DNA of 64,000 nucleotides from an uncultured delta proteobacterium (GCA_963696385.1 CAVOKF010000005.1:1248001-1312000); one strand, 5' to 3'; counted from the stretch's first letter, positions 1 to 64,000 are shown. The notes: generated from the letters alone by a model not told the origin. Numbers and translations are program-made.

Positions 1-2798
1 GCGAGCGCCAAGCAAACCAGGGTCGCTACGGCGCTAAACCCGACCAAAGCGGCCGAGAAATCGAGCGCCTCCGGCCATGGGCGCCGGTAGTTGTACGTGA
101 AGAGATGCAAAAGCCGAATAGCGCCCGGTTGATCGGCCGACTCGCCGCGGAAGATCAGGTCGCGCGCGACCACCAGAAGCAGCAAGGCGGCGGCGACTGC
201 ACCTCCAGCCAGCATGCGCGAAGCGTGCGCACTCGGCTCGTCGTCTCGCTCGAGGTTGCGGTCGTCGGGGGGTCGCAGCAGGAATACGACGATGCCGATG
301 AGTGCCGCGCCTGCGACGAACAATAATCCGCCCAGGAGCGGCGACCCCGGCGACAGCGGGCTCTCGGGCTGCTTGAAGCCCATAAAGGACCCAGGTTGAG
401 TGCGCGCAATGCCGACGACCATCAGTGTCACCCCGGCGAACAGGCCGGATAGGTAAAGCGGCAGTGCCCCTCGTTGCGCGAGAGCGCGTTGCCCCAGCAT
501 GTCGTCGAGCACGAGGCCGACGAGCATGGCCACCGGTGGGACTGCGGGAAAGATGTAGTGGTGAAACTTCGTGCCCATGTACGAAAAAAGCGCGAAGCCG
601 AAAACGAACCAAAGACAGAGGAGCACCGCGGCGTCCGACCGGGCCTTGTCCTGCTCCGAGTCTCCGCACCGAAGCCACCAGAGCAAGCCGATCGGTGCGA
701 GTCCCGTCCACGGGAACAAGGCGTAGCCGAGCTGCCAAACGTAGAAGCGGAAACTCGTGTCGTCGCCTTCGTTCGTGTCGTGAACGTGGTGGAACGCCCG
801 ATTGAACATGTCGTGAAATATCAGTCGATCGGTGAACGGCGCACCATGACGCACGTACATCGCGACATACCAAGGCATTCCCACGGCCAGCAGCAAGAGC
901 AGCCCGGTGACGATCTCGAATTGAGGAATCTCGCGCACGATGCGCACGACGCGTGTCACGAATTCTTCGCCGGGACGGGACGCCGCCAGATACGCGAGCG
1001 TGACCAGGACGGGAATCCCGAACCCCGCAGGGCCCTTGCCGAGCGTGGAGACGGCCGCGAAAAGCCAGCCGGCCAGATAGCAAAGACGTCGAACGCGGCG
1101 CTCTCCCCAGCTCATGTACAACGTGACGCCCAGAGCCAGGGCCCAGATGCCGCCTTGCACGATGGGCTCGAATGCGCCGAACAGCCGCCAGACGACCTGG
1201 TTGAATCCGGTTGGTTTGCCGGTCAGATGAGGGATGAAGGCAGGCAGCGTGGAGTGACATTCTTCGTTACCCGGCAAGCCGCAATTGCCCAGACCGGACC
1301 CACTTCGAAACTCGTCCCAATGCCAATGGAACCCGCGCGCGCCGGGCCGCCAGAGAAACTCGATGTTGCGAGAGCACAGATACAGAATCTGTGGCAAGGC
1401 GCAGAGGAGGATCGCGCCGAAGACGAGGTGCCACGCAGTGAGTCGAAACCGAGCGCGGCCGACGATGACTTCGTAGGCGCGAGCCTCGGTTTCCGGAGAC
1501 GCGTTGAGTCCGATCATGACGAATGCGATGCTTGCCGTCATCGTGGCGACGAACGGCATGTCGGTCATCGTTTGATGTGCGAGAAAATACCAGTCGGGCA
1601 TCGTGGCGAGGACGAGGCTCCCGAGGAACGCGGCGCGGCGCCCGAACGCCTTCGCGACCGCCTTGTACAAGACGTACATCGCCAGAATCGTCACGAGCAC
1701 GACGGGAGCGCGCACCGCCCACTCGGGGTGCATGATCGGCGCCGTCCCGTTGCCGATGAGCATCTTGTCCGGCTGATAGTGGACTCCGAGCGTCGCCATC
1801 GCGATCGCCTGCATCCACATGTCGAGCACGGGCTTGCTCCAGAACCAGCCGTCCTGCGCCCACCAAAGGCTAATCCAATCGTCGCGGGCCAGAATCTCTC
1901 GAGAGACCTCGCCGTAATGGGTCTCCCACGGATCCCAGAGCGCCGAGGTACCCATGAGTGGAAAATACAGTGCCGCGGCGATTGCGATCACCCAGAACCC
2001 GTGACGCCTCCAGAGCGGACGCTCCACGCCCGCGTCTTCGAGCTGCCACGCCCCAAGCTTTAGACCCAGGTCGAACAGGGTGGCTACGCCTCCGACGAAC
2101 GCGAGCGTCACCACGACTCCCCACGCTTTTTGCGGCAACACACTGCCCGACGAGGCGAATCCCAACGCGGCGACGAAGGCGAGCCAGGTGCTCGCGCACG
2201 CGGCAAGCGGACCGGCGAGCGTACGGAGCGTCGTCGACCTCGCAACGCGGTCGTTTGGATCGTCGAACGTTCCAAGCAAATCCATCACGCCCCAGGTCGC
2301 GACCCCGACGAAGATCGTCCCGACCGGGACGCCCCATCGCCATTGGCCTTCGCGGCCCATCAAGACCAAGGACGCGATGGACGCCAGGACCATCGGCACC
2401 CCGCCGCGCACGAGCCGTAGCGGGTTCCCAGGGCGCAGCAGTGGCGCGGACTCTCGTGGGGCGTCCGAAGCGGCGGTGCCGTCGTTCCCTGACTGGGGCT
2501 TGGGGACGGTGGAACCCGTCAGCACGCTGGCCCCCGAGCCGCCTTCGTCGCGCGGCGAAGCGCCCGGGTCGGCACCCTGCGGCGCCGTCATGTAAGCGAT
2601 GAATGCCGCCACGAACGATGCGGCGGCGCCCGCCCAGAGGGCAACGGGCAAAACGGCACCCCCGCGGTCCGTCGCGCGCAACGCGGCGCTTATCGCGATC
2701 ATGACGCACCCGCTGACGTTGAGCCATCGCCGCATCACGCCCGCCTTGGCGGACAATGCGACGTAGCGAACCGGCTCGCTGGTGTTCGTGTCGGTCAT
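1..2798 (-). CDS. ArnT/PMT-like (GT-C) membrane glycosyltransferase, 3' end runs off the window
   Basis: Not in the ORF track because it is open at the edge. Manual translation: ATG 2798 MTDTNTSEPVRY..., same frame LYFPLMGTSALWDPWETHYGEVSREILARDDWISLWWAQDGWFWSKP (ArnT-type DE/KP motifs), and the same frame is still open at base 1 (LHLFTYNYRRPWPEALDF). Many hydrophobic segments. Confidence 0.8.
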   Translation of the reverse strand, partial: MTDTNTSEPVRYVALSAKAGVMRRWLNVSGCVMIAISAALRATDRGGAVLPVALWAGAAASFVAAFIAYMTAPQGADPGASPRDEGGSGASVLTGSTVPKPQSGNDGTAASDAPRESAPLLRPGNPLRLVRGGVPMVLASIASLVLMGREGQWRWGVPVGTIFVGVATWGVMDLLGTFDDPNDRVARSTTLRTLAGPLAACASTWLAFVAALGFASSGSVLPQKAWGVVVTLAFVGGVATLFDLGLKLGAWQLEDAGVERPLWRRHGFWVIAIAAALYFPLMGTSALWDPWETHYGEVSREILARDDWISLWWAQDGWFWSKPVLDMWMQAIAMATLGVHYQPDKMLIGNGTAPIMHPEWAVRAPVVLVTILAMYVLYKAVAKAFGRRAAFLGSLVLATMPDWYFLAHQTMTDMPFVATMTASIAFVMIGLNASPETEARAYEVIVGRARFRLTAWHLVFGAILLCALPQILYLCSRNIEFLWRPGARGFHWHWDEFRSGSGLGNCGLPGNEECHSTLPAFIPHLTGKPTGFNQVVWRLFGAFEPIVQGGIWALALGVTLYMSWGERRVRRLCYLAGWLFAAVSTLGKGPAGFGIPVLVTLAYLAASRPGEEFVTRVVRIVREIPQFEIVTGLLLLLAVGMPWYVAMYVRHGAPFTDRLIFHDMFNRAFHHVHDTNEGDDTSFRFYVWQLGYALFPWTGLAPIGLLWWLRCGDSEQDKARSDAAVLLCLWFVFGFALFSYMGTKFHHYIFPAVPPVAMLVGLVLDDMLGQRALAQRGALPLYLSGLFAGVTLMVVGIARTQPGSFMGFKQPESPLSPGSPLLGGLLFVAGAALIGIVVFLLRPPDDRNLERDDEPSAHASRMLAGGAVAAALLLLVVARDLIFRGESADQPGAIRLLHLFTYNYRRPWPEALDFSAALVGFSAVATLVCLAL

Positions 2799-2901
2799 GT
2801 CGGAAGCTGTCGGCGGATAAGGGCCGGCCAAGCCTGCCGACCGCGCCCGACGGCATTAGCAACTTTGAGCGTCGCGCACTAGGAGTTCGTCGGCCTGACC
2901 C

Positions 2902-5811
2902 TCAAAGCTCGTCCGCGACCCGCCGTGCCGCGACGAGGCCCAACTTGGCTTCCGCCAGGGCCTGCCGCTGCGCGAGGGCCTCGTCCACGACCTCCTTGGG
3001 CGCGCGATCCGCAAAGCCCGGTGACGCGAGCTTCTTGTCGATGGCGGCGAGCTCCTTGTCGATCTTTCGGACCTCGCGTTCGATGCGTGAGCGCTCGGAT
3101 TCGGCGTCGACCAGGCCTTTGAGGGTGACGACGACCTCGATAGGACCGTGTGCGCTCGGCACGAGGCTTACGGTTGTACCCGTCTCTCGCACTCCTGCCG
3201 TGCTCATGAACTGCGGCAGGTTCCGGGTCTTCACGAGAAAACGGATGGCCGTGCCGTGGTCGCGCAGGAATCCTAGGACCTCCGCGCTATCCGACCGGAC
3301 GCTCATCGGAACATCGGTCTTGTGCTCGACGCCGTGCTCGCTGCGAATCGTTCGGGCGGCGGACACGACCGACTTGAAGAGGTCCATCCATTCATCCACA
3401 CCGGCATCGCGGCTCTCGCCTTCCTCGTTCGTCATGGGGTAGGGTGCTAAGGCGAGCGTTGCTGGGCGCGAGTGGGGACGCGGTACGCGCTGCCACAGCT
3501 CCTCGGTGATGAAGGGCATGAAGGGGTGCATCAGGCGCAGGCTTCCTTCGATCACATACGCGAGGGTCCGCTGCGTTTCGGCGACGAGGTCCGGGGGGGC
3601 CCCCTCGCCGTCGATGGGGTGGCGCAGGATGGGCTTGACGAGTTCGAGGTACCAGGAACAGAGCTCGTCCCAAAAAAAGTGGTAGACGGCCTGAGCCGCC
3701 TCGTCGATCCGAAAGCCGTCAAGCCCGTCACGCGCCCGTTCGACCGCCGCTGCGAACCGAGAACGAACCCAGCGGTTGTAGAAGCCGCGGGCAGCGTCGC
3801 GATGCCCGTCTTCACGGACGGCGACGGGTGTGTTGTGCAGCCGGGCCCGCGCCGCTTGCGAGTCTTGCCCCCAAGCGTAGTCGCCGAGCAGCTCGAGGGC
3901 GAGGCGGGTCGCGTTCCAGATCTTGTTGAGGAAATGGCGATTGCCCTCGATGCGCTTCGGCGCGAGCGCAATGCGCTTGTTGCTCGGTGGGTAGGTCGCC
4001 AACGTAAACCGTACCGCGTCGGCACCAAATGCCGCGAAGCCCGCGCCCATGGCCGCCGTCGACGGATAGGCCTTGCGAAACTTGGCGAGCGCTTCGCCAT
4101 CCGGCACCCCAGGCTGGGTACTCTTGACCATGTCGGCGAACGCCTTACCGTTGACCAGGTCCAGCGGATCGATGACGTTGCCCTTCACTTTGCTCATTTT
4201 CTCGCCCGTCTCGTCGACGACGAGGCCGTGAAGCAAGATGCGTCGGAAGGGGACGTCTCCGGTGAAATGGATGCCGAACATCATCATTCGAGCGACCCAA
4301 AAAAAGAGAATGTCGTAGCCCGTCTCGAGGTCGCTCGCCGGGTAGAACTTGGCAAGGGCGGGGGTCGCCTCGGGCCAACCAAGCGTCGAGAACGGCCAGA
4401 GCGCACTCGAGAACCATGTGTCGAGTACGTCGGGGTCTTGTCTCCAGGGGTTTTGTGGCCCTTCGTCGCCGATCCCATCGGGCCGCTCGCGCGCGACTCG
4501 GATTTCGCCATTCGGGCCATACCACGCAGGAATCTGGTGACCCCACCATAGCTGTCGAGACACGCACCAGTCCTGAATGTTTTCGAGGAAATGGTCGTAC
4601 GTCTTGGTCCATTCCGCGGGGAGGATCGTGACCCGGCCCGAATGCACGGCGTCGAGAGCGCGGTCCGCCATGGTCCGCATTCTCACGAACCACTGCGTCG
4701 AAATCATCGGCTCGACGACACCGCCGGACCGCGAGCAGCGAGGCAAGGTCAGCATGTGGGGCTTGCTGCCTCGCGCGAGTCCTTTTTCCTCGAGCGCCTT
4801 CTTGACCGCGCGCCGAGCTTCCTTCCGATCCAAGCCCGCAAAGCGCCCGGCGTTGGCGTTGAGCGTGCCATCGAGGTTCAAGATGTTGATCTCTTCGAGG
4901 GCGTGCCGCTTGCCTGTGGCGAAGTCGTTGAAATCGTGCGCGGGCGTCACCTTGACGGCCCCGGTGCCAAATTTCGGATCGACAAGAACCGCGTCGGTGA
5001 TGATGGGAATGGTTCGGTCGACGAAGGGATGCCGCGCCCGCTTGCCGTGCAGCATGCGGTAACGCGGATCGTCCGGGTGGACGGCAATGGCCGTGTCACC
5101 CAGCATCGTTTCCGGGCGCGTGGTCGCGACCACAATCTCGCCCTGATCGTCGACCGGGTACGCGAACTCGAACAGTTCGCCGCTCACTCCTTCGTCGTTG
5201 TCGACTTCGAGATCGCTGAGCGAGGTCGCGCACTCGGGACACCAATTGATGAGCCGCGTTGCCCGGTACATCAAGCCTTGCTCGTAAAGGCGCACGAAGG
5301 CCTCGACGACGGCGACATTCATCGGAGGGTCCATCGTGAAGCGGGAGCGGGACCAGTCCGCGCTCGCGCCGAGCAGGCGCTCTTGCTCGAGGATCCGGTC
5401 GCCCGTTTCTCGGCGCCATTCCCAGACGCGCTGGACGAATTCGTTGCGTCCGATCGCGTGACGCGAGACGCCCTGCCTTGCGAGCTGCCGCTCGACCACC
5501 AGCTGTGCCGCGATCCCCGCGTGGTCCGTTCCGGGCTGCCAAAGCACGTTGTAGCCGCGCATGCGATGAAAGCGCACGAGTGCGTCCTGCAACGTGATGA
5601 AGAGCGCGTGGCCCATGTGCAAGGATCCCGTGACGTTGGGGGGCGGCATCGGAACGACGTAGGCCGGACGCTCGTCCGCAGCGGAATCGGTCGCGGCGAA
5701 AACGCCATGGTCTTCCCAAAAGCGATACCAGCGCGGCTCGACGACGGCCGGGTCGTACGGCTGGTCGAGTGCTGGGGAGGCGGGGGCCGGGGGAGAAACG
5801 CGATCCGTCAT
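2902..5811 (-). CDS. valS: Valine--tRNA ligase
   Basis: PPPNVTGSLHMGH (HIGH), KMSKVKGN (KMSKS), DWCVSRQLWWGH, C-terminal coiled coil KKLASPGFADRAP. Confidence 0.98.
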   Translation of the reverse strand: MTDRVSPPAPASPALDQPYDPAVVEPRWYRFWEDHGVFAATDSAADERPAYVVPMPPPNVTGSLHMGHALFITLQDALVRFHRMRGYNVLWQPGTDHAGIAAQLVVERQLARQGVSRHAIGRNEFVQRVWEWRRETGDRILEQERLLGASADWSRSRFTMDPPMNVAVVEAFVRLYEQGLMYRATRLINWCPECATSLSDLEVDNDEGVSGELFEFAYPVDDQGEIVVATTRPETMLGDTAIAVHPDDPRYRMLHGKRARHPFVDRTIPIITDAVLVDPKFGTGAVKVTPAHDFNDFATGKRHALEEINILNLDGTLNANAGRFAGLDRKEARRAVKKALEEKGLARGSKPHMLTLPRCSRSGGVVEPMISTQWFVRMRTMADRALDAVHSGRVTILPAEWTKTYDHFLENIQDWCVSRQLWWGHQIPAWYGPNGEIRVARERPDGIGDEGPQNPWRQDPDVLDTWFSSALWPFSTLGWPEATPALAKFYPASDLETGYDILFFWVARMMMFGIHFTGDVPFRRILLHGLVVDETGEKMSKVKGNVIDPLDLVNGKAFADMVKSTQPGVPDGEALAKFRKAYPSTAAMGAGFAAFGADAVRFTLATYPPSNKRIALAPKRIEGNRHFLNKIWNATRLALELLGDYAWGQDSQAARARLHNTPVAVREDGHRDAARGFYNRWVRSRFAAAVERARDGLDGFRIDEAAQAVYHFFWDELCSWYLELVKPILRHPIDGEGAPPDLVAETQRTLAYVIEGSLRLMHPFMPFITEELWQRVPRPHSRPATLALAPYPMTNEEGESRDAGVDEWMDLFKSVVSAARTIRSEHGVEHKTDVPMSVRSDSAEVLGFLRDHGTAIRFLVKTRNLPQFMSTAGVRETGTTVSLVPSAHGPIEVVVTLKGLVDAESERSRIEREVRKIDKELAAIDKKLASPGFADRAPKEVVDEALAQRQALAEAKLGLVAARRVADEL

Positions 5812-5907
5812 CGGAGGCCTGGCGTAGCGCGGTTCGGCGGAGACCTCATCCCCGGCGCTCTCGTCCGTCAGGTACCCCCATGCGCCACGACGTTATGGCC
5901 TCGGCGC

Positions 5908-7197
5908 TCACGGGTCCGAGTCCTCGGGGCGGTCCCCCGGCGCTGTCCGAACCTTCTTGCGGCCCCGAAAGATGAGCTTTGCATCCTGGAGCGACGCGCC
6001 TTGGATGAAGTAGGCGCCCGCCGCGGCACCTATGGCCATCGTCGCGCTGAAGGCAACCCCGGCGGAAATGACCGGTCCGCCAGCGGGGGCGACGACCTTG
6101 ACGAGCGCTCGGACGGCTTCGCGGAGCAGGAACGCCACGCCGACGTTTGCCCCGAGACCCGCGAGAAACTCGGACGCTCCACGTCGGTCGACCGAGCGCC
6201 CCGCTATCCATGCGATGGAGGCCACAAGGCCTGCCTGGAGCGTTGTCAAAGGGAAAATGTCGGCAATCGGAATCGGTGCCGCCGCGATGCCGGCGCATAC
6301 CGCGGCAGTTGCCTTCGTGAGCGTGGCGGCAAGCTCCTCCTGCACGACGCGAGCGCGTGTGACGCGCGCGAGTTCGGCGCGACCCGCCTCCGGCAGGTGT
6401 CGGAAGAGGATGGAGGCGAGATCATCCATTCGCCATCGCTCGTCCGCACGGAGCGTTCCGTCGGGGCGCCATGACATGTATACGGACACTCCAAGCGTCG
6501 CGACGTGGCGCTCGTGCAGCCGGGCCCGCCGTTCGATCTGCAGGGCGACGGCGTGTTCGGCGGCCGCCACGTGGCGCCGCTTCTCGTCGACTTCCTCAGG
6601 TGGCTCCGTGTCGGCCGAGTGCAGTCGCACGCCCTTGGGCTCGAGCAAGTCGCAGTGGGTGACGACGGCAATGAGGGGCGGTTCGCTCCGGTGTGCTCGT
6701 CGAAGTTCGTCGTAAACGCGATCGAGTGCGTCGAGATCGCGATCGATCGCGGCGTCGACTTCGCTCGCCTTCGCCACGAACAGCACCAGATCGGCGAATT
6801 TGGCGCGAAGCTCGAGAGCGATCGAGTCGATAGCGGTCTTTGCATCGTCGGCCTCGGCAGGGGGCGACCCCTCCTGGATGCCGCGGGTGTCGAGGATGGA
6901 CAGAGCGCCCCCGTCGCGCTCGTAGTCGTACCAGCGGCCCCGCCCCGTCTGTGCCGTCACGTGCCCCAACTCCGCCACTTTCGCCCCGAAGAGCGCATTG
7001 ACGAGCGACGATTTGCCGGCCCCGCGCCGTCCGACGAGCACCAGAGCCGGGGGCCGCTTCTCGAGGACGACGGTTCGGAGCGTTGCGATCCGCATGCGCA
7101 GATCTTTGGCGATGTCGACGGGGAGTCGTTCGAGCAAATCCTCGAGCCGCGCGATGGCGCGCGCCAGCATCTTCAGGGCTTCGTTGTCGGCGGGCAT
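5908..7197 (-). CDS. TRAFAC (Era/YeeP/YcjF-like) GTPase with hydrophobic C-terminal DUF697-like region
   Basis: G1 GRRGAGKSS, G3 DTRG, G4-like THCD, C-terminal PIPIADIFPLTTLQ followed by Gly/Ala-rich hydrophobic helices. Confidence 0.75.
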   Translation of the reverse strand: MPADNEALKMLARAIARLEDLLERLPVDIAKDLRMRIATLRTVVLEKRPPALVLVGRRGAGKSSLVNALFGAKVAELGHVTAQTGRGRWYDYERDGGALSILDTRGIQEGSPPAEADDAKTAIDSIALELRAKFADLVLFVAKASEVDAAIDRDLDALDRVYDELRRAHRSEPPLIAVVTHCDLLEPKGVRLHSADTEPPEEVDEKRRHVAAAEHAVALQIERRARLHERHVATLGVSVYMSWRPDGTLRADERWRMDDLASILFRHLPEAGRAELARVTRARVVQEELAATLTKATAAVCAGIAAAPIPIADIFPLTTLQAGLVASIAWIAGRSVDRRGASEFLAGLGANVGVAFLLREAVRALVKVVAPAGGPVISAGVAFSATMAIGAAAGAYFIQGASLQDAKLIFRGRKKVRTAPGDRPEDSDP

Positions 7198-7242
7198 CGA
7201 CGAGATTGCCGATCGGTGTGGCTGCGCCCCCGCCGGCTTCGC

Positions 7243-8196
7243 TCAGCCTTCCTTCATGATGCGCGCAATTTCCTCTTTGATAAGCGTTTCGGCAAGCTGG
7301 GGGACCACCTCCCACACGGCACGCTCGACCAACTCGCGCGAGAGCGCGAGGACGGCTTCGGCCTGTTGCCGGGTCAGCCCGATTTCGTCGAGTTTTCCGG
7401 CAAGCCGACCGTTCACCGTCGTCACCGCATCGCCGACGTGCTGGGCCGTCCCGGTCGGTTGACTCGTCGCCCCGGAGTGGACCGGCACGATTGTCGGCCC
7501 GACCGTTGGCGCCACCGTTTGAGCCTGAACCGCAGGTTGGGGCGGAGCCGCTGGTTGTGCCCCAACGGCCTGTCGAGCGGTATACGGAACGCCCGAAGGC
7601 GCCGTGCGCGACAGAGACGGAGGGCCGGCCACGGGAGCCGCGGGGCCAGGCGACGAAGCGGTCTCGAACGACAGGGTGTGGGCCCGCTGCGTGGACCACG
7701 CTGGCTTCGGAGGCGCCGCCGCCCCCGGAACCGGAACCGGAGCAGGCTGTGGGCGGGGCGGAGTGCCCCCGAAAGCGATGGCCGCGGGTTGCACCGCTGC
7801 GGCCGCCCCCGCGGGCGGGGCCGCCCGGCTTGTCTCGCGGGCAACGAGAACCCTTTTCACCTTGTCGATGAGGGCCTGGGTGTCGAAGGGCTTGTCGATG
7901 AAATCATCGACCCCCGCGTCGCGTCCGCGGTTGGCGTCGTAGGGGGCATAACGGCTCGCCATCAGCACCACGGCCAAGCCGCCAGCACGGGCGCGCAACT
8001 CCTTGGCCAAGGCGTAGCCGTCGTGGCTCCCGAGCGAGGCGTCGATGACCGCTACGACCGGTTCCTCGGCGAGCCCGGCCAAGGCGCTCGACGGGCCTTC
8101 CGCGCCGATGACCCGAAAATCCTCGCCCGCGAACGTGATCTCGAGAACTTTGCGCATCGTGACGCTGTCGTCGACGGCCAGCAGGGTCTTGGGCAC
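7243..8196 (-). CDS. romR: Polarity response regulator RomR
   Basis: GTG start at 8196 with GGAG upstream. Receiver domain (LLAVDDSVTMRK...VIDAS...DKPFD), Pro/Ala-rich linker, C-terminal SRELVERAVWEVVPQLAETLIKEEI matching RomR, and location near valS. Confidence 0.85.
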   Translation of the reverse strand: MPKTLLAVDDSVTMRKVLEITFAGEDFRVIGAEGPSSALAGLAEEPVVAVIDASLGSHDGYALAKELRARAGGLAVVLMASRYAPYDANRGRDAGVDDFIDKPFDTQALIDKVKRVLVARETSRAAPPAGAAAAVQPAAIAFGGTPPRPQPAPVPVPGAAAPPKPAWSTQRAHTLSFETASSPGPAAPVAGPPSLSRTAPSGVPYTARQAVGAQPAAPPQPAVQAQTVAPTVGPTIVPVHSGATSQPTGTAQHVGDAVTTVNGRLAGKLDEIGLTRQQAEAVLALSRELVERAVWEVVPQLAETLIKEEIARIMKEG

Positions 8197-8244
8197 GTGG
8201 CTTTCTCCGCTTCCAAACACAGTAAGCGATGAGACCGATAATGG

Positions 8245-9237
8245 GTGCGCGACGCCAGAGGTGTCAAGCGACGCGGGCCACGCCATGGTACAACAACCCC
8301 AGCTCCATTGGCGTTGCGAACGGTCGTCGTGACCCGGGATCTCGAGGGGCCGCTCGATCGGGCGGTCCGGACGATCCTCGAAGCAAGCTGGGGGAAGGCA
8401 CGGTCTTGGATCGAGGCGGGAAAGGTGCGCGTGGCCGGCACGGTCGCCACCGAGCCGACCACGCGCGTCCGTGCGGGACACGAAATCTGCATCGACGAGG
8501 GCGCGACGCGCTCGAGGCCTACACGTCTGACGGAAGACCAGGTCGTTTACGTGGACGCACAGGTGATCGTGGTCGCGAAGCCAGCGGGCGTCAGTACCGT
8601 GCCCTTCGACGATCGCGAGACGGATACTCTCGAGGGCCGCGTCCGGGCGTGGATGGATCGAAAGCGAGTGGCGCCCGGCAAGCAACGGCCCAACCTCGGC
8701 GTCGTGCACCGCCTGGACAAGGAAACGAGTGGGCTGGTCGTGTTCACCCGCACTTGGCTCGCCAAGCAGAGCCTGGCTGGCCAGTTCCGGCGCCACAGCG
8801 TGCACCGGCGTTATCTGGCGATTGCGCACGGCCGCGTCGGGGCGCGGGCCTACCGGAGCTGGCTCGTCGACAACCGTGGCGATGGCTTGCGCGGATCCGT
8901 CCGTGGCACGCCGCCGACGCACGCTCGCGAAGCGATCACGCACGTCGAGCCGCTCGAGGCGCTCGCTCAAGCGACGCTGGTCGCGTGCCGCCTCGAGACC
9001 GGGCGCACCCATCAGATTCGCATCCACTTGAGCGAGTCGGGTCATCCGATCGTAGGCGACCGGGTCTACACGCGACGCTACAGCGGTTCGTTGATCGAGG
9101 CCCCGCGTCTGATGCTCCACGCGAGCGAGCTCGGTTTCGTGCATCCGGCCACCGAGCAGCCGGTTCGGTGGGAGCGCGCGATGCCGGATGACATGGCTGC
9201 AGTCCTTGACCGGCTCCGCCATACTCCACAGGGATGA
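8245..9237 (+). CDS. RluA/RluD-family pseudouridine synthase (start uncertain)
   Basis: S4-like N-terminus, KPAG, VHRLDKETSG (catalytic Asp), LETGRTHQIRIH, LMLHA. Confidence 0.92.
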   Translation: MRDARGVKRRGPRHGTTTPAPLALRTVVVTRDLEGPLDRAVRTILEASWGKARSWIEAGKVRVAGTVATEPTTRVRAGHEICIDEGATRSRPTRLTEDQVVYVDAQVIVVAKPAGVSTVPFDDRETDTLEGRVRAWMDRKRVAPGKQRPNLGVVHRLDKETSGLVVFTRTWLAKQSLAGQFRRHSVHRRYLAIAHGRVGARAYRSWLVDNRGDGLRGSVRGTPPTHAREAITHVEPLEALAQATLVACRLETGRTHQIRIHLSESGHPIVGDRVYTRRYSGSLIEAPRLMLHASELGFVHPATEQPVRWERAMPDDMAAVLDRLRHTPQG

Positions 9238-9361
9238 GCGGGACGCTCACGCAAGCCTTGGGGGGCAACGATTTTCCGCGATCGGCGAGGTCTCCCGTCT
9301 CGGCATTTTTCGAGGGACCGCGCAAGGGCCCGACAATAGTGCTAAAAATGGATCCGATCGA

Positions 9362-10420
9362 ATGTCCGAGCTCAGCGCCCGCGCCAGGCAGGTGCTTTAC
9401 CACTGCGTAACGGAATACGTGGCCACCGGCGAGCCGGTGGGGTCACGAACGCTCGCCAAGAAATCGGGTCTCGATCTCTCCCCAGCGAGTATCCGTAACG
9501 TTCTCGCCGACCTCGAAGACATGGGGTACTTGCGACAGCCGCACACGAGCGCGGGACGAATTCCGACCGACCGTGCGTTTCGCTTGTTCATCGATGCTCT
9601 GATGCACGTTCGCGCGGTGACGAACGAAGAGGTGGCCGCCATTCGCGATCGCTTCGCGTCGTTCGAGCCCGGACAAAACGTGATGCGCGAAACGGGCAAG
9701 CTGCTCTCCGAGTTGACGGGCACAGCGGCCGTCGTCTCGGCGCCGCGCGCCGAGACGCTTGTCCTCAAGCAGCTCCGGTTTCTGCGGACCGGTCCCGACG
9801 AAGTGCTGGCCGTACTCGTCATCAAGAACGGGGCGGTGCAAAATCGCTTCCTGCGCGTGGCGATGACCGAGGCAGAGCTTCAGCGCATCCACAATCTTCT
9901 GGATGACGTCGTCGAAGGTCGAACCCTCGGTGACTTACGGGAGCTGTTCGACCGACGCTTGCTGAGCCAGCGGATCCAGCAGGACGAGACACGGCGCCGT
10001 GCGTTCGAACTGGGGGCCGAAGCCGTCGGCGACGCGGCCGACGGCGAGACCGACCTCGTCATCGAGGGCCAAGACCGCTTGCTCGAGAAGCCGGACTTCG
10101 ACGACGTCGGGCACTTCCGGCGGCTCGTCACGGCCCTGGACGCCCGAGAAAAGCTCATCAAGCTGCTCGACTTGGCGATCCAATCAAAGCGAGGTCACGT
10201 CGTCGTCGGAGAAGAATTCGGCGACTTGGGCGACGGCCAACTCGCTATCGTCGGCGCGGCCTACACCTCCCACGGGCAGACGGTGGGAACGGTCGGCGTC
10301 ATCGGGCCGACACGCATGGATTATCCGCGCGTGTTGCCGCTCGTGGCCGCGACGGCCAGTGCGATGAGCGAATTCATGGAACGATCGGAAGGCGGCAAGA
10401 AAGAACCGGACGAGCAATGA
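9362..10420 (+). CDS. hrcA: Heat-inducible transcription repressor HrcA
   Basis: YVATGEPVGSRTL, SPASIRNVLADLE, PHTSAGRIPT, GVIGPTRMDY. ATG at 9362. Confidence 0.96.
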   Translation: MSELSARARQVLYHCVTEYVATGEPVGSRTLAKKSGLDLSPASIRNVLADLEDMGYLRQPHTSAGRIPTDRAFRLFIDALMHVRAVTNEEVAAIRDRFASFEPGQNVMRETGKLLSELTGTAAVVSAPRAETLVLKQLRFLRTGPDEVLAVLVIKNGAVQNRFLRVAMTEAELQRIHNLLDDVVEGRTLGDLRELFDRRLLSQRIQQDETRRRAFELGAEAVGDAADGETDLVIEGQDRLLEKPDFDDVGHFRRLVTALDAREKLIKLLDLAIQSKRGHVVVGEEFGDLGDGQLAIVGAAYTSHGQTVGTVGVIGPTRMDYPRVLPLVAATASAMSEFMERSEGGKKEPDEQ

Positions 10421-10438
10421 TAAGCTACCGGTCCTCCG

Positions 10439-11797
10439 ATGACGCACTCTCCGCCGGACCTGCCCGGCGCCCAGACGACCGATTCACCGATCGATCGCGC
10501 TCTGACGCTTCTCCTCGCTGAGGAACCGGAAGCCGCGCTGCGGTGGAGCGCGGCGGTCGTCGAACGAGATGCTTCCATCCCGAGCGCCCTGGTCATTACG
10601 TGCCGGCTGCTCGAACAGATGGGCCGCCCCGAAGCGGCGATTGAGGGCTTCGAGCTCGCCGTGCGCCGTGCGATCGATGCCGGCAATCTGCCCCTGGCCG
10701 TGGCGGCCGTCGCGGATCTGCGTGCTCTAGGGGTCAACGTCGAACCATCGCTGGCCGAGGTCGCGGAGGCCTTCTGTCTCGGTTCGATCCGCCTCCAAGA
10801 CAACGAGACGCCGCCGCCGCCTTTGCCCAACTTCGAGGGTTTCCAGCCGCTCAGCTCATTTCTCAGCGGCCCCGCGCTGACGTCGAAGGCTACGCAGATT
10901 CTGCACGCCGCAACGCGTGAATATCGGGAGGCCGAGGGGACCGAGCTGCCGCTGGTCGCGCCGCTCGCGTTCTTCAGCGCGTTGTCCAAGGACGCCCTGA
11001 GTGATCTCGTCGCCGCATTCGAGATGATCACGGTTCCGGCTGGCGAGCGGGTCATCACCGCGGGTGAGGAAGGCGCTGAGGCGTACATCGTCGCCCGCGG
11101 CGAGCTGGAGGTCACACGCGCCAACGAGGACGATCAGGACCCGCCCGTGGTGTTGGCGCGGCTCGTGAGCGGTGCGCTTTTCGGCGAGATGGCGCTTTTG
11201 TCGCGGGCGCCTCGAGCGGCGAATGTCGTCGCCACTCGGCCGTCCATCCTGCTCGTCGCGAAGCGGGACGCACTCGAGGCCGTTGCCGAGAAGCGACCCG
11301 AGGTGGCGGTGGAGCTGGCTGCTCATTGCCGCCGGCGCATGGTGGCCAATCTGGGTCGCACCTCCGGTGTCCTCATCGCGGTCCCCCCAGCCGAGCGAGC
11401 GATCCTCGTCGAACGATTCGAGACACGCATCTTCGAACGGGGAGACAAGCTGGTCGTAGAGGGAGAGGAGGCCCAAGGCCTGCACCTCGTGGCCTCGGGC
11501 GAGGTTGCGGTCGTGGCGCACGAGAACGGCGAGTCCATCGTCGTTGCGACGCTACCGGCTGGCGAGACGGTCGGCGAAGGCGCACTCCTGCTGCGACGGA
11601 AAGCCAATGCGGACGTCATCGCGGTGCATCCGACCGTCACGCTGTTCCTGCCGCGCGAGGAATTCCTCGAGCTGGTCGAGGCGCACCCGAGCATCTTGCA
11701 CGGACTGTACATGACGGCCGTCCGCCGTGACGACGAGACCACACGCGCGCTCGACTCCGCGCCCGCTTCGGCGGCCGTGGACTACGTGCTTCTCTGA
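10439..11797 (+). CDS. Protein with an N-terminal TPR-like helix region and two cyclic-nucleotide-binding domains
   Basis: FGEMALLSRAPRAANV and VGEGALLLRRKANADV cNMP-binding cassettes. Confidence 0.85.
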   Translation: MTHSPPDLPGAQTTDSPIDRALTLLLAEEPEAALRWSAAVVERDASIPSALVITCRLLEQMGRPEAAIEGFELAVRRAIDAGNLPLAVAAVADLRALGVNVEPSLAEVAEAFCLGSIRLQDNETPPPPLPNFEGFQPLSSFLSGPALTSKATQILHAATREYREAEGTELPLVAPLAFFSALSKDALSDLVAAFEMITVPAGERVITAGEEGAEAYIVARGELEVTRANEDDQDPPVVLARLVSGALFGEMALLSRAPRAANVVATRPSILLVAKRDALEAVAEKRPEVAVELAAHCRRRMVANLGRTSGVLIAVPPAERAILVERFETRIFERGDKLVVEGEEAQGLHLVASGEVAVVAHENGESIVVATLPAGETVGEGALLLRRKANADVIAVHPTVTLFLPREEFLELVEAHPSILHGLYMTAVRRDDETTRALDSAPASAAVDYVLL

Positions 11798-12822
11798 TGG
11801 TCGAACGGCATCCGCCCGACGCCCCTCACCGCGCCGCCACGATCGTGCGCCTGCCGGCAGCGACGAACACCGTACCGCCGTTACGCGGCGGGTTCACGCC
11901 GGCCGAAGCGCGACAAGCCCGCCGTCTGGCAATCGTCACGGGGATCGTCGGCGGCTTCTTCGTGTTGGAGCTTGGGGGAGCTCTTTTCGCGGACAGCCTC
12001 GTCCTCCAAGCGGATGCCATGCATCTTCTGATGGATGTGTTGGCGCTGGGCGTCAGCTTGCTCGCGATGCGACTGGCGGTTCGGGCGCCGACCGCGCGCT
12101 TCACATTTGGACTGCGGCGAGCGGAGCCAGTGGCCGCCATTTTTAGCGCTGTTCTCGTGCTTTTAACCACGGCTTGGATCGTCGTCGAGGGGGTCGTCGC
12201 GCTTCGCGGGCACCCTTCACCGAAGGCGGGCGCCATGCTCGTTGTGGCGCTCGCGGCTCTCTTCGTGAGCGGCTTGAGCGCGTGGCTCTTGCACGACGTC
12301 ATCGGGCAAGCGCCCGCGGATCCGCATGCCGGCGATTCGACCGATCCGGCGCACCATCCTCTGCCCGGTCGGATCGAACACGGCCATGCGCTCAACCTGC
12401 GAGGTGCGGCGCTTCACCTGGTCGGCGATACCCTCGGGGCACTTGCAGCGGTCGTCGCCGCGATCGTGGTTCGCTTCGGGGGTCAGCCAGCGGCCGATCC
12501 CGTCGCCGGCTTCGTGGTCGCCGCGATCCTGTTCGTCGGCTCGATGCGCTTGCTGGGACAGGCGACGATGGTGCTGCTCGAAGCGGCACCGGCCCATCTC
12601 TCGTCGCTCGCCGTCCGTGGCGCGATCGATGCTTTTCCCGGCGTGGTGGCCGTCGATGCGCTGCACGTGTGGACTCTGGGTGCAGGACACGATGCGATCA
12701 TGGCGTGTGTGCGAACGACCTCGAACGACCCCACGTTCGCACCGAGGCTTTCGGCCCACCTGCGAAGCGCAACCGGTGCCGAGTACGTGACGGTGCAAGT
12801 CGAGCCGCCCCCCGACTCCTGA
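11797..12822 (+). CDS. Cation diffusion facilitator (CzcD/ZitB-like)
   Basis: TM2 DAMHLLMD, TM5 NLRGAALHLVGD, His-containing loop, C-terminal LHVW...VTVQVE. Confidence 0.9.
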   Translation: MVERHPPDAPHRAATIVRLPAATNTVPPLRGGFTPAEARQARRLAIVTGIVGGFFVLELGGALFADSLVLQADAMHLLMDVLALGVSLLAMRLAVRAPTARFTFGLRRAEPVAAIFSAVLVLLTTAWIVVEGVVALRGHPSPKAGAMLVVALAALFVSGLSAWLLHDVIGQAPADPHAGDSTDPAHHPLPGRIEHGHALNLRGAALHLVGDTLGALAAVVAAIVVRFGGQPAADPVAGFVVAAILFVGSMRLLGQATMVLLEAAPAHLSSLAVRGAIDAFPGVVAVDALHVWTLGAGHDAIMACVRTTSNDPTFAPRLSAHLRSATGAEYVTVQVEPPPDS

Positions 12823-12934
12823 CGGCTCGATCGAATCTTACGGACGGCGCCCTCCGGGAGATGCCCCGCCCAGAAAGGGCGGCAGGAATCCGGCTCAGCT
12901 CACCCACAACCATTCCTCGTTGGTTCGGACGGAC

Positions 12935-12963
12935 TTGACCGAGCGTGCCGCATTGAGTACGCC
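12935..12963 (+). promoter_or_regulatory. Candidate sigma70-type promoter for the skp-lpxD-fabZ-lpxA operon
   Basis: TTGACC-N17-TACGCC ending 9 nt before the skp ATG. Confidence 0.35.
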
Positions 12964-12972
12964 CCATCGCCG

Positions 12973-13584
12973 ATGCGCACATTAGCCCGTCCCATTCTCG
13001 CCACCGCCCTGGTGGTCGCCTTTTCGATCTTTGGCAGAACCGCCGCCGCGGAAACCAAGGTGGCCGTCGTCGACGTGCAGCGTGCCGTCATGCAGACCGA
13101 GGAGGGGCTCCGCGCCCAGGCGACACTCAAGAAGATGTTCGATAGTCGCCAGCAGGAGCTCAACAAGCGCCAGACGGATCTTCAAAAGCAAAAAGAGGAC
13201 ATCGACAAGCAGGCGAAGGTTCTCTCGCAGCAAGCATTGCAAAAGAAGGTCGACGACTGGCAAAAGCAGATGGTCGAGCTCCAGCAGACGTTCGTCGAGT
13301 ACAACAAGGAGCTCGAGAAAAAGCAGAAGGAGATGACGGATCCGATCTTCGAGCGCGTTCTCGGGGCGATCAAGCGGGTGGCTGGTGCCGATGGCTACGA
13401 CCTCATCGTCGACCGTGCGACGGTGGCGTTCTCGCGGGGTGACTTGGATCTCACCGACCGAGTCATCCAAATGGCGAACGGGGCATTGGTGGGCGGCAAC
13501 GCTGGGTCGCCGCCGGCCATCAGCGGATCGGCCACGCCCGCGCCCGTGCGGGCCCCTGCCCAAGGCGGCTCCGCGAAGCCGTGA
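12973..13584 (+). CDS. skp: OmpH/Skp periplasmic chaperone
   Basis: Signal peptide, KVAVVDVQRA, long Q/K/E coiled coil, DLTDRVI, canonical position before lpxD. Confidence 0.9.
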   Translation: MRTLARPILATALVVAFSIFGRTAAAETKVAVVDVQRAVMQTEEGLRAQATLKKMFDSRQQELNKRQTDLQKQKEDIDKQAKVLSQQALQKKVDDWQKQMVELQQTFVEYNKELEKKQKEMTDPIFERVLGAIKRVAGADGYDLIVDRATVAFSRGDLDLTDRVIQMANGALVGGNAGSPPAISGSATPAPVRAPAQGGSAKP

Positions 13585-14456
13585 CGTGGGACGGGGTCGT
13601 CAGACTCCGCCAACAGGCGCTCGACGTGTGGGCCACCGTCTACGGTGGCAGCGTCGTCGGCGATCGAAAGGTTGTCCCTGTCGCGGTCGCTCCGGTCGGC
13701 AGCGCCGGTCCAGGTGACATTGCTCCGCTGCTTGTCGGCCGCTTCGTCGAGGCCGCGTTACAGGCCACGCGGCGCGGTGCAGCGCTTTTGGTTCAGGCCT
13801 CGCTTGCACCGGCGGTCAAGCGCGCCGAAAGCGTCTGGGTTCACGAGCACGCAACGTGGGCCTTGGCCCACTTGCTGGATAGCGCAATCGTTCCGGACGA
13901 CGAGCCGGTCATCGGCCCCGGCTGTGCCGTCGCTCCCAGTGCGGTCATGGGTCCGCGGGTTGTCCTCGGATCGCGCGTTGTCATCGGGGCCTGTGTCGTG
14001 CTCGGGCACCCCGGATTCGGGTGGGCGCGCGGTCCGGAGGGGGCCGTCCGCAGTGTTCCGCAGCTCGGGGGCGTCGTGATCGACGACGACGTGGCGGTGG
14101 GGCCGCTTTCCACCATCGACGCCGGAACGATCGCGCCGACCCGCGTTCGACGCGGCGCAAAGCTCGATTCGCACGTGCACGTGGGGCACAACGCGGACAT
14201 CGGCGAGGGCACGCTGGTCGCGGCGCAATGCGGCTTCGCGGGGTCGGTGACCATCGGTCCAGGCGTCCTCGTCGGCGGACAAGTCGGCGTCGCCGATCAC
14301 GTCGTGGTGGGCAAGGGCGCGCGCATTGCGGCGAAGAGCGGCGTCATCGGTGATGTACCCGCCGGCGCCGTCGTGGCAGGATACCCGGCCGTAGCGCGCA
14401 TGCGCTGGCTGCGTGCGCTCGGCAGGTTGTACGGTGCCTCGAGAGAGGATCGTTGA
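13581..14456 (+). CDS. lpxD: UDP-3-O-acyl-glucosamine N-acyltransferase (short, divergent)
   Basis: Hexapeptide repeats, GFGW...PQLGGVVIDDDV, TIDAGT, KLDSHVHVGHN, GYPA. Confidence 0.85.
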   Translation: MTWDGVVRLRQQALDVWATVYGGSVVGDRKVVPVAVAPVGSAGPGDIAPLLVGRFVEAALQATRRGAALLVQASLAPAVKRAESVWVHEHATWALAHLLDSAIVPDDEPVIGPGCAVAPSAVMGPRVVLGSRVVIGACVVLGHPGFGWARGPEGAVRSVPQLGGVVIDDDVAVGPLSTIDAGTIAPTRVRRGAKLDSHVHVGHNADIGEGTLVAAQCGFAGSVTIGPGVLVGGQVGVADHVVVGKGARIAAKSGVIGDVPAGAVVAGYPAVARMRWLRALGRLYGASREDR

Positions 14457-14908
14457 AAGTCAGTACCGGCATTGAGATCGACCGAATCCTGCGGATCTTG
14501 CCGCACCGATGGCCGTTCGTCCTCGTCGACCGTGTAACAGAGGTCGTGTCCGGGGAGCGCATCGTCGGCCACAAATGCGTCACGGTGGCCGAGCCTTGGT
14601 TTCAGGGTCACTTTCCCGCGCGTCCGATCATGCCGGGTGTTCTCATCGTCGAGGCGCTCGCGCAGATCGGCGGCATTCTCGCGTACGCGACCGAGCCGTT
14701 TGACCCATCCAACTCGCTCATGTACTTCCTCGGCATCGACAAGGCGAAATTCCGCCGTACGGTCACTCCGGGCGACCGCCTCGATCTGCTGGTCACGATC
14801 GCGCACCACCGCACGAACGTGTGGAAGTTCCACGGCGAGGCGTCGGTCGACGGAACGCTTTGCGCCAGCGCGGACTTGCTGGCGAGCGTCGTGGACCGCC
14901 AGGGGTGA
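14453..14908 (+). CDS. fabZ: 3-hydroxyacyl-ACP dehydratase
   Basis: [33 protein letters not shown]. Confidence 0.97.
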
Positions 14909-14913
14909 CCGCC

Positions 14914-15670
14914 ATGGCTCGGGTGCACGCTGCAGCGATAGTGGATCGCCGCGCCGAGCTGGCCGGCAGCGTCGTCGTAGGGCCCTATGCGATCGTGGAG
15001 GCAGGGGCCGTCCTATCGCGGGGGTGTGTGATCCATCCGCATGCCGTCGTCCGTTCCCGAAGCGTCCTCGGCCCGAGGACGGTGGTGCATCCGTTCGCCG
15101 TCATCGGCGGTGAGCCGCAAGCCAAGAGCGGGGGCACGGGGCCGGCGCGCGTCGAGATCGGAGAGGGGAACGTCTTCCGCGAGCATTCGACGGTTCACGG
15201 AGGCACCGAGGGCCGTGTGACCCGGATTGGGGCCTTCAATTGGTTCATGGTTGGGTCGCATGTCGCCCACGATGTCGTCGTCGGATTCGAACTGTGTTCT
15301 GGCAAACGGGGTCCAGCTGGCCGGTCATGTCGTCGTCGAGGACTGGGTGAACTTCGGAGGACTGAGTGGCGTCGCGCAACGGGCTCGTATCGGCGAGAGT
15401 GCATTCGTCGCGGCGGCCGCGGCATGCGAGCGTGACGTTCCCCCGTACGTCATCGTGCAGGGCGATCGGGCTCGCGTCCGGGGAGTAAACGTCGTTGGCC
15501 TCCGGAGGAGGTCGGTACCGGAGTCGAGCATTCGTGCGCTCAAGCGGGCCGTCGCCAAACTATGGCACTCCGGGGTGATCCGAGCCCAAGCATTGCGCAG
15601 TCTCGACGCCGAAGCCGATCCATACGTCCGTGCGCTCGTTCGAGCGCTGCAAATCGCCGCCGACCCGTAG
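14914..15670 (+). pseudogene. lpxA: UDP-GlcNAc O-acyltransferase LpxA split by a +1 frameshift at about 15286 (possibly a sequencing error)
   Basis: First frame [11 protein letters not shown]...GGEPQ...HVAHDVVVG. It continues in the next frame as [15 protein letters not shown]...DVPPY...GVNVVGLRRR. Removing one T from GGATTCG restores the ORF. Confidence 0.85.
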
Positions 15671-15679
15671 CGACAAGTC

Positions 15680-18301
15680 TCAGCGGCCGCGAGAGCCCTC
15701 GTCGAGGATGTCTTGGAACGCCCGGTCGAATTCGTCGTCGGCGCCCACCGCCGCCGCACGCGACGGCTGCTTGGGCTCGAACTTCTGAAGCCGCCGAATG
15801 CGCTCGTGAACGTCGCGGAACGAGGGCACGAGACGTGCGGTGCGTTGCAGGTATTCGAGCGCCTGCTTGGTCATTTTCTTCGCCTCGTATGCGGCTCCGA
15901 CCTCGTAGCTCAGGGCGGCTTCCTGCTCTCTCGTGCGCTCGGCCACTTGCAGACCGCGTAGGAACGCCTCGATCGCCTCGTTGAGATTGCCGCGCTCGAT
16001 CTGTATCGTCCCGATCATCGAGTGGCAGACGCATGCGCTCTTCGGATCGCGCGTCGCCATCCCGAACTCGCGGATCGCGTCGTCGAGCAAACCCATTTCA
16101 CGGTACGCGACACCGAGGTCGTAGTGGCTCTGCGTGTCCTCGACGGTGATTTGCTGGGCCACGCCCGCTTTGAATTTCGCGAAGACCTCCTCGACGTCAA
16201 CCTGTTCGGCAGGCCCCGCGATACCCCTCGATGCGCCCGGTGCGCTCAGCAGAGCGCCAGCGTCGTTGAATGCGCGCTCCCCGGCGGGCGACGGACGCGT
16301 GCCAGAGTCTCCGTGAGCACTGCGTTCTTGTGCCTCGAGCTCGGTCAACCGATCGCGCAGCAGAGGATGGTTCGGCACGCGCGATAGCTGCTCCTGCAGG
16401 ATCGTCCGGGCGTCGTCGAACAATCCTCTCGAAGCAAAGAAGTCGGCCTCTTCGAGGGCGGATTCGAGTTCCGGGATCCCGCGTTGGGGGGCTCCGCGCC
16501 GGCCACCCGGTGCCGAGGCGGCCTGACCGTTGTGCGCCGCGCCCGACTCGCTTGACTCGTGAGGCCGGTCGAGTGGATAGCTCGGCAACGGCCCGTCCCC
16601 GAATGGATCGTCAATGGCGTCGATATTCGACTGCAGCGCTGCTGGCTGGGCGGGCGCCGTTTCGCTCGAATTCGAGAGACCGTCGTCGTCGGGGCTGATT
16701 TCTTCCAGGTCGTACGACGGCAGCGGGGCTTCCGGGTCGTAGCTGCTCAATGGCGCGCGCATCGACGCCGTTTCGCGAGCCTCGTGAACGTCGGTATCGG
16801 TCCCTTCCTCGACGAGCTCGTAGCCGAGGTCGCGCAGCATGCGCGTCGCGACGGCATTGTCCGGATCGAGCGCCAGCGCATCCTGAAGGGCGCGTGCGGC
16901 CTCCTCGCCGTCGAGAGACTCGACGAGGATCTCGGCGATCGCGAGGTGCTGGCCGACCGCGCCGCCGACGTTGCCGGATTCGACAAGGAGGTCGCGCAGC
17001 ATCTCGCGAACCTCGAGCGAGCGGGGCGCAAGCCGCAAGCCCTCCTCGAGCGTCTGGATCGCGGCCCCGAGCCGGCGATGGCGTCGAAAGCCGGCGGCGT
17101 CGGCCAGAATGCGCGTGACGTCCTGATAGGCAGCTTCCCGGGTGCGGCCGTCGCCGGTCTCCTCGACCTGGTCGAAGCCCGTATCGGCACCTTCGTTCCC
17201 GTTCTTCGAGGAAGCGTGCGCCGCCCTCTTCGCGAGCTCGATGGGCTGTTCCTCGGATTCGATGTCGTCGTCGACGACGTCTTCGTACGTTTCCTCGACG
17301 GCGGCTCCACCATCGTCGAGGCCTTCCCCCTCTTGCCACGCCGTTCGAGCGAGGGATCCGTTCGCTGTGCGGGCGGGGGTCTCGAGTGCAAGCTGTTGGA
17401 CGACCTCGTCGTTCGGAGCGAGCTTCTGCAACTTCGAAATGAGGTCGCGAAAGAGGTCGGTTTTGCCCGATTCCCGCGCAATGCGCGCCATCTCCTTGTG
17501 GACTTCGATGGCCTTGGCGGCCTGACCGATGTTCGTGAAGGCCCGCGCGAGCAGTTCCAGCGTGTCAATGTCACGTGGATTGGCCTGGAAGCAAATCTGC
17601 AGCTTCGCGAGAGCGTGCAGCCCATCGTTCGGGTTGCCGCGCGCCAAGTACAGCTCGGCGGCCAGCCGGGCATGCGACGGATCGGCATTCAGCTGCAGCA
17701 TGCGCTCGGTCACGCGCAGAGCGTCGTCACGTCGCTCGAGGCGCATCAGCTGTCCGGTGGCGATCCCGAACTCGGCCACGGCTTCGTCGACGCTCTTTGC
17801 GTGCGACAACGCCTCGGCAAGACGCAAATGCGACAGGGGGTTGGTCGGATCGACTTCGACGATCCGACGGAACACTTCGATGGCGTCCTGCTCGCGGCTC
17901 TGGCGCTGCAGATACGTCGCCATTTCATCGAGTGCCGCAAGCGCATCGCTCGTCAGTCCGAGCTGCTGATACAAGTCTGCGAGTTGGGGGGTGACGTGCG
18001 CGTATTTGTCCTCGAGCTGGGGAACATATTTCGTTATGATTTCACGTATTTGCTTGAACACGGCAACCGCTTTGAGCGAGAAGCCCTGGCTCGCATAAAA
18101 CTTCCCCACACGCTCGTAGGTGGCGATGGCGTCGGCGTACGCCTCCATCTTGGACTGGAGGTCCCCGAGCTTCAGGAGCGTCCGCGCATCGCTCGGATCT
18201 TCCTGGAGGATTTTTTGGTACTCGATGGCCGCCCGGTCGTAGCGCCTCTTTTCGACGTACTTCTGGGCGGCGGCGAGTGTCTTCTCGCGGTCGATCGCCA
18301 C
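15680..18301 (-). CDS. sgmX: SgmX-like TPR protein (type IV pilus polar activator)
   Basis: N-terminal TPR array (YASQGFSLKAVAVFKQ, ALAKLQICFQANPRDIDTL), acidic disordered middle, C-terminal VEEVFAKFKAG...HYDLGVAYREMGLLDDA TPRs, resembling myxobacterial SgmX. Confidence 0.7.
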   Translation of the reverse strand: MAIDREKTLAAAQKYVEKRRYDRAAIEYQKILQEDPSDARTLLKLGDLQSKMEAYADAIATYERVGKFYASQGFSLKAVAVFKQIREIITKYVPQLEDKYAHVTPQLADLYQQLGLTSDALAALDEMATYLQRQSREQDAIEVFRRIVEVDPTNPLSHLRLAEALSHAKSVDEAVAEFGIATGQLMRLERRDDALRVTERMLQLNADPSHARLAAELYLARGNPNDGLHALAKLQICFQANPRDIDTLELLARAFTNIGQAAKAIEVHKEMARIARESGKTDLFRDLISKLQKLAPNDEVVQQLALETPARTANGSLARTAWQEGEGLDDGGAAVEETYEDVVDDDIESEEQPIELAKRAAHASSKNGNEGADTGFDQVEETGDGRTREAAYQDVTRILADAAGFRRHRRLGAAIQTLEEGLRLAPRSLEVREMLRDLLVESGNVGGAVGQHLAIAEILVESLDGEEAARALQDALALDPDNAVATRMLRDLGYELVEEGTDTDVHEARETASMRAPLSSYDPEAPLPSYDLEEISPDDDGLSNSSETAPAQPAALQSNIDAIDDPFGDGPLPSYPLDRPHESSESGAAHNGQAASAPGGRRGAPQRGIPELESALEEADFFASRGLFDDARTILQEQLSRVPNHPLLRDRLTELEAQERSAHGDSGTRPSPAGERAFNDAGALLSAPGASRGIAGPAEQVDVEEVFAKFKAGVAQQITVEDTQSHYDLGVAYREMGLLDDAIREFGMATRDPKSACVCHSMIGTIQIERGNLNEAIEAFLRGLQVAERTREQEAALSYEVGAAYEAKKMTKQALEYLQRTARLVPSFRDVHERIRRLQKFEPKQPSRAAAVGADDEFDRAFQDILDEGSRGR

Positions 18302-18504
18302 GTTTTACGACTGCTCCCTCCGGCGGCGGCCGCTCGCTGGGCGTCCCGCAATTTCAGAGTACCTCGATTCGAGACCTGTGGCGCGATGTTTGGCGCCGAT
18401 TGCGTGCTCCGGGTCAAAAATAGCACCCATGTAGGTGCTGTATTGCGCCGGCCGCGCTCGACGACGGGTCGCGCCGTATCTAGGTTCGGACGGCTAGGGG
18501 ATCC

Positions 18505-19959
18505 ATGCCTACTCAGTCGACGAAGTACAAGGCCCCGTTTGGCGCGGAAGGATCCGCCGCGGTGGATTCGGCCCTGGCCGCGAAGCTGCTCGCGGTTGCC
18601 CTGAGCCGTGGGGGAGACTATGCGGATCTGTTCTTCGAGTACCGCGCCGCGGGGGGGCTCGTTTTCGACGAGGGAATCCTGAAAACCGCATCGCGCGGCG
18701 TGTCGATGGGGCTTGGCGTTCGCGTCCAGCGAGGGGACGCGACCGGTTACGCGTACGTCGAGCAGCTCGACTGGGAGGCGATGAAACGGGCAGCCGAGAC
18801 GGCGGCGCAAATCGCCAGCGGCGCCGGTTCCACCGAAGCGACGCACGCGCAGTGGGTCGAAACGGCTCGGCGCTACGACCTCGACCAGGTAAGTCTGGAC
18901 GTTCCCGGGCCCGAGAAGCGGCAGCTGCTCGAGCGGGCGGCGGCGGTTGCGCACGGCTTCGATGCCCGCATCGTCAAGGTCGAGGCGAGCCTCTCCGAGG
19001 AGATCCGCGAGATTCTAGTCGTGACGAGCGATGGGTTGATGGTGCGCGACACTCAGCCACTCCTCCGCTTTGGGGTGCGCGCGATTGCGGAGAGAAACGG
19101 CAAGCGCCAGGAAGGCTCGAGCGGCGGCGGAGGGCGCACGACCATCGGGTACTTCGAGGACAAGAGCCCCGAGTGGCACGGGCGGGAAGCGGCACGACAA
19201 GCCGTGACGATGCTGGATGCGCAAGACGCTCCGGCGGGACAAATGGAGGTCGTCCTCGCACCGGGCGACAGCGGCATCTTGCTGCATGAGGCGGTTGGCC
19301 ACGGTCTCGAAGCGGACTTCAATCGCAAAGGAACGAGCAACTATGCCGGCAAGGTGGGCGCGGCGGTCGCAAGCGATCTCTGCACCGTGGTGGACGATGC
19401 GACCTTACTGAACAGCCGCGGTACGATCAACGTCGACGACGAGGGACACGAGCCGCGGCGTTCTGTGCTCATCGAGAATGGAACGCTGGTCGGGTATATG
19501 CACGACCGGCTGAGCGCGAAGCATTACGGGCTCGCGCCTAGCGGCAACGGGCGTCGCGAGAGCTTCGCGTGCGCCCCGATGCCCCGGATGACCAACACGG
19601 TCCTGCTCGCCGGACCGCACGACCCGGAGGAGATCCTCAAGAGCGTGAAGCGAGGCGTGTACGCAAAAAAGTTTGGCGGCGGCCAGGTCGACATCGCGAA
19701 CGGCGACTTCGTGTTTTCTCTCACCGAGAGTTATCTGGTCGAGGACGGTAAGATCACGGCCCCCCTCAAGGGTGTGAATCTCATCGGAAACGGCCCCGAC
19801 GTTCTGCGCCGGGTGACGATGCTCGGTCACGACGTCGAGTTGAGCGACGGGATCTGGACGTGCGGGAAGGACGGCCAGAGCGTGCCGGTCGGCGTGGGGT
19901 GCCCGACGATAAAAATCTCGTCGATCACGGTCGGCGGTACCCGGGTGGGGCGGGCCTGA
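18505..19959 (+). CDS. tldD: TldD metalloprotease
   Basis: LLHEAVGHGLEADFNRKG, PMPRMTNT, CGKDGQSVPVGVGCP. Confidence 0.95.
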   Translation: MPTQSTKYKAPFGAEGSAAVDSALAAKLLAVALSRGGDYADLFFEYRAAGGLVFDEGILKTASRGVSMGLGVRVQRGDATGYAYVEQLDWEAMKRAAETAAQIASGAGSTEATHAQWVETARRYDLDQVSLDVPGPEKRQLLERAAAVAHGFDARIVKVEASLSEEIREILVVTSDGLMVRDTQPLLRFGVRAIAERNGKRQEGSSGGGGRTTIGYFEDKSPEWHGREAARQAVTMLDAQDAPAGQMEVVLAPGDSGILLHEAVGHGLEADFNRKGTSNYAGKVGAAVASDLCTVVDDATLLNSRGTINVDDEGHEPRRSVLIENGTLVGYMHDRLSAKHYGLAPSGNGRRESFACAPMPRMTNTVLLAGPHDPEEILKSVKRGVYAKKFGGGQVDIANGDFVFSLTESYLVEDGKITAPLKGVNLIGNGPDVLRRVTMLGHDVELSDGIWTCGKDGQSVPVGVGCPTIKISSITVGGTRVGRA

Positions 19960-20056
19960 AGGCTTTTGCCGCCACGCGCCGGCCAGCCCCTCGCTCCGGG
20001 GCCGAGGGTCTCGTCCTTTCCGGACATCCGCATATGAATACTCGACTGAGGAGGGC

Positions 20057-20800
20057 ATGTTACGATATGGACCGGGATCCGTGGGCAAGCCCGGGTCATT
20101 CGTGTTGGTCGTCGGTCACCGAACGTTGGTCGACGGCCCCGAAGGAGCAGCTGCGCTGCTTCGTCAGCTCGGGTCCGAGGTGCGGACGCTCGATCTGTGG
20201 GACGACTTCGTCTCCATCGTCGAGCAAGCGCGGTCGGGGGGTGACGTGCGCGCGATGGTGTTCGAAGCAGGCGAGCGCCCGGACTTGGCCGCCGCCGCGC
20301 TGCGAGCCGCGCGCAAGGTGCCCGAGCTCAGCGAAATACCGACCATCGTCACGCTGCCACCGCGTCAGATCACGGGGTACGATCCGGCGAGCGGATTCGA
20401 CGACTTCATCGTCGTGCCGTGTGTCCCCGGCGAGCTTTACGCGCGAATTCGAGCGCTCGAATGGACGCGCAGCGAATTTGCCACCGAGGAGCGCCTGAAG
20501 ATTGGCTCTCTCGTCGTCGATCGGGCTGCGCACGAAGTGAGCGTCGACGGGCGGCGGGTAACCCTGACGGCGAAGGAATTCTCGCTGCTCGCCTTCCTCG
20601 CCGCGAATCGCGGTCGCGTATTCTCCAGGGAGACACTGCTTGCGCGCGTTTGGGGAAGTCGCTACGAGGGCGGCGCGCGCACCGTCGACATTCACGTTCG
20701 CCGGCTGCGCGCCAAGCTCGGGGACGCATTGCCGCTCGAGACTCTCCGCGGCGCCGGGTACAAGCTGCGCGCGCCGAGCGACGCGGGAAAGTCCCGTTGA
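20057..20800 (+). CDS. Atypical OmpR-family (GlnR-like) response regulator
   Basis: GAGGAG RBS. Winged helix LTAKEF...GRVFSR...YEGGARTVDIHVRRLRAKLG. Receiver lacks the canonical acidic pocket and Lys. No adjacent kinase. Confidence 0.85.
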   Translation: MLRYGPGSVGKPGSFVLVVGHRTLVDGPEGAAALLRQLGSEVRTLDLWDDFVSIVEQARSGGDVRAMVFEAGERPDLAAAALRAARKVPELSEIPTIVTLPPRQITGYDPASGFDDFIVVPCVPGELYARIRALEWTRSEFATEERLKIGSLVVDRAAHEVSVDGRRVTLTAKEFSLLAFLAANRGRVFSRETLLARVWGSRYEGGARTVDIHVRRLRAKLGDALPLETLRGAGYKLRAPSDAGKSR

Positions 20801-21834
20801 GCGCGCCTCGCGCGCTCATCAGCATCGGCTGTCCTTGCGGAATCGGACCGGAGGTGAGCGTTGCGGCTGCGGCGGCCGAACGGCGCGTCCGCGTCGTCCT
20901 GGTCGGCGACGTCGATGCCGTGCGCGCCGCGGCGTCCGGCCGTGGAATCGCCCTGTCGCGCGTCGTTCGCGTGTCGGGGCCGGCGGAAGGCTTCGGTCTG
21001 GCCCGGGACCCTATCGCGGTCTGGCAGCCCACTCGTGCTCTGGCGTTGCGCGACCGGCGTCCCGGAGCGCCCACGCGAGTCTCCGGCCGCGCGCAACTCG
21101 GCTGGATCGACGCCGCCTGCGACGCCGTGGCGGCGCAAGCGGCGGACGTGCTCGTGACCGGTCCGGTCAGCAAGGAAGCCATCGCCCGATCGGGTGCGGT
21201 CGGGGCAGCGGACTTCATCGGACATACCGAGCACCTGCAAAAAAGACTGCGATCGCGCGAGGTCGTCATGGCCTTCTGGTCGCCCAGGATCGTGACCGCC
21301 CTTGCGACGACACACATTGCGCTGCGTCGCGTCCCTCGTGCCGTCACCCCGGCGCTGGTTGCGCGGGCGACGTATTGGCTCACCTGGTTCTTGGCTCAGC
21401 TTACGGGCCGCCGGCCCCGCGTGGCGGTGGCCGCGCTCAATCCTCACGGCGGGGAAGGGGGCCTGCTTGGTCGAGAGGAACGAGACAGCATCGTGCCAGG
21501 GATCGCTCGCGCGCGCGCGCGGCTCGAAGCATCGGGGATTTCGGCGAGCATCGACGGGCCGGTGCCTGCGGAGAGTGCATTTCGCTTGGCGGCGGGTCAG
21601 CGATGGGACGGGATCGTGGCGATGTACCATGATCAGGCGACCATTCCGATGAAGCTTCTGGGCTTCGGCGATGCCGTGAACGTGTCTTTGGGTCTGCCGA
21701 TCGTCCGAACCAGCGTCGATCACGGCACGGCTTACGATCGAGCGGGCCAGTGGACGGCGGATGCACGCGGTATGCGTGCAGCCATCGCCCTTGCCGGTCG
21801 GCTCGCGCGCATCGGCCGAGACGCCCTCGTCTAG
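20797..21834 (+). CDS. pdxA: 4-hydroxythreonine-4-phosphate dehydrogenase
   Basis: GCPCGIGPEV, TGPVSK, GHTE, LNPHGGE, AMYHDQ, RTSVDHGTAYD. TTG start overlaps the upstream stop. Confidence 0.95.
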   Translation: MSAPRALISIGCPCGIGPEVSVAAAAAERRVRVVLVGDVDAVRAAASGRGIALSRVVRVSGPAEGFGLARDPIAVWQPTRALALRDRRPGAPTRVSGRAQLGWIDAACDAVAAQAADVLVTGPVSKEAIARSGAVGAADFIGHTEHLQKRLRSREVVMAFWSPRIVTALATTHIALRRVPRAVTPALVARATYWLTWFLAQLTGRRPRVAVAALNPHGGEGGLLGREERDSIVPGIARARARLEASGISASIDGPVPAESAFRLAAGQRWDGIVAMYHDQATIPMKLLGFGDAVNVSLGLPIVRTSVDHGTAYDRAGQWTADARGMRAAIALAGRLARIGRDALV

Positions 21835-22253
21835 CGAGCGCCCCACACCGCCCAGGCGAGCCACCCGAGCATCGCGATGCACAGGCCGAACGCGCTCAGC
21901 GTGATCGGGAGAGGAACCCTTCCCGGACGGGGCGTTTTCGTCGAAAGCAGCAAGTGGGTCGCGGCGACGACGATGGCATCGACCTTTTTTTTCGCGCGCC
22001 CACCCTTTTGAGGGTCGTCCACGAGCGCGCGATATCTGCGGGCGATCTCGGGCAACGCCTGCGTGTGGAGCGCGTGATCGAGCAACGCCCGGTGCGGATG
22101 GTCCTCTTCCCATGCAGCGAGGACGCGCTCCCACAGGGCATCGAGCACGGGGTCCGTGGAGTCAGCCATCTCGACCGCGTGTGCGTTCGGCGGAGTCTGT
22201 CCGGCCGGTGCTTTGGACGCCCGCTCGATCAGCCGCCCCACGACGGCCCTCAT
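21831..22253 (-). CDS. Hypothetical protein with C-terminal transmembrane helix
   Basis: ATGA overlap with the upstream Cys-rich gene. Helical body and C-terminal ITLSAFGLCIAMLGWLAWAVW. Confidence 0.6.
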   Translation of the reverse strand: MRAVVGRLIERASKAPAGQTPPNAHAVEMADSTDPVLDALWERVLAAWEEDHPHRALLDHALHTQALPEIARRYRALVDDPQKGGRAKKKVDAIVVAATHLLLSTKTPRPGRVPLPITLSAFGLCIAMLGWLAWAVWGAR

Positions 22254-22687
22254 GGAAGGGCGATTCGCAGCTCGCGAGCAAGATGCGAGACCGCCTCAAA
22301 ATACGAGGATCGATCGTACGGCTCATTCAGGATGCAGAAGTCGCGGCCGGACAAGCCCACGCAGCCGAAGCCGTAGGTGCATTCGATGCAGCCGATGGAT
22401 CGGACGAGGTAGGCGCTGCCGAGGCAACCATCGCTTTCTACGCAGTGGTGGCAGGCCCAGCACCGTTGACAGCGTACGCAATGGGAACACTCCGCGCAGT
22501 CGGTGCACGACGTGCAGTAGTGGCAACGTGCTAGTCCGGTCGAACCAACACAGAACGTGCACTGGCTGCATCGCTCGCAACGATCGCACGCATAACAGGT
22601 CGTATTGCGCCGAAGCGGGGCCCGCGCGACGAGCTCCGCCAGCGCACCCTCGAACTGAGCGCCAGTGAGTGAACGGACTTCGCTCAT
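22250..22687 (-). CDS. Cys-rich (CxxC-ladder) hypothetical protein
   Basis: 21 Cys, mostly every third residue, ending CTYGFGCVGLSGRDFCILNEPY. Confidence 0.75.
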   Translation of the reverse strand: MSEVRSLTGAQFEGALAELVARAPLRRNTTCYACDRCERCSQCTFCVGSTGLARCHYCTSCTDCAECSHCVRCQRCWACHHCVESDGCLGSAYLVRSIGCIECTYGFGCVGLSGRDFCILNEPYDRSSYFEAVSHLARELRIALP

Positions 22688-22808
22688 GCCAAGGGTCGAC
22701 TTTTCTGACGTTCGGGCCCGGGAGGTCAAGACGCTCGCCTGGGATGAGCGGCTTTTTTGGCCCGTCCGCACGGCTGTGTGTACCAATGTGCGATACGGAG
22801 GCCTATCG

Positions 22809-23681
22809 ATGCCCGGCTCGCAACTATCCTATGTCTCGCTTTCATTCGCAGCAGCTCTCGCCTGCGTTCTGACTCCCGCGCTTGCGATCGCGTCACCCGC
22901 TTCACCGACTCCGGCTCGGACGGATCGCGACGCCAGGGCCAAGCCCTGCGCGAAGGCTCCCGTCGAGGTCGTTGCGGGCGCCGACCGCGCCACGTTCCCG
23001 CTCGCAGCGTGCGACGGAGGGGCGCTGCAATCCGGGGTCGACGAGTTTTCGATTCTCGCGAGGCCGGCAACGGCGGCCAAGCCGACCGAGCCACTCCCCG
23101 CGCTCGCAAAGAGCAACGGGACGGAGCTCGCCCCGGGCGTACGCCGCGTCGATTCGCGTCTGGTCGAGCGCCTGCAGCTCGTCGTGGATCACTTCGCCAC
23201 GGAGAATCAGCCCGCCCGGGTGGTGCTTCTCTCCGGGTATCGTCCGCGCGGATCCGGCAGCTATCACTCGACGGGTAGGGCCATCGACTTCCGAATCGAG
23301 GGCGTGAAAAACGATACGCTGGCTGCCTTCTGCAAGACGCTTCCCGATACCGGCTGCGGCCTGTACCCCAACGACGTTTTCGTTCATATGGACGTCCGAA
23401 ATTCCGGCACCGGTCACGTGGCTTGGGTCGACACGAGCCGCCAGGCAGCCATCGTCCCGGGCCGCAGTGTCACGGCCGGCGCCCCTTTGACGCCACCCAA
23501 AAATCCGCCCTCGGCTTCGGCGAGTGCGCCCGGGCTGTCGATCGCGAAGCCCATCGAGCAGAGCGACCTGGGGCACGCCGACGCGGCCAAAGAGAAGCTG
23601 CCACCGCTACCCGCGAAAGAGCGACGGATCAGCCGACGCAAGCGCCACAAGAAATCCCATCCGGAAAGCCGATCGATCTAG
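22809..23681 (+). CDS. Secreted YcbK/DUF882 (peptidase M15-like) protein
   Basis: Signal peptide, SGYR...SYHSTGRAIDF, FVHMDVR Zn ligands, Pro/Lys-rich tail. Confidence 0.8.
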   Translation: MPGSQLSYVSLSFAAALACVLTPALAIASPASPTPARTDRDARAKPCAKAPVEVVAGADRATFPLAACDGGALQSGVDEFSILARPATAAKPTEPLPALAKSNGTELAPGVRRVDSRLVERLQLVVDHFATENQPARVVLLSGYRPRGSGSYHSTGRAIDFRIEGVKNDTLAAFCKTLPDTGCGLYPNDVFVHMDVRNSGTGHVAWVDTSRQAAIVPGRSVTAGAPLTPPKNPPSASASAPGLSIAKPIEQSDLGHADAAKEKLPPLPAKERRISRRKRHKKSHPESRSI

Positions 23682-23773
23682 AGGGGGGGCAAGGGTGCAT
23701 CGACGGCGGTGCACCCGTCGGCTTCGCCGATCCGCCGACACCGGCGGGACGGTCCCCGCGTTTGCCCACGGCT

Positions 23774-24964
23774 CTAGCCCAGTGCGCAGAAGCCCTCGTA
23801 ATCCACGTAGCCAGTGATGGTCGGGTGGGGGCCACACACGGGGCAGGCGGGATCCCGTCGCAGCTTGAGTTCTCTGAACTTCATCTTGAGACTGTCGTAC
23901 GCGAGGAGGCGACCGGCGAGTGTGGTGCCACGCCCCAGCACGATCTTGATCGCTTCGGTGGCCTGAAGAGTCCCCACGATTCCACATAGGATGCCCAGTA
24001 CCCCGGCCTCCTGGCAGCTCGGTGCGAGGTGCGGAGGAGGCGGTTCCGGATACAGGCACCGGTAGCAAGGGCTCGGCGGCACTCCGAGCCGCTTCGCGGC
24101 CTTCTCCGGAATGAATGTCGTTACCTGGCCGTCGAAGCGAAAGATGCTTCCATGAACGACGGGTTTGCCGAGCCAGACGCTTGCGTCGTTGACGAGATAA
24201 CGCGTAGGAAAGTTGTCGGTCCCGTCGATCACGATCTCGTAGTCGCGAAATAGCCGGTCGACATTGGCGCCCGTCAGTCGCTCCTTGTGAGCGACGACTT
24301 TGACGTCGGGGTTCAGATCGGCGATCGCTTTGGCCGCGCTATCGACTTTTGGCGTTCCGACGCGACTCGTCGTGTGGACGATCTGTCGCTGCAGATTCGA
24401 CGCGTCGACCACGTCGGCGTCGACGATACCGATGGTTCCCACGCCCGCCGCCGCCAAATACAGCGCGGCCGGGGAACCGAGGCCGCCCGCGCCCAGCAAC
24501 AGCACCTTGCTATTCAGCAGTCGCGCCTGTCCAACCTCGCCGACCTCGGGCAAAAGAATGTGACGGGAGTACCGTTCTCGTTGCGCGTCGGTGAGCGCCG
24601 GCGGTACTTCGACCGGAAAACCGAGATCCTTCCACCGGACGAAACCGGGGTTTGCGGTCTCCACGTTCGTGTATCCAAGCTCCTGCAGGGTTGCCGCCGC
24701 CAGCGCCGAGCGCGTCCCGCCGGCGCAGTATGCGACGATGGGTGCCGTCTTGTCGGGGAGCTTCTGTTCGGCTTGGATCTCGAGAAAGCCGCGCGGCAGA
24801 AAGACCGCCCCCGGGATGTAGCCGCCGCGCCACTCGTCTTTTTCCCGCACGTCGACGACGGTCACCCTGTCACCGGCTTCGATTCGACGCTTGAGTTCTT
24901 CCAAGCTGACTTGTTTGACGCGCCTACGAACGTCTGAAATGAGGTCGGTATAGGTGGTGGGCAT
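23774..24964 (-). CDS. moeB: Rhodanese-MoeB/ThiF adenylyltransferase fusion
   Basis: N-terminal rhodanese (DVRE...YCAGGTRS), RYSRH, GAGGLG, SNLQRQ, CYRC and CPVC Zn motifs. Confidence 0.92.
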   Translation of the reverse strand: MPTTYTDLISDVRRRVKQVSLEELKRRIEAGDRVTVVDVREKDEWRGGYIPGAVFLPRGFLEIQAEQKLPDKTAPIVAYCAGGTRSALAAATLQELGYTNVETANPGFVRWKDLGFPVEVPPALTDAQRERYSRHILLPEVGEVGQARLLNSKVLLLGAGGLGSPAALYLAAAGVGTIGIVDADVVDASNLQRQIVHTTSRVGTPKVDSAAKAIADLNPDVKVVAHKERLTGANVDRLFRDYEIVIDGTDNFPTRYLVNDASVWLGKPVVHGSIFRFDGQVTTFIPEKAAKRLGVPPSPCYRCLYPEPPPPHLAPSCQEAGVLGILCGIVGTLQATEAIKIVLGRGTTLAGRLLAYDSLKMKFRELKLRRDPACPVCGPHPTITGYVDYEGFCALG

Positions 24965-24981
24965 CGAGGCTAGGCCACAAC

Positions 24982-25150
24982 TTAGTACAGCGCCCCGTTG
25001 AACGGTACCCGAGCTGCAGCTGGGTACGGCTTCGTTGCAGGCTGGCGCTGTACCAGGATGATTTTCCTTGGCGCTTCGCCCCTAACCCCACAATCGCCTC
25101 CCGGCGATTGAAGGACGCCGACCGGCTGAGCCCTGGCTCTGGGGCGGTGG
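24982..25150. repeat. Intergenic structured repeat, copy 1 (REP/MITE-like)
   Basis: A core of about 90 bp (24992-25082) closely matches 40376-40464, and both copies share the downstream GCTCTGGGGCGGTG. Confidence 0.8.
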
Positions 25151-25168
25151 CGACGATGGAAGACGCGT

Positions 25169-26350
25169 TTAGACGGGCACCACCTCCGTCATCCGAGCCA
25201 GGAGCTCGCCGCCGTCGCGGGGTCGCTCCTCGATCGGGCCCGTGCAAGCGGCTGCGAGGGCTTGGAGCGACGACGTCGCGTCGCTTTCGGCGCCGAAGCG
25301 AGCGAGGACCTCTTCGAGCAATCGGCCGAATCCGTAAATATCGTCACTCGGGTCGCTCACGCGGCCAGCGCGGCGCTCGGGGGACACGTACCCGGCACTT
25401 CCTGGGACGCTTGGGTCGCCCGCGCGCCTCGCGCTGCCGAAATCCGTCAGAACGGATCCATACGGCGGGAAAAGAAGCACATTGGCTGGCTTGACGTCGT
25501 GGTGGACCCAGCCACCTGCATGCACTCGCGCGAGCGCCCGTGCGAGCGAAAGGGCCCACCGTTGCGTCGGCGGGGCCAGGATCGCGTCACCTTCCGTTAG
25601 ATAGGCGTTCAGGGCGCCGAGGGCGCACCACGGCATGGCGAGCCAGCCCTCGTCGACATCCACGTCCAAGATGCGCACGACCCCTTCACCCGCCAACGCC
25701 GTTGCGACGGTTGCCTCGTGCGTGAGCTGGGCGGCGTGGCGAACCGGGTGGTGATAGAGTTTGACGGCAAGGCGTCGATCCAGGTGGCGATCGAGCGCCT
25801 CGTACACGGTGCCGGTTCCGCCTCGAGCCACTTCTCGGAGGAGACGAAAGGACGCGTGACCGCGCTTGCGTGGGCGTTCGCCCTGCACGGCGCCGTCGAT
25901 CGGAAGCATGGCCGACGTTGCCCCGGCCTCCATCCATTCGCGCGGCGCGGGTGCGATGACGGCCGTCGTGGCCCATCGGGCGCGGCGCTCGCGCGCGCCC
26001 GGCCAATCGATGTCGTGAAAAAGGATTCGTTCTACGAGCTGGGACGCTGCCGCGAAGTCACCGCTCAGTCCGAGGAGGTCCGCTCGCATCATGAGACCGG
26101 GGTTCGACGCCGTCTCTGCAAGCACCCGCGCCGCGGCATCCACTTCCCCGCGGTCGGCGAGCTCGGAGGCGACGGCCATGACCAGAGGATCGGCAAGTGG
26201 CGCTCTCGCGTGGATTCGCAGAAGAAGATCGATGGCGCGTCCTTGGTCTGGCGTCGTCCGTAGGTCGCTCAGGGCCCGCAGCGCTTCTTCCGTCGATGGC
26301 CCGCCGACCGCGCCGAGGAGTGACAAGCGCGCGAGGAGATCTGACGTCAT
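25169..26350 (-). CDS. Hanks-type Ser/Thr protein kinase with N-terminal TPR-like region
   Basis: ARGGTGTVY, AVK, HHDVKPANV, TDFG, YVSPE, DIYGFG. ATGA overlap with the FHA gene. Confidence 0.88.
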   Translation of the reverse strand: MTSDLLARLSLLGAVGGPSTEEALRALSDLRTTPDQGRAIDLLLRIHARAPLADPLVMAVASELADRGEVDAAARVLAETASNPGLMMRADLLGLSGDFAAASQLVERILFHDIDWPGARERRARWATTAVIAPAPREWMEAGATSAMLPIDGAVQGERPRKRGHASFRLLREVARGGTGTVYEALDRHLDRRLAVKLYHHPVRHAAQLTHEATVATALAGEGVVRILDVDVDEGWLAMPWCALGALNAYLTEGDAILAPPTQRWALSLARALARVHAGGWVHHDVKPANVLLFPPYGSVLTDFGSARRAGDPSVPGSAGYVSPERRAGRVSDPSDDIYGFGRLLEEVLARFGAESDATSSLQALAAACTGPIEERPRDGGELLARMTEVVPV

Positions 26351-27549
26351 CGCAGGACCGTGACCTGCGGCGGTCCTCCGCGCTCGCTCGCGATGGCGTC
26401 TCCAGCAACCAACGTTGCGCGTTTTGGCCACTGAATCCAGGCCGAGAAAGCCGCAGGGGCGTCGTCGGTGGTCAGCTCGACCCAGTCGTCCGTGCCTCGC
26501 TCCAGTCGCCAGCGCCCGATGCCGAGCGAGCACACGCCCAGTGAGGCGATGTAGCGCCGCCCGGCGATCTCGATGGCGAGGGCTTCGTCGCTCCAATCGC
26601 TCGCGGCATGGATGGCCAGGCGCACGTGTCCGCCGAGCCAAAGTTCCAGGCCGCGATCGACCGGTACGTCGTGTCTCAGCGGCGCGCCGCGCAGCGAAGT
26701 GCCGTGGCGGCTGCCGAGGTCGCGCACTACGACCTCGCCGTCTCGCCGAACAATCGCCAGGTGAGCGCGGCTGAGCGCAGCGGACGGGACGCGGATGAAT
26801 GCCTGATGGGACTCGGCGCCGCCACGGTTCGGGGATCGACCGACGACGACGGACTCTCCGAGCAGCAGCCTTGTCTCATACCCGCGGACAACCGCGTGGA
26901 CCGTGCATCCAGCCGCACGCTTTGCGCGAAGGTCCAGTCCGCGTCGAATCAACGATTCGTCGTTCGACGCAATCGCCAGAGCCGCCGCTTCGCGGCGCGC
27001 TCCGCTCGCGACGAGAAAGTCGAATTCGTCGGTCGCGTGGCGGCGTACCGACATCTGGGTGCGGTGGGCTTGCTGAGCCCTGAGTAGATCATCGAGCGTG
27101 TCGATCGCACCCGCGTGCTCCAGAGCACGCGCCTGCCCTTCGACGTCTCCGGCACGGGCATAAGCCTCGGCCGCCCGTTCGTGTTCCCCGAGCCCTTCCA
27201 GTTCGTGGGCGGCACCGAGCAAGTCGCGCCGTAGGCCGTCGGTCAGAGGCCCGCTGGCCGTCGCGGCGATGACGGTCAGTGCGTATTTCCTCCGAGCCCG
27301 CTCGGCGACTTCACTGGCCGCGGGGGCCGTCGCTGCGGCATCGGCGTAATATCGCAAACGAACGACAAGCTGGGCTTCTTGATCGCCGCGGAGGATCGTG
27401 ACGCGGGCCGCCTCGTCGGGGCGCCCAGCCACGGCAAATAGAGCGGCAGACTCCGTGAGGTCGCCGCGAAGCTCCGCGGCGCGCGCGTGCACAAGCGCTC
27501 GAGCGCTCCCGGGCCGGTGGCCGAACCAGCTTTCGAAGATGCGGGCCAT
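26347..27549 (-). CDS. FHA-domain protein with helical N-terminus
   Basis: VVGRS...LSRAHL...DLGSRHGT FHA signature. Confidence 0.85.
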   Translation of the reverse strand: MARIFESWFGHRPGSARALVHARAAELRGDLTESAALFAVAGRPDEAARVTILRGDQEAQLVVRLRYYADAAATAPAASEVAERARRKYALTVIAATASGPLTDGLRRDLLGAAHELEGLGEHERAAEAYARAGDVEGQARALEHAGAIDTLDDLLRAQQAHRTQMSVRRHATDEFDFLVASGARREAAALAIASNDESLIRRGLDLRAKRAAGCTVHAVVRGYETRLLLGESVVVGRSPNRGGAESHQAFIRVPSAALSRAHLAIVRRDGEVVVRDLGSRHGTSLRGAPLRHDVPVDRGLELWLGGHVRLAIHAASDWSDEALAIEIAGRRYIASLGVCSLGIGRWRLERGTDDWVELTTDDAPAAFSAWIQWPKRATLVAGDAIASERGGPPQVTVLR

Positions 27550-27649
27550 CGACCTACCCTGTCGCCCTTCCTAGGCGTAGCAGCGCGCGACGAATCGCGC
27601 CCGGGGGTTTCGTTCTGAGGCGTCGGGCGGCGCCCCTGTGTAAGCTGGG

Positions 27650-29356
27650 ATGCGTATGGCCAACAACAACCGCTTGGGCGAGCTGCTCGTCCGCGAGAAA
27701 CTCATCTCTTTATCGCAGCTTCGCCGCGCACAGGAAGAGCAGCAGAAGTCCGGACACAACTTGGGCTATACGCTCGCCAAGCTCGGGTACGTGAGCGACG
27801 AGGAGATCACCGGATTTCTCAGCCAACAGTACAAGGTCCCGACCATCAATCTCGAGGAATACGAGATCGATCTCGACATCCTGAAGCTCGTGCCGAAGGA
27901 GCCGTGCGAGCGCCACAAGGTCGTTCCCGTGTCGCGCACCGGCAACTCGCTCATCGTCGCCATGGCGGATCCGACCAACCTAAATGCCATCGACGACCTC
28001 AAGTTCCTGACCGGCTACAACATCGAGCCGGTCATCGCGAGCGAAACCGCGATTCAGAACGCGATCGAGAAGTACTACAACGCCGGGCCTTCGTACGACG
28101 AGGTCATGGCGGGCTTCGACGAAGCCGAGATCGAATTCAGCGGCGAGGAAGAGGACATCAGTCTCCTCGAACTCGAGAAGGCCAGCGAAGACGCACCGGT
28201 CGTCAAGCTCGTCAACATGATGCTTCTCAACGCGATCAAGAAGGGAGCGAGCGACATTCACATCGAGCCGTACGAGAAGAAGCTGCGGGTCCGCTATCGG
28301 GTCGACGGCGTTTTGGCCGAGGAGATGACGCCGCCGCTCAAGCTGAAGAACGCGATCACGAGCCGCATCAAGATCATGGCATCTCTCGACATCGCCGAAC
28401 GGCGCTTGCCGCAAGACGGGCGAATCAAGCTCAAGCTCGGAAAGAGCCGCGAAATGGACTTCCGCGTTTCGGTCATGCCCACGCTGTGGGGCGAAAAGGT
28501 GGTCATGCGGTTGCTCGACAAGGGCAACTTGCAGCTCGATATGGCAAAGCTCGGCTTCGACCCGAAGCCGCTCGACGACTTCAAGTGGGCCATCAATCAG
28601 CCATGGGGCATGGTGCTCGTCACGGGCCCGACCGGCTCGGGCAAGACGACGACGCTCTATTCGGCGCTGTCGGATCTGAACAAAGTCGCTCATAACATCA
28701 GCACCGCGGAAGATCCGGTCGAGTACAACCTGCACGGGATCAACCAGGTGCAGATGCACGACGAAATCGGTCTCAACTTCGCGATGGCGCTCCGTGCGTT
28801 CCTGAGGCAGGACCCGGACATCATCATGGTGGGCGAGATTCGAGACTTCGAGACCGCCGAGATCGCCGTGAAGGCTGCATTGACCGGGCACATGGTCTTG
28901 TCGACGTTGCATACAAATGACGCGCCGGCGACGATTTCGCGTTTGCTCAACATGGGAGTCGAGCCATTTCTCATCACGGCGAGCGTGAACCTCGTGCTCG
29001 CGCAGCGGCTGGCTCGCAAGATCTGCAGCGATTGCAAGCAGCCGATGAAGTACGAGCGCAAAATCCTCGAGGACTGCGGATTCTCCCCCGAACAGCTCGC
29101 CAACGCGAAGCTGTCGAAGGGGGCTGGCTGTCGAACGTGCAGCGGCAGCGGGTACAAGGGGCGGGTGGCGCTCTACGAAGTCATGCGGTTCTCCGACCAC
29201 CTCAAGGAGATGGTGTTGCAGGGCGCGTCGACAGCGGAATTAAAGATCGGCGCGACGAAGAACGGAATGAGCACGCTTCGAGCGAGCGGCATCAAGAAAG
29301 TGCTCGATGGAGTCACGACGCCCGAAGAAATCATGCGCGTGACCATGTCCGATTGA
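27650..29356 (+). CDS. pilB: Type IV pilus extension ATPase PilB
   Basis: N-terminal RLGELL MshEN-like region, GPTGSGKTT, LRQDPD, tetra-Cys (CSDC...CRTC). Confidence 0.96.
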   Translation: MRMANNNRLGELLVREKLISLSQLRRAQEEQQKSGHNLGYTLAKLGYVSDEEITGFLSQQYKVPTINLEEYEIDLDILKLVPKEPCERHKVVPVSRTGNSLIVAMADPTNLNAIDDLKFLTGYNIEPVIASETAIQNAIEKYYNAGPSYDEVMAGFDEAEIEFSGEEEDISLLELEKASEDAPVVKLVNMMLLNAIKKGASDIHIEPYEKKLRVRYRVDGVLAEEMTPPLKLKNAITSRIKIMASLDIAERRLPQDGRIKLKLGKSREMDFRVSVMPTLWGEKVVMRLLDKGNLQLDMAKLGFDPKPLDDFKWAINQPWGMVLVTGPTGSGKTTTLYSALSDLNKVAHNISTAEDPVEYNLHGINQVQMHDEIGLNFAMALRAFLRQDPDIIMVGEIRDFETAEIAVKAALTGHMVLSTLHTNDAPATISRLLNMGVEPFLITASVNLVLAQRLARKICSDCKQPMKYERKILEDCGFSPEQLANAKLSKGAGCRTCSGSGYKGRVALYEVMRFSDHLKEMVLQGASTAELKIGATKNGMSTLRASGIKKVLDGVTTPEEIMRVTMSD

Positions 29357-29363
29357 AGGACGC

Positions 29364-30488
29364 ATGAGCCAGCCTGCCGAACCAAAAGTCAACCTCCACC
29401 AGCTGCTCCGGACGATGGTGGAGAAGGGCGCGAGCGACATGCACATCACGACTGGCGCGCCGCCCTTGCTGCGCGTGGATGGGAGCATCGTGCCGCTCAA
29501 GCTGCCCCCCCTCGGTCCGGTTGACACGAAGCAGCTGTGCTTCTCGGCGTTGAGTGAGGAGCAGCGAGCTCACTTCGAGAAGCACAACGAGCTCGACCTG
29601 TCGTTCGGTATCAAGTCGCTGTCGCGGTTTCGCGCAAACATCTTCACGCAGCGGGGCGCGGTCGCGGGCGCCTTCCGCACCATTCCCTTCAAAATTTTGA
29701 GTTTCGACGAGCTCGGGCTGCCCCCCGTGGTCGCCGAGTTCGCGAACAAGCCGAACGGCCTCGTGCTGGTGACCGGTCCGACCGGGTCGGGTAAATCGAC
29801 GACCCTCGCGGCGATGATTGACAAAATCAACTGCGAGCAGAGGCTGCACATCATTACCGTCGAAGACCCAATCGAATATCTTCACCCGCACAAGCTTTCG
29901 GTCGTCAACCAGCGCGAAGTCGGCGCCGATACGGAGGGGTTCAAGCAGGCTCTCAAGTACGTTCTGCGGCAGGATCCCGACGTCGTGCTGGTCGGCGAGA
30001 TGCGTGACCTCGAGACGATCGAAGCGGCGCTGGCGATCGCCGAGACCGGTCATCTCGTCTTCGCGACGCTGCATACCAACGGGGCCATTTCCACGATTAA
30101 CCGGATCATCGATGTATTTCCGTCGCATCAGCAGCCTCAGATCCGAGCGAAGCTGTCTTTTGTACTTCAGGGCGTCATATCGCAGCAGCTGTTGCCGCGG
30201 CACAACGCGCCCGGGCGCGTCCTCGCGCTCGAGGTGCTCGTGCCGAACCAGGCGGTGCGCAATTTGATCCGCGACGACAAGGTGCATCAGGTCTATTCGC
30301 AAATGCAGGTCGGCCAGGACAAATACTCGATGCAAACACTGAATCAGAGCCTGTTTTCACTCTTTCAGAGGCGGCTCATCTCGCAGGAAGAAGCGACGTC
30401 ACGCTCGGTCGAGCCCGAGGAGCTCCGCATGATGATGGAGGGACGCACGACGATGCTGAGTTCGGGGGCGCCTCCGGCACGAAGGTAG
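29364..30488 (+). CDS. pilT: Type IV pilus retraction ATPase PilT
   Basis: ASDMHI, GPTGSGKSTT, LRQDPD, AETGHLVFATLHT, AVRNLIRD. Confidence 0.96.
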   Translation: MSQPAEPKVNLHQLLRTMVEKGASDMHITTGAPPLLRVDGSIVPLKLPPLGPVDTKQLCFSALSEEQRAHFEKHNELDLSFGIKSLSRFRANIFTQRGAVAGAFRTIPFKILSFDELGLPPVVAEFANKPNGLVLVTGPTGSGKSTTLAAMIDKINCEQRLHIITVEDPIEYLHPHKLSVVNQREVGADTEGFKQALKYVLRQDPDVVLVGEMRDLETIEAALAIAETGHLVFATLHTNGAISTINRIIDVFPSHQQPQIRAKLSFVLQGVISQQLLPRHNAPGRVLALEVLVPNQAVRNLIRDDKVHQVYSQMQVGQDKYSMQTLNQSLFSLFQRRLISQEEATSRSVEPEELRMMMEGRTTMLSSGAPPARR

Positions 30489-30577
30489 TCCTACGGCCGT
30501 GGTCGCGGACCGCTCGTCGACCGGGGCGAACTGCGCCCATCGCGCCGACGAGGCAGAACCGAGCGGCCGGATTTCTT

Positions 30578-33220
30578 TCACTCGAACGTCGGTCGTCGTC
30601 TGCTGCCGTGATCCACCCGGCGCAGGCCCAGCGACAGGGCGGCGGCCACCAGGTCGGGGTGAAGATTTCCCGTGGCCAGCACTTTCTTGACGTAGTCGAT
30701 GCCGCGCCGCTTGTCCTTCATCGCGCCGAACGCGGCGGCAGCGATGACGCGAGTCTCGAGCGGCGACGATTCGGGCGGCGCGTCGAGCGACGCCGTCTTG
30801 CCCTTGGCAGTTTCGATGGCCCCGCTCGCCGCGCTCGCGTAGGCGCTGAGCCACGTCGCGAGCGGGCCGAGCGCCAGGGGATATCGTGCGAGCAACGCGG
30901 TGACCTCGACCGCGCGCCCGCGAGCGACCAGAACGAAGACACGCTCCCAAAGAACTCGGGCCGTCACCGTGCCGTGATCCAGCGCGGTCTGCGAATAGCC
31001 GTCGGCTGCGTCGAGTCGCCCTTCGTAGCGGGCCAACCTCGCGAGGCGCAACGCCCGAACGGGTTTGGATTCGGATTCTTTGCCCCACGTCGCGGAGATC
31101 TTGTTTGCCGAGACCAGGTCGCCGACGTTGAGCGCCGCGTCCATCGCGACGATGTCGCTCCAGGGGGCGCCGTCATCGGCCATGGCCTTCAACTTGGCTG
31201 GCTCGAGCGTCAGTCGACCCGACAACGTTCCGCCGGCCATCGCCAGAGCGGAGAGCGACGGCAGCTTGCGCGCGTCGGCTGGCAGCGAGTCAAGCGCCCG
31301 CGCGACCCCGTCCGGATCGACGCGCTCGTACGCTGCTGCGGCGCGTACGACCGTGACGTCCGGCGAGGGGTCGAGTTCCTCGGTTGCCTTGAGCGCCTCG
31401 TCGAGTCGCCCTGCGTTGAGCGCGACGCGAGCGGCAAGGGCACGTGCAGGCTCGTACACGGCGGAGAACTGAAGGGCAGCAACGGCGGCTTTGCGTGCGA
31501 ACACCTCGTCGCCGAGCGGAAGTGCGATGCTCCCCAGCCAAACGGCGCAACCAGGGGATTCACACGCGGCCAATCCTTTTTGAACGGCCGCTCGCGCCTC
31601 ATCGATCGCACGACGATCGATCGCTCGAATGGCCGTCACGGCGTAGGGCACGAACTTGAGCCCCGAGGGCAGCGCGTCCACGTACGTCGCCACGGTGTCG
31701 ACCTCGGGCGGCACCGGTGACGGTTCCCGCATCGGGTCACGGCCCCACGCGAGCGCAACGAGGGCAACAGGTTCGGCACGGTCGGGCACCCGGGCTCGAA
31801 GCGCTTTGGCCAGTCGCATCGCCTCATCGGCGTCGCCGTCGAAGGCCGTAGCGCGCGCGAGGCCTACGCGTGCGACGAGCAGGTCGGCGTCGAGCTGCGA
31901 AGCCGTGAGGTAGCGTCCCCGCGCGCGCCCGTCCCCAGCGCGCTCGAGTGTGGCGCCTGCCACCAACTGGTACCAAGCGTCGCCGCTTGCTGGGCCGTCC
32001 CATCGTGGCAGAACGGCCGCCGCGCCGGCCGTGTCTCCCTGCAGCAAGAACGACGCAACCTGGGCGAAGGCGTATCTTTCCTCTGGGACCCCGACATCCT
32101 TCGCTCGAGCCATCGCGTCCTCGAACGCGACGTCGGCACCGCCCTTTACCAGTCCAACCAGGGCGCGCTCTCGCGTCCAGTCGAGAGCGGCTCGCGGACT
32201 GCGCGATTCGAGCTGGAACGCTCGAGCGAGATCCTTCTCGATCGAGGGCAGAGTGTCGGGTCGTCCGCCGTGCAGCTGCGCTTCGATCTTCGTCAGAAGG
32301 GCCTCGGCAAGCACGTGCTCTTCGGCCCGCTTGTGTTTGTAAAATTGGTAGACACCCACCCCGGCCACCAAGAACAAGGCCAAGCTTGCCAGGATCGCCT
32401 GGGGGCCCCTGCCCTTCGGTTTGGGCTGCGCACGGTCCCAGACCGGGGACGGCGCGGGGGCGGCGTGGCTCTCGAAGACGCCGGCGAGCGCGAGCGCGTC
32501 CAGCACGTCACGTGGGTGCGGAACCCAAGGTTCCCTGCGCGCCGCCTCCGGTGTCGCCGCGGGTTCGGGGGCCGCCCGGCCATGCGACGGACGAATGTGA
32601 ACGGCGCCGTTGGAGGCGGGCATCGCCTGGTTCATCGCGTGGGTCCGCGCCGCGGGCGGGGGTGGAGGATTCCGACGCTTCGGCTCGGGCAGCGATGCGT
32701 GATCCGGCGTGAGGAACACGCGGGTGTCGACGTCGGAGAGGCTCGGCGGCCGTCCGTTTTCGAAGGAGATGTGCGCCACCTCGGTGGCAACGGCGGTCTC
32801 GCCTTCCGTCGACTGAAGCGGCCGTAAGCCGCGGGCTCTCTCGAGCCAAAGGCGAGTCGCCGCGTCGGGCGGTCCGAGCAGGACTGCGCGATCAAGGACT
32901 TTCTCGGCGCGTGTCGCGTCGCCGCGCCGAAGCAATACTTCCCCGAGCCACCGGTAAACCCGCGGGTCGGTCGTCGCCTGCTTGCCCGCTGCGACGAGTA
33001 CCGCCTGTGCTTCCGCGAGTCGGTTGGCCTCGATGTACATGCGTGCGACCGACACGAGCACCGTGACGTCTCCGGCGTGGCGTCGCGCAGCAACGGCACC
33101 GACTTGGGCGACCAGCGAGACCCGCGGACTATCGCAGAGCGCATCGCATAGAGCGACCGTGGTCGATGCGCTTGGATTCTGCTTCCAGCGCTGAACGAGG
33201 TCGTCGATCGGGTCGTTCAT
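30578..33220 (-). CDS. Large TPR protein with a central transmembrane helix
   Basis: N-terminal TPRs, Pro-rich linker, TM ILASLALFLVAGVGVY, long Ala-rich helical repeat region. Confidence 0.7.
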   Translation of the reverse strand: MNDPIDDLVQRWKQNPSASTTVALCDALCDSPRVSLVAQVGAVAARRHAGDVTVLVSVARMYIEANRLAEAQAVLVAAGKQATTDPRVYRWLGEVLLRRGDATRAEKVLDRAVLLGPPDAATRLWLERARGLRPLQSTEGETAVATEVAHISFENGRPPSLSDVDTRVFLTPDHASLPEPKRRNPPPPPAARTHAMNQAMPASNGAVHIRPSHGRAAPEPAATPEAARREPWVPHPRDVLDALALAGVFESHAAPAPSPVWDRAQPKPKGRGPQAILASLALFLVAGVGVYQFYKHKRAEEHVLAEALLTKIEAQLHGGRPDTLPSIEKDLARAFQLESRSPRAALDWTRERALVGLVKGGADVAFEDAMARAKDVGVPEERYAFAQVASFLLQGDTAGAAAVLPRWDGPASGDAWYQLVAGATLERAGDGRARGRYLTASQLDADLLVARVGLARATAFDGDADEAMRLAKALRARVPDRAEPVALVALAWGRDPMREPSPVPPEVDTVATYVDALPSGLKFVPYAVTAIRAIDRRAIDEARAAVQKGLAACESPGCAVWLGSIALPLGDEVFARKAAVAALQFSAVYEPARALAARVALNAGRLDEALKATEELDPSPDVTVVRAAAAYERVDPDGVARALDSLPADARKLPSLSALAMAGGTLSGRLTLEPAKLKAMADDGAPWSDIVAMDAALNVGDLVSANKISATWGKESESKPVRALRLARLARYEGRLDAADGYSQTALDHGTVTARVLWERVFVLVARGRAVEVTALLARYPLALGPLATWLSAYASAASGAIETAKGKTASLDAPPESSPLETRVIAAAAFGAMKDKRRGIDYVKKVLATGNLHPDLVAAALSLGLRRVDHGSRRRPTFE

Positions 33221-33516
33221 GAGATGATTGATGACTCCCCATTGTGCCGCCGAACCGGTCTGCGGCGCGAGCGAAACTCACCCTGACACCGGCCGACGAA
33301 TGCGGCCGATGTAGTCGGATGCGTGTGAACGCAGAAGGAAGGGCCCCGAACGCGCACCGCCGTCTTCGGCCGAACGTATAGGCCCCGGGGGGAGCTACGG
33401 CTCAGGATCCGATCTTGTTAGTCCCCGACCATGCATGGCCAGATGCAACGGGCGGAAACGACTCGCTCGCGGGTGCCGATCGCGATCGCCGGGCGCGAGA
33501 GCCCGAGCCTCGAGGG

Positions 33517-34437
33517 TCACCGTCGTCCCGGTGGCGTAGCCTCGGATCGCGTTCCGGCTGGGGGTAGCTTGAGCTCCTTCATGACGAGCTGAAGATCTTG
33601 CCACGCTTGTCGTTTGGCCTCGATTTGTTGCGGGCTCGGCCGAAGCAAATAGGACGGGTGGTACGTGGGCAAAACGAGGGTGTGCCCGCGATACAGTTTC
33701 CACTCGCCGCGTATCTTGCTGATGCCGACCTTCGTGTCCAGCAGGGTCGCGGCCGCCGTGTTTCCGAGAGCGACGATGACGTGCGGCCGCACCAAAGCGA
33801 GCTGCTCGTGCAGGTACGGAATGCACGTCGCGATCTCTTCGGGCTCGGGTCGCCGATTGCCCGGAGGGCGACACTTGAGAATGTTGCATATGTACGCGTC
33901 ACGGGCCGGCGTAAGCCCCATTGCGCCGATCATCTGATCGAGCAACTGCCCGGCGCGCCCGACGAAGGGCAGCCCTTGCGCGTCCTCTTCGGCGCCGGGG
34001 GCTTCGCCCACGAAGCAGAGAGCAGCTTCAGGGTTGCCACGAGCAAACACGGTTTGGGTGCGTGAGGCGCCCAGGCTGCAACGCGTGCACGATGCGACTT
34101 CGGACGCCAGGCGAGGGAGCCGGACGTGTCGATCGACGCGCTCATCCGCCGAGGACGTTGTGGTCGCGCCAGCGCTGGCGGTCGTCTTCGCCGTGGCGCT
34201 CGCCGTTGTCGCCAGGGTGGCGGCTGTCGCCGTGGAGGCAGTTGTCGTCGTGATGGCGGTCGGCCGCACCGCGTCCGTCTCCTCGCCTCGATGCGCGCCG
34301 GCCGTGGCGCGTCCCCCTCTCGGAAAGCCTTCCGTTCCGGCGTCCTGGTGCCACTCGAGATACGCGCGCAGCGACGCGGCAATCGCTCCCAGATCGGATC
34401 GAGCGTCGCCCCGCTTCATGTCCGTCCCTAGCCTCAC
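33517..34437 (-). CDS. Family 4 (Fe-S) uracil-DNA glycosylase
   Basis: [38 protein letters not shown], Thr/Ala-rich linker. Confidence 0.93.
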
Positions 34438-35315
34438 CGGGTAAAATGAACCGTCACGGCGAACACCGACGCGACGGGGTTTCCGTCATGGTCAAGGGCG
34501 ACACGATAACGCTGGGTCAGCGCGTACCTTCGTGCTTCTCGCCCGAACCCGCTGCCGGGATCTTTCAGGACGCGTACGGCCGACGCCGTGCCGTCGGAAC
34601 GGACGTCCACCTGAATCGTAACGTCCGCCACGTTGATTTGTGCTTGATCGGCCTCGGCCGGAAATGGCACGTCCCAGTCATTGCTTTCGACCGACGCCCG
34701 GCGCGATCGATCCGGTCCGGGAGGCGTTCGCGCGATCGGCTGCGATCCAGCTGTCCCGTTCGGATTCGCGAGTCCCCGTACCGCCGTCGGGCTCGTGCCG
34801 TTGGCGGCCGTGATGCCGCCGGCGTAGGAGTCGGCGTTGCCGGAAATGATTGTGTTCCCGGTCAGGTCGACTGGTTCGTTCGGATTGGGCTCCTGGGTGA
34901 GCACCTTGCCCGCCTGAGCGGGCGCGGGTGCGGGCGGCGGCGCTTCGCGAGGTGTCGGCCGTGGCGGCGGAGGTGGCTCGGGCTTGGCCTCCGGCTCGGC
35001 CGTGGGGGGTGGGGCAGGGGGCGGCTCGTCTCGGACGACGTCGATCTCCTGGGCGGCCGGCGCAGCGCGTACCGGGCGTTCGGTCATCGTTACGAGAAGC
35101 GACAGGACGCGTGCGCTCACCATGAGTCCGAGCAACAGCGCAACGGCGGCGAGAAAGTAGGCCAACCACCGGGCCGTGCTCGACGACGAGGCGTCGAGCG
35201 CGAGGACTCTGGTCATCGGATCGTCGGACGGCAACGTCATGCCCCCCGCGGCGACCAGCACGCGGACGTCGAGAGGCCCGGAGCCGTTCGCCGCTCGCCG
35301 AGTTCCGCCGGACAT
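34434..35315 (-). CDS. TonB-family energy transducer
   Basis: N-terminal TM, Pro-rich spacer, C-terminal FPAEA...[17 protein letters not shown] TonB_C domain. Confidence 0.8.
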
Positions 35316-35340
35316 GGCTCGAGACTCTCGCGAGTCGCTC

Positions 35341-35766
35341 TCAACGCGGTGCCGGCGCGATGGGCGTCACGCCAAACGCGATTTTGGACACGTGCGCCTG
35401 CTTGAGTAGATCCAGCACGTGAATCACACGACCGTGCGTGACGGCGGCGTCGGCTTTGATCACGGCACGCAGCTCCGGATGCAGATCCTGGGCCTCGCGG
35501 GCAAGCCCGAGGATAGCGTCGTCGCTGGCGATCGGCTTCGTGTCGACCATCGCCCGACCATCGGCGGCGAGGATGATGCTGAAGACCACCTGGACGTCGT
35601 TGGTGCCCGTCGCGGCCTTCGGCAGGTCGAGCGGCACGGTCTGGTTCATGACGATTTTGGTCGTGACCATGAAGATGATGAGAAGGACGAGGGTGATATC
35701 GACCAGGGGCGTGACGTTGATCCCGGTGATCGAGTCGTCCGGGCTTTGCGAAGCGCCTCCCGCCAT
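35341..35766 (-). CDS. ExbD/TolR-family protein
   Basis: INVTPLVDITLVLLIIFMV with the conserved Asp, IKAD...HGRV..VLD. Confidence 0.92.
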   Translation of the reverse strand: MAGGASQSPDDSITGINVTPLVDITLVLLIIFMVTTKIVMNQTVPLDLPKAATGTNDVQVVFSIILAADGRAMVDTKPIASDDAILGLAREAQDLHPELRAVIKADAAVTHGRVIHVLDLLKQAHVSKIAFGVTPIAPAPR

Positions 35767-35776
35767 TGAGTTCCTC

Positions 35777-36523
35777 CTAGTTCCTTTCGGAGCCTTCCGC
35801 CGTGTCGCCCCTCGAACGCGAGGCCGCCCCGGCGCGCTCCACCGTCTTGCTCTCGTCTCCTGCGGCAATCGGGATCGCCTTCAGATGCGCGAGCAGCACG
35901 TGCCCGAGCGCCTCTGTGTTCGCGACCGTTCCGCGGACGACCCGCTGAAATGCGTTGAACGCCATGACAGCGGGCAGCGCAATGAGGATACCGATCGCGG
36001 TCGCGACGAGTGCCTCGGAAATGCGAGCCATGACCGCTTCCGGCGCAAGTTGCGTGGATTGTCCGGCCGCAGCCATCTTCACTTTGCTCAACTCGTCGAA
36101 CGCGGCGACGATGCCGATGACCGTCCCGAGCAGTCCAATGAATGGGGCGTTATTCCCGAGCGTTCCTAGGAACGCGAGGCGCTTCTCGAGCTTGAGGCGT
36201 TGAAGCGCGCTTGCCCCCTCCATGGCCTCTTCCGCCGCGTCGACGCCGTGGGCGGCTTCCACCACGCCAGCGATGACGACGGCTGCCTCGGCGCTGCGGG
36301 AGGCCTCGAGGCGCTGCCGGGCGCCCTCCAAGTCTCCGCCGCGGAGCAGCCGTCCGAAATCGCGCATCAACCCTTCGATATCGTCGCGCAGCGACCAGTA
36401 GAGCCATGCACGCTCGAGCATGATGGCAAGGGAAATGATGCTGAGGACCAGCATGAGCACGAGGATCCACCCCGTGCCGAGGCCGACCATCGCGCTTTTG
36501 ACTCGCTCAATCAGTGAGTTCAC
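35777..36523 (-). CDS. MotA/TolQ/ExbB proton channel protein
   Basis: LGTLGNNAPFIGLLGTVIGI, ISEALVATAIG. Confidence 0.93.
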   Translation of the reverse strand: MNSLIERVKSAMVGLGTGWILVLMLVLSIISLAIMLERAWLYWSLRDDIEGLMRDFGRLLRGGDLEGARQRLEASRSAEAAVVIAGVVEAAHGVDAAEEAMEGASALQRLKLEKRLAFLGTLGNNAPFIGLLGTVIGIVAAFDELSKVKMAAAGQSTQLAPEAVMARISEALVATAIGILIALPAVMAFNAFQRVVRGTVANTEALGHVLLAHLKAIPIAAGDESKTVERAGAASRSRGDTAEGSERN

Positions 36524-37613
36524 TCGGCATTTCCTCGTCGTCTCGTGCGCCGCCGTCCTCGCGCGCTTCGTCGATGGCCAGGGCGGTCGCAAGAACGGTC
36601 GTGGCGTAGGCACCCTTCGGTAGCACGAAGTGGACGCGTACGCTGGCCGCGCCGTGACCGGAAATATCGTCGGGAGACTCCGAGATTTCCCAGCGCAGGT
36701 CTTGTACCCAGACGCGCAACGCGCGGCGAGTTCCTTCGCCCAAGGCCCGAGTGCGAGAAATGTCGGTGCCGACCCCGAGGATTTCCGAGGTCAGGCGGTG
36801 CTCCAGTTCCCCCGGCCTACCCTCGGCGGCGCGCATCCGAACACCGACCATGGGTCCTGTCGGTGACACCTCGCCGGTAACCGCCCGTTCGCGATCCGTC
36901 TGAACGTCCGAACAGACGAAGAGCCCGCCGGATGCGCGACGCTTCAGCACGTCGCCTTCGAGCGGCGTCGCCCACGTGTCGTCGCGTACCCGGGCTTCGA
37001 GCACCGCGTTGAAGATCGTGGCTTGAAGCGATGACCACAGCAGACGCAGCATCCGCGGGTCGCGCGGACCGTGCTCTTCGCCCCGGAGCCACGCCAGCGC
37101 ACGGGCGGCGTTGTCGCCGGCGCTGCCGAAACGTTGCGCGCCGAACGCGTTCGGCACGCCGCTTTTGGCGATTTGATCGAGCGCAGCCGACACCTGCTCG
37201 AGACCTTGGCGTGGGACGTCGCGCACGAGGATGTCGAACCGATTGCCGGCCAGGTGACCGGGCTTGAGCTTGTGGCCGTGGGGCGTCGCGTCGTGCACGC
37301 GGATGCCGGCTAGCGACAGGTCGCGTGCTCGCTGCGCCAGCTCGAACGCCGAAGATGCGCCTCGAGCGTGAAGCGAGACGGTCTGCGTCGTTACGGCGCG
37401 TCGGTCCTTCATGCCTGCGAAGCCCGCTTGGCGCGAGTCGCAAGCGAGTGCTCGCGCGATCGCCCGTACGGCGTCCGGGGTCGTCCAGTCGGTCTTCGTG
37501 AACCGGATGAAGACGTGCTCCCCCGCGCCGCTCGGCGCGTACGAGGGGATCTCTTCGACGACGAAGTCCTCCGGCCGCTCTTTGATTCGGCCGCGTGCCA
37601 GGGCGATGGCCAT
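36507..37613 (-). CDS. truD: tRNA pseudouridine(13) synthase
   Basis: PEDFVVEE, AGMKDRRAVTTQ, GNRF, PNAFGAQRFG, LPKGAYAT. Confidence 0.95.
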   Translation of the reverse strand: MAIALARGRIKERPEDFVVEEIPSYAPSGAGEHVFIRFTKTDWTTPDAVRAIARALACDSRQAGFAGMKDRRAVTTQTVSLHARGASSAFELAQRARDLSLAGIRVHDATPHGHKLKPGHLAGNRFDILVRDVPRQGLEQVSAALDQIAKSGVPNAFGAQRFGSAGDNAARALAWLRGEEHGPRDPRMLRLLWSSLQATIFNAVLEARVRDDTWATPLEGDVLKRRASGGLFVCSDVQTDRERAVTGEVSPTGPMVGVRMRAAEGRPGELEHRLTSEILGVGTDISRTRALGEGTRRALRVWVQDLRWEISESPDDISGHGAASVRVHFVLPKGAYATTVLATALAIDEAREDGGARDDEEMPSELTD

Positions 37614-37693
37614 GCCGCCGGCGAGCGTACCGCGCTCGCAGCCGGGGTTCGAGCCGTGTCGACACGGGCCGGGCGATCGATGCCGAGAGGCCG

Positions 37694-39181
37694 CTAACCG
37701 AGTTCGTGCGCCATTTCGTCGCGAGGGCTTCGAAAGTACTGCTGCGGCGAATAGAAGAGAAAGTTGCTCACCCGCGACGTGTACAGGCAAGCGTATTCCT
37801 CGACCTGGGCTCCGAAGCTCGACTCCTCGTTCTCTTCTTTCAGCAGCGATCCCCAGAAAGGATGAAACCTCTGATCGACTCGCCGCTCGATGGCGTGGAC
37901 CTCCGCATCGACCCAACGCAGCCGCGCTCGAACCCGATCGATGGAGCGCTTGACGCGACCGCGTTCGGCTTCGGTTCCGCCGGCGCCGTTGGCGTTCGCG
38001 TGCCCGTGCTCGAGACGACGCGTCAACTCCTTGAACCGGTTTTGGTAAAAGCGCAGCTCGTCTTCGAGCCGATCGCGCCCAGTCTCGAGCAGTTCGGCAC
38101 GGGCGAAATCGTCGCGACACGAGTCGTGCGCGAGGACCTCTCCTTCGAGCTCCTGGATGATCATCGCCGTCCGCCAAGCGCTCTCCTTTTTGCTGCGCAA
38201 GATGTCGCCGTAGATGTGGTCGCCGACGTACAAGATGTCGTCGCCTGCGGCGCCCAGGGCGCGCTCGAGATCATGGAGGTTTCCGCCCTCGTAGATGTGG
38301 CCGCGCTCGAGCGGGAAGCCGGCCGGCTCGAGCCGGTCGCCGTGATGCATGAAGAGCGGGCGCTTCTCTTGAAAAAAAGCGGGCTTCGTCGCAGCGACGA
38401 CCACGACGTCGAAGTAGTTGCGCCAGTGGGGATATTCGCTCATCCCGCCGTCGAGCAAGTAGGCCATCATGCGATCCGTGTAGGACCAGCGCGAATTGGT
38501 GAGCAGAAACAATTTTTTCCCGGCACTTCGCAACTTATGCAGAGTCGGCGCGAGGTTCGGATCCTTGGCCACGAAACGTCCGAAGTCACCGGTGACGGTC
38601 TCGAGAATGGTGCCGTCGCGGTGCGCCTCGTCGATGCTCTCGCGAATATCCGTAAACGCACGCGCATAGTCGATGGGTTGGCCACGTTCTTCCATGGCGG
38701 CGACCAGCGCCGCGTAGAGCGCGGCCTCGCTCAAGGCGTACAGGGTGTCGATCCAGTGGTAGCGCGGCGTCGCCGGGCGGATTTTCTTCGAGTGGTAAAG
38801 CTCTCGGAGCTCGTCCGCGCCGAGTTCGCGAAAGCCGTGGTATCCCTTGGTCACGAACTTGTAGCGGTTCATCTTCAGGATGTGACCGAACCGCTTGTCG
38901 ATGAGCAATCCACGGACCGGAAAAAGGGTCGAATAGTGGATGTCGCGGATGAACTCGGGATAACCCCGCGCGACGAGCTTCTCGATGGTCGCCCTGATGG
39001 ACAGCTCGTCCATTTCTCGCTGGTCGTAAATCGCCAGCGTGTAGTCCATATCGAAGCCGACCCACGCGATGTTGGCCAGACGCAGATTGCGGTTGCAAAA
39101 GATGCGGCGGTGACGGGCAATGCCGGAGGCCTGGCGCGCCAGGAACTCCTCGATCGGGAGCGACAGCTGGGGAGAGTCCAC
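37694..39181 (-). CDS. HAD-IG family (cN-II-like) 5'-nucleotidase
   Basis: IFCNR, GFDMDYTLAIY, LLTNS, YVGDHIYGDIL, LYTSRVSN. Confidence 0.9.
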   Translation of the reverse strand: MDSPQLSLPIEEFLARQASGIARHRRIFCNRNLRLANIAWVGFDMDYTLAIYDQREMDELSIRATIEKLVARGYPEFIRDIHYSTLFPVRGLLIDKRFGHILKMNRYKFVTKGYHGFRELGADELRELYHSKKIRPATPRYHWIDTLYALSEAALYAALVAAMEERGQPIDYARAFTDIRESIDEAHRDGTILETVTGDFGRFVAKDPNLAPTLHKLRSAGKKLFLLTNSRWSYTDRMMAYLLDGGMSEYPHWRNYFDVVVVAATKPAFFQEKRPLFMHHGDRLEPAGFPLERGHIYEGGNLHDLERALGAAGDDILYVGDHIYGDILRSKKESAWRTAMIIQELEGEVLAHDSCRDDFARAELLETGRDRLEDELRFYQNRFKELTRRLEHGHANANGAGGTEAERGRVKRSIDRVRARLRWVDAEVHAIERRVDQRFHPFWGSLLKEENEESSFGAQVEEYACLYTSRVSNFLFYSPQQYFRSPRDEMAHELG

Positions 39182-39272
39182 GGGATCTTGGCGGGAGCGA
39201 GGCCGGCTCGCGCACCCCTTTTCAATCTTCCACGCGCCGTTCGGCGTTGCAAACGACTGAGCCGCTCGAGTG

Positions 39273-40316
39273 TTACTCGACCCGCCCGCTGCGCGAGAAT
39301 TTGGTTCGCGAAGGCCCCGGCGCGTCGTTCGCTTCGATCGCCTCTGTGGCGAAGTCGTGCGGCTCCACCGCAGGCGCTCGGGCCGCGTCGGGGGAGGGCA
39401 ACCACTTCGGCGCGCCGGGAACGTCGCTGCAGCAGCGAAAGCCAACGAAATAATACTCGAAGCCGGGCTCGTGGCTAAACGTCATCGGGCGGCACTGGCT
39501 CCGGACGTGCCCCCAGGCCCCCCCCTTCAGCCCGGCCCAATGCGAGGCCTCCCGCGGCGCGACGTCGCTCGTGACCCACTCGTCGAAATTGCCCGTCATG
39601 TCGTACACACCGAACCCGCTCTTGCACGACTCCATCGAGCCGCTCGGAACGCTCTGGTCGAGCCGAGCGAGTTCGCGAGCCCGAATCCCATGGTTTTTGG
39701 ATTCAAAGTAAAATCCGCCGTGGGGTCCGAATTTCTTCGGCTCGACATAAAAATTATCCATGTTGCACTCGTTATGATTGCGCGCCCACCCATACGGAAA
39801 CGGGGTGTGCTCGGGGCCTTCGCAGGCGGCTGTCCATTCGCTCGCCCAGCAGAGGCGTTTGCCGAGCGATCCGCAGGTGGCCTGCGCTTGGTACCAGTCG
39901 AGCATCCAGACGGGGTGAGCGCCCCGGCGATTCGGGTACTCGTAGCGATCGATGCAGAACGCGATGCGACGCTCCGGAAGGCGGCACTTTTGCTCATGGG
40001 CGAACGCGTGACAAATGGGCAAGTGATTCGTTTTCTCTTGCTCCATGTCGATGCAGCGACGCTCGACGTCAGGGCAGAACATCGTATCGACGTAGGCCAT
40101 GCCATCGGGGCATGGCGACCCGTTTGGGGGCGTTTCGCCGCCGGCGGCCGTATGAGTCGGCGTGCGCGGCAAGGCTGTCGCGGACACGGCGGGCGGCGCC
40201 CCGTCTCGGTCGGTTTCGGCCTCGGGGCCCGGCTGCGACGGCAGTGGAGAAGTTCCGCAGACCACGACGACAAGGGAGATCGCGAAGGCGAACGCCGCAA
40301 TCGAAGACGATCGCAT
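39273..40316 (-). CDS. Secreted FGE-sulfatase (SUMF1-like) domain protein
   Basis: Signal peptide, CPDGM, IDRYEYPN, GKRLC..EW, GVYDMTGNFDEW, GFRCC. Confidence 0.8.
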   Translation of the reverse strand: MRSSSIAAFAFAISLVVVVCGTSPLPSQPGPEAETDRDGAPPAVSATALPRTPTHTAAGGETPPNGSPCPDGMAYVDTMFCPDVERRCIDMEQEKTNHLPICHAFAHEQKCRLPERRIAFCIDRYEYPNRRGAHPVWMLDWYQAQATCGSLGKRLCWASEWTAACEGPEHTPFPYGWARNHNECNMDNFYVEPKKFGPHGGFYFESKNHGIRARELARLDQSVPSGSMESCKSGFGVYDMTGNFDEWVTSDVAPREASHWAGLKGGAWGHVRSQCRPMTFSHEPGFEYYFVGFRCCSDVPGAPKWLPSPDAARAPAVEPHDFATEAIEANDAPGPSRTKFSRSGRVE

Positions 40317-40375
40317 CGACGGTGCGCAACCTCTCACGCAGCTGCCGCGTGGGGCAAGTCGGCCCTTGGGGGTAG

Positions 40376-40530
40376 GCCCCGTTGAACGGTACCCGAGCAG
40401 CGCTCGGTACGCCTGCGTTGCAGGCTGGCGCTGTACGAAGAGGATTTCCTTGGGGCTTCGCCCCGGCGATCGAAATGCACCGCCAGGAGGTCCCCTTTTG
40501 CTCTGGGGTGCTCTGGGGCGGTGTACTTAG
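40376..40530. repeat. Intergenic structured repeat, copy 2 (REP/MITE-like)
   Basis: Matches copy 1. Ends GGGGCGGTGTACTTAG on the stop codon of the HAD gene. Confidence 0.8.
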
Positions 40531-41204
40531 CTCAGGATCCGATCGACGAGTGCGTTGCCGCACGCATCGACGATGGCGTCCGCCCCGGCCGCTTCGAGCT
40601 CCGCGCGCGCACGCGCATCCAACGCGACGCCGATGACGCGCGCCCCGATGGCACGCCCCGCGAGCACGTCCCGGTCCGTGTCGCCGACGACGACGACTTC
40701 GTCCGGCCGGTTACGGCCGCAGCGGTCGGCCGCGAGGCGGACGATGTCGGCGCGCGGCTCCGCGTCGCAACCGAAAGCTCCGAGTCCGAAGTCGAACGTC
40801 GCGCCGAGGCCCGCCGACGTGAGCTTGATGCGAGCTCCTTCGCGCACGTTGCCCGTTGCGATGCCGACGACGATACCTTTCGCCCGGAGTTGCTGGACCG
40901 CAGAGTTAACCAGTCCGACCGGACGGTAGCTACGGGTCTGAACCACCTCGCCCAAGTGGGCAAGGTAACGCACGAGCAGCCGGTCGATCGCTTTCTCGTC
41001 GTCGTAGACTCCGGCTCTGAGGAGCAGGGCCCGCACCAGAGCACGATCGGTCGCACCGGCCACGCGGAGACCGTCGGTCGTGCCCTCGATCCCGTAGCCG
41101 TCGCGCATCGCCCGATCGAGCGCCGTCCGTCCGGGCCCTGGCGGAGGTCCTTGGTACGTTACGACGGTGCCGTCGAGGTCGAAAAGCACGATGCGGGTTT
41201 GCAC
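40527..41204 (-). CDS. HAD-superfamily hydrolase
   Basis: LFDLDGT, ATGN, VVGDTDRD. Confidence 0.9.
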   Translation of the reverse strand: MQTRIVLFDLDGTVVTYQGPPPGPGRTALDRAMRDGYGIEGTTDGLRVAGATDRALVRALLLRAGVYDDEKAIDRLLVRYLAHLGEVVQTRSYRPVGLVNSAVQQLRAKGIVVGIATGNVREGARIKLTSAGLGATFDFGLGAFGCDAEPRADIVRLAADRCGRNRPDEVVVVGDTDRDVLAGRAIGARVIGVALDARARAELEAAGADAIVDACGNALVDRILS

Positions 41205-41237
41205 GCCGGGCCCAAGGGTACGACCATAATAGCGAGG

Positions 41238-41531
41238 TCAGTCGTCGTCATCGCGCTCGCGCCGCGGATCTTTCGACAGATCCGCCGTCACTTCGTCGAC
41301 CGTTGCGGCGCCTGAACCCGGTCGGCCCGATTTCGCGCTGGGGGGTCGGACGCTGCTGGATCGGCGAGGCGCTTTGGTTTCCCGGGCCTTCGCCGGCGGT
41401 GGCTCGGTCGGAGCCTCGGATCGATTTCGTGCCTCCTTGGGAGCTGGACCGCTCTCGGGTCGCGCCACCTTGACGCGTCGCAGATCCGGCTCCGTATCGG
41501 GCTCAGGAGGAAAGGGCTTCTTTCGCTGCAT
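41238..41531 (-). CDS. Small disordered hypothetical protein
   Basis: 97-aa Pro/Arg-rich ORF that fills the gap and is co-oriented with its neighbours. Confidence 0.5.
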   Translation of the reverse strand: MQRKKPFPPEPDTEPDLRRVKVARPESGPAPKEARNRSEAPTEPPPAKARETKAPRRSSSVRPPSAKSGRPGSGAATVDEVTADLSKDPRRERDDDD

Positions 41532-41719
41532 AGCCTAAAGGGGATCGCGTTAGCGTAGCCCCGAGGCGCAATTTTTCAACGGCCGCACCCGCGGCAAGCC
41601 TGCCCCATGCAGGACAGAACGCGTTTGGCATCGCCTGCCATGAGCCGTCTCCAGCGGCGAGACGACGCCTGCGGTCCGATGGACGCGTCGGTCTCGTCCC
41701 GATCGCCCCACGTCACGCG

Positions 41720-43237
<1,518 letters not shown>

Positions 43238-43340
43238 CGGACTTCAGCGGTTGGCGTCTTGCCCATAATTACGTCGGTCGGGACCGTGCCCGGCCGACGC
43301 GTATGAGGCGGGGGGTTAAGTTCAGGTTTCCGGAGGAAAT

Positions 43341-44756
43341 ATGACACCCAAGGAAGTGTTCGAGCTCGCAAAGAAGCACGACGTCAAGTACGTCGATCTG
43401 AAGTTCATCGACTTTCCCGGCGTGTGGCAACACACGACCATCCCAGCGAACCGTCTGAACGAGGGACTCTTCGAGGACGGCCTGGCATTCGACGGGTCGT
43501 CCATTCGGGGATGGCAGCCCATCAACGCGTCCGACATGGTCATGATCCCCGACCCGGAGACCGCGAAGATCGATCCGTTCTATTCGACTCCGACGCTCAG
43601 CGTGATTTGCTCCATTTTCGATCCCATTACCAAGCAGCCGTACTCGCGCGATCCACGCCACATCGCGAAGAAGGCGGAAGCGTATCTGCGCCAAACCGGA
43701 ATCGGTGACACGTCGTTCATGGGCCCCGAGGCCGAGTTCTTCTTGTTCGACGACGTCCGCTTCGATCAGTCCCAGCCAAACTGCGGCTACTATTACATCG
43801 ACAGCGTCGAAGGCGCCTGGAACAGCGGTCGCGAAGAGTTCCCGAACCTCGGGTACAAGACGCGTCACAAGGAAGGGTACTTCCCCGTTCCGCCGACCGA
43901 CACGTTGGCCGAGCTCCGGCAGGCCATCATGACGACGCTGCAGGAGACCGGCGTCGAAGTCGAAGTCGGACACCACGAGGTCGCGTCGGGCGGCCAGTGC
44001 GAAATCGGTGTGAAGTTCAACCGGCTGAGCGCCTGCGCCGACCAGCTCATGTGGTTCAAGTACGTCGTCAAGAACGTCGCGCGCAAGCACGGCAAGGCGG
44101 CGACGTTCATGCCGAAGCCCATGTTCGGCGACAACGGAAGCGGCATGCATACGCACCAGTCGATCTGGAAGGAGGGCAAGCCGCTCTTCGCGGGCGACGG
44201 CTACGCGGGCCTTTCCGACATGGCGCTTCACTACATCGGAGGGATCATCAAGCATGCGAAATCGATCGCGGCGCTGACGAATCCGACCACCAACTCGTAC
44301 CGCCGACTCGTCCCTGGCTTCGAGGCGCCGATCAATCTCGCCTACTCGAGTCGCAACCGTTCGGCCAGCGTGCGCATCCCAATTACGGGACCGAATCCGA
44401 AGACCCGTCGCATCGAAGTGCGCTTCCCGGACCCCAGCTGTAACCCGTACCTTGCGTTCAGCGCGATGCTGCTCGCCGGCATCGACGGCATCCAGAACAA
44501 GATCAACCCGGGCGATCCGCTCGACAAGGATATCTACGCCCTTTCGCCGGAGGAGTTGAAAGAAGTGCCCCACATGCCCGGCAGCCTCGAGGAAGCGCTC
44601 GACGCCGTCGAGCGGGATCACGAATTCCTCGTGCGCGGAGACGTGTTCACGAAGGACGCGATTCACGAATGGCTGGACTACAAGCGCAACCGTGAGCTGA
44701 CCCCGGTTCGCATGCGTCCGACCCCGTACGAATTCTATCTCTACTTCGATATCTGA
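43341..44756 (+). CDS. glnA: Glutamine synthetase type I
   Basis: [46 protein letters not shown] adenylylation-type site. Confidence 0.98.
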
Positions 44757-44843
44757 CCGCGGGTTGCATCTCCGGCCGACCCGATCCGGCCGGCAAGCGC
44801 GGAGCCTCCCGGCCCGCCGGGGGGATCCTAGGGAGGCGATCCG

Positions 44844-46046
44844 ATGAGCGCGAATCGAGTCCTGATCGCTACGGCAGTGCTCTCCACGCTGTCCTGGCTT
44901 TTGCATCGGTACGTCTGGGCCCGTCTTCTCCGGGATGGGATGTGGCCGGAGCCGTGGCGCACGGGGCTCACCGTCGGCGTGTTCGCACTGGGCGCGCTGA
45001 TTCCGGTCGCGTTCTTGGCGATACGATTTCTTCCACGCGCGGTCCACGTGCCGATCGCGTGGGTGGCCTACACGTGGATGGGCTTCTTGTTGTACTTGGT
45101 GCTCCTGACGGCGACATTCGACGCGGCGCGCGGTGTCGCCGCTCTCGCGCGGACGCAGCCCCTGGACCCGGAGCGACGTATCGCGTTGTCTCGCGCGATC
45201 GCCAAGATCGTGGTGGCCACGGCGGGTCTGGTTGGACTGGGTGGGATTGCAAACGTGGCGCGCGGGTTCGAGCTGCGCCGAGTGCGGGTGCCCATAGCCA
45301 AGCTGCCTCCGAGTGCGTCCGGCTATTGCATCGTACAGATCACGGACGTGCACGTCGGGCCGACCATCGGTCGAGACTTCGTCGACGCCATGGTGAGGGC
45401 GACCAATGCTCTTGCGCCCGACCTAGTCGTCATCACGGGCGATTTGGTCGACGGAAGCGTCGATCAGCTGCGGCACCTTGTCGAGCCGTTGCGCGATCTG
45501 CGAGCGAAGGACGGGATTTTCTTCGTGACGGGCAATCACGAGTATTATTCTGGTGCGAACGAGTGGATTGCTCATTTGGGGCAACTCGGTATTCGCGTCC
45601 TTCGAAACGAGAGGGTCGCCATCCGCGACGTCTTCGATCTGGCGGGCGTCGACGATGCAAGCGCGAACCGGATGCTGGCCCACCATGGCCAAGACGTGGC
45701 GCGGGCGCTTTCCGGTCGCGACATGGATCGCCCCGTCGTGCTGCTTGCCCACCAGCCGAAGGCACTGAAGGACGCGTTGGCCGCCCGCGTCGACTTGCAA
45801 CTTTCCGGGCACGTGCACGGCGGGCAGATGTTTCCGTTCAACTGGATCGCGCGGATCGATCAGCCACTGATTGCAGGACTCTATCGAGTGGAGCAGACGT
45901 GGGTCTACGTCAGCACGGGGACGGGCTACTGGGGTCCGCCGATGCGGGTCGGCCCCGGGGCAGAGCTTACGCGCATAGAGCTGGTGGCGAGTTCCGATCG
46001 CGATGCCGAGTTGGGTCCACCCTCCGAACGCGAGGCCCTGGGCTAA
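44844..46046 (+). CDS. Membrane-anchored metallophosphoesterase (YkuE-like)
   Basis: N-terminal TMs, DVH, GDLVD, GNHE, LLAHQP, SGHVHGGQ. Confidence 0.9.
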   Translation: MSANRVLIATAVLSTLSWLLHRYVWARLLRDGMWPEPWRTGLTVGVFALGALIPVAFLAIRFLPRAVHVPIAWVAYTWMGFLLYLVLLTATFDAARGVAALARTQPLDPERRIALSRAIAKIVVATAGLVGLGGIANVARGFELRRVRVPIAKLPPSASGYCIVQITDVHVGPTIGRDFVDAMVRATNALAPDLVVITGDLVDGSVDQLRHLVEPLRDLRAKDGIFFVTGNHEYYSGANEWIAHLGQLGIRVLRNERVAIRDVFDLAGVDDASANRMLAHHGQDVARALSGRDMDRPVVLLAHQPKALKDALAARVDLQLSGHVHGGQMFPFNWIARIDQPLIAGLYRVEQTWVYVSTGTGYWGPPMRVGPGAELTRIELVASSDRDAELGPPSEREALG

Positions 46047-47785
46047 GCGTCCTCGTCGCCGAAAAGGAAAAGTTGCGGTCCGCTCGCTCGACGGGATCGT
46101 GCGGTCCGACGGGGAGGGGCGTGCTCGCGGTGCCCGGAGGCCACCTGCGCCGCGAAGATCGTCTCCACGGCGGCGATGCCATCGGCCTGCTCGGGAGTCT
46201 TGTCGTCGCGCACGCGTACGATGCGCGGAAACCGTAGTGCAAAGCCGCTCGAGTGGCGCGCGGAGCGCTGGGCGCCGTCGAAGGCGACTTCGATCACCAC
46301 TTCGGGGCGCACGAGCCGAATGCCCGCGCGGACCTCGACCGTGATCGCGACCAGCCGCCGGGTCATCGCATCGATTTCTCGATCGGTCAGGCCACTGTAC
46401 GCCTTGCCGATCGGCACGAGATCGCCGCTTCGCCAGACCGCGAACGTGTAGTCACTGAGGGCCCCGGCCCGCCGCCCGTGTCCCCCTTCTGCAGCGACGA
46501 TGACGACGTCCAACGTCGCATGAGCCCTTTTGACTTTGATCCAAGAATGGCCCCGACTTCCGGCTTCGTAGGGTCCGTCGGCACGCTTGAGGACCAGGCC
46601 TTCGTGGCCTCGAGCCCGCGCAGCGTCGAACGCCGCGTCGAGCGCCCGATCGAGCGATAGATGAGAAGAAAGCTCCGAGAAATCATGGGTGACAATCGCC
46701 GACCGTCGCGTCGCGAGGAGTGCCTCGAGCCGGGCGCGTCAATCGCGCCATGGGAGGTCGAGGATCGACCCCGAAGCATCGGCCAGAAGGTCGAACGCGA
46801 CCAGCGCCACCGGGGTCTGCCGGATGTCTTTCTCCGACGGTCGGGACTTCCTGAGACGCGCCTGCAACACTTGGAAGGGTCTCGGACGCCCGGATGGCCC
46901 GATTGCGACAATTTCGCCGTCGAGGACGAGCGACGTGGCGCAGTCCCGCAGGGCGTCGACGATCTCGGGGAACGCGCGGGTGACCCGATCCAGTCCGCGC
47001 GCAAAAACGGCGACTTCACCGTCGTCCGTCCGGTGGACCTGAGCACGCACGCCGTCGATCTTGTCTTCCACAATGAAGGCGTCGGGCGCGATCGCGGCCG
47101 AGCGGGTCTCGAGCGGTGTCGCGAGCATGAAAGCCACCGGCCGCCCCACTGCGAGGCGGGCTTCGTCGAGTTTGCCCTGATGCGCGAGGACTGCGAGCTC
47201 CCCGACGTCGGCGATGAGTGCGGCGGCTTTCCGCACGAGATCGGGACGGGCTTCGAACGCGCGTGCGATGGCTCCGTGGACGACGCCCTCTTGCGCTCCG
47301 ATGCGCATGCCGCCTCCGAGTGCCTTGGCCAGGTACTTCGTTTCGAGGGGCGTCGCGCGCGCGAAGGTCGCGTCCAGGATGGCACGTTTCGATGCTCTCC
47401 CGGGTTCACTCGCGAGAGCGTCGGCGAGCCGGACGACGTCGGCCAGTCGGACTCCTTCACGCTCCCAAGCCCCCTCGATGCGGCTCGAAAGAAGCGCGAA
47501 CGCTTCGGCCAGCTCGCCTGCCGTGCGCGCGCATGCGACGACGACCGGGTCGTCGAACCCCGTGGCCGCCCGCACGACGTCGAGTAGCAGCGACCCTCCG
47601 ACGCCGAGCGTCCGGCCGTCGCCGATTGGCAGGAGGCGGCCCGCAGCGATGCGGCTCGCCGTTGCGAGCGCCGTCTCGTCGCCTTCGAGAGCAATCTCGC
47701 GAAGGGCGCCCGCAATCGCTTCTTCTTTGCCGATGCGCGATCGCCGAGCTCGGGCTGCATCGAGGGCGGCGGCAAGTCGCCTCAC
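46043..47785 (-). pseudogene. ATP-dependent DNA ligase interrupted by an in-frame TGA at 46739-46741
   Basis: EDKIDGVRAQ (adenylated Lys), LDGE, AFDLL, then LPWRD*RARLEALL...EGLVLK...WIKVK and OB domain ALRFPRI, all in one frame. Confidence 0.88.
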
Positions 47786-48813
47786 GATGACCCTCGGTCG
47801 TCGATCGGTCCGAGCGCGAGGGCGTCGGCATCGACGCCCCGGCGACGGAGCTCGTGAGCCAAAGGTCGAGCCTCGCCGCGCGTCACGTAGACCGATCTCG
47901 CGCCGGACGAGGACACGAGCGCCAGCCACCGATCGAAGTCGGCCTGATCGGCGAACGCGAACCCCGTGTCGGCTTTCTTTTGGGCCAACGCTGCGTCGAG
48001 CACGGCCCAGCCCGAGGCGTAGGCTACGGCGTGTCTCTTCGGGGCCTGCCGTTCGGCCACCCGACTGTCGGGTCGAGCGAGGACGACCGCGCCGCGCCGC
48101 ACCCCCGCGTAGCCTCCAACGACGCCGACGGGAGCCCCGATCGAATCGTACGCCGTGCAGGCGCGCAGGACTTCCGCGTCCGCCACGACGGGCAGCCCGC
48201 GATTCGCGAGCGCGTGTGCGAGCGATTGCGCAGGCCCAGGGCTCTGGACGAGGACGAAGGGCGTGCAGTCCTCGGCGAGACGCGCAGCGCACCACCCGAC
48301 GATGTCCGCAGCGACCCGCTGCATCGGTCTGAAGCGAAAGATCGGAAGGCCGAATGCGGAGGTGATGACCAGCTCGTCGCATGCCACGGCTTCTCCCGGG
48401 GGCCGTGTAGCGTCGGGCTCGCTGCTCCAATCGCCCGTGTAGACCAGGCGTCCGCGAGGATGGTCGATGACCAGCTGTGAGCCGCCGAGGACGTGTCCCG
48501 CACGGGCGATGGACAGCCGGGCCGTGCCGCCGCCGTACCGAGATCCGATGGCCCATGGAATGGTTTCGCCCCAAGCCATGGGGTGCGCTTCCCGGAACGT
48601 CCAGCCGAGCGCCTCCGAGAGCGCGATCGTCTCGGGCGAGGCCAACGCTCTGGTGCCGGTCGCGCTCGCTGCCGCGTGAGCGTGCGAGACGAACACGGCC
48701 GTTTCGGGACCAACGGGCGTCACACCGGTCGGATCGAGCCAGAGATCGAGAGCACGAACGAAGAGTCCGTGGTCACCCAGGACGACACCGAGCGGTCCGC
48801 CTCGGGTGCTCAC
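47782..48813 (-). CDS. Ligase-associated metallo-beta-lactamase-fold exonuclease homologue (degenerate motifs)
   Basis: LWLDP, AGHVLGG, YTGD, CDELVI..AFGLPIFRF, AYASGW. GTGA overlap with the ligase. Confidence 0.8.
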   Translation of the reverse strand: MSTRGGPLGVVLGDHGLFVRALDLWLDPTGVTPVGPETAVFVSHAHAAASATGTRALASPETIALSEALGWTFREAHPMAWGETIPWAIGSRYGGGTARLSIARAGHVLGGSQLVIDHPRGRLVYTGDWSSEPDATRPPGEAVACDELVITSAFGLPIFRFRPMQRVAADIVGWCAARLAEDCTPFVLVQSPGPAQSLAHALANRGLPVVADAEVLRACTAYDSIGAPVGVVGGYAGVRRGAVVLARPDSRVAERQAPKRHAVAYASGWAVLDAALAQKKADTGFAFADQADFDRWLALVSSSGARSVYVTRGEARPLAHELRRRGVDADALALGPIDDRGSS

Positions 48814-48834
48814 CGGATCCTCGATGCCGGAACG

Positions 48835-49152
48835 TCACGTCGCTTTCGCGACGAACGACTTGCAGTTGCCGCCGGGGTTGATGGGTCCCTTGACGACCTT
48901 GCACGCGCCGCAGGCGTTCGGTGCAGCAGGAAGAAACTGCTGACAAACCGAACACGTCTTACCCGGCTCCATCGATGCGTCGACGTAGGCGAGCAAGGTT
49001 CGGACCTGAAGGTCGGCGGGCGACAGGGCGCTCGTATCGGTGCACGCCAAAGGTGGAGTCTTCTCTTTGCATCCCGTCGCCCCGATCGCGGCGAGGGCGC
49101 CCATCGCCGCAGTTTGGTGCAAAAGATCCCGACGCGAGAGTCGGTTGCTCAT
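48835..49152 (-). CDS. Tat-exported lipoprotein high-potential iron-sulfur protein (HiPIP)
   Basis: SRRDLL Tat motif, ATGC lipobox, YV..S...CSVCQQF...C.VVKGPINPGGNC HiPIP Cys pattern. Confidence 0.8.
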   Translation of the reverse strand: MSNRLSRRDLLHQTAAMGALAAIGATGCKEKTPPLACTDTSALSPADLQVRTLLAYVDASMEPGKTCSVCQQFLPAAPNACGACKVVKGPINPGGNCKSFVAKAT

Positions 49153-49231
49153 GGTGGCCTCCTTCGAGAGGCTCATTTCAGGGATCCCACCGACCGGCGT
49201 CCAGGCTGCCGCCAGCCGGGTGGCCCGCCCG

Positions 49232-50098
49232 TCAGCGGGAGAGCACCCAAAAGACGACCAGGCCAGCAGCAATTCGGTACCAGCCGAAAGGCTCGAGCCC
49301 GTGCTTGCGCAGGTACTTGAGGAAGCTGGCGATCACGGCCCAAGCGACGAAAAACGAAACGACGAGACCGACCGCGAGGCTGACCCCTCCGACGCGGGAC
49401 GCGAGGTCCGCGCGCGCCTTGTATCCTTCGAACAGCGTCGCCGCGCCCAGCGTGGGCAGCGCGAGCAGGAACGAAAACTCCGCCGCCGTCGCGGTCGACA
49501 GTCCGGCGAGTTGTCCCGCGACGATGGTGCACATGGATCGGGAAGCGCCGGGCCACAGCGACAGGCATTGACCCAAGCCCACCGCCAGCGCCCGTTTGGG
49601 CGTCACCTTGTCCAGCCCGTCTTCGCCGCTGCCGAAGGTGTCCGGCGGATGAACGCCCCGGTTGCGACGCCCGACCCAGCGCTCGATCAGGATCATCGCA
49701 ACGCCCCCGACGACGAGCGCGGCGGTGACGGGAATCGGCCCGAACAGGCGGGCCTTGATCGTCTTGCGCAGGAGCAGACCGGCGACGGCGGTCGGCGCGA
49801 ACGCCACGGCGAGGGCGGTGAGCAATTGGAACGAGGCCGCATCGCGCGCCGCGAGCCCTCGAAGTTTTTGACCGAGGAGCGTCCAATAGTGTGCCACCAC
49901 GGCGAGGATGGCTCCGAGCTGAACCACGATTTCGAACGAAGACGTCGCGGGGTCATCGTCGCTCAAGCCGAGCAGGTGACCCACCAGAACGAGGTGCCCC
50001 GTCGAAGAGATCGGGAGATATTCGGTCAACCCTTCGACGATGCCGAGCAGGACCGCAATCTTCGGGTCGCGCGCAGTCGCCGCGGCGTGCAAAGGCAT
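49232..50098 (-). CDS. uppP: Undecaprenyl-diphosphate phosphatase
   Basis: EGLTEYLPISSTGH, QLGAILA, PGASRS, AEFSFLL. Confidence 0.95.
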   Translation of the reverse strand: MPLHAAATARDPKIAVLLGIVEGLTEYLPISSTGHLVLVGHLLGLSDDDPATSSFEIVVQLGAILAVVAHYWTLLGQKLRGLAARDAASFQLLTALAVAFAPTAVAGLLLRKTIKARLFGPIPVTAALVVGGVAMILIERWVGRRNRGVHPPDTFGSGEDGLDKVTPKRALAVGLGQCLSLWPGASRSMCTIVAGQLAGLSTATAAEFSFLLALPTLGAATLFEGYKARADLASRVGGVSLAVGLVVSFFVAWAVIASFLKYLRKHGLEPFGWYRIAAGLVVFWVLSR

Positions 50099-50427
50099 GG
50101 GGGCTTTCCACGTAGCACGACGCCATCACGGGGAAGGGGAATCCGAATGCGGTCCTTTCGGGGACGCACCGCGTTTCCCGCATGCCGCCGTGCGTCGAGG
50201 CATCCGACTCCACCGAGAGTTGGCAAGGAGGGGGTCTGGCGCCGATGTCATGGGGTGCGCCTGCCGAGTCTTTTTGAAGATCGGACCGGGCTTTTCGGTT
50301 ATACCAACCGGCGCCGGGCGGTCGGACTCCGTGGCGGGGATCGATGAGCTGGCGGGCCTCTGGCCTGTCGTTCGCTGCGGGGGCAGCATCGACTCGGTCT
50401 TGGCCACTCGCCGAAAGGGAAACGTTC

Positions 50428-51354
50428 ATGTTCAACAAGCCTCTCTCCTTAGCTGTCACGATCCTGGGAACGACCGTCTTTGCCTGGATGGCGGCTTGCT
50501 CGTCGTCCAAAGAGTCGACAGACAACAGCAGCAGCAACACGGGTGGCGCCACGAGCAGCAGCAGCAGCAGCACCTCATTGGGCAGCGGCACGAGCAGCAG
50601 CAGCAGCGGCACGGGCAGTTCCGGTACGAGCAGCACGGGCGCAAGCGGCGATGGGGGCTCCAGCCCGCTCCAAATCGACAACCAGTCGGCGGCTGTGGGC
50701 TCCCAGCTCCAGTTTGGATCGAGTGTGAAGGCGCTGGTCCCGTCCGGCGACAAAATCGGCACCTGGTACACGTACGGCTGGAACGCGGCGGCCGGCCAGA
50801 CACTGACACCGGCCCAAGGGGCACCGTTCAGCTTCACGACGACCACGGGCATGTTCACGCGGGCCGCCTGCGTCAGCTCGGCGGGCTATGTCGGATACTC
50901 GGCGGGCGAGGGCTTCAACTTCGCGACGGCCGACGTCGACTCTTCGAACCCGCCGGCCGTGCCGTTGAACGTGAGCAGCTTCACGGGCATCACCTTCTGG
51001 GCCATGAGTACGACTACGGGAACACCGATGGTTCGGGTAAAGTTCCCCGACGATCAGACGTACGGGTCGGATCCGACCGCGCTCTGCCAACCAGATGCGT
51101 CGCTTCCGACGGGAGACACGGCCGGGCAATGCGATGACGACTTCTGCGATAACGTGACGCTGACGTCGTCATGGACCCAAGTGTCGATCCTCTTTTCTAA
51201 TTTGAACCAGAGCAGCTTCGGTGCCACTTTCCCCGGCGGTCTCGATACGAAGAACGTGTTCGGCATCCAGTTCGAGAATGAAGGCGGAGGGACCACCGAC
51301 GCGGGCGCGCCGGGGTTCCAGTACTGCATCGCGGACATCAACTTCACGCAATAG
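50428..51354 (+). CDS. Lipoprotein with Ser/Gly linker and CBM11/CIA30-like beta-sandwich domain
   Basis: Lipobox MAAC, poly-Ser linker, SFTGITFWA...WTQVSILFSNL.Q..FG...IQF...IADINF. Confidence 0.7.
   Translation: MFNKPLSLAVTILGTTVFAWMAACSSSKESTDNSSSNTGGATSSSSSSTSLGSGTSSSSSGTGSSGTSSTGASGDGGSSPLQIDNQSAAVGSQLQFGSSVKALVPSGDKIGTWYTYGWNAAAGQTLTPAQGAPFSFTTTTGMFTRAACVSSAGYVGYSAGEGFNFATADVDSSNPPAVPLNVSSFTGITFWAMSTTTGTPMVRVKFPDDQTYGSDPTALCQPDASLPTGDTAGQCDDDFCDNVTLTSSWTQVSILFSNLNQSSFGATFPGGLDTKNVFGIQFENEGGGTTDAGAPGFQYCIADINFTQ
50526..50632 (+). repeat. (AGC)n trinucleotide tracts encoding the poly-Ser linker
   Basis: Several runs such as agcagcagcagcagcagc within the lipoprotein gene. Confidence 0.8.
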
Positions 51355-51371
51355 GTCCGACGGGCGCCACG

Positions 51372-52076
51372 ATGCGACCCACTCACGCGACGAGCTCGAC
51401 GACCGAATCGAGCCCGTCGCGCAGTTCGCGCCAAGACGCTACCCTCGGCGCCGTGTCGACTGCCTCCGTGCCGTTGGTCACGCGACTTTGGTTCGCGTGG
51501 CTCTGCTTCTTTAAGGTTCTTTTCGATGGACGCTTTGCGTCTCGAGCGTGGGATGCTCGGGACGCACACCGTCTGCCGCCGCCGCCGACGGTGTCTGGGC
51601 GTTCCGCCTCGCCCGCCGTGGGGTCGCGGGTCCCGGATCTCGAGAGTCGTGTCGCGAGCTCAGGCGCACTGCGCGACTCGGCCTCGTCCGCGCCGTCGGC
51701 GACCGCGGCCCTTCAGCTCCTGTCGCTTTTGCAGTCTGAAGGGCGGCTTGTCGACTTCCTCGAGCAAGACGTCGCCGCGTTCTCGGATACCGATGTCGGC
51801 ATCGCCGCGCGGGTGGTGCACGAGGGTTGCCGTCGGGCTCTGCGTGCCCACGCGAGGGTCGAGCCGGTGCGGCCGGAAGGCGAGGGGCAGCGGATCACGT
51901 TGGCCGCGGGTTTCGATGCCGATGCCGTGAAGCTGGTTGGCGACGTGAAGGGGCAGCCGCCGTTCGTCGGTGTCCTGCGGCACAGAGGGTGGCGGGTCCT
52001 AACGATCGAGCTGCCGCAACGCGTGGGCGAGCATGACCCCCGCATCGTAGCGCCGGCCGAAATCGAGCTCGAGTGA
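51372..52076 (+). CDS. DUF2760-like protein
   Basis: ALQLLSLLQSEGRLVDFL...AARVVHEGCR...G.LRHRGW...APAEIEL, directly upstream of two Hsp70-like genes. Confidence 0.75.
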   Translation: MRPTHATSSTTESSPSRSSRQDATLGAVSTASVPLVTRLWFAWLCFFKVLFDGRFASRAWDARDAHRLPPPPTVSGRSASPAVGSRVPDLESRVASSGALRDSASSAPSATAALQLLSLLQSEGRLVDFLEQDVAAFSDTDVGIAARVVHEGCRRALRAHARVEPVRPEGEGQRITLAAGFDADAVKLVGDVKGQPPFVGVLRHRGWRVLTIELPQRVGEHDPRIVAPAEIELE

Positions 52077-53896
52077 TGCGCTTCGCTGCCGGGATCGACC
52101 TGGGCACCACGCACTGCGCGATCGCGGTCGCCCCTCTCGAAGTCGAAGGCGCGCGGCCGGACGTGGTGAGCGTCCCGCAGCTCGTCGCGCGGGGACAGGT
52201 CGAAGCTCTCGCGCTTTTGCCCTCATTTCTCTATTTCGCGCATGCGAGCGAAGGCCCGCAGGCGTTGCCCTGGGACGCCCATCGCGCGTTCGCCGTAGGG
52301 CAGTACGCCCGCGCCCGAGGGGCCGACGCGCCGACGCGTGTCGTCGCGAGCGCCAAGAGCTGGTTGTCGCATCCGTCCGTCGATCGCCGCGCGGGAATTC
52401 TTCCGGTCGGCGCGCCGGACGACGTCGCGAAGATCTCTCCCGTCGAGACCTCGAAGAGGTACCTCGATCATCTCGTGCAGGCGTTTGAGGCCCAGTTCGG
52501 AGCGGACGACCGCCTGACCGATCAGGACGTCATCGTAACCGTGCCTGCGTCCTTCGACGCCGGGGCGCGCGAGCTGACGGTTGAAGCAGCCCGACAGGCC
52601 GGGTTCGAGCACCTCACGCTGCTCGAGGAGCCGCAGGCGGCCCTCTACGCCTGGACGCTCGCGATGGGCGATGCATGGCGCTCCCACGTGCGGCCGGGCG
52701 ACGTCGTGCTGGTGATCGACGTGGGCGGCGGAACGACGGACTTTTCGGCGATCGCTGCAATCGAGAAGGACGGTGCGCTCGAACTGGTGCGCGTTGCCGT
52801 GGGCGATCACATCCTGCTGGGCGGCGACAACATGGACCTCGCGTTGTCCCACCTCGTGCGCCAAAAGCTCGAATCCGAGGGGCGTGTTGTCGATCGCTTC
52901 CAAGCTGCGAGTCTGGTCCACGCGTGTCGGGTCGCGAAGGAGCGTCTCCTGGGCGATGCGTCGCTCGACCTCGCGCCCCTCGCCGTGGCTTCGCGGGGGT
53001 CGTCTCTGCTCGGCGCGACGCTTCGTTGCGACCTGACCCGCGACGACTTGACCCGTGTCCTTGTCGATGGCTTTTTTCCCCGCGTCGATGCCGAGGCTCG
53101 ACCGGCGACACGATCGCGCTCCGGGCTGACGCAGCTCGGGTTGCCCTATGCGGCCGACGCGGCCGTGACGCGCCATCTCGCTGCATTTCTCGGCCGGCAG
53201 GCGCGCGCGCTCGAGCACTTCGCCGGATCGGCCGGCCGCGCGGGCGGCGCCCTTTTGCACCCGACCGCCGTTCTCTTCAACGGCGGTGTGATGAAATCCG
53301 CCAGTCTGCGGGCGCGAGTGATCGAAACACTGAACGCGTGGATCCAAGAAGACGGGGGCGATGTCGTCCGCGTTCTGCAGGGCGCCGACCTCGACCTCGC
53401 GGTGGCTCGGGGCGCTTGCATGTACGCCCTCGTCCGCCGCGGCAAGGGGCTCCGCATTCGGGGAGGGACGGCTCGTGCCTATTACGTCGGAATCGAGAGC
53501 GCCGTCCCGGCAGTCCCCGGTCTCGCGCCTCCCGTGAGCGCGATGTGCGTGGCGCCATTCGGCATGGAAGAGGGGACCGCCGCCGAGCTTCCGCCCCATG
53601 AGCTCGGCGTGGTCGTCGGCGAGCGCTGCACGTTTCGGTTCTTCGGATCGAGCGTACGGCGGTCCGACGGAGCCGGAACCATGCTCGAAGAGTGGCGAGC
53701 CGACGAGCTCGAGGAGCTCCCGCCCATCGAGGTTACGCTTCCTGCGGACGGACGTCGCGAAGGAGACGTCGTGCCCGTGCGACTCCGACCGCAGGTGACC
53801 GAGGTCGGGACGCTGCGGCTGGAGGCCGAGCCGCTAGCGCCGCTCAAGGCCGGCGAACTGTGGCGCGTCGAGCTGAGCGTTCGCTCGAACGCCTGA
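52073..53896 (+). CDS. Atypical Hsp70-family protein (no canonical DnaK substrate-binding domain)
   Basis: GIDLGTT, TVPASFD, LLEEPQAA, DVGGGTTD, GGDNMD, LFNGG, AVARGA. Confidence 0.9.
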   Translation: MMRFAAGIDLGTTHCAIAVAPLEVEGARPDVVSVPQLVARGQVEALALLPSFLYFAHASEGPQALPWDAHRAFAVGQYARARGADAPTRVVASAKSWLSHPSVDRRAGILPVGAPDDVAKISPVETSKRYLDHLVQAFEAQFGADDRLTDQDVIVTVPASFDAGARELTVEAARQAGFEHLTLLEEPQAALYAWTLAMGDAWRSHVRPGDVVLVIDVGGGTTDFSAIAAIEKDGALELVRVAVGDHILLGGDNMDLALSHLVRQKLESEGRVVDRFQAASLVHACRVAKERLLGDASLDLAPLAVASRGSSLLGATLRCDLTRDDLTRVLVDGFFPRVDAEARPATRSRSGLTQLGLPYAADAAVTRHLAAFLGRQARALEHFAGSAGRAGGALLHPTAVLFNGGVMKSASLRARVIETLNAWIQEDGGDVVRVLQGADLDLAVARGACMYALVRRGKGLRIRGGTARAYYVGIESAVPAVPGLAPPVSAMCVAPFGMEEGTAAELPPHELGVVVGERCTFRFFGSSVRRSDGAGTMLEEWRADELEELPPIEVTLPADGRREGDVVPVRLRPQVTEVGTLRLEAEPLAPLKAGELWRVELSVRSNA

Positions 53897-53910
53897 GCGA
53901 GAGGGGCGCG

Positions 53911-56643
53911 ATGTCGGCTCGTTACGCCGTAGGCATCGACCTCGGCACGACGCATACCGTGGTGGCCTGGGCGCCTCTCGAGGGGGCCGATACGCCGCGT
54001 GTTTTCGACGTTTCCCAGCTTGTCGGACCGAGTGCGGTCGAACAGCGACCGCTATTTCCATCCATGCTTTACGCGCCGGCCGAGAGCGAACGGTTCGAGG
54101 ATCCGTTCGGCGACGCCCCATGGGCGCTCGGCGAAATAGCGCGGTGTCGCGGCGCGGAAGTCCCGGGACGCACCGTCGTATCGGCGAAAAGCTGGCTCGT
54201 CCATCCAAGCGTGGATCGGCTGGCCGCCATTTTGCCATGGGCCGCCGCGGAAGGGTGCCCCCGCTGCTCGCCGGTCGACGCGGTGGCCCGACTGCTCGTG
54301 CACGTGCGCCGTGCGTGGGATGCTCGCTGGCCGGCCTCGCCGCTCAGCGAACAGGAACTGGTGCTGACCGTTCCTGCGTCGTTCGACGAAGTCGGCCGAG
54401 AGCTCTCGCTCGAGGCCGCGCGGCGTGCCGGCCTTTCGCCCAAGCTACTCGAGGAGCCGTCGGCGGCCTTTTACGACTGGATGTCGCGTGCCGGCACGGA
54501 CGGGGTCAATCGCCTGATCCACGAAATGTCCGGCGACGCGAGGGTGCTCGTGGTCGACGTCGGTGGAGGCACGACGGACTTGTCCCTGATTCGTGTGGCC
54601 GGGCCCGACCGAATCACCCGAGTCGCGGTCGGACCGCATCTGCTGCTGGGGGGCGACAACATGGATCTGGCGATCGCACACGCAACCGAGCCCCGGCTCC
54701 AGGCGACAGGCAAGCTCGATGCGTCGCGTTTCGCACAGTTGGTCGTCGCGTGCCGGGCCGCCAAAGAGACGTTGCTGGGCGATGGTTCGCCGGAGGTGGC
54801 GCCGGTCACCGTGCTCGGGGCCGGCGCGGCCCTGGTGGGGTCCGGCCGCTCCACGCCTCTGTTGCGCCACGAGGTCGAGCGACTCGTGCTCGATGAGTTC
54901 CTTCCGCTCGTTCCGGCCGATGCCCGGCCGCAGCGCGCGCGCAGTGCGCTCGTTGCGTTCGGGCTGCCTTACGAGCGCGACGCAGCGGTCACGCGCCACA
55001 TCGCGGCGTTTCTCGGCCGGCACGTGGGCCCCGGACAATGGCCGAACGCCGTTCTTCTGAATGGCGGGGTTTTCCGATCGGCGCGCATCGCCGGTCGGGT
55101 TCTCGAGGTCCTTCGCGCTTGGCGGGGCGGCGTCGTGGCGCATTTGCCCGGCGCGGACCCCGATTTCGCCGTGGCGTGCGGAGCGGTCGCTTACGCACGG
55201 GCTCGCCTTGGCCACGGCATGCGCATCGGCGGTGGCTCGGCGCGCGGCTACTTCGTCGGAGTGACGGCGGAGGGGCCTTGCCCCCGCGCGGTTTGCGTCA
55301 TCCCGCGTGGCGCCGAGGAGGGAGCGGTCCACGTGGCCCGCGGCCGAACGTTCGCCATCGCCGTCGGGCGGCCCGTCCGCTTCGATCTTTTCGAGAGCGA
55401 TGACGTCCATGCAAGTGCGGGCGCTGTCGTCGAGGTGGACTCCGTCCGCTTCGCGCGTTTGCCTCCGATCGCCACGACCTTCGCGGCCGGGGTCGCAGGC
55501 GACGTCCGCGTCGTCATCGAGGGAGAGCTTACGCCCGTCGGCACCGTCGATCTGGCGTGCGTCGAGACGAGCGATCCCAGCGAAGGCGGCGCCAGGACGG
55601 TCCTAGCTCCGATGGCGGATGAGCCTGCGGCGCGCCGATTCCGGCTCGCCTTTCAGCTTCGCCGTGACGAGGGGGAACCGGCGAGTCGCCCGCCGTTACC
55701 CGTGCCACTGCGGCGGATGGACACGGTGATCGATTTGATTGAAGGCGTGTACGGAAAACCCCGCGGCGGCGGGGCCGGACGCGAAGTCAAAGACCTGCTG
55801 CGCGAGCTCGAACGCCTGCTTGGCGAGCGCAGCGAATGGACCACCGAGATCAACCGCGCGATTGTCGACTCTCTAGCCCCGAAGGCCGCCGCGCGCCGCC
55901 GCTCTGCCGACCACGAGCGCATTTTCTGGCTGCTCGCCGGCTGGTGCATTCGCCCTGGTTTTGGCTATCCGGACGACGCGGCTCGAGTCGCCGGGCTTGT
56001 CCCGCGCTTCGAGGAACGACTCGCCTTTGCGGGTGAGGTTCGTGGCTGGCAGCAATTTTGGATCGCCTGGCGGCGCGTCGCGGGTGGGCTCGACGAGCCG
56101 ACGCAGACTCGGATGCGCGACAGCGTCGACCCGTACCTCGCGCCTTCGGACGCGAGGCGGCGTCCGAAGAAGGCGTGGCTGGCGCTCGACGAAGCGCTCG
56201 ACATGGCCGCGACTCTCGAGCGGGTTGCTCCCGCTCGTCGCGCGGAGCTCGGCGGGTGGGTCCTGGAGCGCACGTGGACCGATCGCGATCCACGTTTGTG
56301 GTCCGCCATCGGTCGGCTCGGCGCGCGGGCTCCGGCCTATGCGAGCGTCCACCACGTGGTCGCACCGCTCGTCGCGGAGCGGTGGCTGGATCATCTGCTG
56401 CGCGAGAAGTGGGGCTCGATTCCCACGGCCGTGCAAGCGGCGCTTCGGCTCGCGCGCATGACCGGCGACCGCTCGCGCGACATCGACGAACGGATGCGCC
56501 GCGAAGTCGAGCAGCGCCTCATGGCGGCAGGCGCGAAGCCTGAGCAGGTCATCACGCTGCGAGAAGTCGTGCCGATCGACGAGATCGAGCGGGTCGCGTT
56601 TCTTGGCGACGCGCTACCGCTCGGGTTGCGGTTGGTCCGCTAG
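53911..56643 (+). CDS. Atypical Hsp70-family protein with a C-terminal helical DUF3731-like domain
   Basis: Same ATPase motifs as the upstream gene, plus a Trp-rich tail (GWCIRPGFGYPDD, WRRVAGGL, IGRLGAR, GDALPLGLRL). Confidence 0.88.
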   Translation: MSARYAVGIDLGTTHTVVAWAPLEGADTPRVFDVSQLVGPSAVEQRPLFPSMLYAPAESERFEDPFGDAPWALGEIARCRGAEVPGRTVVSAKSWLVHPSVDRLAAILPWAAAEGCPRCSPVDAVARLLVHVRRAWDARWPASPLSEQELVLTVPASFDEVGRELSLEAARRAGLSPKLLEEPSAAFYDWMSRAGTDGVNRLIHEMSGDARVLVVDVGGGTTDLSLIRVAGPDRITRVAVGPHLLLGGDNMDLAIAHATEPRLQATGKLDASRFAQLVVACRAAKETLLGDGSPEVAPVTVLGAGAALVGSGRSTPLLRHEVERLVLDEFLPLVPADARPQRARSALVAFGLPYERDAAVTRHIAAFLGRHVGPGQWPNAVLLNGGVFRSARIAGRVLEVLRAWRGGVVAHLPGADPDFAVACGAVAYARARLGHGMRIGGGSARGYFVGVTAEGPCPRAVCVIPRGAEEGAVHVARGRTFAIAVGRPVRFDLFESDDVHASAGAVVEVDSVRFARLPPIATTFAAGVAGDVRVVIEGELTPVGTVDLACVETSDPSEGGARTVLAPMADEPAARRFRLAFQLRRDEGEPASRPPLPVPLRRMDTVIDLIEGVYGKPRGGGAGREVKDLLRELERLLGERSEWTTEINRAIVDSLAPKAAARRRSADHERIFWLLAGWCIRPGFGYPDDAARVAGLVPRFEERLAFAGEVRGWQQFWIAWRRVAGGLDEPTQTRMRDSVDPYLAPSDARRRPKKAWLALDEALDMAATLERVAPARRAELGGWVLERTWTDRDPRLWSAIGRLGARAPAYASVHHVVAPLVAERWLDHLLREKWGSIPTAVQAALRLARMTGDRSRDIDERMRREVEQRLMAAGAKPEQVITLREVVPIDEIERVAFLGDALPLGLRLVR

Positions 56644-57189
56644 CGCGGCGCCGAGTCGACGGCGCTCGAAGACGATCATCTCGCCCATCGTCTCGTGCTC
56701 ACGAGTGCCGATTCGTGTCATGCCCACTTTCTCGAGGACGCGCACCGACGCGCGATGCCACCCAAACGTCGCGGCTTGCACCGCGTGCACCCCGCGCTGA
56801 TCGAGCGCCCAGCACACGCATGCGCCAACGGCCTCGGTTGCGTATCCATAGCCCTGCGACCCTTCTTCGACGCCGTAAGCAATCTCCGAGATACCTTGGT
56901 CGTCCGGTTCGCCGCGGAACACGACGCTTCCGACCACCCGCCGATGGCCTGGTTCGGTCGCCACAATGATGACGCGGGCTCCCCAAAGACGGGCTGCGGG
57001 ATCGGCTCGGATGTCGTCGAGGGACACGGCAAACGCGCGCTCGATGAGCTCGCGGTTGGGCCAGCGCTCCGGCATCCGGGCGAACGCGAGCGACTCCGCG
57101 TCGTCACGGCGGCCGAGCAGAACGGCCTCGACCATCGCCACGGTCACGGGAAGCAACTGAAGTCGCGGTGTTCGAAGATACGCGGTCAT
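56614..57189 (-). CDS. GNAT (RimJ/RimL-like) acetyltransferase
   Basis: EIAYGV...QGYGYATEA, ASVRVLEKVG. Confidence 0.88.
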   Translation of the reverse strand: MTAYLRTPRLQLLPVTVAMVEAVLLGRRDDAESLAFARMPERWPNRELIERAFAVSLDDIRADPAARLWGARVIIVATEPGHRRVVGSVVFRGEPDDQGISEIAYGVEEGSQGYGYATEAVGACVCWALDQRGVHAVQAATFGWHRASVRVLEKVGMTRIGTREHETMGEMIVFERRRLGAALADQPQPER

Positions 57190-57219
57190 GCGCCGTGCCG
57201 GCGCATCGACGATACCGGG

Positions 57220-58509
57220 TTACCCGACGCCAGCCCAGCCCTTGACGACGTCGTCGAGACGGCGCTGCTCGTCCTCCTCGAGCAGCCCAACCGCGACGAC
57301 GCTCAGGCACTCGGGTCGTGCCAATCGGCGTGCGGCCTCGCATACTTCGCTGGCCGTCACCCGAACGAGCTCCGCGACGTGCTCTTCGACGGTGACAAAA
57401 CGGTCGAACAGAAGCCCTGCGGCGAAGAATGCGGACGTCTCTTCCGTCGAGTCGGCCAGCGCGCTCGCATCCCATGCGATTCTGCGCCGGATCCTGTCGA
57501 GTTCGTCGTCGGTCGGACCGTCCGATGCCAGCTCGCCGAACATGGCGAGGATTTCCCCTGCTACCCGCGCGGCGCGCTTGTGTTGCACCCCTGCGGCCAC
57601 GTCGACGACCCCGTCGTCTTCATAACCATCGTATCCGGCGGACACGTCGTAGCAGAGGCCGCGCGCATCGCACAGACGATGGTACAGACGCGTGGACATG
57701 CCATCGTCGATGACCCGCATCAATACGTCGAGAGCCGGTCGGTCCGGATCCGTCTCCGAGAATGCGCGTAGGCAAACGCGCAGTTCCGTCTGGCTCGACA
57801 CGCTCTCGACCACCTCGAGTCGAGCTTTTTTTTGCGTATGCGGCGGCGCCGCCGCGTGGATGCGCGCGCCCCGGGGCAGGCCCCCGAAGTCGCGCGCCGC
57901 CAGGCGCATCGCCTCGTCGACGTCGACGGCACCGGAGAACGCGAGAACGACGTTGTCGGCCGTATAGTGGATCGCGTGATGCTTGCGCAGCGTGGCCTCG
58001 TCGAACGCGCGCACTTGAGCCTCGTGGCCTGTGATTGTGAGTCCGAGCGGGTGGTCGCCGTAGATGAGCGCACGCGAGAGATTGTCTGCGTCGACCTGAC
58101 GGCCCTCGTCATCGACGTCTTCGAGGATTTCCTCGAGCACGATGCCGCGCTCGATGTCGATGTCCAAAAAAGCCGGTTCTGAGAGCACCTCACCGAACAA
58201 GCCGCAGGCCTCTTCGAGCGAGTCAGGAGGCAGTGTGAGCGAGAAGATCCCGTGGTCTACCTGAGTCGACGCAAAGAGCGAGCCGCCCAAGCGCTCGAAA
58301 GCGAGGTTGACTTCATGGGCGCTCGGCACACGACGGGTCCCTCGGTAGATCATGTGCTCGAGGAAATGGCCGATTCCGTTCGTCGCGCGGGTCTCGTAGC
58401 GTGACCCGACGCGTGTCCAAAGCCCGACGTGAGCTCGATGAAGCCGCGGTTGCGGTGCGGCGACGACTTGGATTCCGTTCGGCAGGACGGCGCGTCGGTG
58501 CTCGATCAC
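57220..58509 (-). CDS. M16-family zinc peptidase
   Basis: GSRYE..GIGHFLEHMIYRGT (HxxEH), C-terminal RLY..L...RGLCY. Confidence 0.92.
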   Translation of the reverse strand: MIEHRRAVLPNGIQVVAAPQPRLHRAHVGLWTRVGSRYETRATNGIGHFLEHMIYRGTRRVPSAHEVNLAFERLGGSLFASTQVDHGIFSLTLPPDSLEEACGLFGEVLSEPAFLDIDIERGIVLEEILEDVDDEGRQVDADNLSRALIYGDHPLGLTITGHEAQVRAFDEATLRKHHAIHYTADNVVLAFSGAVDVDEAMRLAARDFGGLPRGARIHAAAPPHTQKKARLEVVESVSSQTELRVCLRAFSETDPDRPALDVLMRVIDDGMSTRLYHRLCDARGLCYDVSAGYDGYEDDGVVDVAAGVQHKRAARVAGEILAMFGELASDGPTDDELDRIRRRIAWDASALADSTEETSAFFAAGLLFDRFVTVEEHVAELVRVTASEVCEAARRLARPECLSVVAVGLLEEDEQRRLDDVVKGWAGVG

Positions 58510-58510
58510 G

Positions 58511-60412
58511 TTAGTATTGGTCCTCGTCCTCGTCCGTGCCTGCGGCGCCGGCGTCGGTTCGCGCCTCTTGGACAAACGATTCGTCGATCTTGATGGCGTC
58601 TTTTGCATTCGCGCGAAGGCGCCGTACGTACAGAGCGAGGGCTTCGTCGCGCTTCGCGCGCAACAGCTCGGCTTCCAGTGCGTCGCGATCTTTTTCGAAC
58701 TCGTCTCTCGTCGCGATTTTTCGCTGCTTGAGTTGGGTCACGACGAAGCCGTCTCCGGTTCGAACGGGCTCGGTCTGTACGTCGCCCTCTTTGGCCTCGA
58801 AGGCGAAGTTTGCGACGCTGTTGGTTCCTTCGGGTGAGAGCCCGGGAAATGCATCGCCACCCCGGTTGAACGCGCTCGACGTTTGTGGTTGCGGACGGTC
58901 GCCGTCGGTGCTCGCGTCGAACCGGGTTGCCGCGATCGCCGGGCCGGCCGCGGCCGTGCCTTTCGCACGGCTCGGGCCGGTCGATCGGGGGACACTTGCA
59001 GGAGCTACGTCTGGACCCGCATCCGCGCCTCGCTTCTCGGAGCCCATCTGCAGGACCCGCAGGGATTCCGTCTTCGTCGTTCGTACGAACGGTGCTATCG
59101 CTTCGTTTACGGCGTCTTGCGCGGCTAAGCCGCGCCGCAGGACGTCACCGATCCGGGCGGCCACAGAACGGGCTGCATCGGTAGCCTTGGCTTTTGCGTA
59201 AAGGGTGTGCGCCAAGCTTCGCTTGAGTGGGCCATCCAGCTCGGCGCTCGCCGAGGGGTCGTCCCTTGCAATCAGGTGGTAACCGAACTGGGTCTCGATG
59301 ACGCCGGCGGTGATCTCACCGGGCCTGAGTGCGTCCGCTGCGGCCCTGAACGGAGCGACGAACCCGTCCGTTTTCTCGCCGACGTCGCCGCCTTGCGCCG
59401 CACTCGCCGCATCGTCGGACGTGTCGCGCGCAACTTCGGCGAACGGCTCGCCGGATTGGATCCGCGCTTTTGCCCATGACGCCTTGGCGAGCGCAAGCGC
59501 CTTCTCGTCGTCGGACGCCCCATAGGGCAGCTTCACGAGGATGTGCCGGATGTGCCCGCTCTTGGGCGCGTCGTCCTGTTTGCGCTCCTCGAAGGCCTTG
59601 TCGAACTCGGTCTGATGTTCTTTGATCCATGCGTCGACATCGCCGGGCTTGGCGTCGACCGCCCAGCGAGCCGCCCACGTCTCCTTGACGAGAATCCACG
59701 TGACGGTCGCAGTCGTGTAGCGTCGCTCGTACTCGTGCCACGCCTCCGAGGAGCTCACGCGGATGGGATCACGCAAAATATTACGCATCTTTGCAGCGAG
59801 CAACTCGCGCGACTGCTCTTCGCGAAACTCGGTCGGCGAGCGATTGCTGATGTTTCGGATCTGTCGCTCGTAGATCTTCATGTCGAAGGCCTTCGTCTTC
59901 GAATCGCGGAAATCGACAGGGATGGCGGCGTCGCGATTGTTGAAATGCGCCTGTGCGACGTCTTGCGAGATGAGACCACCGCGAGCGTACGACTGGTACA
60001 TTTGTTGAAGAACCGTCTGCAATACGCTCGGGTCCGCCGCCGGCACGCTGACGCGCACGAAGCCGTCATAGAGCTGATCGGTGACTTCATCCTCCGTTAC
60101 CGCGATGCGCAGCCGGCCCGCTTCGTCGTCGAGCAATTCCCGCTCGATGAGTCCGTCGAGTGCGACGCGCTTCAAGTTCATCCGGCGCGACAGATCGGCG
60201 CTGCGCGACGGCATGAGCATGCGATACGCTGAGCCGAAGTCCTTCGGATCAATGCAGCGCCCGCGAACGCGGGCCACGCACGTTTCGCTCAGGGAAGCCG
60301 TTCTCTGGGACGCGTTGGGCCGAAACTCAATCACGAATGTGAGTATCGTCGCGAGGATGATCGCGCCGTAGAGGACGCTCGATAGGCCTCGCTGGCGGAA
60401 GAATGCAAGCAT
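58511..60412 (-). CDS. PpiD-like SurA-N/parvulin peptidyl-prolyl isomerase
   Basis: N-terminal TM, SurA-like region, IRHILVK...FAEVARDTSDD..S...GGDVG...ETQFGYHLI. Confidence 0.88.
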   Translation of the reverse strand: MLAFFRQRGLSSVLYGAIILATILTFVIEFRPNASQRTASLSETCVARVRGRCIDPKDFGSAYRMLMPSRSADLSRRMNLKRVALDGLIERELLDDEAGRLRIAVTEDEVTDQLYDGFVRVSVPAADPSVLQTVLQQMYQSYARGGLISQDVAQAHFNNRDAAIPVDFRDSKTKAFDMKIYERQIRNISNRSPTEFREEQSRELLAAKMRNILRDPIRVSSSEAWHEYERRYTTATVTWILVKETWAARWAVDAKPGDVDAWIKEHQTEFDKAFEERKQDDAPKSGHIRHILVKLPYGASDDEKALALAKASWAKARIQSGEPFAEVARDTSDDAASAAQGGDVGEKTDGFVAPFRAAADALRPGEITAGVIETQFGYHLIARDDPSASAELDGPLKRSLAHTLYAKAKATDAARSVAARIGDVLRRGLAAQDAVNEAIAPFVRTTKTESLRVLQMGSEKRGADAGPDVAPASVPRSTGPSRAKGTAAAGPAIAATRFDASTDGDRPQPQTSSAFNRGGDAFPGLSPEGTNSVANFAFEAKEGDVQTEPVRTGDGFVVTQLKQRKIATRDEFEKDRDALEAELLRAKRDEALALYVRRLRANAKDAIKIDESFVQEARTDAGAAGTDEDEDQY

Positions 60413-60483
60413 GGGACGGCAGCCCGTCTATCACGCGCCTCCGGCTCCGTCGACGCTTCCGGCCCGCGCCCCGGTACCCTGGT

Positions 60484-60930
60484 TCAAGCGCGCTTCTCGA
60501 GCCCCAACGCGAACTTCACCTCGAGGATGGCGTGACTCAACTCGGTGGCGATTTTCGCGTACGTGACTTCGTAAAACACGTCGAGAGTTCGCTCGGGGTC
60601 GCCGGGATCCGCCACGCGCATGACAGAGGTCCCCTGTTCCGAAAAGCCCGCGGGGAGCGACGAGGTTGCCAAGATACGAACCCGCTCGAAAAGACGGACG
60701 TCGTCCTCGTTCGGGAAGTCGGCCTTTTGCACCCGAAAGACGACGCGCACCTCGAGCGGGTCTGCAACCAGTAGCCGGACGCCCGAATCCATGATCAGGT
60801 TCTCGCGCGGCCGCTCGGCGAGAACGATCTCGTCACCACGGGTTCGGAACACCTCGAACCCGGCGTCTACGAGGGCTCGCTTGACCTGCGCCGCATTGCG
60901 CGGATCACGGGGGGCGGAGGACTCGGACAT
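60484..60930 (-). CDS. Hypothetical protein
   Basis: 148-aa globular-looking ORF co-oriented with the ppiD-like gene. Confidence 0.7.
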   Translation of the reverse strand: MSESSAPRDPRNAAQVKRALVDAGFEVFRTRGDEIVLAERPRENLIMDSGVRLLVADPLEVRVVFRVQKADFPNEDDVRLFERVRILATSSLPAGFSEQGTSVMRVADPGDPERTLDVFYEVTYAKIATELSHAILEVKFALGLEKRA

Positions 60931-61256
60931 CGTTCACCGCGCTCTTCAGCCAAAGCCCGGAATCGCTACACGAATACGTCTGCGGGCGGGTCAGGGGCGC
61001 GACGCCTCCACACTATGGCATTTTTCGACCCACTGCTATCTTGCCGACTCATTGCCCTTGAAGAATCGTCGTAGCTTGACGCCGGCGGCGTGGTGGGGGA
61101 CGTGCATGGGCCGGAGCGGCGCACACCGCGGGCTCGGCTCACGCGCATCGCTCACCCCCGGCAACCTCGCAACGGCACGACGGCCGGCGGGCAACGGCGG
61201 GAGCCGGCCCGTCGCCGATGTCGATTTCCGAACTCGTGATAGATAGCAGCGTCGCG

Positions 61257-61758
61257 ATGGCGAGCACCAAGAGCCGTTTGCCCGACTGCGGGCTCTATAG
61301 GACCACCAAGCCCCTTCCCGACCACGAGGGGGAAGTGCCGGCGGGCACCCTCGTCTATTTCCACAACCACTCGGATTCGGGGCTCCCGGTCGTTATTGCG
61401 CCCGAGCACAACGTGCACAATCGGTGGCATTTTCACGGAAGCGGCATTCCGTTCCGCGGCTTGTCTTGGGCCGATACTCTCACGCGGCTTCCCTCCGAAG
61501 GCTTCTACGTGTTGAAGCGCGCTCTCTCGTTCGAGGGGGGGGAGTGGCCAAAGGCCACTCTCGTGCAGCTGGGCTTTACGAGGACCGGAGACCCCATCCT
61601 GTTTATCGCCCAGGTGCGCGCGCAGCTACAGGAAAACGATTCTGTATTTCAGCGACCGTGGGGTCGGCGTCACCGCGGAGCAGCTTGCTTTGCTCGAACC
61701 GGTACAGGTCTTTGCCGAGCCGATTCCGGCGGGCGTTCACTCCACCGGAGTCCACTGA
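61257..61758 (+). pseudogene. Hypothetical protein with an apparent +1 frameshift at about 61641
   Basis: MASTKSRLPDCGLYRTT...LVYFHNH...QLQEND. Removing one T from GATTCTG gives LYFSDRGVGVTAEQLALLEPV...* at 61758 and avoids a 239-nt overlap with the opposite gene. Confidence 0.6.
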
Positions 61759-61827
61759 CATGTCGCCGTGTCCGTTGGCCGACCTGCGCCGAAAGGCATG
61801 GGCTGCCGAGGCCCGGGTCCGCGTCCG

Positions 61828-62481
61828 TCACGGGAGATCCATCTGGGGCGTCCAGGAAGCGTCCAAGGTGCTGGCACGGGGGTCGCGTAGCATCGCTTCC
61901 CGCCACCTTACGCCGGGCGGTGAAGCATCGATCCAGTGGTAGCTCGGCTCCCGTACGTCGAGGTGAACGAATTGCGTACGTGGGTGCGTGTACACCCCTA
62001 CGCCGACCCGTGGCATCATCCGCAAGTAGGCCGCGAGTTCGGACGACCGGACTCCGTCGAGCTTGAAGTCGATCGCCTCGCCCGTGCCGTGGCGTGCCGC
62101 GCCGGTGCGCCAGCCGGATACGACGAGCACGGAGGCGCCGCGGAAATGATAAGCGGCTTTCATCACGAGCTGTTCGACGCGCGTAGAGAGGGGGTGGATC
62201 GGGTCGTCGTATCCCGAGGCGATTCGATCGAACGCCTCGCACGCTCCGGCGTCGATCGAGCCATCTTCTGCATAAAGCCGAACCCGAGCATTCGCGCGCG
62301 TGGCGACGTGCCGGACCTCGATGGGATCCAGGGCTGTGGCCCAATGCGCGACGCGAGGACGGGGCACGTCGGCGGTCAAGTGCGATTCGTCGCAGATTTG
62401 CGGCTCGCGGCCGCCGCCGTAGGCGGGGGCATCGCGCGCGGCGAAGAGGACCAAGAGACCGAGCCATTTGGCAAACCGCAT
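61828..62481 (-). CDS. Secreted YcbK/DUF882 (peptidase M15-like) protein
   Basis: Signal peptide, VSGWR...RHGTGEAIDF, GVGVY...FVHLDVR. Confidence 0.82.
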   Translation of the reverse strand: MRFAKWLGLLVLFAARDAPAYGGGREPQICDESHLTADVPRPRVAHWATALDPIEVRHVATRANARVRLYAEDGSIDAGACEAFDRIASGYDDPIHPLSTRVEQLVMKAAYHFRGASVLVVSGWRTGAARHGTGEAIDFKLDGVRSSELAAYLRMMPRVGVGVYTHPRTQFVHLDVREPSYHWIDASPPGVRWREAMLRDPRASTLDASWTPQMDLP

Positions 62482-62539
62482 GGGCGCCTTCAAAGCTGAC
62501 GCAAGAAAGACAGCTGCGCTACGCTCGCCGGCCGCCCTG

Positions 62540-63070
62540 ATGGATTTGCGCGCAGATGCCCACGTCCCCTTCCCCCGCGGCATGGTCTTCGCCGCTTATC
62601 GCGACGACATGCCGCACGTTCTGCGGTACTTGCCCAACGTTCGGAGTATCGAGATCACGTCGCGAAGACAAGAGGGTCCTCGCGTCGACGTCGTGAACGT
62701 CTGGCATGGTGGAGGGCAGATTCCGAGGGCTTTGCGGGCCGTTCTCAACGAATCGATGCTTCAGTGGACCGACCATGCGACCTGGGATGCGTCGTCGTTC
62801 CGCTGTGAGTGGCGTACGCAGACGCACGCGTTTCCCACGGCCGTCACGTGCAGCGGATGCACCGTGTTCATGGAGGACGGTCCCCGCGCGTCGCTGCTCG
62901 AGATTCGCGGCGAGCTCACGGTCGATGCCAAGAAGATTCGCGGGGTCCCGTCGTTCGTGGCTGCCAACCTGAGCCGGCTGATCGAAGATTTCTTGGTCGC
63001 CAACATACGAGCGAATTTCGCCGAAACCGCTCGTGGACTCGCGAAGCATCTGACCGATCGCGCCGGTTAG
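62540..63070 (+). CDS. Hypothetical START/SRPBCC (DUF2505-like) fold protein
   Basis: Alpha/beta pattern with C-terminal helix (VFAAYRDD..YLPNV...WTDHATWD...IEDFLV). Confidence 0.6.
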   Translation: MDLRADAHVPFPRGMVFAAYRDDMPHVLRYLPNVRSIEITSRRQEGPRVDVVNVWHGGGQIPRALRAVLNESMLQWTDHATWDASSFRCEWRTQTHAFPTAVTCSGCTVFMEDGPRASLLEIRGELTVDAKKIRGVPSFVAANLSRLIEDFLVANIRANFAETARGLAKHLTDRAG

Positions 63071-63159
63071 CACTGCCATGGAAATAACGACATAAGTCGT
63101 TGAATGTCCATCCAAGGGGGGGGTGGGCCAGCTGCCCATCCGGTCTGTCGCGGAGTAGA

Positions 63160-64000
63160 TCAGGGTCGAGCGATTTGGTCGAGCGCGAAGGCGTATTCGT
63201 CGGCAAGCTTTTCGACGGTGGACCGAACCAGATCGGCGCCTCCGTGGCCCGAGTGCTTTTCGATGCGCAGCAGCACCGGACCGCCGACCGAAGCCCATTG
63301 GAGCTCTGCCGCGAACTTTCGGGCGTGCATGGGGTCCACCCGGTCGTCGCTGTCTGCGCTCAACAGCAGCGTGGCCGGGTACCGCGTGCCTTTGGTGACG
63401 TGATGGATGGGCGAATAAGCATAGAGAGCCGCAAAGTCGTCCGCGTCATCCGCCGATCCGTACTCGGTGACCCACGTCTTGCCGCTGCCGAACAGCTGGT
63501 ACCGAAGCATGTCGAGAAGCGGCACTCCGCACAACGCAACGCGGAACAAATCCGGTCGCTGCGTGATGGCAGCGCCGACCAGCAGCCCTCCGTTCGAAGC
63601 ACCCATCGCGACGAGCTTTTCGGGTACCGTGAGTCCAAGTCGGACGAGCTCTTCGGCGACAGCATAGTAATCGTCGAACACGTGCTGCTTTTCGCGTCGC
63701 ATGCCGTGACGGTGCCACCCTTCGCCGTATTCGCTGCCGCCGCGCAAATTCGCGACCACCCAAATCCCGCCGTGCTCGAGCCACGGGAAGATCGACGACG
63801 AGAAAACGGGCGTCTGCGCGGCCTGAAACCCGCCGTAGCCATAGAGGATCGTCGGCGCTTGCCCGGTGGGGCGCAGGTCCCCGGCGCGCACGACGAAAAA
63901 GGGGACGCGCGTGCCGTCGCGACTTGCCGCAAAACGCTGCTCGACGACGTATTTGGAGGCGTCCACGGGAACCTTCAGCGTGTACCAACTCGATGTCTTG
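63160..64000 (-). CDS. Prolyl oligopeptidase (S9A), 5' part outside the window
   Basis: YGYGGF, NLRGGSEYG, GASNGG nucleophile, DDRV, SGHG. Confidence 0.95.
   Translation of the reverse strand, partial: KTSSWYTLKVPVDASKYVVEQRFAASRDGTRVPFFVVRAGDLRPTGQAPTILYGYGGFQAAQTPVFSSSIFPWLEHGGIWVVANLRGGSEYGEGWHRHGMRREKQHVFDDYYAVAEELVRLGLTVPEKLVAMGASNGGLLVGAAITQRPDLFRVALCGVPLLDMLRYQLFGSGKTWVTEYGSADDADDFAALYAYSPIHHVTKGTRYPATLLLSADSDDRVDPMHARKFAAELQWASVGGPVLLRIEKHSGHGGADLVRSTVEKLADEYAFALDQIARP

Follow-up and report, generated by a model that had tools for sequence, protein, structure and literature searches.

Hsp70 ATPases are thought to depend on an exchange factor as well as a J protein, and a module provided with neither would widen that rule. 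The DnaK-DnaJ-GrpE system is a point of comparison for the three genes described here, which lie at 51372..56643 of a 64,000-nucleotide stretch of DNA (the window) from a Polyangiaceae (Myxococcota) genome: in both, the Hsp70 nucleotide-binding domain carries all of the catalytic motifs, and a small partner gene adjoins that of the ATPase. The locus differs, however, in having no J-domain gene, no similarity to GrpE, no helical lid and a GLRIRGG linker, in encoding two paralogous ATPases (HspA and HspB) instead of one and, in its DUF2760 protein, a partner with a predicted membrane anchor. The eukaryotic Hsp70-Hsp110 heterodimers (Sse1, Grp170) likewise consist of a diverged pair of paralogues, one of them much longer, with a diverged linker, as noted in a 2026 review (PMC13580251). 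In the present case the extra length of HspB is a predicted C-terminal armadillo solenoid rather than an extended substrate-binding domain, the host is a bacterium, there is a third, predicted membrane-anchored protein, and the pairing of the ATPases is a prediction by analogy. The reading we favour, whose chances we put a little below even, is that the locus encodes two Hsp70 ATPases that work as a dedicated pair tethered to the membrane and have no J protein or GrpE to themselves.

In M. xanthus, MXAN_5321 (DUF2760, 627 nt), MXAN_5322 (Hsp70, 1863 nt) and MXAN_5323 (hsp70, 2778 nt, or 925 aa) share this gene order and have similar FPKM values of about 60-74 (PMC8265645 and its Data Set S2); judged by annotation, size and order, they are the same trio. 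The V. cholerae genes VC1373 and VC1374 each carry a DnaK-related annotation, VC1373-1375 are listed as an operon (PMC9201469), and by the same three marks they are probably the trio as well. According to the M. xanthus work (PMC8265645), deletion of MXAN_5323 leaves cells viable, with normal motility and predation and mildly reduced sporulation and oxidative resistance, a mild phenotype common to three unrelated Hsp70 paralogues. The StkA locus of M. xanthus (stkA-stkB-stkC), which also has an atypical Hsp70 in a myxobacterial three-gene operon, was considered as a relative and rejected: the partners named in its description are SCP2-like and PhaE-like proteins, with no DUF2760 and no second Hsp70 there (PMC4319316).

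A sequence-only reading of the window had proposed three tightly linked genes, and direct checking finds all three frames open; the genes are genuine and intact, and they lie close together (Table 1). The GTGA overlap between the DUF2760 and HspA genes was read at the junction itself, where '...GAG TGA' runs into GTG 52073, although HspA could just as well have its coupled start at ATG 52076. The HspA TGA ends at 53896 and is followed by GCGAGAGGGGCGCG and then by ATG 53911 of HspB, a gap of 14 nt that is Shine-Dalgarno-like and holds GAGAGGGG. Homologues of the DUF2760 protein, which is single-copy in the host genome, align from residue ~28 of the 234-aa form, corresponding to GTG 51453, and span only 86-88% of that form, so a length of 207 aa rather than 234 aa is probable from these alignments. 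The motifs ascribed earlier to the three proteins are all present in the translations: GIDLGTT, EEPxAA, DVGGGT, GGDNMD and GLPYxxDAAVTRH in both Hsp70s, and GFD, GVLRHRGW and RIVAPAEIELE at the end of DUF2760; a manual count also gives 12 Trp in the last ~270 residues of HspB, where an extra Trp-rich domain had been described. With PF10816 at 161.7 bits and PF12531 at 239.9 bits (the Pfam cut-off for each is 25 bits), and with the order DUF2760, Hsp70, Hsp70-DUF3731 present, the locus is a copy of a conserved module that encodes three proteins.

Table 1. Positions in the window of the three genes and of the domains assigned to their products (AF2, AF2 model)
Feature	Position	Strand	Details
DUF2760 gene	51453..52076	+	Probable start GTG 51453, 207 aa; alternative ATG 51372, 234 aa; PF10816 DUF2760 at 51372-52076, E 8.9e-48 (Pfam)
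DUF2760 N-terminal hydrophobic helix pair, residues 8-36 (207-aa form)	51474..51560	+	Predicted helices 8-24 and 26-36 (AF2)
DUF2760 Pro/Ser/Ala-rich tether, residues 37-82, predicted disordered	51561..51698	+	pLDDT 51-61, no predicted secondary structure
DUF2760 conserved alpha/beta C-terminal domain, residues 83-207, 125 aa	51699..52073	+	pLDDT 92-97 (AF2)
HspA, 607 aa, lidless Hsp70-type ATPase	52073..53896	+	PF00012, E 2e-19, residues 6-326 only (Pfam)
HspB, 910 aa, HspA paralogue with C-terminal solenoid	53911..56643	+	PF00012, E 8.1e-11, residues 7-288 (Pfam); PF12531
HspB beta-sandwich, residues 446-580	55246..55650	+	Ten predicted strands (AF2); Foldseek matches to Hsp70 substrate-binding domains
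HspB armadillo/HEAT-type alpha-solenoid, residues 600-897	55708..56601	+	15 predicted helices, pLDDT mostly >90 (AF2)
DUF3731 within HspB, residues 665-908	55903-56634	+	PF12531, E 4.9e-71 (Pfam)

That the three genes are inherited together as a dedicated module is borne out across the phylum, where PF10816 and PF12531 exceed their cut-offs in the same 54 of 301 genomes, mostly with one match each. The two are on one contig in 45 of the 54, with the canonical spacing of 3.7-4.5 kb in 37 of the 45 (as read from the tables). At 80 DUF2760 loci surveyed in named genomes, an Hsp70 gene starts no more than 250 nt after DUF2760 wherever there is room for one (79 of 79); a second Hsp70 lies within 300 nt in 50 of the 80, and it has DUF3731 in all 45 cases not cut by a contig end. 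HspB is less tightly tied than HspA, since it lies 0.8-18 kb away or on another contig in 9 of the 54 genomes and is preceded by a gap of 0.8-7.7 kb at 9 of the 80 loci. No fourth conserved gene family was found at the surveyed cassette loci. Adjacency alone is weak evidence of binding between DUF2760 and the Hsp70s.

It had also been noted that the window holds no J-domain gene; the nearest J-domain match on its contig is ~850 kb off, and a search of that contig and of the surveyed loci finds no J-domain gene belonging to the module, nor does any surveyed locus have a GrpE gene as part of it. Elsewhere in the host genome a J-domain gene directly precedes each of two other Hsp70 paralogues and one DnaK adjoins GrpE, and a canonical DnaK and GrpE are present in all genomes examined.

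The genomic setting bears on whether the cassette might be a conflict or anti-phage defence system in which Hsp70-fold ATPases act as sensors or effectors, an explanation we regard as very improbable. The only PADLOC match is to the candidate PDC-M61B, weak and over short stretches of both Hsp70s (E 2e-4 and 5e-3). Also in favour are a Thiodictyon megaplasmid whose DUF2760 and Hsp70 genes have neighbours annotated as anti-phage along with VapC and TIR genes, a conjugative Bradyrhizobium plasmid that carries the trio, and three loci with Uma2 endonuclease genes inside or adjoining the cassette. However, none of 50,697 phage records matches, and the 11 matches among 72,556 plasmid records are mostly to megaplasmids or chromids. 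The cassette is single-copy and stable within lineages (present in 19 of 23 genomes from the family to which the window belongs and in all 5 from another), Pfam finds no nuclease, protease or other effector domain in it, housekeeping genes surround it in the window (undecaprenyl-diphosphatase, GNAT acetyltransferase, M16 peptidase and PpiD-like), and the base composition of the window shows no anomaly.

Judged by their sequences, HspA and HspB are Hsp70 (PF00012) proteins, with the phosphate-1, phosphate-2 and adenosine motifs and the catalytic Lys and Glu; the earlier observation that both keep the ATPase motifs extends to the family, in which these are invariant in 65 HspA and 41 HspB sequences. 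The two proteins are collinear and 45% identical over 587 aa (E 1e-121), identity to the genome's own DnaK is 29% over 261 aa, and a global profile alignment of HspA to DnaK has an hhalign probability of 99.8%. In HspA a nucleotide-binding domain (residues ~1-455) is followed by a beta-rich domain (~456-607), right after which the protein ends, whereas in HspB a solenoid comes next; the Hsp70 lid is absent from both. The sequence-only reading had a short beta part standing in place of both the substrate-binding domain and the lid. The lid is indeed absent, but for HspB the beta part is not simply a substitute for the substrate-binding domain: its best Foldseek matches include those domains of DnaK and BiP (E 4e-3 to 2e-2, prob 0.95-1.00), the beta-sandwich matching that of DnaK 4r5j_B at E 4.2e-3, prob 1.00, and that of BiP 5e85 at E 5.8e-3, both above 1e-3. 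From its predicted structure, the HspB beta domain is probably a divergent, lidless Hsp70 substrate-binding beta-basket. The profile of the C-terminal part of HspA matches DnaK with E 0.69 (reversed control, 0.61).

The region that includes DUF3731 occupies the position of the Hsp70 lid and in the model is of the armadillo/HEAT fold class, matching the designed armadillo protein 6s9l_A (Z 15.0, rmsd 4.5, 249 aligned) and importin-beta (Z 14.2, rmsd 4.4, 277 aligned), Z values of 14-15 being common for any helical repeat. The same fold class is found in HspBP1, Fes1 and Sil1, which are armadillo-repeat exchange factors for Hsp70, but these are not among the best 50 structural matches, and the HspB solenoid, unlike them, is joined to an Hsp70 in a single protein.

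Profile alignment places a conserved GLRIRGGTA in HspA where DnaK has its hydrophobic D-V-L-L-L-D interdomain linker, and TLLEEPQ of the HspA family opposite RIVNEPT of DnaK. In DnaK the RIVNEPT site and the hydrophobic linker serve J-domain coupling. In Hsp110, linker divergence goes alongside loss of J stimulation, as stated in the review (PMC13580251). The diverged linker of HspA, as in Hsp110, together with the presence of canonical DnaK and GrpE in every genome examined, would fit a role for HspA and HspB as Hsp110-like helpers (exchange factors or co-chaperones) of canonical DnaK, with DUF2760 merely localising them, and the same review proposes a helper role for prokaryotic paralogues that retain the nucleotide-binding domain, with M. 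xanthus as an example (PMC13580251). We nevertheless think this unlikely, as both proteins keep all of the catalytic motifs, and two paralogues that always co-occur, along with a third dedicated protein, suggest mutual partnering. The genetic results of the M. xanthus study point the same way: the MXAN_5323 deletion phenotype is mild, and growth of an E. coli dnaK mutant was restored only by the two canonical M. xanthus DnaK-type genes and by none of the others tried, MXAN_5323 included (PMC8265645).

The N-terminal helix pair of DUF2760, with the family motif F..R..LA...FFR.LFDG.FA, probably forms a membrane anchor, a hydrophobic segment here being a trait of the family: the best N-terminal 19-residue Kyte-Doolittle window reaches at least 1.6 in 63 of 131 representatives, and in other subfamilies this position has clear transmembrane helices followed by basic residues (values of at least 2.3, then Arg/Lys, in ~23 of the 131), while 20 of the 131 have no clear hydrophobicity. 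In the protein from the window the segment may alternatively be an amphipathic or protein-binding helix, because its value is borderline (1.62) and it contains Lys and Asp. The tether that follows varies in length and sequence across the family alignment, whereas the C-terminal domain is strongly conserved, with 11 positions invariant in 100 sequences (Q94, R98, D101, F102, H123, G163, G173, H177, G179, W180 and A202) and 20 more nearly so, among sequences 38-55% identical to that of the window. Against 48,161 chains its predicted structure reaches at best Z 4.8 in the structural aligner, leaving the modelled domain without a clear structural relative. A search of longer proteins gave four matches, of which two are fusions to a kinase, one is a TPR fusion and one is partial; the absence of a DUF2760-Hsp70 fusion from them is weak evidence.

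The sequence-only reading suggested that DUF2760 may be a GrpE-like exchange factor. On this view, whether a remote homologue or an analogue in structure, it would open the nucleotide cleft in HspA, HspB or both. Its constant position beside an Hsp70, in a module with no other candidate exchange factor, the layout of helices followed by a small beta part that it has in common with GrpE, and a local profile alignment that sets its GFD and G.LRH.GW opposite FDP and G.V...GY of GrpE all speak for this, and the Thermus GrpE 3a6m_A is fifth of 479 in Foldseek and gives the longest alignment in a second structural comparison. Membrane-anchored exchange factors of Hsp70, such as yeast Snl1, are moreover known in eukaryotes, which counts for an analogue. 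The scores themselves, however, are at the level of noise by both sequence and predicted fold: Foldseek gives E 0.86 and probability 0.16; the structural aligner gives 3a6m_A Z 2.7 and rmsd 6.0 over 92 residues, rank 34 of 473, with GrpE outside the best 50 of the 48,161 chains; and profile-profile comparison with 30 myxobacterial GrpEs gives hhalign E 0.14-0.16 and probability 0.4%, no different from reversed and unrelated sequences (E 0.085-0.35). The DUF2760 profile finds no GrpE among sequences of solved structures at E up to 10, Pfam finds only PF10816, and the 25 families listed for 100 DUF2760 family members do not include PF01025, the remaining 34 families matching at most one member each. 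DUF2760 also has a predicted membrane anchor and disordered tether where GrpE has a dimerising coiled-coil helix. Neither sequence nor predicted structure backs homology to GrpE, and the reading as a whole seems to us quite unlikely, although DUF2760 may be a functional analogue with exchange activity.

The invariant residues of DUF2760, many of them polar, look at least as likely to line a ligand or metal site as a protein interface. This raises the possibility, in our view a slim one, that the system is not a folding chaperone but a membrane-associated sensor or remodeller, in which DUF2760 would use its invariant His, Cys, Asp and Arg (H123, C126 and H177 are among the conserved positions) to bind a metal or small ligand and would gate two actin-fold ATPases. 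A fold with no relative at Z of 5 or more would suit such a sensor, as would the oxidative-stress phenotype in M. xanthus (PMC8265645), the binding and activation of the VC1375 promoter by the quorum-sensing regulator HapR (PMC10328515) and the listing of the VC1373-1375 operon among genes repressed in biofilms (PMC9201469). Yet no ligand-binding family matches DUF2760, and the nearest families of both ATPases are Hsp70/HscA, not MreB or other actin-fold families.

For the preferred reading, a dedicated and tethered pair of Hsp70 ATPases, we infer the location at the membrane, every physical contact, how the labour is divided and what the clients are, along the following lines. DUF2760, with its conserved 125-aa domain facing the cytoplasm, would hold HspA to the inner side of the cytoplasmic membrane and probably regulate it. 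HspB would work in trans with HspA, most likely through pairing of their nucleotide-binding domains by analogy with Hsp70-Hsp110, and its solenoid would grip a peptide in extended form, which could belong to a client or be the tether of DUF2760. A bolder version, which we hold to be doubtful, is that of a self-sufficient machine of a new type: a lidless HspA/HspB heterodimer whose cycle is driven by a DUF2760 protein of previously unseen fold in place of J protein and GrpE, with the solenoid as clamp for client or tether, acting on proteins at the inner membrane during stress and differentiation.

Within the collection of papers searched in full text, none names DUF2760, DUF3731, PF10816 or PF12531. 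The cassette is widespread and the locus adds another copy, so that the value of the window itself is modest and it is the family that merits study at the bench. DUF2760 proteins fall into 1,788 clusters at 50% identity, one peptide pattern of the family occurs in the genomes of at least 586 species, and its range takes in Myxococcota, Competibacter, Burkholderia, Bradyrhizobium and probably Vibrio.

The gene for the DUF2760 protein and that for HspA, the Hsp70-type ATPase encoded after it, form a tight core, and HspB, the longer Hsp70 paralogue that ends in DUF3731, always co-occurs with them in the genome yet is separable, as judged from co-occurrence counts and gene order. Among 301 genomes drawn evenly from the phylum, and with PF12531 counted over its cut-off, PF10816 was found in 54 and PF12531 in 54, and comparison of the two tables showed these 54 genomes to be identical; one extra genome had PF12531 below threshold only. 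Most genomes have a single match to each, a few matches being broken into two pieces, and presence tracks lineage: the cassette occurs in 19 of the 23 genomes of the window's own family and in 5/5 of another, and in 0/26, 0/23 and 0/18 of others. Neither domain was found in any of 14 well-known control genomes. When coordinates were read, the two domains shared a contig in 45 of the 54 genomes, spaced by 3.7-4.5 kb in 37 and by 5-18 kb in 8; they lie on separate contigs in 9, and in at least one of these (G100) DUF2760 is far from the contig end.

Gene order was followed in the best 80 loci, which were scanned with HMMs built in this analysis. In all 79 loci with room for one, DUF2760 is followed by an Hsp70 gene whose start is at most 250 nt away; the eightieth locus ends at once. 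A second Hsp70 gene follows within 300 nt in 50 loci (DUF3731 detected in 45, the other 5 cut by a contig end), lies 0.8-7.7 kb downstream in 9, and is upstream and divergent in 2 and also in L032, a locus counted separately as its contig ends just past DUF2760. It is absent from the remaining 3.3-8.2 kb in 9 loci, five of which are from Sorangium, with relatives of Sorangium carrying inserts of 6.6-7.7 kb, and the sequence is too short to decide in another 9. The genes between HspA and HspB are mutually unrelated (amidohydrolase, GH94, OmpA, LysR, Uma2, NorB, LuxR, MarR, esterase), and when a conserved fourth gene was sought across the loci only Ser/Thr kinases (15 loci) and CheY-like receivers (12 loci) recurred, both abundant families in variable positions. 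A search for fused forms returned four longer proteins, none with an Hsp70, and no long DUF2760 representative contains a second Pfam domain. The DUF2760 family comprises 1,788 clusters (50% identity, E up to 1e-3), one peptide pattern found relatives in at least 586 species genomes, and the cassette here is another member of this catalogued family. Locus L024 has, ~1 kb 3' of the HspB gene, another DUF3731-like match of smaller length (245 bits with our own HMM), which may be a free-standing or partial copy of the solenoid.

In the source genome (6.9 Mb in 8 contigs, the window being on contig C5, with Polyangiaceae (Myxococcota) assemblies as nearest relatives), the three ORFs of the sequence-only reading were confirmed to be open, every motif quoted there was found in the proteins, and direct reading bore out the GTGA overlap and the 14-nt spacer, which holds a GAGAGGGG element; ATG 52076 is a further possible coupled start. 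In NCBIfam, all HscA/DnaK matches for the trio are sub-threshold and DUF2760 is without any match. Since homologues of DUF2760 span just the final 86-88% of the 234-aa version and their alignment begins at an internal GTG, the protein is probably 207 aa long, the form to which DUF2760 residue numbers here refer. A scan for promoter-like sites (0) and terminator-like sites (3 against 4.3 expected) was uninformative, and none of the 20 runs listed had an RNA record. The genes that flank the trio in the window encode an undecaprenyl-diphosphatase, a Ser-rich lipoprotein, a GNAT protein, an M16 peptidase and a PpiD-like protein, and these flanking genes are common only to the closest relatives. 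The ORF upstream of the trio, whose stop is 98 nt 5' of the probable DUF2760 start, encodes a secreted protein or lipoprotein. Its N-terminus is signal-like, a long linker rich in Ser, Gly and Thr follows, and the C-terminal domain has no Pfam match; only three close relatives (L002, L003 and L028; 30-44% identity) have a counterpart upstream of the cassette. Further upstream, two ORFs share between them the domains of an ATP-dependent DNA ligase, which points to a frameshift, pseudogene or assembly error.

Coordinates of the features discussed (window positions unless a contig of the source genome, C, or a homologous locus, L, is named)
Feature	Position	Strand	Description
ORF 1, DUF2760	probable start GTG 51453	+	PF10816, E 8.9e-48 (Pfam)
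ORF 2, HspA, 607 aa		+	Hsp70 PF00012, residues 6-326 only, E 2e-19 (Pfam)
ORF 3, HspB, 910 aa	start ATG 53911	+	PF00012, residues 7-288, E 8.1e-11 (Pfam)
HspB C-terminal part	residues 665-908		DUF3731, PF12531, E 4.9e-71 (Pfam)
DUF2760 H123, C126, H177	~51819-51830, 51981-51983		candidate metal or redox site
Upstream ORF	50344-51354	+	secreted protein or lipoprotein
DNA ligase, whole region	46043-48574	-	two ORFs
DNA ligase, first part	46739-48574	-	N-terminal domain and first part of adenylation domain
DNA ligase, second part	46043-46513	-	C-terminal domain
J-domain/Hsp70 set	C3:367557-370518		genes at 367.6/368.7 kb
J-domain/Hsp70 set	C4:1059434-1061813		genes at 1061.6/1059.4 kb
GrpE-like/J-domain set	C8:575922-582596		GrpE-like match, E 3.4e-13
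Short DUF3731-like match	L024:16350-16877		3' of HspB gene
MarR-family gene	L137:8282-8566		directly upstream of trio
MarR-family regulator gene	L005:12559-13260		between the two Hsp70 genes
Thiodictyon megaplasmid locus	L138:1-16333		DUF2760 and one Hsp70
Uma2-family endonuclease genes	L007:14640-15221; L012:12467-13051; L138:6795-7376		inside or adjoining cassette

Aligned over 100 diverse members, DUF2760 divides into three parts: an N-terminal hydrophobic motif that is conserved, a spacer that is variable and rich in Pro, Ala and Ser, and a 125-aa domain, in which 11 positions are invariant (Q94, R98, D101, F102, H123, G163, G173, H177, G179, W180 and A202) and 20 nearly so, C126 among these; a conserved ending, A-P-A-E-V-E-L, stands at or near the C-terminus. 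The AlphaFold2 model (pLDDT 86.9) has two N-terminal helices (residues 8-36), disorder over residues 40-82, and a compact domain built from three helices and four strands. The N-terminal segment of other subfamilies is plainly a transmembrane helix, with Arg/Lys after it. From 150 representatives, 16 were dropped because the domain-start pattern was unmatched and 3 for having fewer than 25 residues before the domain; the best 19-residue Kyte-Doolittle window in the other 131 was at least 1.6 in 63, 1.0-1.6 in 48 and lower in 20, and the value for the window's DUF2760 is 1.62. Given this three-part layout and the N-terminal hydrophobicity, the likeliest arrangement is a cytoplasmic domain flexibly tethered to a membrane anchor, although for the window's copy an amphipathic helix is an alternative to such an anchor. 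Two invariant histidines and the nearly invariant cysteine, in the context H-E-G-C ... R-H-x-G-W, are candidates for a metal or redox site. The ESM Atlas returned no usable named match for the domain.

The idea that DUF2760 is a dedicated partner of the Hsp70 pair is supported by co-inheritance. Its further identification as a GrpE-like exchange factor is not supported, as all fold and profile tests bearing on it gave scores no better than noise. A Foldseek search of the PDB yielded nothing at E up to 1e-3, with Thermus GrpE fifth in rank (E 0.86, probability 0.16), and GrpE was absent from the best 50 of an exhaustive structural alignment to 48,161 chains, where the top Z of 4.8 came from aligning helices only; on re-alignment of the Foldseek candidates it reached Z 2.7 (rmsd 6.0, 92 residues, rank 34/473). 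Nor was GrpE found when the DUF2760 profile was searched against the sequences of solved structures at E up to 10. When DUF2760 was compared profile to profile with 30 GrpEs of the same class, the probability was 0.4% and E 0.16 (C-domain alone, E 0.14), against E 0.24 for the reversed query, 0.35 for reversed GrpE, 0.085 for DnaK and 0.22 for DUF3731 as controls. The local alignment does pair the motifs that had suggested the likeness, yet at chance level.

HspA and HspB share 45% identity over 587 residues and are collinear up to the end of HspA, whereas identity between HspA and the DnaK of its own genome is 29% over 261 residues only. Across 65 HspA and 41 HspB sequences there is little or no variation in the phosphate-binding loops, the catalytic Lys and Glu, or the GLPY..D.A..rH motif specific to the family. 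A global profile alignment of HspA with DnaK (probability 99.8%) places DnaK R-I-V-N-E-P-T opposite T-L-L-E-E-P-Q, and its hydrophobic linker opposite G-L-R-I-R-G-G-T-A; in DnaK both elements serve in J-domain coupling. The relation of the C-terminal 150 residues of HspA to DnaK is not recognisable by sequence (E 0.69; reversed control 0.61). The model of HspB 440-910 (pLDDT 86.3, pTM 0.71) runs from a beta domain of ten strands through a disordered link into fifteen helices and ends in a short strand; a search of solved-structure sequences with the profile of this region, to E 10, found no match. In Foldseek, designed armadillo proteins (from E 3e-3) and DnaK/BiP substrate-binding domains (E 4.2e-3 to 1.7e-2, probability 0.95-1.00) made up the best matches, none reaching E 1e-3. 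A structural aligner paired the helical part with designed armadillo proteins (Z 15.0, rmsd 4.5, 249 residues) and importin-beta (Z 14.2, rmsd 4.4, 277 residues), which indicates fold class but not function because such Z values are usual among helical repeats. The armadillo-type exchange factors HspBP1, Fes1 and Sil1 were absent from the best 50 structural matches to the solenoid, as were DnaK substrate-binding domains from lists that solenoid matches filled, and the ESM Atlas found for the DUF3731 part its own family only. On these domain models and matches, HspA is an Hsp70 without a lid, and HspB is modelled as one with an armadillo-type solenoid at the lid position.

Of the 12 J-domain matches in the genome, the closest one on the contig of the window is ~850 kb off. 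A J-domain gene is directly 5' of two other Hsp70 paralogues, on contigs C3 and C4, and the genome's own GrpE gene adjoins a DnaK gene; Hsp70s of this genome that use such helpers tend to adjoin the helper genes, and the trio does not. On contig C8 a weak GrpE-like gene is 366 nt from a J-domain match, and this set and those on C3 and C4 look like further specialised Hsp70 sets.

A full-text literature search for DUF2760, DUF3731, PF10816 and PF12531 found no paper. The accessible parts of an M. xanthus Hsp70 survey (PMC8265645) list in Data Set S2 a tandem of MXAN_5321 (DUF2760 domain-containing), MXAN_5322 (Hsp70 family) and MXAN_5323 (hsp70 family, 925 aa), expressed at FPKM ~60-74 at normal temperature; the triad is unmentioned by the authors in those parts. 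Deletion of MXAN_5323 left cells viable with normal motility and predation and lowered sporulation and oxidative resistance, a phenotype that mutants of three unrelated paralogues resemble. The text names MXAN_5323 as heat-induced, but in Data Set S2 heat shock takes MXAN_5322 from ~70 to 116 and MXAN_5323 from ~60 to 40. The M. xanthus StkA locus was considered as the same system and excluded, as its partner genes, in the portion of the source available, differ. In V. cholerae, as far as the accessible portions of the sources go, VC1373 and VC1374 are annotated as DnaK-related or dnaK, 'VC1373-1375' is listed as an operon among genes repressed in biofilm (PMC9201469), and the VC1375 promoter is bound by HapR and activated in vivo and in vitro (PMC10328515). 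The available part of a 2026 review proposes bacterial DnaK-derived paralogues as Hsp110-like helpers of DnaK (PMC13580251). Overall, the DUF2760/Hsp70 family is worth experiments.

It is possible that the cassette serves as a defence system in some contexts, though this is not how it is read in general. A Thiodictyon megaplasmid carries DUF2760 and one Hsp70, with no adjoining DUF3731 gene, in the company of DUF1156 and phospholipase-D genes that are annotated as anti-phage and of genes for VapC, Uma2 and a TIR-domain protein; PADLOC matched a single candidate model, weakly, and DUF2760 had no match among 50,697 phage records. Uma2-family endonuclease genes are inside or adjoin the cassette at three unrelated loci. 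DUF2760 was found in 11 of 72,556 plasmid records, most of them megaplasmids or chromids from Burkholderia, Caballeronia and Bradyrhizobium. A quick, midpoint-rooted tree of HspA places the gammaproteobacterial sequences as one clade amid myxobacterial ones, which hints at gene transfer with no direction proved. The full trio is also carried, with a MarR-family gene directly upstream, by a 110-kb conjugative Bradyrhizobium plasmid, and at another locus (L005) the two Hsp70 genes have a gene for a MarR-family regulator between them.
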